Source: a virus | Lineage: Duplodnaviria > Caudoviricetes | IMG/VR virus record: IMGVR_UViG_3300039918_000021 | Location: 1-32,267 of that record | DNA: 32,267 bases | Strand: one strand, 5' to 3' | Part shown: positions 1-32,267 of the stretch, in pieces | Numbering within the stretch: the first letter of the stretch is position 1 | How the letters are laid out: each line of letters starts with the position of its first letter | Position numbers and translations under genes: made by a program | Notes under the pieces: generated by a model | The model's database searches: none | Told to the model about the DNA's origin: nothing | The model's input: only the letters and a program-made list of their open reading frames with translations

Positions 1-1465
1 GTGTTGCGCGTGCAGCGATTCCTGTCGGCGCGATGCGCCGATATGCCGGCGTGGGGTTGGCACTGGCGAGCTTTTCGCCTTCGAACAATTGGACCCGCAA
101 CGCAGGCGGCAGCAAAATGGCCTGTCGTAGCGCAAAGTCATGTTTCGATACTTCATTCGCCGCGATCATTGCCGCATCACCCGGCAACTTCGCCAACATT
201 CCGGCAACCTGCGCGCGCGCCGCCGGACCGCCAGATGCGAACCCGGCGAGCTCGGCAGCTTGGTCATGCCCGAGAATACGCCGCGTCCCGTTGTGCCCCT
301 GCGCCCAGACATTGGACTGCTGCACGCGCGCGGTGACCGCTGCAGGATCATCGAAATTAAGCGGCGGGAATTCCGGTTCAGCCGTCCGCAGCTGTTCGCG
401 TAATTTGAGCAATTGCGTGTGGCGCGCCACAAGGTCCGGGCTCGCCTGCCAATCCTTATGTCCTTCAATCTGGGCGATGCGCGTCGTGACTTGCGCAGGC
501 GCGGTCGCGCCATAGACACGGCTCTCCTCTGATGCCGCCGCAGCCGCATCCAGTTCCGCGGCGCGACTGGTATCGCCCCGCGCCTTCGCGATCTTCGCCA
601 TATCGCGCAGGGAGCCCGGATCGACTGCAACACCGCGACCGACATCGCCGAGTGCTGTGGTCTCGAATTCCTTTTGCTGCTGAACCGCGAGTACGGCCTG
701 ATGCTCAGCCAGCGCATCGAGGCGTCGGACTTCAACCTGCGCGCCGTCGCGCAGGCGGTCGATTTGCTGGCCATCCAGCACGTCGTTGAAGTGGCCACTG
801 TCGAGCGCCACCACCAACGCCTTCGGATTGGTATCCTGTAGTCGCTGGCCTGCCGCCATCGCAAGTTGTGCGTGCAGTTCGCGCCGCACCGGCTCCCGAT
901 ATTCACCGATCCCTTGCTGACTGTCGACCAGCCCATCGATCGCCTTGGTCGCCGTGACGTAAGCATCAGGATCGGCGCTGGTGCGGACGAACGCCGACCA
1001 GCGGTTGCCCGTTTCACGGATGTTGCCGACGCTTTCCTTGGCCGCTGTCGCTACCTGCCACGCATCCTCATTTCCAACAAAGGAGGCGCGCTGTTCCTGA
1101 ATTTGGGCTTCGATCGATCGACGCACGCGAGTGTCGGTGATGCCCGCAGTAATATCCTGCGTGGCGGCATCGAAACTGTCCGCCATCGCCTGCGCATGGC
1201 CCGCAGCCAGCGGCGCGGCGTTCGCGCGCGCGGCATTGCGCTGTTCGTCAAGTGCCAGCCGCACGCGCGCAAGGTTGGATGCCGCCGTCGTCGCCTGCTC
1301 ATCGGCACGGAGTTGGCGGTCGATCTTTTTCCCTTGCTCCAGCGCGCCGCCAAGCTGCCCAATGCCCTGGCCAACGCCCGCGCCGAAATCCTGCGGCTGC
1401 GCCAAGGGGATGCCAGCCGTATTGCCCGGCACGATCTGTGGTTGATAGATTTGTTCCTGCGGCAT
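1..1465 (-). CDS. Large internal virion (ejection) protein, 3' end runs off window (>488 aa)
   Basis: Hand translation from ATG at 1465 (MPQEQIYQPQIVPGNTAGIPLAQPQDFGAGVGQGIGQLGGALEQ...) is stop-free to base 1. Ala/Gln-rich and helical; position after the gp14-like gene matches podovirus ejection proteins. Absent from the ORF track, presumably because it has no stop in the window. Confidence 0.8.
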   Translation of the reverse strand, partial: MPQEQIYQPQIVPGNTAGIPLAQPQDFGAGVGQGIGQLGGALEQGKKIDRQLRADEQATTAASNLARVRLALDEQRNAARANAAPLAAGHAQAMADSFDAATQDITAGITDTRVRRSIEAQIQEQRASFVGNEDAWQVATAAKESVGNIRETGNRWSAFVRTSADPDAYVTATKAIDGLVDSQQGIGEYREPVRRELHAQLAMAAGQRLQDTNPKALVVALDSGHFNDVLDGQQIDRLRDGAQVEVRRLDALAEHQAVLAVQQQKEFETTALGDVGRGVAVDPGSLRDMAKIAKARGDTSRAAELDAAAAASEESRVYGATAPAQVTTRIAQIEGHKDWQASPDLVARHTQLLKLREQLRTAEPEFPPLNFDDPAAVTARVQQSNVWAQGHNGTRRILGHDQAAELAGFASGGPAARAQVAGMLAKLPGDAAMIAANEVSKHDFALRQAILLPPALRVQLFEGEKLASANPTPAYRRIAPTGIAARAT

Positions 1466-1468
1466 CAG
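1450..1468. repeat. 19-bp direct repeat, left copy (TTTGTTCCTGCGGCATCAG)
   Basis: Identical to 3603-3621; encodes a TGATG stop/start junction and the first codons MPQEQ on the minus strand. Confidence 0.9.
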
Positions 1469-1579
1469 GACCGACCATCGCGTGCAGGAACGGGATGGCG
1501 CGCGGCGCTGACCACAAGGTCGATCTTAGCTGGGATGCAGAGCGCTAAAGACACGGCTGACCAATCGAAACGGGGTTGA

Positions 1580-1687
1580 CCGATTTCGAAGGGCTAGGGG
1601 GCACACAGGCCCGGCCGCTCTATCGTTTAACGCCCGCGATCGGCGATGCAGTCCAGCATGGGGGTCGGGGCGTATCGAGGCTAGGCC
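1580..1687 (-). ncRNA. Putative structured cis-regulatory leader RNA, copy 1 (upstream of internal virion gene)
   Basis: Matches 9280-9385 with 7 substitutions and 2 extra nt (first 67 nt 66/67 identical); non-coding; stems include a compensatory C-G to U-A change. Confidence 0.6.
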
Positions 1688-1703
1688 GACGCTTGTCGAT
1701 CCC

Positions 1704-1729
1704 TCTCACGACACGCCCTTTTCGTCAAG
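1704..1729 (-). promoter_or_regulatory. Putative late promoter motif CTTGACG-N12-CGTGAGA, copy 1
   Basis: Same two 7-mers and the same 12-nt spacing at 9436-9461 despite unrelated spacer sequence; TTGACG is -35-like. Confidence 0.55.
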
Positions 1730-1731
1730 TC

Positions 1732-1962
1732 TCACTGGTCCTCATCGTTGACGGCACGGCCATGTTTGGGCCACCCGTTCGGGATCGCATCCCGCGCGGC
1801 GCTGAACACCAGGTCGAGCAGGTTGGCGAGCGGCTCCGCATCGATCGTCGTGTTGTGGGCCTGCCCCGAGATGAGGTGCTGCAGGCAGACCATCGCGCCG
1901 ACGGCGACATTGGCCTTGTCCTCCTGGTCGCGAGAGGACCGGATGTCGCTGAACGCGCTCAT
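1732..1962 (-). CDS. Hypothetical protein (76 aa) coupled to antirepressor
   Basis: ATGA overlap with the Bro-N stop; plausible helical protein. Confidence 0.7.
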   Translation of the reverse strand: MSAFSDIRSSRDQEDKANVAVGAMVCLQHLISGQAHNTTIDAEPLANLLDLVFSAARDAIPNGWPKHGRAVNDEDQ

Positions 1963-2687
1963 TTCGCACCGGCCGGGGCCGCATCGGGCCGGAACCAGAG
2001 GTTGACCTTCACGCCATCGCGCTTGCTCTCGTGCCGCACCCAGCCGAACAGGCGCAGCAGTGCGGAGATGCGCGTCGTCGTCATCCGGTCGATATCGGTC
2101 AGGCCGATGCCGCGTGCCGCCCAGACGGCAGTCGTCTCGGTCTTATCCTCCAGCCATGCCTTGAGCGGCTCAGCAAGATTGTCGCCACTCAACACTGGCA
2201 AGCTGTCGACGATCGGCGCGGGTAGGCCCAGTTGTACCCAGATGCTACGGGCCTCCGCATTCCCGAACAGACGCATCGCGGTGCGCACCGCATTCACGCC
2301 GATTTGGATGTTGGTAAAGTTGATGTCATCGGGAAGCGTCGGGGGCGGTTCGTAGCCCGGCAGCTCATATTTTCCAGTTTTGCGGATTGACGGAAGCACT
2401 TCGGCGGTAACCCACTTGCGGAAGCGTCGCCCTTCCGGCTTGCGGCTGCTCATCACCAGGCCGTACATACCACTCTCAGATACGGCGTTGAGTTCCTGCG
2501 CTCCGCCAAGGGTATCACTTAAAATGACCCCCTTTTCGTCCTCGTCCAACCGACTTAGCGCCTGACTGGTGTTGGACAGCCCGAGGACGCCACAAATATC
2601 CTTTGCGATGAACCATGGTTCGCCGGCAACCATTACGACCCGGATCGCAACTTCTTCAAAATAATAACATGTGAGCGCATTGGTCAT
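1959..2687 (-). CDS. Bro-N domain antirepressor-like protein with C-terminal winged-helix-like domain (242 aa)
   Basis: Bro-N motifs IRVVMVAGEPWFIAKDICGVLG, VSESGMYGLVMSSRKPEGRRFRKWVTAEVLPSIRKTGKY; GGAGG RBS before ATG 2687. Confidence 0.9.
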   Translation of the reverse strand: MTNALTCYYFEEVAIRVVMVAGEPWFIAKDICGVLGLSNTSQALSRLDEDEKGVILSDTLGGAQELNAVSESGMYGLVMSSRKPEGRRFRKWVTAEVLPSIRKTGKYELPGYEPPPTLPDDINFTNIQIGVNAVRTAMRLFGNAEARSIWVQLGLPAPIVDSLPVLSGDNLAEPLKAWLEDKTETTAVWAARGIGLTDIDRMTTTRISALLRLFGWVRHESKRDGVKVNLWFRPDAAPAGAK

Positions 2688-2696
2688 GGACGACCT

Positions 2697-2729
2697 CCTG
2701 TAGAGTTGTCGTCCGAACACCCACGCCAA
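2697..2729 (-). promoter_or_regulatory. Downstream C4 target pair (UUGGCGU and CUACAGG overlapping the antirepressor RBS)
   Basis: Exactly complementary to the ACGCCAA and CCUGUAG segments of the C4-like RNA; CTACAGG overlaps GGAGG. Confidence 0.8.
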
Positions 2730-2733
2730 TGGG

Positions 2734-2808
2734 TGGCCGGACGTGCCGAGGTTGGCGTACCGGCTACAGGCCCGGCGCACCCGAAAGTGCCCTCAACACG
2801 CCCGACCA
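2734..2808 (-). ncRNA. C4-type antisense RNA (P1/P7 immI-like)
   Basis: UGGUCGGGCGUG...CACGUCCGGCCA closing stem, GCAC-UUUCGG-GUGC hairpin, and unpaired CCUGUAG and ACGCCAA with complementary targets both upstream and downstream; lies directly before an antirepressor. Confidence 0.85.
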
Positions 2809-2809
2809 T

Positions 2810-2844
2810 AGAAAACCCGCGCACAGACGGGCATCTGGCGCGGG
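2810..2844 (-). terminator. Intrinsic terminator/attenuator hairpin in the C4 leader
   Basis: CCCGCGC-CAGA...TCTG-T-GCGCGGG followed by TTTTCT on the minus strand. Confidence 0.6.
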
Positions 2845-2849
2845 ACGCG

Positions 2850-2896
2850 CCTGTAGTTTTAGGAACGCCAATTCCTTGGCTGGGATTTACCAGCCG
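2850..2896 (-). promoter_or_regulatory. Upstream C4 target region (c4-a1b1-like)
   Basis: GGCTGG-TAAATC-CCAGCC hairpin, then AGGAA-TTGGCG-TTCCT hairpin exposing UUGGCG (2865-2871) and CTACAGG (2850-2856). Confidence 0.7.
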
Positions 2897-2902
2897 AGCG
2901 CT

Positions 2903-2931
2903 GCTATAAGTGAGCGCGACTCGACAATCAA
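2903..2931 (-). promoter_or_regulatory. Sigma70 promoter for the C4/antirepressor operon
   Basis: TTGATT-N17-TATAGC on the minus strand. Confidence 0.65.
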
Positions 2932-2944
2932 GGGGGGGGGTAAG

Positions 2945-3361
2945 ATGCTGATTTTTGCGCTTGTCTTCGCAACACAAGATCTCATGACGGATGCAGCACC
3001 TAGCCCAAGCACAGCATCGTCCGCAGATCGCCTGGCCGCTGGACTTCGCGAAATCATGAATGCGCCCCCATCGCGCAGTCCCGGCGATGTTCTCGAAACG
3101 AAACTTGCCAGCTTTCGCGGACACCCACAGCAATTTGCCTTCAATAAACTTGGCTATCCTGACCAAAAGATGACAATTGGTACCGTGACTATTTTTAGCT
3201 GGATAAACAACGAAACAAATGTTGATGGATCGCCCCTCAGTTGCACCGTAAAGGTCTCCGTTCGAACGGGGAAGATTACCACCGCAAATTTTCACGGAAA
3301 CAATGGCGCTTGCGCTCTATATGCCCGGGCTCTCGATCCAACCTTTCATAGCTCGTACTGA
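2945..3361 (+). CDS. Hypothetical exported protein (138 aa), candidate superinfection-exclusion/moron protein
   Basis: ATG after a G9 tract; short hydrophobic N-terminus MLIFALVFA; two Cys; AT-richer; divergent from the phage late genes. Confidence 0.7.
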   Translation: MLIFALVFATQDLMTDAAPSPSTASSADRLAAGLREIMNAPPSRSPGDVLETKLASFRGHPQQFAFNKLGYPDQKMTIGTVTIFSWINNETNVDGSPLSCTVKVSVRTGKITTANFHGNNGACALYARALDPTFHSSY

Positions 3362-3591
3362 TGCCTCACTTATTGGATTGGCTCGCACGCAATCGCTATG
3401 CCCTGATGGGGTTGTTTTTCCTTGTGATGGTCGCGCTTCAGGTGCGCACACTCGCAGAACTTGATGCTATCAAACGTGCAGCCGCCGGTGCTGAGATCAG
3501 TGCCGAGCAGGCGCAAGCAACGGCGGAGGATGCCAAAAAGGCGGCAGAAACCACCTGCGACAAGATCATCGGCTATGGTGATCGCTGCTAG
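3361..3591 (+). CDS. Small membrane-anchored coiled-coil protein (76 aa)
   Basis: TGATG-coupled to the previous gene; TM segment ALMGLFFLVMVAL followed by an Ala/Glu helix. Confidence 0.7.
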   Translation: MPHLLDWLARNRYALMGLFFLVMVALQVRTLAELDAIKRAAAGAEISAEQAQATAEDAKKAAETTCDKIIGYGDRC

Positions 3592-3602
3592 CGAGATCGG
3601 GT

Positions 3603-3621
3603 TTTGTTCCTGCGGCATCAG
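3603..3621. repeat. 19-bp direct repeat, right copy
   Basis: Identical to 1450-1468; overlaps the stop of the 3618-4133 gene. Confidence 0.9.
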
Positions 3622-4133
3622 TAAATGCCGTCCGAACCGGACACGCCATAAGCACCGCCCGAACCGGCATTTCCGCCGTAAAGCGATCCGCCATAGCTGC
3701 CCGATGCACCGCCGCCCGATTGTCCCTTGTTGCTGTTCGCCCAGTCGACCCCATGCGCCGCCGCGCCGAACATGCCCTGCGTCAGCGCATTGGCCCCCGC
3801 CGAATAGGCTTGCGCGCCCTGGATGCGCAGCCCGCGTGCTTTGGCGGCCGCCTGCCGCCGCACGGTCAGCGCATCCAAGGTGGCGTTGATCTGACTTTGC
3901 GTCAGCGCGTCGATCGCGGAACCGGTGCCCTGTTGAAAGCCGTTCGCGCCCTGTGCGGCCACTTGCTGGCCGATCGCCTGGCGCGCAGCATCGCGCACCC
4001 GGCCTTCGGTGACCGCGCCGTCCCGCTCGGCCTCGGTCGCCATCGTGTTCGACAGGTCGCGATTGTATTTTCCGGTTTCATAACTGGCGACACCGCTGAT
4101 AAGGCTACCCGCCGCCTGGACCGCCTGCACCAT
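3618..4133 (-). CDS. Internal virion protein (T7 gp14-like position)
   Basis: MVQAVQAAGSLISG..., Ala/Gly/Gln-rich with AAQGANGF..GSAID; TGATG-coupled to the upstream gene. Confidence 0.75.
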   Translation of the reverse strand: MVQAVQAAGSLISGVASYETGKYNRDLSNTMATEAERDGAVTEGRVRDAARQAIGQQVAAQGANGFQQGTGSAIDALTQSQINATLDALTVRRQAAAKARGLRIQGAQAYSAGANALTQGMFGAAAHGVDWANSNKGQSGGGASGSYGGSLYGGNAGSGGAYGVSGSDGIY

Positions 4134-4648
4134 CAGGCGATCCTCTCGCACAGGATATGCGTTTCGGAGGCCGCGCCGAATTTGCGCAGCACGTGCGTCG
4201 GCACAAGGCCAAGCGCCTCGGCCCAGCGCACTTGCGGCCCCTTCACGCACAGCACCGCCTCGAGCAACTGCGCGGGGTCTAGCCCCGGAAACGACAGCAG
4301 GATCGCCTCGGCATCGATCGCCGCGATGCAGATCGCTTCGATCCGGCGATACAGGCTGGCGGCGATGCGACGCCGGGTAAAGCGCGTGATCGCCACATAG
4401 TCGCCGCCAAGGCCGCGACTGAGGATTGCCCAGGCAACCGCCTGCACGCCGGGAAAGGTCTCGCGCAGGCCGACACAGGCGATCGGGCTATCGCCGCGCC
4501 ACGCCGTCCATGCCTCGCCGCCTTCGGCCAGGTCAGCCGCCGCCTCGATCGTCATCACGCTGTTGAGGCCGAGCTGCACGCGCTGCGACGGCTGGCGCTC
4601 GATCGTCATCGCGTCCGGCGCACGCATCGGGCGAAACGATACCGTCAT
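4133..4648 (-). CDS. GNAT-fold virion-associated protein (T7 gp13-like position)
   Basis: MTVSFRPMRAPD..., AWTAWRGDSPIACVG, AVAWAIL, VRWAEALG; follows tail tubular B with ATGA overlap. Confidence 0.7.
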   Translation of the reverse strand: MTVSFRPMRAPDAMTIERQPSQRVQLGLNSVMTIEAAADLAEGGEAWTAWRGDSPIACVGLRETFPGVQAVAWAILSRGLGGDYVAITRFTRRRIAASLYRRIEAICIAAIDAEAILLSFPGLDPAQLLEAVLCVKGPQVRWAEALGLVPTHVLRKFGAASETHILCERIA

Positions 4649-6870
4649 CCCGTCACCTCGATCTTGGGGAGCGCCGCGACGATCACCGCTGGCAATGGCT
4701 GCGAGGATGTGAAGGTTGCGCGCCCGCTGCGATCCCATCCGCCGCTGACCGGTCGCTCGGTATCGCCGGTGAACAGCGGCACAGGCGCGTCCATATAGCC
4801 CGCGCTGGGGCGATCGATAAGATTGTCGAGCTTGCCGCCCTGGACACCGATCTTGAGGCCCGCCGTTTCGATCAATCGCAAGGCCAGCCGCACGATCCGC
4901 TGGCGCACGCCCTGCGATGTGCCGGTCTGCGATTTCAGTTCGGGCGGCAGTGTGACGACGGTCGCGGTATAGGGTATGCCGACGGTGATGGTGTAGGCCC
5001 GGTCCTGCGGCACGACGCTTTCCGGAATGTCGAAGCTGCCATCCGCCGCGACGGTTATCCCGTCGATCACGCCGCCTTCCGCCAGCACCGCGACGGCGCG
5101 GTTGGCAAGCTGGGTCGCGCCGGTGAAACGCGTTTGCCCGGCCACCGCCGTTGCCGTCGTGCCGCTGTCGACGAAAAACGCGGCGGAAATCGGATCGCCA
5201 TCGTCGCGCCAGGCCGCCATGCGCTGCACGCTCTTTACGCCGTCCGCCCGGCGCACGAGCGCCCACACTTCATCGCGCTTGCCATCGGCACTGGCGATCG
5301 TCGTCGCGCTCAGCACCGCACCATCGCCATGGATGATGCGCGAGAAGCCCTTGATTTGCTGCTCGGGCGCGTGCGGGTGGACGAGCATCTGCCCATCGCC
5401 GCGCACGCCGAACAGCAGTTCCTCGGGTTCCTTCTGATAGGCGAGCTGCAGCACGCCGCCGCGCGTGATGTGGCGGCACCACACCGTCATGTTTTCGGCG
5501 ATGTAGCGATCCTGCCCGAAATCATATTGCGCCTGGCGGAGTTTCCGGCCGCCGCGCTGGACGAAGATGCCGGTGGTGCCGATCTGCAGCGGGAACACGC
5601 GGTCGCTGCCATAAAAGCTTTGCGGCACCGCCTCGATATTATCGCCGCCGATCGCCTGCGCGCTGTTGATCGCGCCGATCGCGATCTCGCGGCTCGCCGT
5701 GCCGACGACGATCTTGCGATCCCCCACCGCCCACAGGATGGGATCCTCGGTCGAAAGCGTCCGCCGAAAGGCCAGGTCGCCTGCCAGCAGCCCGCTCGAC
5801 GTGGTGGTGATGTGGTTGAGATAATCGCCTGCGACGCTCGCCAGCAATTCGAATTGCTTGAAGTGGCAAAGCCGACCGCCATTGGCCAGCACGACGCTGG
5901 GCCAGCCGGCCGCCGCACTGAAGGCCGCATGGGACCAGCGGAAGCTCGGCACGGTGGTAAGGCTGTCGGGCAAGCGCCGCACCACGTCCGCCGTTGCCGA
6001 GAAGCCATCGCCCGCGATGGCGGTAATCATCACCGTGCCATAGCGATCGTGCAGATAGGTCCACCGCACACCGAACGGGCCCTTGCCGTTGATGTCGGTG
6101 CCGCTCTGGCTACCGTCCCACTCGGTCCCGCTGGTGTGGATCGGCTGGCTGGTTCCGGTGCGCCCGGCCGATGCCGCGACATAGACCTTGCCGTCCGAGC
6201 GACGCTTGCTGCCAACGGCAACGCCATCAATGCCGACTTCCCATGCGGGAATGGTCGAGAAATCCGCGGCCTCGATCTTGAACGGCGCGCCGACATGCCC
6301 GGCGAGAAAAATCGCGCTGGACGCGGAAAGCGTGATGCCCGCACCGGTCGCGGCACTGACGGTCACCGTCCGCGTTTCGTCGACATTCTGATCGGCAAAC
6401 GGACCGTTCACCAGTGGCGCGACATCGTAGACGAAGGTTTCGGCACCGGTGCGCGTCAGGCGTGCGGGCGGATGGTTTTCGTGGTCGAGATATAGCCGAT
6501 CGTAGCTTTGCTGGAACGACACATAGGGCGCTTCCGCCGCCGTATAGGGCACGATCACTTCATAGGGCACGCCCGGCGCGGTCTCGATCCGGCCGCCATT
6601 GGTGTAGAAGCGGAGGCGATAGTCGCTCCACTCGATCACATAATCCTGCGTGAGGTTGAAGCGGAACTCGGTCACCCACTGCGCGGTCGGCGCGGCAGGC
6701 CGAATATATTCAAAGCCCGGCCGCTTCACCAACGCCCCCTCGACCGTGGGCACGAAGTTCTCGCACGTGTCCATGCCGACGGACCAGATCGCCGTGTCGA
6801 CACGGCCACCCATGCGCGGCGAAAGCTCGCCGCCGTTGAAGCTGGTTGCGATTGGGCGCTGCAGCGTCAT
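4645..6870 (-). CDS. Tail tubular protein B / nozzle
   Basis: N-terminal SFNGGELSP...GR.D...CENF...GALVKRPG signature; about 741 aa; beta-rich. Confidence 0.9.
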   Translation of the reverse strand: MTLQRPIATSFNGGELSPRMGGRVDTAIWSVGMDTCENFVPTVEGALVKRPGFEYIRPAAPTAQWVTEFRFNLTQDYVIEWSDYRLRFYTNGGRIETAPGVPYEVIVPYTAAEAPYVSFQQSYDRLYLDHENHPPARLTRTGAETFVYDVAPLVNGPFADQNVDETRTVTVSAATGAGITLSASSAIFLAGHVGAPFKIEAADFSTIPAWEVGIDGVAVGSKRRSDGKVYVAASAGRTGTSQPIHTSGTEWDGSQSGTDINGKGPFGVRWTYLHDRYGTVMITAIAGDGFSATADVVRRLPDSLTTVPSFRWSHAAFSAAAGWPSVVLANGGRLCHFKQFELLASVAGDYLNHITTTSSGLLAGDLAFRRTLSTEDPILWAVGDRKIVVGTASREIAIGAINSAQAIGGDNIEAVPQSFYGSDRVFPLQIGTTGIFVQRGGRKLRQAQYDFGQDRYIAENMTVWCRHITRGGVLQLAYQKEPEELLFGVRGDGQMLVHPHAPEQQIKGFSRIIHGDGAVLSATTIASADGKRDEVWALVRRADGVKSVQRMAAWRDDGDPISAAFFVDSGTTATAVAGQTRFTGATQLANRAVAVLAEGGVIDGITVAADGSFDIPESVVPQDRAYTITVGIPYTATVVTLPPELKSQTGTSQGVRQRIVRLALRLIETAGLKIGVQGGKLDNLIDRPSAGYMDAPVPLFTGDTERPVSGGWDRSGRATFTSSQPLPAVIVAALPKIEVTG

Positions 6871-7499
6871 CAGGGCCAAATCCAGGGAGAATTTCCATAA
6901 AGCGGCCCGCGCGCCGCGCCGCTGGTACGCGCCAGTTCCCAGTCGGTAGGCTCCCACACGATCTGCGGATTTTCGCGCGCATCGACACGGCGCGCATCCG
7001 ACAACGCTTCGCGATACGTTCGAAACGCATCATCCTTGCGGCCCCGGTCGCCGGTGATGCGATCGGCGATTGCCCAGCCCAGCCGCCGTGCGAACACCAC
7101 GACGAACAGATCATCCCACAAGGCCGGTTCGACGACGTCCGCCAGATAGCGGATCGGCATCGGGCCGGTGCTGTTGGTGAGGATGCAGTTACCTTCAAGC
7201 TGATAATCGCGCCGATACGGGCTGGCTACGCGCCCCAACACCTCAACCAGGCGCACGCTATCTGCAGGCATCTTGAACGAAGCCGCCCATGGGAAGGGGG
7301 CTTCGCCAGCGAGCGCGGCAAGCTGTTGCCGTCGCATCGCGAAATTCCATGTATGCGCGCGGATGACCGCGCGCCGCTCGATATCCCAAACGGCCTTCAC
7401 CGACCGCGAAAGGTGCGTGTCATCGTCGGGCGAACGAAGCTGATCGTCCTCGCCGATGCCAGAGGCCGCCAAATTGGCGATCGAGACGAAATCCGCCAT
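6870..7499 (-). CDS. Tail tubular protein A / head-tail adaptor
   Basis: IANLAASGIGE, HTWNFAMRR, WDDLF..FARRL..AIA motifs; 209 aa. Confidence 0.88.
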   Translation of the reverse strand: MADFVSIANLAASGIGEDDQLRSPDDDTHLSRSVKAVWDIERRAVIRAHTWNFAMRRQQLAALAGEAPFPWAASFKMPADSVRLVEVLGRVASPYRRDYQLEGNCILTNSTGPMPIRYLADVVEPALWDDLFVVVFARRLGWAIADRITGDRGRKDDAFRTYREALSDARRVDARENPQIVWEPTDWELARTSGAARGPLYGNSPWIWP

Positions 7500-7507
7500 C
7501 GATCAGC

Positions 7508-7705
7508 TCACAGCATTGGCCACTTGGACGCGAAGACCTTCTGTTCGAGCACCTCGATCATCAACAGGGCATCGCCCTTGCTGATCTTGGTGACGTCGAT
7601 GTTGAGCGACATCGTGTCGCTTTGCGCTTCTGCGGTCCCCGCCGTGACGGCGATGTCCTTAAGGGTATTCTTGCCGCGCTGGATTGTCAGTTTGACCTGG
7701 GCCAT
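7508..7705 (-). CDS. Small hypothetical virion-region protein (65 aa)
   Basis: AAGGGA RBS; sits between cement and adaptor genes. Confidence 0.7.
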   Translation of the reverse strand: MAQVKLTIQRGKNTLKDIAVTAGTAEAQSDTMSLNIDVTKISKGDALLMIEVLEQKVFASKWPML

Positions 7706-7747
7706 CGATCGTTCCCTTGCCTTGGTTCACGGGGGTTCTTGTGGTTA

Positions 7748-7778
7748 CCGGGGTGGTGGAGATCGGCCACCACCCCGG
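7748..7778. terminator. Strong GC hairpin (terminator or processing site) after the head genes
   Basis: Perfect 12-bp stem CCGGGGTGGTGG/CCACCACCCCGG; no U-tract, so intrinsic termination is uncertain. Confidence 0.45.
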
Positions 7779-7823
7779 CCTCAGGCCATGACGCCACCAC
7801 AGGTCAGGCCGAGATCGTGACCG

Positions 7824-8264
7824 CTAATTCGCGGTCGTATATTCGATGTCGAACCCGGCGATGACGCCCGCAGCAATCCCGGCCACGGCAAACGTCGCCC
7901 ACAGGTCTTCATCGGCTGTATTGGGGTCGAGCACGAAGGCCGATGCCTTGGGTCCGAGCGGCGTGGGGACATCGGTTGCGGTCAGCGTTTTTGCATTGAC
8001 ATATTTCGACGGCGTCGTTGTCGTACCGATCGAAATCGTGGTCGTAGCGAAGGATGTGTCCGTGACGGCCGAGATCGCATGAAGCGATGCCCCCTGCGGC
8101 AGTTTACCTAGATATAGCCGATCACCGACGGCCAGCGCGGTTGCGGGCTTGGTCGAGCGCACGCGGCGCTTCTTGCCCCCAACCATGCGAACGTCGAGCT
8201 TCTTCGGCGGGTTCTGGCTACCGTCGGCAGCACCGACAAATTCCAGGCCATAATAATCAGCCAT
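7824..8264 (-). CDS. Capsid decoration/cement protein (Bbp16-like position)
   Basis: AGGAGA RBS; beta-rich; LGKLPQGA, TISIGT; directly after the capsid gene. Confidence 0.7.
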   Translation of the reverse strand: MADYYGLEFVGAADGSQNPPKKLDVRMVGGKKRRVRSTKPATALAVGDRLYLGKLPQGASLHAISAVTDTSFATTTISIGTTTTPSKYVNAKTLTATDVPTPLGPKASAFVLDPNTADEDLWATFAVAGIAAGVIAGFDIEYTTAN

Positions 8265-8285
8265 GTTGTGTCTCCTATGGAGAGA

Positions 8286-8309
8286 GCGGCGTCCGCGACC
8301 GGACGCCGC
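8286..8309 (-). terminator. Hairpin downstream of the major capsid gene
   Basis: 10-bp stem GCGGCGTCCG/CGGACGCCGC followed by a weak pyrimidine tail. Confidence 0.45.
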
Positions 8310-8318
8310 GCCCAGGGG

Positions 8319-9251
8319 TTACTGCTGCTCGCTGTTGAGGATGATGCCGACCTTGCCCGCCTGCGTGCGCGTCGCCGCGACCGTGGTGCCAGCGAACACG
8401 CTGCGGGTATCGACCTTTTGCGGCTGATCCTTGATCGCCGTGCGCAGCTTGCGCCACACACCCTTGCGGATCCCGGAGCGCGTCCAGAACGGGTTTTTGG
8501 TATAGCCGTTGGCATCGACCGTGAGGCCAAGTTTGAAGGCGCGCAGCCGGGGGTTGCGCAGCTCCATATGGACGAAATTCCACCCGAGCAGCGACATGAT
8601 CCGGCCCTTCACGAAGGTGCCGCCATAGGCACCCTTGAAGTCGGCCGATGTGGCGGGCACCTCGCTTAGCAACTGGGCATTCTGCACGGCGTCGATCACC
8701 ATGAAGCGCTCTTCTTCCTGGTCGACGAAGCTCTGGTCGAGGGTCTGCCCCGCCAGGATCAGTTTCGCGACATTCATGCCGGTTGCGCCCGCCGCCGCGC
8801 CCGTGGTGACCGGGATAATCTGGCCAGCGGGAAACGGTGTGGAAACCGTGCCATCCTTGCCCGAGATGATCGGGCCATAAGCACCTTCCAGCACGCGGCT
8901 GTCCTGCGCGCGGTTGATCGTCGCCATCGCCGCCATGGTATAGCCGCCGTCGAGGCTGATCTTGGTGGCAAGCTGATCGGACCCGTCGACGAACTTGTTG
9001 AAATAGAGTTCGTTCGGCTTGACGATCCACACGCGATCGTGGCCGGGGTCGGTTTCCTTCAGATCGGCGAAGCGCTCGTCTGCTTCTTCCGGGTCAGTGT
9101 CGCCGATCAGATCCTTGACCGTTTCCTTCTCGGCGCTGGTGCAATCCTGTTCTTCACAGGTGTCCCAAAGGACGGCCTTGTTCGATTGGAGCTTGAGTTC
9201 GAGGTTGTTCGCGAACTCATAATTTGCAGTTGTGTTGACTGTATCAGCCAT
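8319..9251 (-). CDS. Major capsid protein
   Basis: 310 aa after the scaffold gene; EFANNLELKLQ, AAMATINRAQD, TSADF, LLGWNFV and terminal GKVGII resemble BPP-1/N4-type capsids. Confidence 0.88.
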   Translation of the reverse strand: MADTVNTTANYEFANNLELKLQSNKAVLWDTCEEQDCTSAEKETVKDLIGDTDPEEADERFADLKETDPGHDRVWIVKPNELYFNKFVDGSDQLATKISLDGGYTMAAMATINRAQDSRVLEGAYGPIISGKDGTVSTPFPAGQIIPVTTGAAAGATGMNVAKLILAGQTLDQSFVDQEEERFMVIDAVQNAQLLSEVPATSADFKGAYGGTFVKGRIMSLLGWNFVHMELRNPRLRAFKLGLTVDANGYTKNPFWTRSGIRKGVWRKLRTAIKDQPQKVDTRSVFAGTTVAATRTQAGKVGIILNSEQQ

Positions 9252-9279
9252 GGGATGGCCCTCGCGAAAAAGGTTTGAT

Positions 9280-9385
9280 CCGATTTCGAAGGGCTAGGGG
9301 GCACGCAGGCCCGGCCGCTCTATCGTTTAACGCCCGCGATCGGCGACGCCATCCAGCGTGGGGCCCGGGGCGACGAGGCTAGGCC
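9280..9385 (-). ncRNA. Putative structured cis-regulatory leader RNA, copy 2 (capsid 5' UTR)
   Basis: Repeat of 1580-1687; its 3' GCCCU can pair with AGGGC overlapping the capsid RBS (9258-9263). Confidence 0.65.
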
Positions 9386-9435
9386 AGGACTTAGCCGGGG
9401 GATTGGGAGCGGCTCCCCCGAGGCCGATCGTGAAA

Positions 9436-9461
9436 TCTCACGCCGCGACTCGCGCGTCAAG
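9436..9461 (-). promoter_or_regulatory. Putative late promoter motif CTTGACG-N12-CGTGAGA, copy 2
   Basis: Shared with 1704-1729; lies just after the scaffold stop. Confidence 0.55.
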
Positions 9462-9479
9462 CTGGCTTTTCGATCTTTT

Positions 9480-10433
9480 TTACAATTGTTGTTCCGCGCG
9501 CGCCTTGCCAGCCGCCGCTGCCGCGTTGAGCCGGTCCCACCGCGTCCGTTCGGCCGATCCGGGCACCATCACGCGTTTCTGGAATTCGGGATCGGCCTTC
9601 AACTTGTCGATCTCGGCCTGTGCTTCGACCCCCGTTACGCCGAAGCGCCCCTTGCCGCCGGTGATAATCGTATCTTCGGCCATGCCTGCGCCGAGTTTGG
9701 CAAGGATGGTCAACGCGCGATCGGCACCCAGGCCAGCGCGCAGGCCCGCCATGTCCTGCTTGGAGAAGCCAAGCGCACGCGCCGCGCTGTCAACATGGGC
9801 GAGCTGCTCGTCTTTCTTCGCGCCCTGTTGTTTCACCCATTCCAGTGCCAGATTGTCTTGCTTCGCGCTCTCGGCCGCCGCCTCATCCATCTGTAATTTG
9901 ATGAAATCGCCCACCAGCCCCTCAAACGCTTCCTTTGGGGCACCGTGCTTGAGCGCGCTCTCGCGCAGCGAGTTGATCAAAGGCTCGTTGAGCGGCACGC
10001 CTTCGGGTGCCTTGATCTCATAGCCGTCAACCTTGTCGGGCACGCCGATCGCGGCCTTGAAGGCGGCGATATCCTCCGGCTTCGCATCTTCGCCCGGCAC
10101 CTTGATCCGGCCGTTTTCGCGCAAGGCCCGCTCGGTATCGCGCGCGATCTTGGTCAGGCCGTCAAGATCCTTCACGCCCTTGGCCGCCAGCCAGTCACGG
10201 TTCGAGCTGGTCTCGCCATCCTTCGTCTCGGCCGATACCTTTTCGAACCAGTCGGGAACCGCAGCGCTTCCATCGGCCACGCCGCCCTCAACGGCAGGTG
10301 CCCCCGGCTGTGCGCCGCCGCTCTCTGCCGCGCCAGGCGCACCACCACCAGTCACTCCCGCACTTCCGATCAAATCCATCGCGCCGCCGCCGGTTGCGCC
10401 GCCATCTGCCCCGCTCTCGCCATCAATTGCCAT
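9480..10433 (-). CDS. Capsid scaffolding/assembly protein
   Basis: Gly/Ala-rich N-terminus, KVPGEDA...GVPDKVDGYEI, helical C-terminus; lies between the Bbp19-like and capsid genes. Confidence 0.8.
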   Translation of the reverse strand: MAIDGESGADGGATGGGAMDLIGSAGVTGGGAPGAAESGGAQPGAPAVEGGVADGSAAVPDWFEKVSAETKDGETSSNRDWLAAKGVKDLDGLTKIARDTERALRENGRIKVPGEDAKPEDIAAFKAAIGVPDKVDGYEIKAPEGVPLNEPLINSLRESALKHGAPKEAFEGLVGDFIKLQMDEAAAESAKQDNLALEWVKQQGAKKDEQLAHVDSAARALGFSKQDMAGLRAGLGADRALTILAKLGAGMAEDTIITGGKGRFGVTGVEAQAEIDKLKADPEFQKRVMVPGSAERTRWDRLNAAAAAGKARAEQQL

Positions 10434-10755
10434 CGTCGATCTCCATGAGTTTCTGGACTGCCGCCTCGTCCAGGTTGAGGTAGGTTGTGATCCGGTCGAA
10501 CACCTCGCGTCGCCCAATCCGCCGCGCCATCACCAGCGGATCCTGCGAAAACAGCAGCCGGCGATTGTTGGGATGCGCGAAGCAAAAGTCGCGCAGGTCG
10601 GCGAGCACGCGCTGCGCCGACACGCGCAGGCGCTCCTCGTCGGTCAGGAACAGCCGACGCCACACCGTCACCGGCGTCTGCCACCCCGCGAACAGATCCT
10701 TGAAGCTGCGCGACACGCGCACCGCATGGATCCGGCGTTCGTTCTTGCTGATCAT
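10423..10755 (-). CDS. Bbp19-like phage protein
   Basis: QRVLADLRDFC ... DPLVMARRIGRREVFDRITTYL motif typical of the gene following podovirus portals. Confidence 0.8.
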   Translation of the reverse strand: MISKNERRIHAVRVSRSFKDLFAGWQTPVTVWRRLFLTDEERLRVSAQRVLADLRDFCFAHPNNRRLLFSQDPLVMARRIGRREVFDRITTYLNLDEAAVQKLMEIDDGN

Positions 10756-10904
10756 GCGCCCAGCCCCCGATCTGCGATCTCTTTGCGGGCTGCGCGACTG
10801 TCCTGATGTCGCAGGGACGATATAAACCGATCACCGTTCCGCAGCACGAATGTCCGCATGCTGCGCTTGCGACATACGCAAATGGCAGTAACGATCGGAC
10901 TCAT
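10752..10904 (-). CDS. Small hypothetical ORF (50 aa, MSPIVTAICVCRKRSM...)
   Basis: ATGA overlaps at both ends (portal stop and Bbp19-like start); exactly fills the gap. Confidence 0.45.
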   Translation of the reverse strand: MSPIVTAICVCRKRSMRTFVLRNGDRFISSLRHQDSRAARKEIADRGLGA

Positions 10905-12550
10905 GCCGCCGCACTCAGGCTGCTCGCGCGCGCGAGGTCGCTCGCCGCCGATGCCGCTCCCTGCAATTGCTCGACGCCGGATGCCGCTGCCTTGCTGTCG
11001 TCACGCGCCTTGCGCTTCGCCGCGACCTGATCGGGCGTTGCGATCCAACTGGGCCGCACGCCCAGCACATCGCCAAGGCCCGGTGCCGCCGCATCGACAT
11101 CGATATGATCGAACACCGCGCCATCATCGACTTGCGCCAGCGGAGCCATCGCCTCGATCCAGCGGGTCAGGCCCGCCGCTTCCTCGGCGCGGGCCATGCG
11201 CGACAGCGGGTTTTCATATTCGATCACCGGATAGGCCCCGGCTTCGATAACCTCATCCGGAAAGGGTTCGATCTGGCGCGCGCGCAACGCGAGGTCGAGA
11301 TCGCGTTGCGTCACCGGATTTTGCTTCTCGCTTTCGTAGCGCCCGGCATAAGGCGCGACGAGCACGCCCTGTTTTGCGACCATTTCCAGCACTTGCGTCG
11401 CGGTCATGCGATCCCCCGGATCGGTCAGGATCTTGAAGAAATCCTCCAGGAACGCGGTCTTGACCACGGCGCGCTCGCTTTGCTGCATTTCAAGGCCGAT
11501 CGGCAGGTTTGATCCGGTCGGCATCGGCGCGACCATCAACTGCCCCTGTTCGTTGACCAGGCCGGGATTGGCCCCGCCCGGCCGCGTCACCAGCGAGGTG
11601 ATGCCGTCATCGTCGAAAAAGGCGAGCGCGGGATCGACCATCTTGTGGGCGGACCGCAGGATCGTCTGCGCCATCTGGTTGAGGCCCTTGATCGTCGGGA
11701 GCACCTTGATCGTGGGCGACCGGCCATAGATATCGCCCGGCCCGGTCACGTGCCGCGAGACCGAAATCGGCATCGAATGGAAGCCCTTGCGCCGCAGGAT
11801 CACCTTGTCGGCGATGGCGATGGTAATGCTGTCGATCGCCATACTGCGCCGGTCGAGCGCGTCGGGTTGCAAATCGCCATTGGGGCAGACGATGTGCAGG
11901 ATCTCGAATTCCTCATCGAGTTTGTTGCGCTGGATAGCCTCGCGCATCTTGCCGGTGAGCGCGTCGGCACCGAATTCCTGTAAGCACTGGCGCGCCGTCC
12001 GCTTGTATTTGCGGTGCACCGTATCGATGCGCCCGGCAAAGTCCTCGTCGATGTAACATTCCGACAGGTGCAGCGCCTTGTAGAACAGGCCGACGCCCTT
12101 GCGTTCGCCGGTCCACAGCGGGCCGGTGCCATAGCTGCCGAGCTGGCGAAAATCCTCCTGGGCCTGCACTTCGAACCCGGCATGGGGCGCATAGCGGATC
12201 GCATGAAGGCGATCGCCCGCGCGCTCGCACCACCGCCGCACCGCCGGGATCTTGTCGAGATCCTTATCGCCGAAGCGCAGCCGGATATATTGGGTGTTAC
12301 GCGGGATCGTGATGCCCGCCATCGCCGCGCAAAAGCGATCGAGGCTTTCCACCGCCGTCACATCGAAATTGGCCGCGCCGTGGATGGTGCCGGGCGTATT
12401 CTTGCTCCAGCCACCGGCACCCAGCGGATTGACGCGCTCGTCGATTTCCCGCCACAGGCTTTCCATCGGCGCGCGCAACGCCGCCAGGCGGTCATGATTG
12501 CGCAGATGCGCCTTGACCAGATCGTCATCCTGCAGCGTATCGTCGGCCAT
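10901..12550 (-). CDS. Portal (head-tail connector) protein
   Basis: 549 aa from ATG 12550; FDVTA, YGRSP, MTATQV motifs of T7 gp8/Bbp21-type portals. Confidence 0.93.
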   Translation of the reverse strand: MADDTLQDDDLVKAHLRNHDRLAALRAPMESLWREIDERVNPLGAGGWSKNTPGTIHGAANFDVTAVESLDRFCAAMAGITIPRNTQYIRLRFGDKDLDKIPAVRRWCERAGDRLHAIRYAPHAGFEVQAQEDFRQLGSYGTGPLWTGERKGVGLFYKALHLSECYIDEDFAGRIDTVHRKYKRTARQCLQEFGADALTGKMREAIQRNKLDEEFEILHIVCPNGDLQPDALDRRSMAIDSITIAIADKVILRRKGFHSMPISVSRHVTGPGDIYGRSPTIKVLPTIKGLNQMAQTILRSAHKMVDPALAFFDDDGITSLVTRPGGANPGLVNEQGQLMVAPMPTGSNLPIGLEMQQSERAVVKTAFLEDFFKILTDPGDRMTATQVLEMVAKQGVLVAPYAGRYESEKQNPVTQRDLDLALRARQIEPFPDEVIEAGAYPVIEYENPLSRMARAEEAAGLTRWIEAMAPLAQVDDGAVFDHIDVDAAAPGLGDVLGVRPSWIATPDQVAAKRKARDDSKAAASGVEQLQGAASAASDLARASSLSAAA

Positions 12551-12606
12551 CGGAATTTCCCTGTTGGAAGAAACGGGCGCGACCACCGCGCGCCCGCATC
12601 TGTCGG

Positions 12607-13254
12607 TTAGAAGTAGATGTCGTCTGCGATGTTGACGGTGCTGCCGGTCGCGACGTTGATGACATCGCTGCGCTTGCAATAGGCGACCTGTTTTCCGTCG
12701 ATCAGCAGCGCATACCCATCGATCGCATAGCCGCCCTGGCCATTGGCCGGGCCGTGGACCGTCACCGCGTCGCGCAGCATCTTGCCGAGCGTGTGATCCC
12801 GCCACACATCGCCGGTGACGACGATCGGCGCGATCCCGGTAATTTCCCGCGTGCCGTCGCTCAGCACGATTTCGACCTTTTTGCCGCCCTGATCGGCCTT
12901 CGTCAGCGCTTCGGTCAGCGCGTCGCCGGTGAGACCATCGCCGACCGGCCCGATCTTGCGTGACTTGGGGGCATTCTCGCCACGCTTGACGCTGGTTTTA
13001 GAGGCCGATGCCGCCGCTTGCAGCGCCGTAATCGTGGCATTGGCCGCGTCGAGATCCTTCTGCAGTTTCGCCGCGTGTTCTTCGAGATCGATCTTTTCCT
13101 GTTCGTCGAGCCCAAGTTCCTCGTTGAGCGTTTTGTTCTGGGCAGTCAGCTCGTCGATGCGGATCTGCAATGCGGTTGCCCCTGCAGGATCGAGCCCGGC
13201 ATTGAATTGCTCCATCAATTCCTGCTCGCGCGTTTTGGTCGTAGTGTCGTCCAT
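12607..13254 (-). CDS. Hypothetical protein with N-terminal coiled coil (215 aa)
   Basis: AAGGAA RBS; heptad-rich N-terminal half, beta-rich C-terminal half. Confidence 0.8.
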   Translation of the reverse strand: MDDTTTKTREQELMEQFNAGLDPAGATALQIRIDELTAQNKTLNEELGLDEQEKIDLEEHAAKLQKDLDAANATITALQAAASASKTSVKRGENAPKSRKIGPVGDGLTGDALTEALTKADQGGKKVEIVLSDGTREITGIAPIVVTGDVWRDHTLGKMLRDAVTVHGPANGQGGYAIDGYALLIDGKQVAYCKRSDVINVATGSTVNIADDIYF

Positions 13255-13265
13255 GATCGTTCCTT

Positions 13266-13499
13266 TCAGCTTCCCAGGGTGAGCTTGCCGCCGGTCAGCG
13301 GGGCCTGGACCCCCGCCGCGCCGTTCACGAGGTCCGCCGCGCCGCCTTTGCGACGCCGGAGTTCGTCCGTGGCCGACACCGCCGCCGCCGCATCGTCACG
13401 CGTTGCCGTGGGCAGTGCGGTCGGGGCCTGTCCGGGTGTCGAGATGATGCCCAGCGCCTTCAGCGGGGCCGCGATAATCTTGCCGAGAAGTGCCATCAT
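13266..13499 (-). CDS. Small virion/tail-assembly protein (T7 gp7.3-like position)
   Basis: ATGA overlap with the terminase gene; RRRKG and terminal KLTLG typical of the small pre-portal protein. Confidence 0.7.
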   Translation of the reverse strand: MMALLGKIIAAPLKALGIISTPGQAPTALPTATRDDAAAAVSATDELRRRKGGAADLVNGAAGVQAPLTGGKLTLGS

Positions 13500-15055
13500 A
13501 TCCCTCCAAGTTCGTTGTAATCGCCGTCCACCCGCACGGTGCGCCGCTCCCGCGACTTGCCTCGAATGTCGGAGATGACGTGCTCGCCCTCGAGCGCGGC
13601 ATATTGCTCGGCATCCTCGATATGGGTGTGGATCGTGTCGGCGATCTCGAGATGACCCCGCGTCTCGCCGTCGGTCATGTCGGCTTTGCGATAGTGATAC
13701 CCGCCGAGATGCCCCCGGATCAGATGCTTGCACGACGGGTCGATCAGATATCCGCCGCGTTCGCTCATCGCCTTGCGCTGCGCCTCGAGCCGAAGCTGCT
13801 CGCGGTTCGTTTTCGCCTTGTAGACCTTGAAGCCCAATGCCTTTTGAAAAGGCGGAACCCAGTCCAATTCGCGCGCCTCTGCATCGCGATCAGCCGCGGC
13901 GAATGCGGCAGGATCGGCGACCACGCGGATCTGGTCGGCGGTGATATCGGGGCAACGCTCGATGATCTTGGCGCGGAGCATCTTGCCGAACGCCGTCGGG
14001 CCGACCTTTGCCAGCGACTTGCCGCCATCCTGAAACGCGACCACCTCGCCCAGCGTTCGTAGCTCGCCCATCACCGTGCGCTGTGTCAGCACGGCTGCTG
14101 CGAACAATCCCTGGTCGACGCCGACGATGAGCTTGCGTCGGCGATCCCATTCGATCGTCTCTTTGGCGACATGCTCGCTATAGCTGAATTGCGGATGCAC
14201 CGGCAGGCCGTGCCGCACCGGCACGAACTTGTTGTGGATCATCCGGTCGACATAATCGGGCCGGTGTTTGTTGGTCGCTTGCTGCAGGAGGTAATATCCA
14301 CGCCCGCCGCGCAGATTGTGCAGGTTCTCAGCGCCAGGCTCGAGCCCGCCCGGCTGGATGAAGCATTCGATCAGCGGTCGCCCCTCGAGCGCTACCAGCA
14401 ATTCGGGGCTGGCGAGATCATGCAATCCGCCGAGTTCCTTCTCGATCGCCAGCTTGTAGAGATAATTATCGGTGAATGGCGCGTTGCTGGAGATCAGTAT
14501 CTGCGGATCGACCACTAGCTTGGGATCAAGGCTCGAAAAACGCCCGACGCGACCCGACAGGTAGCTGATCAATTCCTCGGGCTGCAAATCGCCTTCGTCG
14601 ACACCTGCGCAGTTCAACTCCCAGCCGCGCGTGGCCGCCTCTACACCCTGATCGCCGATCGCGCGAAATTCGACTTCCATGTCGAGCACGTCGGTCGGCT
14701 GGCGAGACGCATCGCGCCGCAGCACACGCTGGAATTTGTGGCTGTACGGTGCCTTGGCGCTGAAATGCCCATACTCTTTTGGCGTGATATTGAACCATGA
14801 CGGTAGCGTGTTCGCATCGAGACTAGGGTAACTCTCACGGATGACGCCAAATTTCGCGCGTCGGCGCTTGATGCCGCGTTCATCGATCCGCGCGCCCTGC
14901 ATCGCGCCATTGCGGACGCCCTTCTGCAGCATCGCCATCGTCTTGCCTGAACCAACCGGGCCGATGATCACGACGATGAACGCGCGGCTGCGCATGAACG
15001 CCTCCGCCACCGGCCCCGGCGACGTGAGTGCGATGGGTTTGGCTGCAACCGTCAT
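13496..15055 (-). CDS. terL: Terminase large subunit
   Basis: Walker A GPVGSGKT, Walker B AGVDEG, nuclease motifs IVGVDQG, DPA, HIEDAEQY. Confidence 0.92.
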   Translation of the reverse strand: MTVAAKPIALTSPGPVAEAFMRSRAFIVVIIGPVGSGKTMAMLQKGVRNGAMQGARIDERGIKRRRAKFGVIRESYPSLDANTLPSWFNITPKEYGHFSAKAPYSHKFQRVLRRDASRQPTDVLDMEVEFRAIGDQGVEAATRGWELNCAGVDEGDLQPEELISYLSGRVGRFSSLDPKLVVDPQILISSNAPFTDNYLYKLAIEKELGGLHDLASPELLVALEGRPLIECFIQPGGLEPGAENLHNLRGGRGYYLLQQATNKHRPDYVDRMIHNKFVPVRHGLPVHPQFSYSEHVAKETIEWDRRRKLIVGVDQGLFAAAVLTQRTVMGELRTLGEVVAFQDGGKSLAKVGPTAFGKMLRAKIIERCPDITADQIRVVADPAAFAAADRDAEARELDWVPPFQKALGFKVYKAKTNREQLRLEAQRKAMSERGGYLIDPSCKHLIRGHLGGYHYRKADMTDGETRGHLEIADTIHTHIEDAEQYAALEGEHVISDIRGKSRERRTVRVDGDYNELGGI

Positions 15056-15327
15056 GCCGCGACCGCCCGCATATCGTTCGCAAGCGCGATCAGCTCGGCT
15101 GCACGCTGATCGAGTGCGTTTGCCACGGCCGCGATTTCACCCGCGCTCAAGCCACGATCGGCGGCAAGCTTGTGGTTGACGGCGCGACGGCCAATGCCGA
15201 GAATGTCGGCAAGGCACGCTGCACCACCAAGCGCCGTCCGCGCCCGATCCAGCAACACCAGCCGACGAACTGCCCGCGCCATCGGCGAAAGGGTGTTCCC
15301 ATTTGTGAGAACGGGCGCGTCAGCCAT
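15052..15327 (-). CDS. Small HTH protein between the terminase genes
   Basis: LGGAACLADILGIGRRAVNHKL helix-turn-helix pattern; coupled to terL. Confidence 0.7.
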   Translation of the reverse strand: MADAPVLTNGNTLSPMARAVRRLVLLDRARTALGGAACLADILGIGRRAVNHKLAADRGLSAGEIAAVANALDQRAAELIALANDMRAVAA

Positions 15328-15931
15328 TGTTGATTTCCTCATCTTGAATTTCGTGGAAATCGCCCTCGAGCATTTCCTCTATCTCGCCATCGGTATGGGT
15401 GACGCCCTGGATGATCAGGTCAGCAACACCCGAAAAGGTCATGTCGACCGCGACCGGTTTTTTGCTTTCGAGGTACGGCAACAGCGCTTCGGCACACCTC
15501 ACGCGCAGCGCTCGCGCCTCGGCATAGCTCATCCGCTCGACAACTACGTTGGGCGTGCCATCCTTCCGAAAGCTGTGAACCTTTTCCTGCTTCGAGGTTT
15601 CGATCAGGACATCTTCCGGCGTCGATGACAGCTGCATCAGCGTGATTGCCGGATGCTGCCCGAAGGTCTGGATGTAGCGCGCAAAATCATCGGTGCGCTT
15701 GTTGCGAGCGCCAGCCGGCCGACCGCGCTTGCGGCTTCGCGCCTCGGTCAAAACGGCCATTCGACCAGCCTCGGGGCCGAGCGCTTGGCGCGCCTCCAGC
15801 ATTTCCTCAGGCGTTACCGGCTCCAGCAGGTTGAGCTGTTGCTCCTCCATTGCGCGGTCAGCCAGCAAAGCCTTGGCGTCGTCAACCACTTGGCGCACGA
15901 TCGTAGCGTCGCCGGTGTCAGGCGTTGACAT
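15320..15931 (-). CDS. Probable terminase small subunit
   Basis: RKRGRPAGARNKRT and AEALLPYLESK motifs; GGGGAGG RBS; upstream of terL. Confidence 0.7.
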   Translation of the reverse strand: MSTPDTGDATIVRQVVDDAKALLADRAMEEQQLNLLEPVTPEEMLEARQALGPEAGRMAVLTEARSRKRGRPAGARNKRTDDFARYIQTFGQHPAITLMQLSSTPEDVLIETSKQEKVHSFRKDGTPNVVVERMSYAEARALRVRCAEALLPYLESKKPVAVDMTFSGVADLIIQGVTHTDGEIEEMLEGDFHEIQDEEINNG

Positions 15932-15993
15932 GGCCGCGCCCTCCCCATAGCTTCATTACTTCGCCCAATGGCGACCAAGCACCGGGACCACCA

Positions 15994-16087
15994 CTATCCC
16001 CGACCCGCGTTTCACTCCTCGAATTGAGCGCCGATCGCGCATCCTGGCGTCGCACTGACGAGGGCAAGCTATCCCCCGACCCCGTTT
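15994..16087. repeat. Two near-identical 19-mers upstream of the terminase small subunit
   Basis: CTATCCCCGACCCGCGTTT (15994-16012) and CTATCCCCCGACCCCGTTT (16069-16087). Confidence 0.6.
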
Positions 16088-16579
16088 TGCCGCTCAACCT
16101 TGGCCGTTCGCCCCCTTTCGACCGGTCGGCATCAATCCCGTAAAACGGAAGGTCGATCAAAATCCGGAATATCGCGTGCGCCAACATGCGAGCATCAGGG
16201 CGCGCGGCCGTTGGGGGCCCTACCCCCTCGGGCTGGGCACTCAGGCCCCCCCGTCCGATCGGCCCGCCTGCGCCGCCCAGCGTGCCGCATGGGCTCAACC
16301 TAGAAAGCTTATGACCATCCCCGGAAAGCTCTGATTTTACAGCATGTTGCGCGCCGCATTCCGACACCGGCATTCCGACATGCCCGATCCGCCCCCCGCA
16401 AACCCGCAGAAATCCGCCGTTTCCGCCCGCGCGACCCAGCCGCGCCAGGCCACCCCGATCGCAGGCCAGCCGGGCCAGATCCACCGCGCACCAAGCCCAA
16501 AAGTTTTGCGGCGCAGCCCCTCCGTAACACTGTGGATCGGGCGTTTCGGCGACGATGCGACCGGGCAGCGCATATCCAC

Positions 16580-16830
16580 CCCATATTATATTCGCGCCAG
16601 AACCGCAGAACCGGTCAAGAACCGCGCGCCGCCCGGCAAATGGCGTATTTCTCCCGTTTTCTTGATTGGGTTCTGAAGTTCTGTAGTTCTCGGTATCTTC
16701 CCTACACGCACGCATACGCACGCACACGCGCACATCACGCGTAGCGGTTTGGAACAGAACCGCAGAACCGTTGAATACCAATGTGTTGCTGGTTCTGTGC
16801 GTTCGTCGCTCCAGAACTCTAGAACCGCGC
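16580..16830. repeat. Iteron array, candidate replication origin
   Basis: Eleven AGAAC/GTTCT copies in alternating-orientation clusters, mostly 8 bp apart, around an alternating purine/pyrimidine tract (about 16703-16743); directly downstream of the helicase. Confidence 0.65.
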
Positions 16831-17035
16831 CCCCCGGCCCGTAGGCACCGCGAGGCTGGCTGCGCCACACTCTTATCTGCCCCAACTGGGCCGGGGGCAA
16901 GGGACAAAGTAAAAAACAAGTCGAACGGGCGCGATCGATAGATAGCGTCGCCCTCGCGATAGTAGTGGAGGCGGAGCGCGGGCGCACCGCTCCGCTGCGC
17001 TACGCTGCCCGCGCGCGTTGGGTTTGGTGCGCCCA

Positions 17036-18973
17036 TCATGCCAGCGGCCCGCCTGGGCAGGCAACGAAAGCGGGCACCTCGTCGGGGTCGATCACCAGCT
17101 CGATCGGCACGAGCACGGCTGTCAGCGATGCGCTGGCGAACTTGGTCTTGATGCCACGCGTTGCGCCAGGCGCACGGGCGAGCGTGGTTGCCCAGCCGCC
17201 GCCCGCCCATTTGGTCGGGCCATAGATCGTGGCAAGCTCGCGGTGCGACAGCGCGACCGCAAGATAGGTCGGCTGGCCCGGCATCGCGTCGATTGCGCCC
17301 CACCGTTCCCGCCCATCCGGGCCGGGGCCGAGCGGCTTGCGATTGACGATCTTGAGCCCAAGCTCCTGGATCTTGTCGCGCGCGCCCTGGTCGCCTTCTC
17401 CGGCGCGTACCGCACGGCCGATCCACGTGCCCAGCCCCTCGCGCAGATCGCCACCGCGAAATTGATGCGGCGTGGTGCGCAGGTGGTTGAGGCAGGCATC
17501 ATGGTCCTGCACTGCGTCGTTGATCTCAGCGAGGCTTTCGGGTGCGCACAGCCGCGCCCAATGGTCGAGCAAGTCGGCATCGGGCACATGATCGTACAGC
17601 GCCAGATCGGCGCAGGCGAGCAAGGTGCCGAAGGTATCCGCACCACGCGCGTCATGGCCGCCGCTCGTCAAAGCGTCGTGATAGAGGTCATAGGTCTCTT
17701 TGTAGCGCCACCATCCATCGAACATGCGGCGCATCAACGCCGCGCCGATCGCGGGCAATTTCGCGCTCTCCAGATCCAGCTTGCGCGCGTCGCGCGGCAA
17801 CGGCTCGAGCTCGAGCACGGCAAAGCGGCTACGGTCCTGCGGCTCCATTTGCGGCATCAGGATCGCCGAGAATTGGAAGCAGGAATTGAGCGTGAAATCG
17901 GCCGCTTGATGGTCCGAGGATCCCTTGTGCATGTCGCTGCCCGACGAGGCGACGCGCGCCAGCTCGAGCACTGCCGACAGCTTGTGCGCGTTGAACGCGT
18001 TGGGTTCGAACTCGTCGAATATGACCGCGATCGTCTGGTTGCGCAGCTTCTGCCGCACCGCCGCCTCGGTCGCGCCGCCCGTGCGCAGCACCGCGCTGCC
18101 CAGCAGCCGGTCGATCAGGCCATCCTTGCCGTTAAAGCTCGATTTGCCCGTGCCGCGCCCGCCGGTCACGAAGAGATGCGAGCGCCAGGGGAGCGCGCCG
18201 GAAATCGAGGTCTGCGCAATCCACCCCAAGGCCAGCATCTGGTCGACGAGCCGACGCCGCCACGGCCATGTGCCGATCAGCGCCAGCAATTGCTCGACCG
18301 GCTGTTCGTCGACCGGCTCGTGATGCGGGCGCGGCGTGGCTTCGCCGGCCGGATAGACATAGCCGTCGATAAGGCCGGTCGGGAACCATTCGGCGTCAGC
18401 GGCGCTGCCGTTGATACGCCGCCGCCCGACCATCACCTTGTCGCCGAAATGGACGATCAGCGCGCCGCCGCGCCCCTTATGCGCGCCGCGCCCGCGCACC
18501 CGGCCCTGCGGATCAAAAATCCCCGCCATGCCACATGCGCCAATAAGGGCTTCGCTTGCTTCGTCTTGCTTGAACCCGACGATTTCGCTGGGCTTGATGA
18601 TTTCGCCCGTCTTGGCGCTGACCTTCGGCTCCGACCAACGCGGCCAATATTTCGACAGTAAATGCGTCTGCGGCGCAAACAATGCGTTGAAGTTATTCTT
18701 GCCATGGTCGCGCGGGCCGAGCGCCACGAGCTGGCCAAGCACGTTGAGATAGAAACAGGTCTGGCCATCGGTGCCAATACCGAGCGGCTTGACCGGGCAT
18801 CCCGGTGGAATGCGCGGGCGATCGAGCCCGTCATCCTCATCATACCCGCCAAAGGGCGCGGCATCGCCCGCCTGGGCGAGCGCGGGCGCATCGACTGGCG
18901 CATCGAGCGCCGCTGCGATCGACACGACATTATCGGGCAATGTGGCCGGGTCGGGGCGCGCGCGCCGGGTCAT
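17036..18973 (-). CDS. Replicative helicase/ATPase (primase-associated)
   Basis: Walker A GGRGTGKS, Walker B AVIFDEFE, DRSRF; ATGA-coupled to the primase. Confidence 0.85.
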   Translation of the reverse strand: MTRRARPDPATLPDNVVSIAAALDAPVDAPALAQAGDAAPFGGYDEDDGLDRPRIPPGCPVKPLGIGTDGQTCFYLNVLGQLVALGPRDHGKNNFNALFAPQTHLLSKYWPRWSEPKVSAKTGEIIKPSEIVGFKQDEASEALIGACGMAGIFDPQGRVRGRGAHKGRGGALIVHFGDKVMVGRRRINGSAADAEWFPTGLIDGYVYPAGEATPRPHHEPVDEQPVEQLLALIGTWPWRRRLVDQMLALGWIAQTSISGALPWRSHLFVTGGRGTGKSSFNGKDGLIDRLLGSAVLRTGGATEAAVRQKLRNQTIAVIFDEFEPNAFNAHKLSAVLELARVASSGSDMHKGSSDHQAADFTLNSCFQFSAILMPQMEPQDRSRFAVLELEPLPRDARKLDLESAKLPAIGAALMRRMFDGWWRYKETYDLYHDALTSGGHDARGADTFGTLLACADLALYDHVPDADLLDHWARLCAPESLAEINDAVQDHDACLNHLRTTPHQFRGGDLREGLGTWIGRAVRAGEGDQGARDKIQELGLKIVNRKPLGPGPDGRERWGAIDAMPGQPTYLAVALSHRELATIYGPTKWAGGGWATTLARAPGATRGIKTKFASASLTAVLVPIELVIDPDEVPAFVACPGGPLA

Positions 18974-20124
18974 GCGACACGCTCCCCAAGATCCGACAGC
19001 AGCCAGGCGTTGATGTCCTTCACGCCCCTTGGCGGCATCACGAACTGGACGTGATGGCCACGCGCCTGTTGCCGCGCCATGGCCTGTTCGAGCGCTTCGA
19101 GCTTGTCGGCCGCTTTGCGCCGCTCGGTCTCGTCGGCACCGGGTGGCGCGTCGTCGCGGTCGCACACGATGACGATCGTCGCGATGGCGGCGGGAAAGGC
19201 GATCAGCCCGAGGTTGCGCAACGAATAGCCCGCCAGCACGCGCAGATCGGGCTTGATCATCGCCACGGTGAGCGCGTCCTCGATCCCCTCGGTCATGTAG
19301 ATCGTTTCGGGCCGCCCGCTCTTGCTGCCGGAAAGCGCGCCCAGCGTCTTGCGCGACGCGCCCTTGCGCAGCGGCACGAACGCGCCGCCCGATTTGCCCA
19401 GCACCTTTTTGGCGTTGCCGCGCGGCACGCCCAGATCGGCACCATCGGCCTTGACCCATTGCCCATGCCGATCGCGGCCAAGCCAGGTGCGATGCGTCGC
19501 GACATGGACGCCATCGGGCGTGATCATCTGCGACACCATGCAGGGCAGCTTCATGCCCGCGTCGCGGTTCCACACCGCGTCATGGTAGCGCAGCGCGTTC
19601 GGCCAATGCCCCAACCGCGCGACATCGATGCCGCGCCCCTCCAAATAGCGCGAGGCCGGGCAATCGCCGGTCAGCGGCACGCCGTTAAGCCACAGCGACC
19701 GCGCGCCGCGCTTCTTGGCCTCGGTTTCCTGCGCCGCGCGGGCCTGGGCGTCGGCATCGATCGCGATGGTCTCGGCCCGGATCGTCGCCAGCCGCGCCGG
19801 GTCGAGATGGTCGATCCCCAGCCACGATTTGGCATATTGCACCGCATCGCCCAGATTGCCGCCGAATTTGGTCAGCGCGATCATGTGCAGCATGTCGCCG
19901 CTCGCCCCGACCATGCCGGGGCTTGCCCGAAAATCGGTCCACAACCCCTTGTTCGGGCCATCGACCGTCACCGCCAGCGATTGCCCGCGCTCGCCCGCGA
20001 TCGAGCCGACGCGCAGGAAATGCCCGTCGCGCACCGCATTGGGCAGGCAATCGCGCACGACGCTTTCGCAGCGCGCGCGCAATTGTAGCTCGATTTCGCG
20101 AACGGTGATGACCGAAGGCGACAC
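18970..20124 (-). CDS. TOPRIM DNA primase (P4 alpha-like)
   Basis: GLWTDF...GDML, YLEGRGI, HRTWL, MTEGIEDAL, DRD, PPRGVKDINAWL; GTG start inferred. Confidence 0.88.
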   Translation of the reverse strand: MSPSVITVREIELQLRARCESVVRDCLPNAVRDGHFLRVGSIAGERGQSLAVTVDGPNKGLWTDFRASPGMVGASGDMLHMIALTKFGGNLGDAVQYAKSWLGIDHLDPARLATIRAETIAIDADAQARAAQETEAKKRGARSLWLNGVPLTGDCPASRYLEGRGIDVARLGHWPNALRYHDAVWNRDAGMKLPCMVSQMITPDGVHVATHRTWLGRDRHGQWVKADGADLGVPRGNAKKVLGKSGGAFVPLRKGASRKTLGALSGSKSGRPETIYMTEGIEDALTVAMIKPDLRVLAGYSLRNLGLIAFPAAIATIVIVCDRDDAPPGADETERRKAADKLEALEQAMARQQARGHHVQFVMPPRGVKDINAWLLSDLGERVA

Positions 20125-20128
20125 GGGA

Positions 20129-20425
20129 TTAACCGGCCACCGCGTTGATATACCAGACACCGGCCGGGAGCTCGTAATCCTGGGCGATGCCCGCCTTGAG
20201 CTTGATCCCGGTCGCCGCCGGTGCGACATAACCCGCCGCCTTGCTGGCGGAAATGCGCTGATCCTCATCGGCGATCAGCCGGATCAGGCTGGGGCCAGGG
20301 ATAGGGCCGGATTGCGCGCCGAGCGGCACGACCGTCGCGCCTGCAGTGGCATCAAGCAACGGGGTCAGCGGCAATGCGCCGTTGCGCAAGGTGCGCAGCG
20401 AAAACGCCGTGATGTTCAGCGACAT
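20129..20425 (-). CDS. Hypothetical beta-rich protein (98 aa)
   Basis: GGAG RBS; overlaps the stop of the upstream gene; protein-like composition. Confidence 0.7.
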   Translation of the reverse strand: MSLNITAFSLRTLRNGALPLTPLLDATAGATVVPLGAQSGPIPGPSLIRLIADEDQRISASKAAGYVAPAATGIKLKAGIAQDYELPAGVWYINAVAG

Positions 20426-20787
20426 AGGTCTTGCTCCATAGCAGCTCGGGCGAGGGTGCGGTTGGGGGTGCGATCGAACGGTTTGTCGAGCCAGCCGAGC
20501 GGGCCGCCGCGCGCCCAGTCATCCGGCAGCACCGCCCCGGCGGTTTCCCGCGCGATCATCGCGGCGGTCTCGTCCGAGGGCTCGACCTCGCCCGACAGCA
20601 GCCGGTCGAGTTGGTCAACCGACAGGCGCTTTCGGTTGACGATGCGCGGCGGGTTGATCGCGCCGGGCCGCATCGACTCCGCCGCCAACCACCAGGCCAG
20701 CCGATGCGCGCCGTTCGACGGGGGATGGCGCGGTGCGCGCTGCGCGAGGCCGATGGGAGCAGCGCCCAATGCCGTATCGACGCTCAC
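20416..20787 (-). CDS. Cro/YdaS-like HTH protein
   Basis: LSVDQLDRLLSGEVEPSDETAAMIARETAGAVLPDDW; GTGA-coupled start. Confidence 0.65.
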   Translation of the reverse strand: MSVDTALGAAPIGLAQRAPRHPPSNGAHRLAWWLAAESMRPGAINPPRIVNRKRLSVDQLDRLLSGEVEPSDETAAMIARETAGAVLPDDWARGGPLGWLDKPFDRTPNRTLARAAMEQDLCR

Positions 20788-20960
20788 CGCACGCGCGCCA
20801 TTTTGGGCGCGCTGGCCAGTGCGGCCGGAACCGGTTCGATAACGCTTTGGCAATCACCGCAAATGTCGGTCCAGCCATGCCCATTGACGAACAGTGATTC
20901 GAGCACCTTGCGCGGGCTACCGCACCAGTAACAGACTTTGGGGAGCGATCCGCCGCGCAT
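20784..20960 (-). CDS. Small C4 zinc-finger protein, ClpX zinc-binding-domain-like (58 aa)
   Basis: CYWCG...LF...DICGDC; coupled at both ends. Confidence 0.65.
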   Translation of the reverse strand: MRGGSLPKVCYWCGSPRKVLESLFVNGHGWTDICGDCQSVIEPVPAALASAPKMARVR

Positions 20961-21187
20961 CACTGGCCCTCGCGTTCGCGCAGCGCCGCGATGGTGCGGT
21001 TGATCAGCGCGCGAATGTCGGCACCGGGCAGCACGCGCTCGGCTTGCGAGCCGCGCAAGCACGCCAGCTCGTCCGGCGTCATCGCCTGCATCGCTGCGGA
21101 TCGCGCCTTGCGCGACGCCCAGCCCTTGGCCGCCGCCGCCGATCGCGCCGCGCCTGTGCGCGTCGCAGAGTCGCCGCGCGCGCTCAC
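20960..21187 (-). CDS. Hypothetical protein (75 aa)
   Basis: GTG start; AAAAKGWASRKAR; TGATG-coupled to the next gene. Confidence 0.55.
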   Translation of the reverse strand: MSARGDSATRTGAARSAAAAKGWASRKARSAAMQAMTPDELACLRGSQAERVLPGADIRALINRTIAALREREGQ

Positions 21188-21321
21188 CACGCACATCCGT
21201 CTAGGATTTTTCCTACGGAGCCATTTGACTTGTTGGAACGAAATGAGGAACAAATGCGGAACATAGGCGAATGATTCGCCAGGGGGCCCGCACATGACCG
21301 CGAACGTCTTGCCATTTCCAT
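21184..21321 (-). CDS. Small ORF after cro (45 aa, MEMARRSRSC...)
   Basis: TGATG overlap with the cro stop and GTGA overlap with the next gene; spans the SOS box, so it may only serve translational coupling. Confidence 0.35.
   Translation of the reverse strand: MEMARRSRSCAGPLANHSPMFRICSSFRSNKSNGSVGKILDGCAW
21225..21262 (+). promoter_or_regulatory. LexA (SOS) box GAAC-N7-GAAC overlapping a rightward promoter
   Basis: GAAC-AAATGCG-GAAC at 21248-21262 plus a third GAAC at 21236; TTGACT at 21225-21230 lies 17 nt upstream. GAAC-N7-GAAC is the established alphaproteobacterial LexA box. Confidence 0.75.
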
Positions 21322-21983
21322 CACGCCGCCTTCCGATCGACCCGGAGCGCCGGGAGGTCGTAAAAGTCGTTGGGCTGCGCGACGCCTTCGACGTACAGCT
21401 CAACCATGAAGGCGGGTCCGGGGATCATGTCGCCGTTTTTCCAGCGCAGCCACGTCATCCGCGTCGTCCCAAAATGCGCACCGGCCTCGGCATCGGTGAG
21501 CGCGCGCTCCCGTTGCCATTGCTTCAATTTTCCGGGAGCAGCCTTCATTCCAAAGCTGGTAACACTATGCGTTACAATTTGACAATCCCGTGTAACGCGA
21601 TACGTAGCTGCGTTGTGACCGCGACCGTTCTATCTTTCCTTCGTATGGAGGACATGCCGAACCGCATTCTCGAGCTGCGCCGTGCGGCCAAGCTGAGCCA
21701 GGAAGAGCTCGGCTTTCGCGTCGGCGTGTCCAAGATGCAGATATCGGGGATGGAACGCGGCAAGCGCGAACTGTCGCTCGGCATGATGCGTCGGCTGGCG
21801 GAAGCGCTGGACGTTTCCCCCGCCGACTTGCTGTGCGACGAGGACAACCCGATGCGCCTCGCCACCGACGAGCGCGCCTTGCTGTCGCGCTACCGCGCCG
21901 CCGATCCGGAACAGCAGCGCAATATTGAACGGGTCACCGAGGCCCTTGTGCCCTTCAACCAACGGCAGCGCGACGCGGCATAA
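21294..21983 (+). CDS. Putative SOS-inducible ORF antisense to cro, in frame with the repressor (229 aa long isoform)
   Basis: AGGGGG RBS 8 nt before ATG; protein-like start MTANVLPFPSRR; no stop before the cI stop. Confidence 0.4.
   Translation: MTANVLPFPSRRLPIDPERREVVKVVGLRDAFDVQLNHEGGSGDHVAVFPAQPRHPRRPKMRTGLGIGERALPLPLLQFSGSSLHSKAGNTMRYNLTIPCNAIRSCVVTATVLSFLRMEDMPNRILELRRAAKLSQEELGFRVGVSKMQISGMERGKRELSLGMMRRLAEALDVSPADLLCDEDNPMRLATDERALLSRYRAADPEQQRNIERVTEALVPFNQRQRDAA
21321..21548 (-). CDS. cro: Cro-like repressor
   Basis: LKQWQRERALTDAEAGAHFGTTRMTWLRWKNGDMIP HTH, VAQPNDFY tail; divergent from cI and first gene of the lytic operon. Confidence 0.85.
   Translation of the reverse strand: MKAAPGKLKQWQRERALTDAEAGAHFGTTRMTWLRWKNGDMIPGPAFMVELYVEGVAQPNDFYDLPALRVDRKAA
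21559..21608. promoter_or_regulatory. Operator/promoter region between cro and cI
   Basis: GTAAC-ACTATGC-GTTAC (21559-21575), degenerate GTAAC-GCGATAC-GTAGC (21592-21608), TTGACA (21579) and TTGTCA on the opposite strand. Confidence 0.8.
21645..21983 (+). CDS. cI: CI-like XRE repressor without S24 peptidase domain
   Basis: RILELRRAAKLSQEELGFRVGVSKMQISGMERGKRELS HTH; only about 110 aa. Start is 21645 (possibly leaderless, TATCTT 8 nt upstream) or 21654. Confidence 0.9.
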   Translation: MEDMPNRILELRRAAKLSQEELGFRVGVSKMQISGMERGKRELSLGMMRRLAEALDVSPADLLCDEDNPMRLATDERALLSRYRAADPEQQRNIERVTEALVPFNQRQRDAA

Positions 21984-21990
21984 CCGAGAA

Positions 21991-22245
21991 GTGCTTCACC
22001 GCCTTCTCCAATATGATGTCGTGATCGCCAGCGCATGGCTGGCCCTGTCGCTCTTCACGCTACCGATCCTGGTGTCAAAGGCGTGGGAGCGACTGGGCAT
22101 TCCCGGCAAATGGTGGCTGGTATGGCCCGCGATCGGACTGTGCATCGCCGCGATCGCGGCCTGCTACAGCGCCGCACGCATTTTGGACAACATCCATTGC
22201 GAACGCGAGACGCACCACCCGTGCGAAGAGGGCGGCGACGACTGA
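21991..22245 (+). CDS. Two-TM membrane protein downstream of cI
   Basis: GTG 7 nt after the cI stop; two hydrophobic segments; C-terminal HC..HHPC. Confidence 0.65.
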   Translation: MLHRLLQYDVVIASAWLALSLFTLPILVSKAWERLGIPGKWWLVWPAIGLCIAAIAACYSAARILDNIHCERETHHPCEEGGDD

Positions 22246-22257
22246 CGCAATGCGCTG

Positions 22258-22310
22258 GTAACGCATAACGTTACTTTTTAGTTTGACACAGTAACGTTAT
22301 GCGTTACAAC
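22258..22310 (+). promoter_or_regulatory. Early promoter with two repressor operators
   Basis: GTAACGCATAACGTTAC (22258-22274) and its reverse complement (22291-22307) flank TTGACA (22283)-N16-TACAAC. Confidence 0.85.
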
Positions 22311-22337
22311 GCGCTCCGTTCTCAACGGAGGCGCATC

Positions 22338-22760
22338 ATGAGCTTGCACGACCGGCGGCTACAGCCGCCCGACACCGAAACCTTCGACGCCGCTGCCATC
22401 ACGCCGCTGCCGTCGCTCCCCACCTTCGCCAATGGCACGCTATACGGCCTGTTCGCCGTGGGCGGTATGCTGGGCCATCGCGACCGCGCGGTCTCGTGGT
22501 TGTGCAGGCTGGTCGATGCGCTGATCGCGCATGATGGCTTTCCGCAACCGCTCCCGCTGCGCCAGGCGGATGGCACCACCAGCCGCGCCGCGCATCGCGA
22601 CAGCCGTTGGCCCGCCGCCGCCGTCGATGCGTGGCTTGCCGGTCAGATCCCGGCCGGGCTGGTCGCGGTGGTTGATACCTCGCACCTCGCCGCCGCCAGC
22701 GCCCGCCTCGATATGCGGGCGCGGGCGTTGAGCGTGATCGACGGAGGGCGCGCCGCATGA
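22338..22760 (+). CDS. Hypothetical DNA-binding protein (AlpA/excisionase-like)
   Basis: GGAGG RBS; GFPQPL...SRWPAAAVDAWL pattern. Confidence 0.65.
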   Translation: MSLHDRRLQPPDTETFDAAAITPLPSLPTFANGTLYGLFAVGGMLGHRDRAVSWLCRLVDALIAHDGFPQPLPLRQADGTTSRAAHRDSRWPAAAVDAWLAGQIPAGLVAVVDTSHLAAASARLDMRARALSVIDGGRAA

Positions 22761-22975
22761 AGCCGCTCCCGCGCCGTCCGCGCTACCGCGCGGTGCATCC
22801 CCGGTCGCTGCATCCCATGTGGCTGCGCCAGCGGTCGCGGCTCGCACCGCTGATCCACGATGCGCAGGCCTATGATCGATTGGTCGGCCGCGCGGCCGTC
22901 GCCATCGCCGCCTGCCTGATCGGCATGATGTTGCTGCGCGTCGTCATCGCCTGGTCGCAGGGGAGGCTTGGCTGA
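22757..22975 (+). CDS. Hypothetical membrane protein (72 aa)
   Basis: ATGA-coupled; C-terminal TM helix. Confidence 0.65.
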   Translation: MKPLPRRPRYRAVHPRSLHPMWLRQRSRLAPLIHDAQAYDRLVGRAAVAIAACLIGMMLLRVVIAWSQGRLG

Positions 22976-23187
22976 TGGTGGCCGGTCTGAACAACAGTCT
23001 TTTCACCACTTTAGAGGGGCTGAAACGGCGCGCGAAGAAGCTGAGCCGCACGACAGGAGTGCCGCACCATGAAGCGCTCGAACAAATAGCGCAGGCGGGC
23101 GGTTATCGCGACTATCGCCAGGCGCGGACCTGTCTGCAAACCGAGGATCGCTCCGAGAACATGGAGGCCGGTAATGGGTCTCGATGA
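22975..23187 (+). CDS. Hypothetical helical protein (DUF5623-like, 70 aa)
   Basis: TLEGLKRRAKKLSR..GVPHHEALEQIAQAGGY; GGGAGG RBS. Confidence 0.7.
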   Translation: MVAGLNNSLFTTLEGLKRRAKKLSRTTGVPHHEALEQIAQAGGYRDYRQARTCLQTEDRSENMEAGNGSR

Positions 23188-23410
23188 TCTCCAACGCCGC
23201 GATGCGCGCATCGCCCAGCTCGAGGCGATCGGGTGCCGCAACCGCACGCGCGAGCAGGACCATGAACTTGGCCGTCTGATCGACGCGCGCGATCAGCTCT
23301 GGCGTCGGCTGGCCAGTCGCATCGCCGCCGCGCGCGACCGTGCGCGCGAGCTCGAAACCTATGCCCGCCAGATCGGGCTGCCTCTTCCCGAAAGCGTTCC
23401 CCATGGCTGA
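23174..23410 (+). CDS. Hypothetical coiled-coil protein (78 aa)
   Basis: GGAGG RBS; tiles with neighbours. Confidence 0.65.
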   Translation: MGLDDLQRRDARIAQLEAIGCRNRTREQDHELGRLIDARDQLWRRLASRIAAARDRARELETYARQIGLPLPESVPHG

Positions 23411-23618
23411 TCTTGTCGACGCTGCCCAGCAACTGGAAAGCGAACACCTCGCCCGCTCGATCCGCGCCGCCCGCGTGCCGGTGCCCGAAGGCGTACCCGG
23501 CGAATGCGAGACATGCGGCGAGGATATGCCCCGCCTTGTCGACGGTCGCTGCGCGCCCTGCCGCGATGGCCGCGTCCGCGTCGCGCGCTTCCACCCGATG
23601 ACGGGAGACGCGGCATGA
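23403..23618 (+). CDS. TraR/DksA-family zinc-finger protein
   Basis: N-terminal DLVDAA (DxxDxA) and CETC...CAPC. Confidence 0.8.
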   Translation: MADLVDAAQQLESEHLARSIRAARVPVPEGVPGECETCGEDMPRLVDGRCAPCRDGRVRVARFHPMTGDAA

Positions 23619-23884
23619 TCGTCATCAGGGTGGAGCTTTGGTCAGCGATCACAGGAGAGAAGAGCGAGATCGCTCGCATGACCATCGATAATATCGGTGG
23701 AACGGTGCAGCGCGGCGACTATCGCGCGCGCACGATGCGAGGTCGTTCGCTCGAGGCGCTGCACAAGGCCATGCTCTCGAACAGCATCCAGCGCGAAGGG
23801 AAGGTATTCGGCCATGAGCGCTTACGCCTTCATGTGTGGAATTTGGTCGCGAAAGCGCTCACTGCCATGGGGTACGGTCTGTGA
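23615..23884 (+). CDS. Hypothetical phage protein (89 aa)
   Basis: MIVIRVELWS...IDNIGGT..RGDY; ATGA-coupled. Confidence 0.75.
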   Translation: MIVIRVELWSAITGEKSEIARMTIDNIGGTVQRGDYRARTMRGRSLEALHKAMLSNSIQREGKVFGHERLRLHVWNLVAKALTAMGYGL

Positions 23885-24225
23885 AGCATGACGCTCGCAC
23901 CCCGCGGGCCGGGTGTCGTTGTGCCCCGTGCCGATCGGCCCGCGCGCGCATCTGGCACAGCCTGTCCGCCGCGCAACGCGTCGCGCTGCGGGCGCTCGAT
24001 TTCGTCGTGCCGCGCCACCCGACCGATTTGCAGAAACGCGACGGCATTCGCTGGCGGACGATCGGCACGCTCTTGCTTGATCGCCCGGATCGCCCGGCGC
24101 TGGTGCGCGAGCATCAGCTTGGCGAACGCAACTGGCACGCCCGCACCATGCCCTTTTTCACCCTCAACCAGCATGGCCACGAGCTGATCGCCGCCATGTG
24201 CCACCACGAAAGGAAGTCCGCATGA
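23881..24225 (+). CDS. Hypothetical protein with CxCxxC and winged-helix-like segment
   Basis: GTGA-coupled; GCRCAPC; FFTLNQHG. Confidence 0.6.
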   Translation: MKHDARTPRAGCRCAPCRSARARIWHSLSAAQRVALRALDFVVPRHPTDLQKRDGIRWRTIGTLLLDRPDRPALVREHQLGERNWHARTMPFFTLNQHGHELIAAMCHHERKSA

Positions 24226-24557
24226 GCGAGATGGAGGACGCGCTAACTGCGCTGCAAAGACAAGTCGAAATCCTTGAAAGGAAGGTGAGCAACCTCAGGA
24301 CCGGGGAACAGGTTCAAGTATGTGAAACGATAACGGGTCGAGATCGCCTTAAGGAATTGGCGGATAGTCTGATTGGTCCCCAAAATGGATGCCAGTGGGA
24401 GTGTGGTGACGAAGCGCTCAGATCATCGGCCATTTTGCGCATTATCATCGATAACAAGATCAGCGACCAACAAGCAATCGAGCACGTCGAGGAGCTCATT
24501 TATAAAGCTGGAAAGCGCTTCGCCGAAGAGATCACGCTGGATGAGGTGCCGTTCTGA
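24222..24557 (+). CDS. Hypothetical AT-richer protein ending in DEVPF
   Basis: ATGA-coupled; acidic C-terminus. Confidence 0.7.
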   Translation: MSEMEDALTALQRQVEILERKVSNLRTGEQVQVCETITGRDRLKELADSLIGPQNGCQWECGDEALRSSAILRIIIDNKISDQQAIEHVEELIYKAGKRFAEEITLDEVPF

Positions 24558-24712
24558 TGCGCCACCTCATTCCCCACATCGAATACGGCCATTGGCGCGG
24601 CTCCGCGCTCACGAATGACGGCCGCCCGCACGGTGACGAGGCTCGAGGATGCATTCTTTGCGTCCAATGGCTCGGCATCCTGATTGAAATCGGGATCGGA
24701 GCCGTCCGATGA
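24557..24712 (+). CDS. Small hypothetical protein (51 aa, MRHLIPHIEYGHW...)
   Basis: TGATG and ATGA overlaps with both neighbours; hand-translated. Confidence 0.55.
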   Translation: MRHLIPHIEYGHWRGSALTNDGRPHGDEARGCILCVQWLGILIEIGIGAVR

Positions 24713-24894
24713 ACGACGCCAAGCCGGGCGACCGCTGCAGCAATGGCCCGCACGTCGAGTGCTGGACCTGCCCGAACTGCTATCACGATCATACGGCCAG
24801 GGTGTCGCAATGCGAGGACTGCGGAATAAAGCTGTCCTGCACCATCGAGCGCCCGCCGATCGCCGTCTGCACCGTAGCGGAGCGAGACGCGTGA
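24709..24894 (+). CDS. Small Cys-rich zinc-ribbon protein (61 aa)
   Basis: WTCPNC...QCEDCG. Confidence 0.65.
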   Translation: MNDAKPGDRCSNGPHVECWTCPNCYHDHTARVSQCEDCGIKLSCTIERPPIAVCTVAERDA

Positions 24895-25142
24895 TGGCCG
24901 CTCTTCTCACGCCCGCGCAGCTCGAGCGCGCCAACGCCATTCTTGGCGACTGGCTGGCCGATCGCATCGAGGTCGAGCTGGGGGATGCCGCGCGCGCCCT
25001 CGATCAGCCACGCCATGCGCTCGGTTTCGCCGTCACCCGCCGCCTTGTCTCGACGCTGTTGCGCAAGCGCGGCTTCACCAAATTCGGGATCGCCGGCTCC
25101 GGCTACGATCGCGATACCCTCTATCGAAAGGCCAACGCATGA
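24894..25142 (+). CDS. Small winged-helix-like protein resembling the Bro-N protein C-terminal domain
   Basis: WLADR.E....AAR...VSTLLRKRGF aligns by eye with WLEDK.E....AAR...ISALLRLFGW. Confidence 0.65.
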   Translation: MAALLTPAQLERANAILGDWLADRIEVELGDAARALDQPRHALGFAVTRRLVSTLLRKRGFTKFGIAGSGYDRDTLYRKANA

Positions 25143-25381
25143 TCGACCATGCCAAAGTGGCGCGCGGCCTGTCGCGCGGCCAGAAATCAACCGTGCTGCA
25201 TATGGATGCCGAGTTTCGCATGCTCGGCTGCAGCGAAGCGACGGCGATCCGCCTGAGCAAGCCTTACGGCCTCCGCCCAGCCCTCACCACCAGCCGGAAA
25301 AGTGAAGCTGGCATCCTGCTGTTCGCGCTGAATGCCGACGGCCTGGCTGTCCAAAAGCATTTGACGGGGCAAGTGGCATGA
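25139..25381 (+). CDS. Hypothetical protein (80 aa)
   Basis: ATGA-coupled at both ends. Confidence 0.65.
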   Translation: MIDHAKVARGLSRGQKSTVLHMDAEFRMLGCSEATAIRLSKPYGLRPALTTSRKSEAGILLFALNADGLAVQKHLTGQVA

Positions 25382-26475
25382 CCCCGCCCGAAGCCGCGCC
25401 GATGCGCGAGGATGTGACGCAACTTCTACCGTGCCCCCGGTGCGGTAACAGGGCGTTTTTAACGATCAATTTTGAGGTTTGGTGCCGCACCGATAGGTGC
25501 CTTAAACTTCCTCCACGCGCGTCCCGTGCCGAGGCAGCCGATGCATGGAATACGCGTTCCTACACCGCCCGCCCCGACGCCGGGGATGAGGTCGAGCGGG
25601 TGTGCCGTGTTCTAGCCAAGGCGGATGGCCTCGATTGGGACGAGGTGTGCGCTTACGAAAAGGGCACCGCAGAGGAAATCGGCGACGCGAGCTGCAACAG
25701 CAGCACGTGCGTGGCAGCACATTACGAAGACCATGATCCGGATGTTGCAAGGGGCCGCTATCGCAAGCAGGCCGAGGCGATTGCCGCGCACTATTCCGCC
25801 GCCATGCGCGAAGGGGTGGACCGGGTGGCGTATCCCGATATCGGCCCTGATCCGATGAAGGGCGATCGTTCTGACCGTTTCGAAGAGGCTATAGCGCGGG
25901 TGCGCGAGGATGTGACGCAGGCTGATCGTGATCTTGCTGAGGCGATCGTTTCGCATACCCGAGGATATGCTGTGCGCCTCCCCAACGACGGCCATACCGC
26001 TATTCAGCTTGCTGCGCGTTTTCGCCTCGCCCACACCGCCCACCCCGATGCCGGGGATGCCGGTCGGTATCACTTCACCGACGAAAACCCGTTCGAAGTC
26101 CGCACTGTTGAGGGAACGAAGAAACTAGGGCGTGGGTGGTTGGCAATCACTGAAGCCGAGTACGCAGGTCTTCGCGCCCGCCCCGACGCCGGGGATGAGG
26201 TCGAGCGGGTGGCGAGGGCGATCTCGCATGTCGTCAATCCGTGGGATCACGATGGCGACCAATGGGAAGGCTACGAAGACGAAGCACGCGCCGCACTAGC
26301 CGCCATGCGCGAGGGGGTGGACCGGGGGATGGTGGAGGAAGTGCCTGCCGTACCTGAATGGCTGGCGAAGGTGCTTGCAGAGAATGTGGCCCGTTTCGAC
26401 GCTCTACCCCTAGCAATCAAGAATGCCCGGTTCTCGTATGTCGCCGCCGCCGCCCTCTCGCGCAAGGGAGGGTGA
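25378..26475 (+). CDS. Lar (restriction alleviation)-like N-terminus fused to modular repeat region (365 aa)
   Basis: LLPCPRCG...C...C...AEAADAWNTR; internal repeats ARPDAGDEVERV, AAMREGVDR, REDVTQ. Confidence 0.75.
   Translation: MTPPEAAPMREDVTQLLPCPRCGNRAFLTINFEVWCRTDRCLKLPPRASRAEAADAWNTRSYTARPDAGDEVERVCRVLAKADGLDWDEVCAYEKGTAEEIGDASCNSSTCVAAHYEDHDPDVARGRYRKQAEAIAAHYSAAMREGVDRVAYPDIGPDPMKGDRSDRFEEAIARVREDVTQADRDLAEAIVSHTRGYAVRLPNDGHTAIQLAARFRLAHTAHPDAGDAGRYHFTDENPFEVRTVEGTKKLGRGWLAITEAEYAGLRARPDAGDEVERVARAISHVVNPWDHDGDQWEGYEDEARAALAAMREGVDRGMVEEVPAVPEWLAKVLAENVARFDALPLAIKNARFSYVAAAALSRKGG
25403..26326 (+). repeat. Three families of intragenic direct repeats
   Basis: 19 bp (25403, 25901); 37 bp identical (25566, 26175; partial third at 26033); 28 bp with 1 mismatch (25798, 26299). 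Confidence 0.85.
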
Positions 26476-26479
26476 GGGG

Positions 26480-27664
26480 ATGGGTGACGGCACCCAGATC
26501 GAATGGACCGATGCGACGGTAAATGTCGTCAATGGCTGTACCGTGTGTTCGCCCGGTTGCGCCAACTGCTACGCGATGCGCGCAGGCGGTCGTAATCTTC
26601 CGGGGCACCCGTCTACCGGGCTCACAAAGCCGAGCAAGGCCGGGCATGTCTGGACGGGCGAAGTGCGGTTCAATGAGCGGGCCTTGCTCCAACCGCTGCG
26701 GTGGAAGCGCCCACGGCGCATCTTCTGGAACGCCCATGGCGACCTGTTCCACGAGAACGTGCCAGACGACTGGATCGACCGCTGCTTTGCGGTGATGGCG
26801 CTCACGCCGCAGCACCAGCACCAAGTGCTGACCAAGCGGTCGGCGCGGATGCGGGCTTATTTCGCGGAGCGGTGGCAGGGCACGCCTGCTCGCCAGATCG
26901 ATTGCGGGTCTGCCGGGATCATCGATATTCCCGCCGGTGGCGAAACAGGAAGGCGATATCAGATTGAGATAGCATGCGAGGAGCTGATCCTTGACCTCGA
27001 TTTGGCCGACACCGAGAATGATGCGCTCTGGACCGACGACGGATCGCTAATACTGTCGCAGTGGCAATGGCCGTTGCCGAACGTCTGGCTGGGCGTCTCG
27101 GTCGAGGATCAGCAGCGTGCCGACGAACGCATTCCCGATTTGCTGGCGACACCGGCGGCGACGCGGTTCCTCTCGTGCGAGCCCCTGTTGGGACCGATCG
27201 ATCTGACCCGTGTCTTTCTTGGCGAGGGGGGATTCGATCCTGCCTCGGATGCAGGGCCCGAGTGGAAAGCGATCAAATCGGTCCGCTTCAACGTAAACGC
27301 ACTGGTAGGTGCTCCTTCGATTGCTTGGGGCAAGCTTGACTGGGTAATTGTCGGTGGAGAGAGCGGCCCCGGCGCGCGACCGATGCATCCGGACTGGGCA
27401 CGCTCCCTGCGCGACCAGTGCGCGGCTGCGAGCGTGCCGTTCCTGTTCAAGCAATGGGGGGATTGGCGTGAGACTAATGGCCCCAAGACGACCAGTCACC
27501 ATCGCGCAGTGGGTGCTGGCACGCACTGGCTGAATAGCGCAGGTGTCCTTCGCCCGATCTCTGAACTGGGATCTATCTATCACGAATACAAGGTCGCGAT
27601 GCTCGGCAAGAAGGCTGCCGGTCGCCTTCTCGACGGCGTGCAGCATGACGGGATGCCGTCGTGA
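26480..27664 (+). CDS. DUF5131 / phage Gp37-Gp68 family protein
   Basis: TQIEWTDAT.N..GCT..SPGCANCYA, GDLFHE, QVLTKR, LPNVWLGVSVEDQ, FLSCEPLLG, WVIVGGESG, FLFKQWG. Confidence 0.92.
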   Translation: MGDGTQIEWTDATVNVVNGCTVCSPGCANCYAMRAGGRNLPGHPSTGLTKPSKAGHVWTGEVRFNERALLQPLRWKRPRRIFWNAHGDLFHENVPDDWIDRCFAVMALTPQHQHQVLTKRSARMRAYFAERWQGTPARQIDCGSAGIIDIPAGGETGRRYQIEIACEELILDLDLADTENDALWTDDGSLILSQWQWPLPNVWLGVSVEDQQRADERIPDLLATPAATRFLSCEPLLGPIDLTRVFLGEGGFDPASDAGPEWKAIKSVRFNVNALVGAPSIAWGKLDWVIVGGESGPGARPMHPDWARSLRDQCAAASVPFLFKQWGDWRETNGPKTTSHHRAVGAGTHWLNSAGVLRPISELGSIYHEYKVAMLGKKAAGRLLDGVQHDGMPS

Positions 27665-27900
27665 GCGGATCCATTTCAATCCGCTGCGGATCGAATTACT
27701 ATGTCGGTAGACGCGACGCGCGTGAAACCGCCGTTGTCTGTGTAGCCGACGCGTCGCAGACAGCGGGACTGGTGAGGGCCGGCCGGGGCTACGGGGAAGG
27801 GGATAACCGCAGCTCTACCTACCGTCCTGCGGATGTATCGCAGCACCCCGCGCCCACATCGCGACGCGTCGATGCTGCCATGCGCGGGGCTGTGGCATGA
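27661..27900 (+). CDS. Possible hypothetical protein (79 aa)
   Basis: GTGA-coupled but no recognisable motif. Confidence 0.3.
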   Translation: MSGSISIRCGSNYYVGRRDARETAVVCVADASQTAGLVRAGRGYGEGDNRSSTYRPADVSQHPAPTSRRVDAAMRGAVA

Positions 27901-27938
27901 CGGCATGCCGTTATGAGCGAGCGGCAGGGTAGCTTGCT

Positions 27939-28433
27939 GTGACCTTCGACCCGCACTTCCGCTTCTATCGCGAGGATCCGCAGTCCCGCCCCTGCGCGCA
28001 TAGCCTTGACGATTGCGCGAACGAGCTGCGCGAGGAAATGGCGGCGCGGCGCGAACTCTATCCGGCGTTGGTGGCCAAGGGGCGGATGACCAACGAGGCG
28101 ATGGCGCGGGAGTTGCGGGTGATGTCGGCCATTCTGTGGGAACATATTTTCCCGATCGAGGCACGCGGAGCCAAGCAACCGTTCGCCACCTGGACGGAGA
28201 AGGTGCACGCCTTGCGCCGCGAGATCGGGCTGCGGCGCACACTGTACCCGCGCTGGATCCTTGCCGGTCGCATCGATCCGGCCATCGCCGATACGCGGCT
28301 CACCCTCCTGGAGGAACTGCACGAACTCTACTGGTTTGGCAGTCAAAGCGCCGAAGCCATTGCCGCGCGGGCCGAGACGATGGCGCGCGCGCAGGTCCGG
28401 AACCCGACAAAGCCACTGCAACACGCCGCTTGA
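27939..28433 (+). CDS. Hypothetical phage protein with tandem duplicated helical motif
   Basis: LREEMAARRELYPALVAKGRM and LRREIGLRRTLYPRWILAGRI. Confidence 0.75.
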   Translation: MTFDPHFRFYREDPQSRPCAHSLDDCANELREEMAARRELYPALVAKGRMTNEAMARELRVMSAILWEHIFPIEARGAKQPFATWTEKVHALRREIGLRRTLYPRWILAGRIDPAIADTRLTLLEELHELYWFGSQSAEAIAARAETMARAQVRNPTKPLQHAA

Positions 28434-28497
28434 CCGTTCCGCCCAAATGGGCGGACATTAGGACACCCTTCGCGCCACCATCTGAGGGCCCGCCACC

Positions 28498-29799
28498 ATG
28501 AAAATCTCCGTTCCCGGTCTGGTCGCCAAGAAAACCGCCACGGGCACGCGCTATTATTGGACGCCATCGCCCACGCTCAGCAAGGCGGGATGGAAGAGCC
28601 AGGCGCTTGGCCGCGACATCGAGGCCGCGATCGCCGCAGCGAAGAAGCGCAACGAGGAAGTCGCCAACTGGCGCACCGGCGGTGCCAAACCGCGCGCCAT
28701 CGCCAAGTTCGTCGCGCGCGCCACCGTCGATCATGTCATCGCCCAGTATAAGGCCGATGGCTATCCGCGCGTGAAGAAGGGCGGCCGCTTTGGCGATGAC
28801 CGGTTCATCGGCGAAAACACCCGCATCGAATATGACAGCAAGTTGAAGGCGATTTCCGCCTGGGCAGGATCGGAGCCGATCGCGGCGATCACGCCAGACA
28901 ATGTCGCGGTGTTCCGCGATGCGCTGCTCGTCCCCAAAAAGGGTGTCGTTCGGCTCACTACGGCACATGGCACGCTGCGCGTGCTGCGAACGCTGTGCGC
29001 CTATGCCAAGAGCAAGAAATGGATCGAGACCAACCCGGCGCTTGATTTCGATTTGCCCGCTCCGCCACCGCGCCAGCAGGTGGCAAGTCCCGAGGCGCGT
29101 GCGGCCTTGCTCGCCGCTGCAGACGATGCCGGGGAGCCGAATATGGCGCTGGCCATGCTGTTGGGCTGGAAGATCGGCCAACGCGAAGGCGATTTGCTGC
29201 GCACGCTCCAGACGCAATATGTCGAAATCCCGTCCTACAAGCTCGATGCGGAGGTATTTGCCTCTTTGGCTGCCATGGCCCCCGACGGGCGCGTCATGGG
29301 CATTCGCCTGCGCCAGGGAAAGACGAGGGTCTGGATCGAGGTGCCCGTGGTCGCTGATGAGCGCACGCGCATCGAGGCCGCGATCGAGCGGGCGCGTGCG
29401 GTCGGCATTGCGACGCTCCTGTATGACGAGCGCGACAATAAGACGTGGACCAGCGGCGACAATAAGGAGCGCCGCAGCCGGGCGATGTATTTCCAGCGTC
29501 GCTTCGCCGAACTCCGCCAGAGCGCAGCGGACAAGGCAAAGCGCGACGGCCTTGCCGAATTGTCCGCCGATTTGCTGGATCTGCAATTCCGCGATTTCCG
29601 CCGCACCTGTGTCGTCGTGCTTGGAGAGCTGGGCTTGGCCGATCAACTGATCGCCGCGATCACCGGCCACAGTCTCGACGAAACGAAGCGCATTCTGGAG
29701 GTGTACATGCCGCGCACCACCGGCATGGCCGCGCGCGCGATCATGATGAGCGCCGAACGCGACGCGCGCAATGCCAAGCGCAACGGGGCGAGTGCGTGA
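28498..29799 (+). CDS. int: Tyrosine recombinase / phage integrase
   Basis: GQREGDL, RQGKT, FRDFRRT, ITGHS and catalytic Tyr in ILEVY; adjacent to a tRNA. Confidence 0.93.
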   Translation: MKISVPGLVAKKTATGTRYYWTPSPTLSKAGWKSQALGRDIEAAIAAAKKRNEEVANWRTGGAKPRAIAKFVARATVDHVIAQYKADGYPRVKKGGRFGDDRFIGENTRIEYDSKLKAISAWAGSEPIAAITPDNVAVFRDALLVPKKGVVRLTTAHGTLRVLRTLCAYAKSKKWIETNPALDFDLPAPPPRQQVASPEARAALLAAADDAGEPNMALAMLLGWKIGQREGDLLRTLQTQYVEIPSYKLDAEVFASLAAMAPDGRVMGIRLRQGKTRVWIEVPVVADERTRIEAAIERARAVGIATLLYDERDNKTWTSGDNKERRSRAMYFQRRFAELRQSAADKAKRDGLAELSADLLDLQFRDFRRTCVVVLGELGLADQLIAAITGHSLDETKRILEVYMPRTTGMAARAIMMSAERDARNAKRNGASA

Positions 29800-29820
29800 C
29801 CAGCACCCCCAGCCGCGCGG

Positions 29821-29850
29821 CTTGCGTCAACGCCATGTGCACGCTATCGC
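29821..29850 (+). promoter_or_regulatory. Sigma70-like promoter upstream of tRNA-Gly
   Basis: CTTGCGT-N17-TATCGC, resembling the alphaproteobacterial CTTGAC-N17-CTATAT consensus. Confidence 0.5.
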
Positions 29851-29867
29851 AAACGCGCATCGACGCG

Positions 29868-29937
29868 GATTGTCGGAATTCCGACAATCGGAATGTCGGA
29901 ACGCAGTCTGACGAGACGCCACAGAATGGCGGAATTG
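29868..29937. repeat. 22-bp perfect palindrome and TCGGAA repeats (candidate integrase arm sites)
   Basis: GATTGTCGGAATTCCGACAATC (29868-29889), further TCGGAA at 29888 and 29896, GCGGAAT near 29929. Confidence 0.6.
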
Positions 29938-29946
29938 CTGGGCTTA

Positions 29947-30020
29947 GCGGGTATAGTACAATGGTAGTACAGCAGCCTTCCAAGCTGAATACACGGGTTC
30001 GATTCCCGTTACCCGCTCCA
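29947..30020 (+). tRNA. tRNA-Gly(TCC), probable integration target
   Basis: GCGGGTA/TACCCGC acceptor stem, CT-TCC-AA anticodon loop, GGTTCGATTCC T arm, encoded CCA; 74 nt. Confidence 0.97.
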
Positions 30021-30040
30021 GCCCGTGTCCCGGCACAGGC

Positions 30041-30655
30041 ATGACCGCAATCTCCTTTCCCAAGGCGCAGGACGCGATCGTCGCGGTCGGGCGCTGGCTT
30101 GATGGCAAAGGCTGGGCTCCCGCGACATCGGGCAATTATTCGGCGCGGCTGGACGACGGCAGCTTCGCCGTCACCGTATCCGGTCGCCACAAGGGACGCC
30201 TGACGCGTGACGATGTGATGCGCGTGGATGCAGAAGGCGTGTCGCTCGACGGAAAGAAACCCTCCGCCGAAACCGCGCTGCACCTGACGCTATACCGTCT
30301 GTTTCCCGCATGCGGCGCAATACTGCACAGCCACTCGGCCACCGCAGTAGGCCTCAGCCGCGCGACGCCAGGCGATGGATATACCCTTACCGGCCACGAA
30401 ATGCTGAAGGCCCTGCCCGGCATCGTGACGCATGAGACATCGGCGGTGCTGCCGATCGTCGACAACAGCCAAGACATGGCCGTGCTCGACGCGGCAATCA
30501 CCCCTCGCCTGCTGGCACCGGGTGCAATCCCGGCCTATCTCATCCGCAGCCACGGTTTGTATGGCTGGGGCCAGGACATGGCCGAGGCCGAGCGCGTGAT
30601 CGAGGCGGTGGAATGGATGATCGCCGCCGAACTGGCCGAAAGGAGCTTTCGATGA
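30041..30655 (+). CDS. mtnB: Methylthioribulose-1-phosphate dehydratase
   Basis: GWAPATSGNYS, KPSAETALH, HSHS, HGLYGWG. Confidence 0.95.
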   Translation: MTAISFPKAQDAIVAVGRWLDGKGWAPATSGNYSARLDDGSFAVTVSGRHKGRLTRDDVMRVDAEGVSLDGKKPSAETALHLTLYRLFPACGAILHSHSATAVGLSRATPGDGYTLTGHEMLKALPGIVTHETSAVLPIVDNSQDMAVLDAAITPRLLAPGAIPAYLIRSHGLYGWGQDMAEAERVIEAVEWMIAAELAERSFR

Positions 30656-31194
30656 GCCGCCTGCAAGTCTTTGCCGAGGATGATGCCGCGACGCCGCTGC
30701 TCGACACCACCGACGCCGCTGAGATCGAGGCGACGCTGCAGGAGGCCGGGGTCCGTTTCGAACGCTGGCCGCTCAAGCCCGTCACAGCCGACAGCGATGT
30801 GCTCACGGTCTATGCCGACGAAGTGGCGCGGCTGACGGCAGACGGCGGCTATCAGTCGATCGATGTCGCGCGGATCGCGCCCGATCATCCCGACCGCGCG
30901 ACGCTGCGCGAAAAATTCCTGTCCGAACACACGCATGGCGAGGATGAAGTGCGCTTCTTCATCGACGGCGAAGGGCTGTTCACGCTCCACCATGACGGGC
31001 GCGTGTTCAACATGCTGTGCTGCGCGGGGGATTTGATCTCGGTGCCAGCCGGGATGCGGCATTGGTTCGATATGGGGGCAGCCCCGCGCTTTACCGCGAT
31101 CCGGCTGTTCGTGAACCCCGATGGCTGGGTCGCCGCCTTTACCGGCAGCGACATTGCCGAGCGCTTCCCGCGCCTGGAACCCGCAACCGCGTGA
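30652..31194 (+). CDS. mtnD: Acireductone dioxygenase
   Basis: [30 protein letters not shown]. Confidence 0.95.
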
Positions 31195-31820
31195 AGGCGA
31201 TCCTCACCGATATCGAGGGCACCACGTCAAGCATCGCCTTCGTCGCGGAGGTGTTGTTTCCGTATGCCCGTACACGCCTGGCCGACTATATTGCGGCGCA
31301 CCCGGCGGAAACCGCGCCGATCCTGGCCGAAGTCGCCGCCAGCGAACCCGGCGACGCGGTCGCCACGCTGCTGCGCTGGATCGATGAAGATCGAAAGGCG
31401 ACCCCGCTCAAGGCGCTGCAAGGCATGATCTGGGCCGATGGCTATGCCTCCGGCGCTTTTACCGGGCATATCTATCCCGATGCGGCCGCAGGCTTGCATC
31501 GCTGGCACGCGGCGGGGATCAAGCTCTACGTCTTTTCGTCCGGCTCAGTGCCCGCGCAGAAACTGCTTTTCGGACATAGTGAGGCAGGTGATCTGACCCC
31601 GCTCTTTTCGGGCTATTTCGACACCACCACCGGGCCGAAGCGTGAGGCCTCCTCCTATGCCAGGATCGCCGCGGCGATCGGGATGTCGCCGGGCGAGGTG
31701 CTGTTCCTGTCGGACACGCCCGAGGAAATCGCAGCAGCACGCGGTGCGGGGATGAACGCGCGACTGATCGATCGCTCGGGCGACGGCGGGGATATCATCA
31801 CCTTCGACGATCTCTTGTAA
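31191..31820 (+). CDS. mtnC: Enolase-phosphatase E1
   Basis: [42 protein letters not shown]. Confidence 0.95.
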
Positions 31821-31829
31821 GGACCCGCG

Positions 31830-32267
31830 ATGATCCTCCAAGGCACGCATCAACGCTCGATCACGCGCACCGCCGATGGCGCGGGCGCTCGCATTCTTGA
31901 CCAGCGCGAACTGCCGTGGACCGTGAAATGGGTCGAACTCCGCTCAGCGCGCGATGCCGAGCGGGCAATCCGGGAGATGTGGACGCGCGGCGCGCCACTG
32001 ATCGGTGCGACCGCAGCCTATGGGCTGGCGATGGCACTGGCGGAGGACGGATCGGACGGCGCGCTTGATGCGGCCTACACGTTGTTGCTCGACTCGCGCC
32101 CGACTGCGGTCAATCTGAAATGGGCGCTCGATCAGGTTATGGAGACGGTACGCCCCCTCCCCGCCACTGACCGTGCCCAAGCCGCGTTCGCGCGCGCCGA
32201 TGCCATTTGCGACGAGGATGTCGCGCTGAACCAGGCGATCGGCGAACACGGCCTCGCGCTGTTCCGC
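31830..32267 (+). CDS. mtnA: Methylthioribose-1-phosphate isomerase (partial)
   Basis: Hand translation: ILDQRELP, AIREMWTRGAPLIGATAAYG, SRPTAVNLKWAL; runs off window. Confidence 0.93.
   Translation, partial: MILQGTHQRSITRTADGAGARILDQRELPWTVKWVELRSARDAERAIREMWTRGAPLIGATAAYGLAMALAEDGSDGALDAAYTLLLDSRPTAVNLKWALDQVMETVRPLPATDRAQAAFARADAICDEDVALNQAIGEHGLALFR

Follow-up and report, generated by a model that had tools for sequence, protein, structure and literature searches.

A pseudoknotted leader of phage capsid mRNA as a candidate translational ON-switch read by the predicted scaffolding protein

The balance between scaffold and capsid protein in tailed phages is known mainly from phage P22, whose scaffolding protein reportedly regulates its own synthesis. 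This autoregulation takes the form of repression, and in the logic of P22 the free scaffold serves as a signal of the state of assembly. The put RNA of phage HK022 is a structured, promoter-proximal RNA that occurs in two copies and acts on RNA polymerase; we know of no pseudoknot, SD helix or phage-protein partner in put. A small pseudoknot is also found in the raiA motif, which may resemble that of the leader described below. The raiA motif RNA is described as a larger, non-coding RNA of Bacillota and Actinomycetota that holds pseudoknots (PMC10861870). A study of P22 implicates the N-terminus of the scaffold in translational control (bioRxiv 10.1101/2022.12.13.520362); an earlier reference on the autoregulation is Wyckoff and Casjens (1985). 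In phage Mu, the Com protein binds the mom mRNA beside a helix in which the signals for translation start are concealed, and switches translation on (PMC6483171). Structured RNAs have also been predicted before phage capsid genes by Fremin et al. (2023), including DNAVirus_3698 and DNAVirus_865 before N4-type capsids (PMC10690425).

In this paper, we describe a pseudoknotted leader of a capsid mRNA that probably works, as comparative analysis and modelling suggest, as a translational ON-switch read by the predicted scaffolding protein. With Com/mom the proposed system would share a phage protein, a start-hiding helix and the activation of translation; Com, a zinc-finger protein dedicated to regulation, recognises a hairpin loop, whereas the regulator here would be a structural assembly chaperone, recognising two matching bulges on either side of a pseudoknot, with a capsid message as its target. 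With P22 it may share the use of the N-terminus of a podovirus scaffold as the regulatory part; the P22 scaffold acts on its own gene, whereas here it would be the capsid message downstream that is targeted, with activation as the predicted outcome, so that the scaffold/capsid balance would have a second solution with the opposite lever. The likeness to put lies in a promoter-proximal structured RNA in two copies, from which put differs in its action on the polymerase. The raiA motif differs in its size, its non-coding nature and its host groups, and the leader has no Rfam match. The two candidates of Fremin et al., which are 85 and 62 nt long, belong to Haliea and Bacteroidetes hosts and have no partner named in the accessible text, are set apart by these descriptions, and it is possible that the same report holds an unannotated prediction of part of this RNA. 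Our search of the literature, mostly of papers outside subscription, found no description of this RNA or of scaffold-activated capsid translation, and the leader is apparently an undescribed RNA family.

The DNA under study (hereafter the window) is the whole of a 32-kb virus record, 32,267 nt in length, and represents a podovirus-like prophage. Its minus strand encodes a primase, a helicase, a terminase, a T7-like portal, a capsid protein (PF19821) and tail-tube genes, and the named relatives of the capsid come from Sphingomonas and its kin. The features of the locus are compiled in Table 1; the major capsid protein gene is the predicted target of regulation. Among the ORFs of the window that were scanned by profile, none matched a Q- or N-like family, in agreement with the preliminary description of this DNA, to which no such gene had been visible.

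Table 1. Coordinates of the leader, its second copy and neighbouring features in the window
Feature	Position	Strand	Remarks
Variable 5' hairpin P0, optional	9396..9420	-	Missing or replaced in homologues, e.g. L051, L075
Arm 1	9364..9388	-	P1 = 9388-9384 with 9368-9364; compensatory change in 5/5 P1 pairs
Bulge site 1	CCUA 9383-9380, then two G-C pairs	-	Within arm 1
Hairpin P2, usually with GGA-type loop	9346..9359	-	5/5 pairs compensatory
Compact H-type pseudoknot	9322..9345	-	S1 CGCC/GGCG, S2 AUCG/CGAU, A-rich loop 3
Arm 2	9292..9316	-	GGCC 9316-9313, helix P4b 9312-9299; 4/4 P4b pairs compensatory
Bulge site 2	CCUA 9298-9295, GCC 9294-9292	-	Within arm 2
SD-burying helix P5	9258..9294	-	Shares GCC with site 2; SD 9263-9259; predicted fold
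Major capsid protein gene, 310 aa	8319..9251	-	PF19821 E 2e-61, phrog_3437
Scaffolding protein (predicted), 317 aa from MAIDG start	9480..10433	-	Between portal and capsid
Codons of scaffold residues 96-105	10119..10148	-	Predicted recognition helix (T100, R105)
Sigma70-type late promoter (predicted)	9434..9460	-	-35 hexamer 9460-9455, weak -10 near 9439-9434
GANTC (CcrM-type) site inside late promoter	9451-9447	-	Coordinates from window sequence
Second leader copy	1552..1696	-	Both sites, pseudoknot, P5; no clear SD; 127 bits to model R1
-35 of second leader copy	1728-1723	-	Own promoter element
29-codon GUG frame behind copy 2	1465..1554	-	UGA overlaps AUG of next late gene
Inserted cassette before copy 2	1732..2935	-	C4 RNA, antirepressor (Bro-N), 76-aa ORF; missing from L021, L022
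C4 RNA	2813-2729	-	RF01695, 68 bits
Antirepressor (Bro-N) in cassette	1959-2780	-	phrog_130, PF02498

Of 60 related prophage loci, mostly of Sphingomonadales and collected by capsid homology (a few are the same prophage from two collections), 58 have a 5' leader of about 145 nt in front of the capsid gene; this bears out the earlier view of a conserved structured late-gene leader, the fold of which is supported by the covariation described below. The leader is retained down to 36% capsid identity, and the two loci without it have capsids of 31% and 23% identity. A pattern of the pseudoknot core matched 95 viral loci, with a capsid match above 50 bits right behind it in 80; the other 15 include several with short flanks or mis-picked starts, one copy 2 and one leader before a tailspike-like gene. 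Model R1 recovered 48 of 49 whole records, nearly always with one copy each. No host-chromosome repeat was found in the genomes searched: with 20 candidates scored per genome, 150 further genomes of the order yielded one new real match (G025, before a capsid gene) and one chance match, and 150 further genomes of the class yielded no leader match. A second match in G334 (E 0.004) lies inside coding sequence and was treated as chance.

From 5' to 3', the leader is composed of P1 with bulge site 1, hairpin P2, the H-type pseudoknot, a purine linker, arm 2 with site 2, and P5. In a plain MAFFT alignment of 55 leaders, compensatory changes are found in 21 of 28 pairs and 91% of cells pair, compared with 34-45% in slid controls, and none of 500 shuffles reached this covariation; the homologues thus contain the covariation on which the preliminary description had made a function depend. 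In a model-fitted alignment of 73 distinct rows 95% of cells pair, the pairs of P1 being formed in 94.5-98.6% of cells, and P1, P2, P4b and part of S1 also emerge from RNAalifold when it is run on its own. The folding energy of single sequences was no better than that of shuffles (z +1.9 and +0.15) and is uninformative; the evidence for structure is therefore comparative, not thermodynamic, and on this evidence we are all but certain that the leader is a conserved structure folded as drawn. The pseudoknot is its most sequence-conserved part. As read by eye, S1 has compensatory changes in L057, L097, L062 and L083, and S2, which is short and partly broken in several rows, in L057, L068, L079 and L097; loop 3 carries an inserted hairpin in the capsid copy of G325. 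The pair adjoining bulge 2 is C-G in L030, U-A in L113 and G-U in L051 and L169, and the outer helix of site 2 is mostly invariant, with variation in a few rows only.

The leader is duplicated within the window. The direct repeat 9280-9372/1580-1672, with 92% identity over 93 nt, is by far the longest in the window, and when 9280-9385 is aligned with 1580-1687, the two stretches on which the preliminary description had based its claim of a duplication, they differ by eight substitutions and a 2-nt gap, or, if two single-base gaps are placed instead, by the seven substitutions and 2 nt reported there. The compensatory change from ACGC/GCGU to AUGC/GCAU is present between the copies, and this C-G to U-A change sits in hairpin P2; also present, as had been stated, are the two occurrences of CCUAGCC in each copy and the 3' hairpin that in copy 1 covers the capsid SD. 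The lack of a known family was likewise reproduced, since covariance models of Rfam 15 gave no match at E<=1 over either copy, and the element as found in 10 homologous loci gave none at E<=10. The pseudoknot suggested earlier is supported, as is, at the level of predicted folds, the switch, but the fold had been drawn wrongly in detail: both the GCCG/CGGC closing arm and the pairing of the loop with an upstream CGCCC have 0 compensatory changes across 55 homologues, and the 13-pair model as a whole was equalled by 125 of 500 shuffles. In the covarying fold, the loop is paired with the CGCC that directly precedes the arm on its 5' side, and the partner of GGC is the GCC within the second CCUAGCC. 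A self-cleaving ribozyme or a metabolite riboswitch was rejected on the absence of an Rfam match, and sites that switch between phages would be unlike those of a fixed small ligand.

Both arms of the leader are built on one module, in which four bases on one strand lie opposite a lone C, with G-C helices on either side. The two sites are identical at bulge positions 1, 3 and 4 in all 74 leaders compared (one position was read from the sequence at a model gap, and two rows are identical), and position 2, which differs between the sites in 17 of the 74, serves as an internal control. The bulge type switches about 22 times on the capsid tree (this and the other trees were built with FastTree), on which the two sites agree in 12 of 12 and 11 of 11 independent pairs, with no such agreement at position 2; on the leaders' own tree, built with the bulge columns dropped, 20 type changes are still needed. 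Although leaders recombine internally, as the mosaic copy 2 shows, mismatched sites almost never occur, and the comparison points to a single partner that would read both bulges.

When 1,950 columns of nine neighbouring proteins were screened against the bulge bases, a single helix of the scaffold was alone in predicting them. The proteins were the scaffold, the capsid, the portal, the predicted small terminase, a 110-aa basic protein, proteins of 215, 146 and 65 aa, and tail tube A. For bulge position 3, the top nine predictors all belong to the scaffold, and the best leave-one-out accuracies of the scaffold, 0.99 at position 3 and 0.98 at position 1, compare with at most 0.81 and 0.89 for the other proteins, each of which was rejected as the partner (0.72-0.89, no clean column). 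All 39 leaders with U go with N or T at scaffold residue 100, and all 29 with A go with A, L or V there; at residue 105, R accompanies C in 46 of 46 leaders, and H (16) or S (2) accompanies G in 18 of 18. In this alignment two of 70 scaffolds are without the region, and the window is represented by the near-identical copy in L088, the helix of which is identical in the window. The link holds in 10 of 10 and 9 of 9 independent pairs on the capsid tree. Third codon positions of the helix vary freely, and pairing of the scaffold codons with the bulge, mRNA to mRNA, was rejected as the codons are not complementary in both states; the link therefore lies at the protein level. In a held-out set, 36 metagenome matches comprised 23 leaders already seen and 13 new ones; the sites agree in 12 of the 13, and among the 11 that have the helix the rule for residue 100 holds in 10 and that for residue 105 in 9 of 9 C/G cases. 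The exceptions are L261, with bulge U and an alanine, and L272, with mismatched sites and a mixed-looking helix. From this sequence evidence, it is very probable that the scaffold is the binder of the leader.

We infer the protein to be a scaffold; its position and its modelled helical fold would suit a relative of T7 gp9 (PF05396). Its match to PF05396 (T7 capsid-assembly; E 3.6e-4, 21.4 bits) is below the cut-off of 27.1, and the Atlas lead is 0.86. The AlphaFold model is all-helical with a mean pLDDT of 91 and places residues 100 and 105 on one helix, in the first folded helical region. No PDB match to the fold was obtained by sequence, Foldseek or VIA, where the VIA list was taken up by matches to the C-terminal part and so bears little on the N-terminal domain; rows with TAL repeats merely add up several weak stretches, and the structural matches are uncharacterised phage proteins only. 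At E<=0.001 the family counts 14,328 clusters.

One and the same GCC closes site 2 and begins P5, the helix that pairs with the SD. In predicted folds this GCC pairs 3' in 67 of 70 leaders, mostly 4-10 nt before the start, and in a separate folding set the SD pairing wins in 53 of 54 leaders. The computed cost of opening the ribosome site is 12.2 kcal/mol against 7.4 kcal/mol for shuffles (70 leaders), exceeding the leader's own shuffle mean in 68 of 70 and all 30 shuffles in 29. With site 2 formed, the computed cost of opening the SD is 4.9 instead of 10.4 kcal/mol, and the drop exceeds 1 in 68 of 70 leaders; forming site 2 itself costs about 6.6 kcal/mol, to be paid by binding, and any forced pair that removes the three bases from the SD helix also lowers the opening cost. 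Joint changes of the site-2 strand, of its 5' partner and of the SD region are seen in L030 and L113 and support both the site-2 and the P5 pairings. RNAalifold further proposes that the CGA of the pseudoknot pairs with the UCG after site 2; this pairing has no compensatory support, but in the model it would bring the SD opening cost down to 3.7, and it might account for the near invariance of the UCG. The leader thus has, as a switch of the Com/mom type does, a default SD-hiding helix, here computed, and a competing candidate protein site that overlaps it; since site 2 and the SD helix share three bases, binding of the scaffold would open the ribosome site.

In the mechanism that we propose, the GCC of site 2 would pair with the SD when the partner is absent, and capsid translation, as folding predicts, would be off. 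Free scaffold, probably as a dimer or as two copies, would dock its N-terminal helix on the preformed site 1 and would then capture site 2, drawing the GCC off the SD and roughly halving the opening cost of the ribosome site. Capsid would be made only while unassembled scaffold is in excess, so that both head proteins would be coupled; leaky late transcripts would stay silent in the lysogen, and late genes other than the capsid that lie behind inserted cassettes would, through second copies, come under the same control. That the effect would be activation is suggested by the geometry of site 2 and P5 and by assembly logic, by which free scaffold signals a shortage of capsid. We consider it rather likely that the scaffold acts as a sequence-specific translational activator of the capsid and other leader-bearing late genes, and rather likely too, as part of the same reading, that it would do so through a two-residue code, residue 100 for U/A and residue 105 for C/G. 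The translational operator for scaffold and capsid considered in the preliminary description is retained here, except that the data indicate the scaffold acting on the capsid message, not on its own: the two leader copies are the only places in the window that contain the site, with none near the scaffold start or in the scaffold's own leader, where a P22-type target would lie.

The direction of the effect is the point at which another reading, which we hold to be possible although clearly less likely, departs from this one. The scaffold could bind both bulges without releasing the SD, and could repress, stabilise the message or tether capsid translation for hand-off to the procapsid. The residue-base code is silent on direction, and the P22 scaffold is described as an autoregulator. 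Copy 2 retains all sites without a clear SD. It is shared with L033 and L088 and absent from L021 and L022 (96-99% capsid identity), and its 5' half is 80% identical to L056/L031 and its 3' half 97% to copy 1; a near-identical prophage recorded for Sphingomonas sp. Ant H11 has both copies; the 29-codon frame behind it, which encodes the same peptide in L088 with one synonymous change, possibly provides translational coupling and may instead be a remnant of the cassette junction. In G325, an independent duplication lies before a tailspike-like gene, behind an opposite-strand gene; its bulge type is that of the capsid copy and its P5 is fitted to the SD of the tailspike-like gene, and site 2 alone barely opens that SD (12.2 to 11.7). 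Release of the SD is favoured by the fact that site 2 and P5 need the same three bases and that the joint changes in L030 and L113 keep both, and repression of the capsid by free scaffold would be expected to starve assembly; second copies before non-capsid genes speak against hand-off.

It is improbable that the scaffold signal is mere linkage, with the bulges packing on each other in a symmetric RNA fold or binding another phage protein. The scaffold gene does adjoin the leader, the screen covered nine neighbouring proteins, and the scaffold tree needs 17 type changes against 21 on the capsid tree for the same taxa. However, the signal is limited to one helix about 640-670 nt upstream of the gene end, and the scaffold segment between this helix and the leader, with a best accuracy of only 0.82, argues against plain linkage. 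The signal also persists on a scaffold tree built without the helix (8 of 8 and 8 of 8 independent pairs), and the held-out leaders L257 and L267 fit although their nearest scaffolds are of another type.

A put-like antiterminator, which had also been suggested earlier and which would act in cis to modify RNA polymerase along the long late operon, is very unlikely in our view. The leader lies directly behind a predicted promoter, as such an element would: a TWGAC -35 is found 32-117 nt upstream in 68 of 74 leaders, followed within the next 28 nt by GANTC in 48 of the 68, where 0.014 per 28 nt is expected from the strong genome-wide depletion of GANTC (a consensus promoter scan did not list the late promoter of the window among its sites). 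Second copies, moreover, follow inserted cassettes, and the pseudoknot is invariant in sequence, as for a conserved host partner. Yet the leader always abuts a start codon with an SD-pairing helix, its sites co-vary with a phage protein, and restart promoters at the same place in L021 and L022 have no leader; we do not favour the antiterminator, given that the conserved switch is linked to the SD and that the signal for a partner points to the scaffold rather than to RNA polymerase. Least probable is that the leader, or a cut-off piece of it, is a structural RNA comparable to the pRNA of phi29, which would organise the dimers of the scaffold inside the procapsid, for although two symmetric scaffold sites on a rigid core would suit it, no terminator or processing signal closes the leader, P5 runs into the SD, and copies stand before non-head genes.

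If scaffold-activated capsid translation is the correct reading, it suggests how prophages in which no Q- or N-like gene was found could keep their late genes off and time them. As the RNA site, the binding helix and the predicted specificity swaps can all be named, the proposal is testable by a few point changes. Readable codes that link amino acids to bases within a small helical domain are rare, and this one could supply orthogonal translational switches; a code switched so many times would, if true, amount to a natural set of orthogonal protein-RNA switches within a scaffold family of about 14,000 sequence clusters. The matching of repeated RNA sites to protein columns could also be applied to other orphan phage leaders.

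Among the pattern matches a second subtype (type II) was found before distant capsids, in which a larger loop, with the words CCGCA, CCGUAA, CCGCUA or CCGCU, is again repeated twice. Type II leaders (L116, L127, L132, L134, L148, L170 and others) share the pseudoknot, have twin loops of larger size, and go with a related scaffold helix and with distant capsids (70-125 bits); the helix is retained in type II scaffolds and, as read by eye in a few rows, varies with the loop type. Capsid leaders without the pseudoknot were also observed, with GGAUA three times in bulged helices in L084 (3850-4000) and ACAAG twice in bulged helices in L087 (2780-2926), and these repeated-word leaders are perhaps simpler versions of the same control.

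Several further features of the region were observed. The GANTC between the -35 and -10 elements of the late promoters suggests activation of the CcrM-methylation/GcrA type (PMC4647560), and GANTC is also present in the restart promoters behind inserted genes in L021, L022 and L156. The insertion site of the C4/antirepressor cassette (window 2729-2935 and 1959-2780) among the late genes is a hot spot, close relatives having different opposite-strand genes there, and in L022 and L088 a duplicate of the beginning of the downstream gene lies at the edge of the insertion. A short structured-looking motif starting with GGUAAAUCCC or GGUGAAUCCC recurs just behind the restart promoter (window about 2880-2930, L022 about 16100-16150, L156 about 1900-1940), with or without a C4 RNA after it and with no Rfam match in the window. 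The conserved 110-aa protein between portal and scaffold (window 10423-10755) is arginine-rich, has no family match and does not track the bulge type, and its stop overlaps the scaffold start. A Lar-like ORF (25378-26475) contains internal direct repeats at 25559-26326, of which one pair is identical over 37 nt at a distance of 609 nt, in addition to copies of 28-30 nt. Finally, in the region 28498-30017 the integrase directly adjoins a tRNA gene (29947-30017), which is likely the attachment site of the prophage, and is followed by host-like metabolic genes of the aldolase-II, HAD and IF-2B families.

Follow-up and report, generated by a model that had tools for sequence, protein, structure and literature searches.

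Several phages combine a non-cleavable repressor with a product under the control of LexA, and in Gifsy, 186, and N15 these products are antirepressors, as stated in the accessible text of PMC3121763. In phi106, AimX occupies the C-terminal oligomerization domain of the repressor (available portion of bioRxiv 10.1101/2025.11.23.689978). Like the product predicted here, GfoA/GfhA (Gifsy), Tum (186), AntC (N15), and AimX (phi106) are gated by a host LexA box and paired with a non-cleavable repressor. These proteins are encoded by separate small genes, whereas the product of the locus described here would be a long isoform of the repressor itself, read antisense through cro and the operators. The closest precedent for such an isoform is GfhR* of the Salmonella prophage Gifsy-3, an N-terminally extended form of a non-cleavable repressor that accumulates after exposure to mitomycin C and whose role was not studied, according to the accessible text of PMC3121763. 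A search for later work on GfhR* returned this paper alone. GfhR* resembles the predicted long isoform in its N-terminal extension, and its accumulation after mitomycin C parallels the damage gating proposed here. Unlike the window, Gifsy-3 carries a separate LexA-controlled antirepressor; the accessible text of PMC3121763 reports no LexA box at the GfhR* promoter and gives neither the length of the extension nor an overlap with cro. Gifsy-1 of LT2 displayed no cro-antisense fusion of this kind.

Lambda and Mu offer partial parallels. In lambda, CII activates PRE, from which normal CI is produced, and we know of no description of a translated frame through cro for this promoter. PRE is located beyond cro, converges with PR, transcribes cI, and provides most of the CI made after infection (accessible text of PMC5001618). 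The promoter proposed here resembles PRE in geometry, being located beyond cro, convergent with PR, and reading into cI; it differs from PRE by a predicted LexA box and by a conserved open fusion predicting a longer product. Mu vir mutants are known for trans-targeting of the wild-type Mu repressor. The Mu repressor and the repressors of integration-dependent immunity systems each occur in two forms, and a tag of the ClpX type at one terminus decides what becomes of them (accessible texts of PMC10584840 and PMC3694055). These tags are C-terminal and not LexA gated, whereas the motif of the window is N-terminal and lies behind a predicted LexA box. According to a preliminary description of the locus, nothing similar is known to have been described. 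This holds for a LexA-gated cro-antisense fusion to CI, of which no description was found in the literature searched, mostly other than subscription papers and including the accessible part of PMC9437464, but it has to be qualified for GfhR*, which is close and was left unexplained. The locus is thus apparently an undescribed arrangement of the lysis-lysogeny switch, as a variant of LexA-linked phage control, and may provide the unexplained GfhR* band with a role open to testing.

The window, i.e., the whole stretch of 32,267 nucleotides analyzed, is a single virus record. It contains T7-like tail, portal, capsid, terminase, and primase genes and an integrase gene (28498-29796), beyond which lie host genes of the methionine-salvage type, indicating a temperate podophage flanked by host DNA. 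The host is probably a member of the Sphingomonadaceae, since the closest named Cro relatives (65-70%) were found in Sphingomonas and Stakelama genomes. Four public runs covering the switch stretch showed no mismatch to the window sequence, and the arrangement is therefore not an assembly error. One of 24 public runs is recorded as RNA; the four aligned ones consisted of contigs of flat depth, which bear on neither the strand nor the start or level of transcription. In a search for cultured relatives among 50,697 phage records, two matched CI and one matched Cro, every match being unannotated. The names cro, CI, PRM, PR, and PL are given here by position and analogy (Table 1).

Table 1. Features of the switch region, with positions in the window
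Feature	Position	Strand	Remark
-35 hexamer TTGACT of the inferred LexA-repressed promoter reading into cro	21225..21230	+	sequence
Predicted LexA box GAAC-N7-GAAC over the expected -10 position	21248..21262	.	extra half-site 21236-21239
Shine-Dalgarno-like sequence and ATG of the long frame	21280..21296	+	purine-rich ribosome-binding site
Nine-codon N-terminal motif MTANVLPFP, outside cro	21294..21320	+	conserved; synonymous codon changes
Predicted long CI isoform, 229 aa	21294..21983	+	107-aa extension plus native CI
Cro-like protein, 75 aa, ends in AA	21321..21548	-	weak PHROG hit; 118 relatives
Right operators GTAAC-N7-GTTAC and PRM-like promoter	21559..21608	.	read through by the long frame
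Native repressor CI, 122 aa, ends in AA	21615..21983	+	probably leaderless from GTG 21615
Left operators GTAAC-N7-GTTAC around the rightward early promoter	22258..22307	.	sites 22258, 22291

A single open reading frame of 229 codons extends from ATG 21294 to TAA 21983, running in the exact antisense register of cro, then through the operator region, and then in frame with an HTH_3 repressor. All the elements listed in the preliminary description were recovered, namely, the TTGACT hexamer, the GAAC-N7-GAAC box, the third half-site, the ribosome-binding site, the ATG, and the open frame, together with the in-frame fusion to a repressor devoid of an S24 peptidase domain, since Pfam detected only an HTH in CI. 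The GAAC half-sites at 21236, 21248, and 21259 are separated by 8 and then 7 nucleotides, and the interaction of the ribosome-binding site with the anti-Shine-Dalgarno sequence was estimated at -9.4 kcal/mol. The proposed SOS-boxed promoter calls for a qualification: TTGACT is present and the box covers the expected -10 position, but no consensus -10 hexamer was found, and a promoter scanner returned no site between 20900 and 22500. TTGAC recurs 12 to 39 nucleotides upstream of the box in 7 of the 9 boxed fused loci described below, and we infer a promoter ahead of the long frame from TTGAC combined with the LexA box. A hairpin or palindrome with a TAGGA...TCCTA core is located immediately upstream of the -35 hexamer (21197-21219); among the 67 loci compared below, this core recurs only in L025, where it lies between the box and the ATG.

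In the CI family, the N-terminus conforms to M-S/T-A-x-I/V-L-x-F and mostly begins 35 to 37 nucleotides after a TTGACA-type hexamer, a spacing that implies a leaderless cI mRNA. In the window, GTG 21615 opens this motif 36 nucleotides after TTGACA 21579, and native CI probably starts leaderless at this codon. With this start, the open frame initially credited with an extension of 117 codons would extend CI by 107 codons, and CI itself, described as a protein of about 110 residues, more likely contains 122. The AlphaFold model of CI (pLDDT, 90.7) comprises a confident HTH and a two-helix C-terminal domain, and the fold resembles those of SinR and of the phi106 repressor (TM, 0.55 for the latter); the ESM Atlas returned only generic HTH clusters, below 0.9. 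The putative right operators consist of a perfect site at 21559 and an imperfect site at 21592, the same TTGACA providing the -35 element of a PRM-like promoter whose -10 element is at about 21601; these operator and promoter roles are assigned by analogy with lambda. A terminator-like stem (22257-22275) accompanies the left operators. The cro gene is the first of the leftward replication/virion arm. Searches for a CII-type activator among the genes after cro yielded no family match. A second Cro-like HTH of weak similarity located downstream of cro (20419-20706, minus strand; probability, 28%) is a possible CII-like regulator.

The preliminary description cautioned that antisense frames are often open by chance at high GC content, and this caution proved justified. 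In the antisense register of cro, stops arise only from the TTA, CTA, and TCA codons of cro, all of which are rare, and 27 of the 43 unfused relatives had no stop in this register over the whole of cro. For the window, the probabilities were 0.64 for an open frame over cro, 0.23 for an open frame over the operator region, and 1/3 for the phase, i.e., about 0.05 jointly. One locus alone proves little; it is the relatives that carry the argument. Searches seeded with Cro and CI, including seeds that were themselves from fused loci, identified 261 loci. A filter for full-length short CI retained 113 loci, including the window, which formed 70 clusters at 90% CI identity. Three clusters were dropped (cro was not found in L089 and L092, and L054 is truncated), leaving 67 loci for analysis. 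The frame was fused to CI in 24 of these 67 switches, versus 3.1 expected, the maximum reached in 200,000 simulations being 13. Among in-phase loci, 24 of 31 had no stop in the CI frame over the operator region, versus 6 of 36 of those out of phase. Of the fused loci, 22 of 24 carried an in-frame ATG no more than 60 nucleotides past the cro stop, compared with 13 of 43 of the unfused loci. An ATG preceded by a Shine-Dalgarno sequence (-4 kcal/mol or better) just past the cro stop was found in 19/24 fused versus 3/43 unfused loci, whereas the other two frames of the fused loci provided 4 and 1 such starts. Fused loci were scattered across the CI tree (14 changes, no fewer than 7 being forced), and genus-level genome searches revealed no further loci. 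In pairs corrected for relatedness, fusion went with such a start in about 5 to 0 of 7 (median P, 0.06); for the LexA box, the P values were 0.25 (median) with fusion or coupling (see below) and 1 with fusion. These corrected associations had the same direction and were not significant, the pairs being few and the power low.

Were the arrangement due to chance, GC-rich codon usage would keep the antisense frame free of stops, and no meaning would attach to the box or the ATG. This would account for the open register of unfused relatives and for the joint probability computed for the window. It would also fit with search seeds that were partly fused and with evenly drawn genomes, in which only 3 of 15 switches were fused (2 others were coupled). 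It does not account for the frequency of a Shine-Dalgarno sequence and ATG in fused loci, for boxes that share one orientation and a narrow range of positions, for an N-terminal motif maintained with synonymous codon changes, or for the outcome of a blind scan for the cassette. We therefore regard chance as very improbable. Conservation of the box, the ATG, the open frame, and the fusion, which had been proposed as a check, was found in relatives with a co-occurrence far above chance, and the comparison of sequences indicates that the arrangement is real and under selection. Among long-repressor GC-rich switches (n = 22), 3 were fused, 1 of these with a Shine-Dalgarno sequence and ATG, and none was boxed; fusion with a Shine-Dalgarno sequence and ATG was found in 0 of 13 switches with S24-type GxSM repressors (P, 0.03). 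L046, whose Cro is a distant relative and whose repressor (173 aa) is of the non-S24 type, displays a fusion with a Shine-Dalgarno sequence and ATG, and a Rhodospirillaceae locus (L009) displays a fusion with a weak Shine-Dalgarno sequence, so that the design may extend beyond the Sphingomonadaceae.

GAAC-N7-GAAC is the LexA box of alphaproteobacteria, and the GTTC-N7-GTTC motif was present at 10 of 10 recA and lexA promoters of five Sphingomonadaceae genomes. Scored with a matrix built from 14 host recA/lexA sites, the window box reached 25.3 bits, versus 18.3 to 24.0 for these sites. The box thus matches the host motif and outscores all 14 host sites, in agreement with its initial identification as a LexA site. 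The exact box was present within 260 nucleotides of the cro stop in 9/24 fused loci, 3/43 unfused loci, and 8/816 background windows; it was absent from the other 15 of the 24 fused loci. All nine boxes of the fused loci were at -61 to -78 and in one orientation. In the window and in eight near-complete boxed fused records, of which up to 40 kb was read each, the box was the best LexA site of the record (9/9), as was also the case in L210. The only boxed open reading frame of the window is the one fused to CI, not a separate small gene.

Around other boxes (20 regions) and in 40 records, candidates for a separate boxed antirepressor gene were limited to single cases, a 57-aa gene in L219 and a 71-aa gene in L224, which belong to no shared family and have no Pfam hit. 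An S24 protein was encoded by only 1 of 41 family records (L219), a single case in which the fusion lacks an ATG and the separate boxed 57-aa gene is present. Unfused phages mostly carried no evident separate SOS-controlled antirepressor gene, so that mutual exclusion did not emerge from these records. In L268 (1600-2529; G445), an S24 repressor is divergent from a LexA-boxed 57-aa gene located 4.5 kb from cro, and the fusion has no ATG; a boxed 71-aa gene occupies a similar place in L267 (861-1073).

The start of the long frame was more conserved than its body. The N-terminal cassette starts 27 nucleotides beyond the cro stop in 8 loci, with a shorter variant in L005, and its motif, M-x-x-x-I/V-L/V-x-F-P, spans three CI clades with synonymous codon changes. 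Every locus carrying the motif was fused. A scan of viral contigs for the box, the ATG, F-P, and TCA, in which no CI or cro information was used, returned 26 matches. The 8 matches with a GC content of at least 0.63 were all cro-antisense-CI fusions of 227 to 245 aa, comprising 7 of the loci used to design the pattern and 1 new locus (L306); the 18 matches of lower GC content were unrelated. The motif was also found, without an exact box, in a further fused locus (L326). L313 and L306 share the same N-terminal cassette and a similar C-terminal half of Cro but have repressors of different clades, which suggests immunity swaps inside cro that kept the frame.

AlphaFold assigned a pLDDT below 50 to nearly all of residues 1 to 114 of the long form (alignment of 20 sequences), and the extension is predicted to be disordered, unless these low values reflect a failed prediction. 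Between the window and L001, Cro was 99% identical and the antisense peptide 76% identical, with third-position changes of 0.29 in cro and 0.35 in cI. Judged from these sequences, the extension body appears to drift freely and the nine N-terminal residues are conserved. A folded, sequence-specific extension was rejected, since the change at third positions of cro, relative to cI, showed no clear reduction in the 9 fused pairs compared with the 8 unfused ones. By eye, the motif of the long form resembles N-motif-1 of lambda O, TNTAKILNFGR, the degron criterion being polar-small-x-hydrophobic-hydrophobic-x-F at a free and unstructured N-terminus. N-motif-1 binds the open ClpX channel (accessible text of PMC12723719). 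The motif also resembles the N-terminal arm of native CI and is therefore no peculiarity of the long form. A ClpX tether of the SspB type was considered as well, but no alphaproteobacterial motif was found in the accessible parts of PMC12373786 and PMC8138137.

In five unfused loci (L006, L016, L106, L210, and L105), the antisense frame stops between -5 and +8 nucleotides of the native CI start (+8 in L006, -5 in L016, +1 in L210, and -5 in L106). L006, L016, and L210 retain the box and the ATG, and L106 retains the Shine-Dalgarno sequence and ATG; overall, an exact box and a strong Shine-Dalgarno sequence were each present in three of these five coupled loci. The arrangement fits translational coupling giving normal CI, although the overlapping frame could equally hinder CI. 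A slippery site for programmed frameshifting was not seen by eye in these loci. Fusion or coupling was observed in 12/12 boxed loci versus 17/55 others. These data argue for a PRE-like role, in which a LexA-gated promoter would establish or reinforce lysogeny upon SOS induction or early in infection, the frame would serve only to carry ribosomes to the leaderless cI, through fusion or coupling, and the product would repress. The position and geometry shared with lambda PRE are in agreement with this role, as are an extension body no more conserved than Cro imposes, a long N-terminus that recreates the native CI arm, and the production of GfhR* by Gifsy-3 despite its separate antirepressor. However, a PRE-like role would leave these phages without an evident damage inducer: CI is unable to cleave itself, and apart from this box, which ranks first among their LexA sites, strong ones are mostly lacking. 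In addition, fusion outnumbered coupling 19 to 3 among loci with a Shine-Dalgarno sequence and ATG, and the stop in the L016/L106 clade belongs to an element common to relatives lacking the ATG, so that coupling may be accidental in this clade. We consider the PRE-like role somewhat unlikely. If correct, it would mean that LexA gates the supply of repressor, the opposite of the textbook logic of SOS and prophages, and this would be about as surprising as an inducer.

We tentatively prefer to view the SOS-induced long CI isoform as a prophage antirepressor, a proposal that we place slightly below an even chance. The preference is based on the cassette being the best LexA input of phages whose repressor has no self-cleavage, on the predominance of fusion over coupling among loci with a start, and on the dominant-negative appearance of a disordered tail attached to an intact oligomerization domain. 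DNA damage would lead to LexA cleavage and open the promoter beyond cro. The resulting long mRNA would yield mainly the long form, because native cI is probably leaderless. Long CI would co-assemble with native CI via the C-terminal helices common to both, and its 107-residue tail, disordered and with a degron-like tip, would either spoil operator binding or pass the mixed oligomer to ClpXP, thereby releasing the lytic promoters. Promoter activity, translation, co-assembly, and the involvement of ClpXP are all presumed in this scheme. Against the antirepressor role, the promoter occupies the position of PRE and converges with PR, a geometry favoring lysogeny, and long CI, whose HTH is intact, might itself act as a repressor. 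The 15 fused loci devoid of an exact box, the five coupled loci, the similar arm of native CI, the nonsignificance of the corrected associations, and the scarcity of separate antirepressor genes in unfused phages also count against it. The direction of action, to induce or to repress, thus appears less firm than the arrangement itself. In a rather unlikely extension of this scheme, long CI would drag native CI to ClpXP by means of a degron tail, and the repressor, Cro, and the inducer would be encoded by overlapping frames of one locus in a widespread phage family. Many prophages have a non-cleavable repressor and no recognizable inducer. A start hidden past the end of cro, which would escape annotation, offers a searchable answer. 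The locus is also a rare example of a full-length antisense overlap for which selection is indicated by comparison, and it concerns the most thoroughly studied type of genetic switch.

The long protein may alternatively be a by-product marked for disposal. In this case, SOS transcription across the operators would shut PRM and dislodge CI, translation would serve only to prevent termination by the polymerase, and AA-ended CI would then decay. CI ends in AA in 38/67 loci and Cro in 53/67. The ssrA and CtrA tags also end in AA (accessible text of PMC8138137). Occlusion of the operators would account for these ends and for the unconstrained extension, covers fused and coupled loci alike (all 12 boxed loci), and has a parallel in the interference between such promoters measured in lambda (accessible text of PMC5001618). 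However, it does not require an in-frame fusion, yet in-phase fusion dominates and includes all the loci with the N-terminal motif; the same transcript would hinder PR too, and the excess of C on the antisense strand is no more than mild (C/G ratio of 1.10 in fused and 1.16 in unfused loci). We judge occlusion to be improbable.

Other motifs were noted in and around these switches. TTAA half-sites, which we take to be CtrA-like, were more common in fused (13/24) than in unfused (7/43) loci. Further GAAC-N7-GAAC matches located 4 to 5 kb from the switch were rejected, as they lay in tandem repeat arrays or inside genes. In the window, two opposed direct-repeat arrays of the AGAACCG type flank a CA/CG-rich tract (16590-16830), and tandem GAAC arrays located 4 to 5 kb to the left of cro in many relatives mimic SOS boxes; these arrays are likely origin or late-gene elements. 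Small genes for cysteine-rich, zinc-ribbon-like proteins were found beside LexA boxes in L404 (9543-9794; no Pfam hit), L264, L265, and L277. Finally, three unfused phages (G457, G461, and G475; loci L020, L198, and L200) carry LexA-like boxes at the rightward early promoter, a location that suggests direct co-repression of the early operon.
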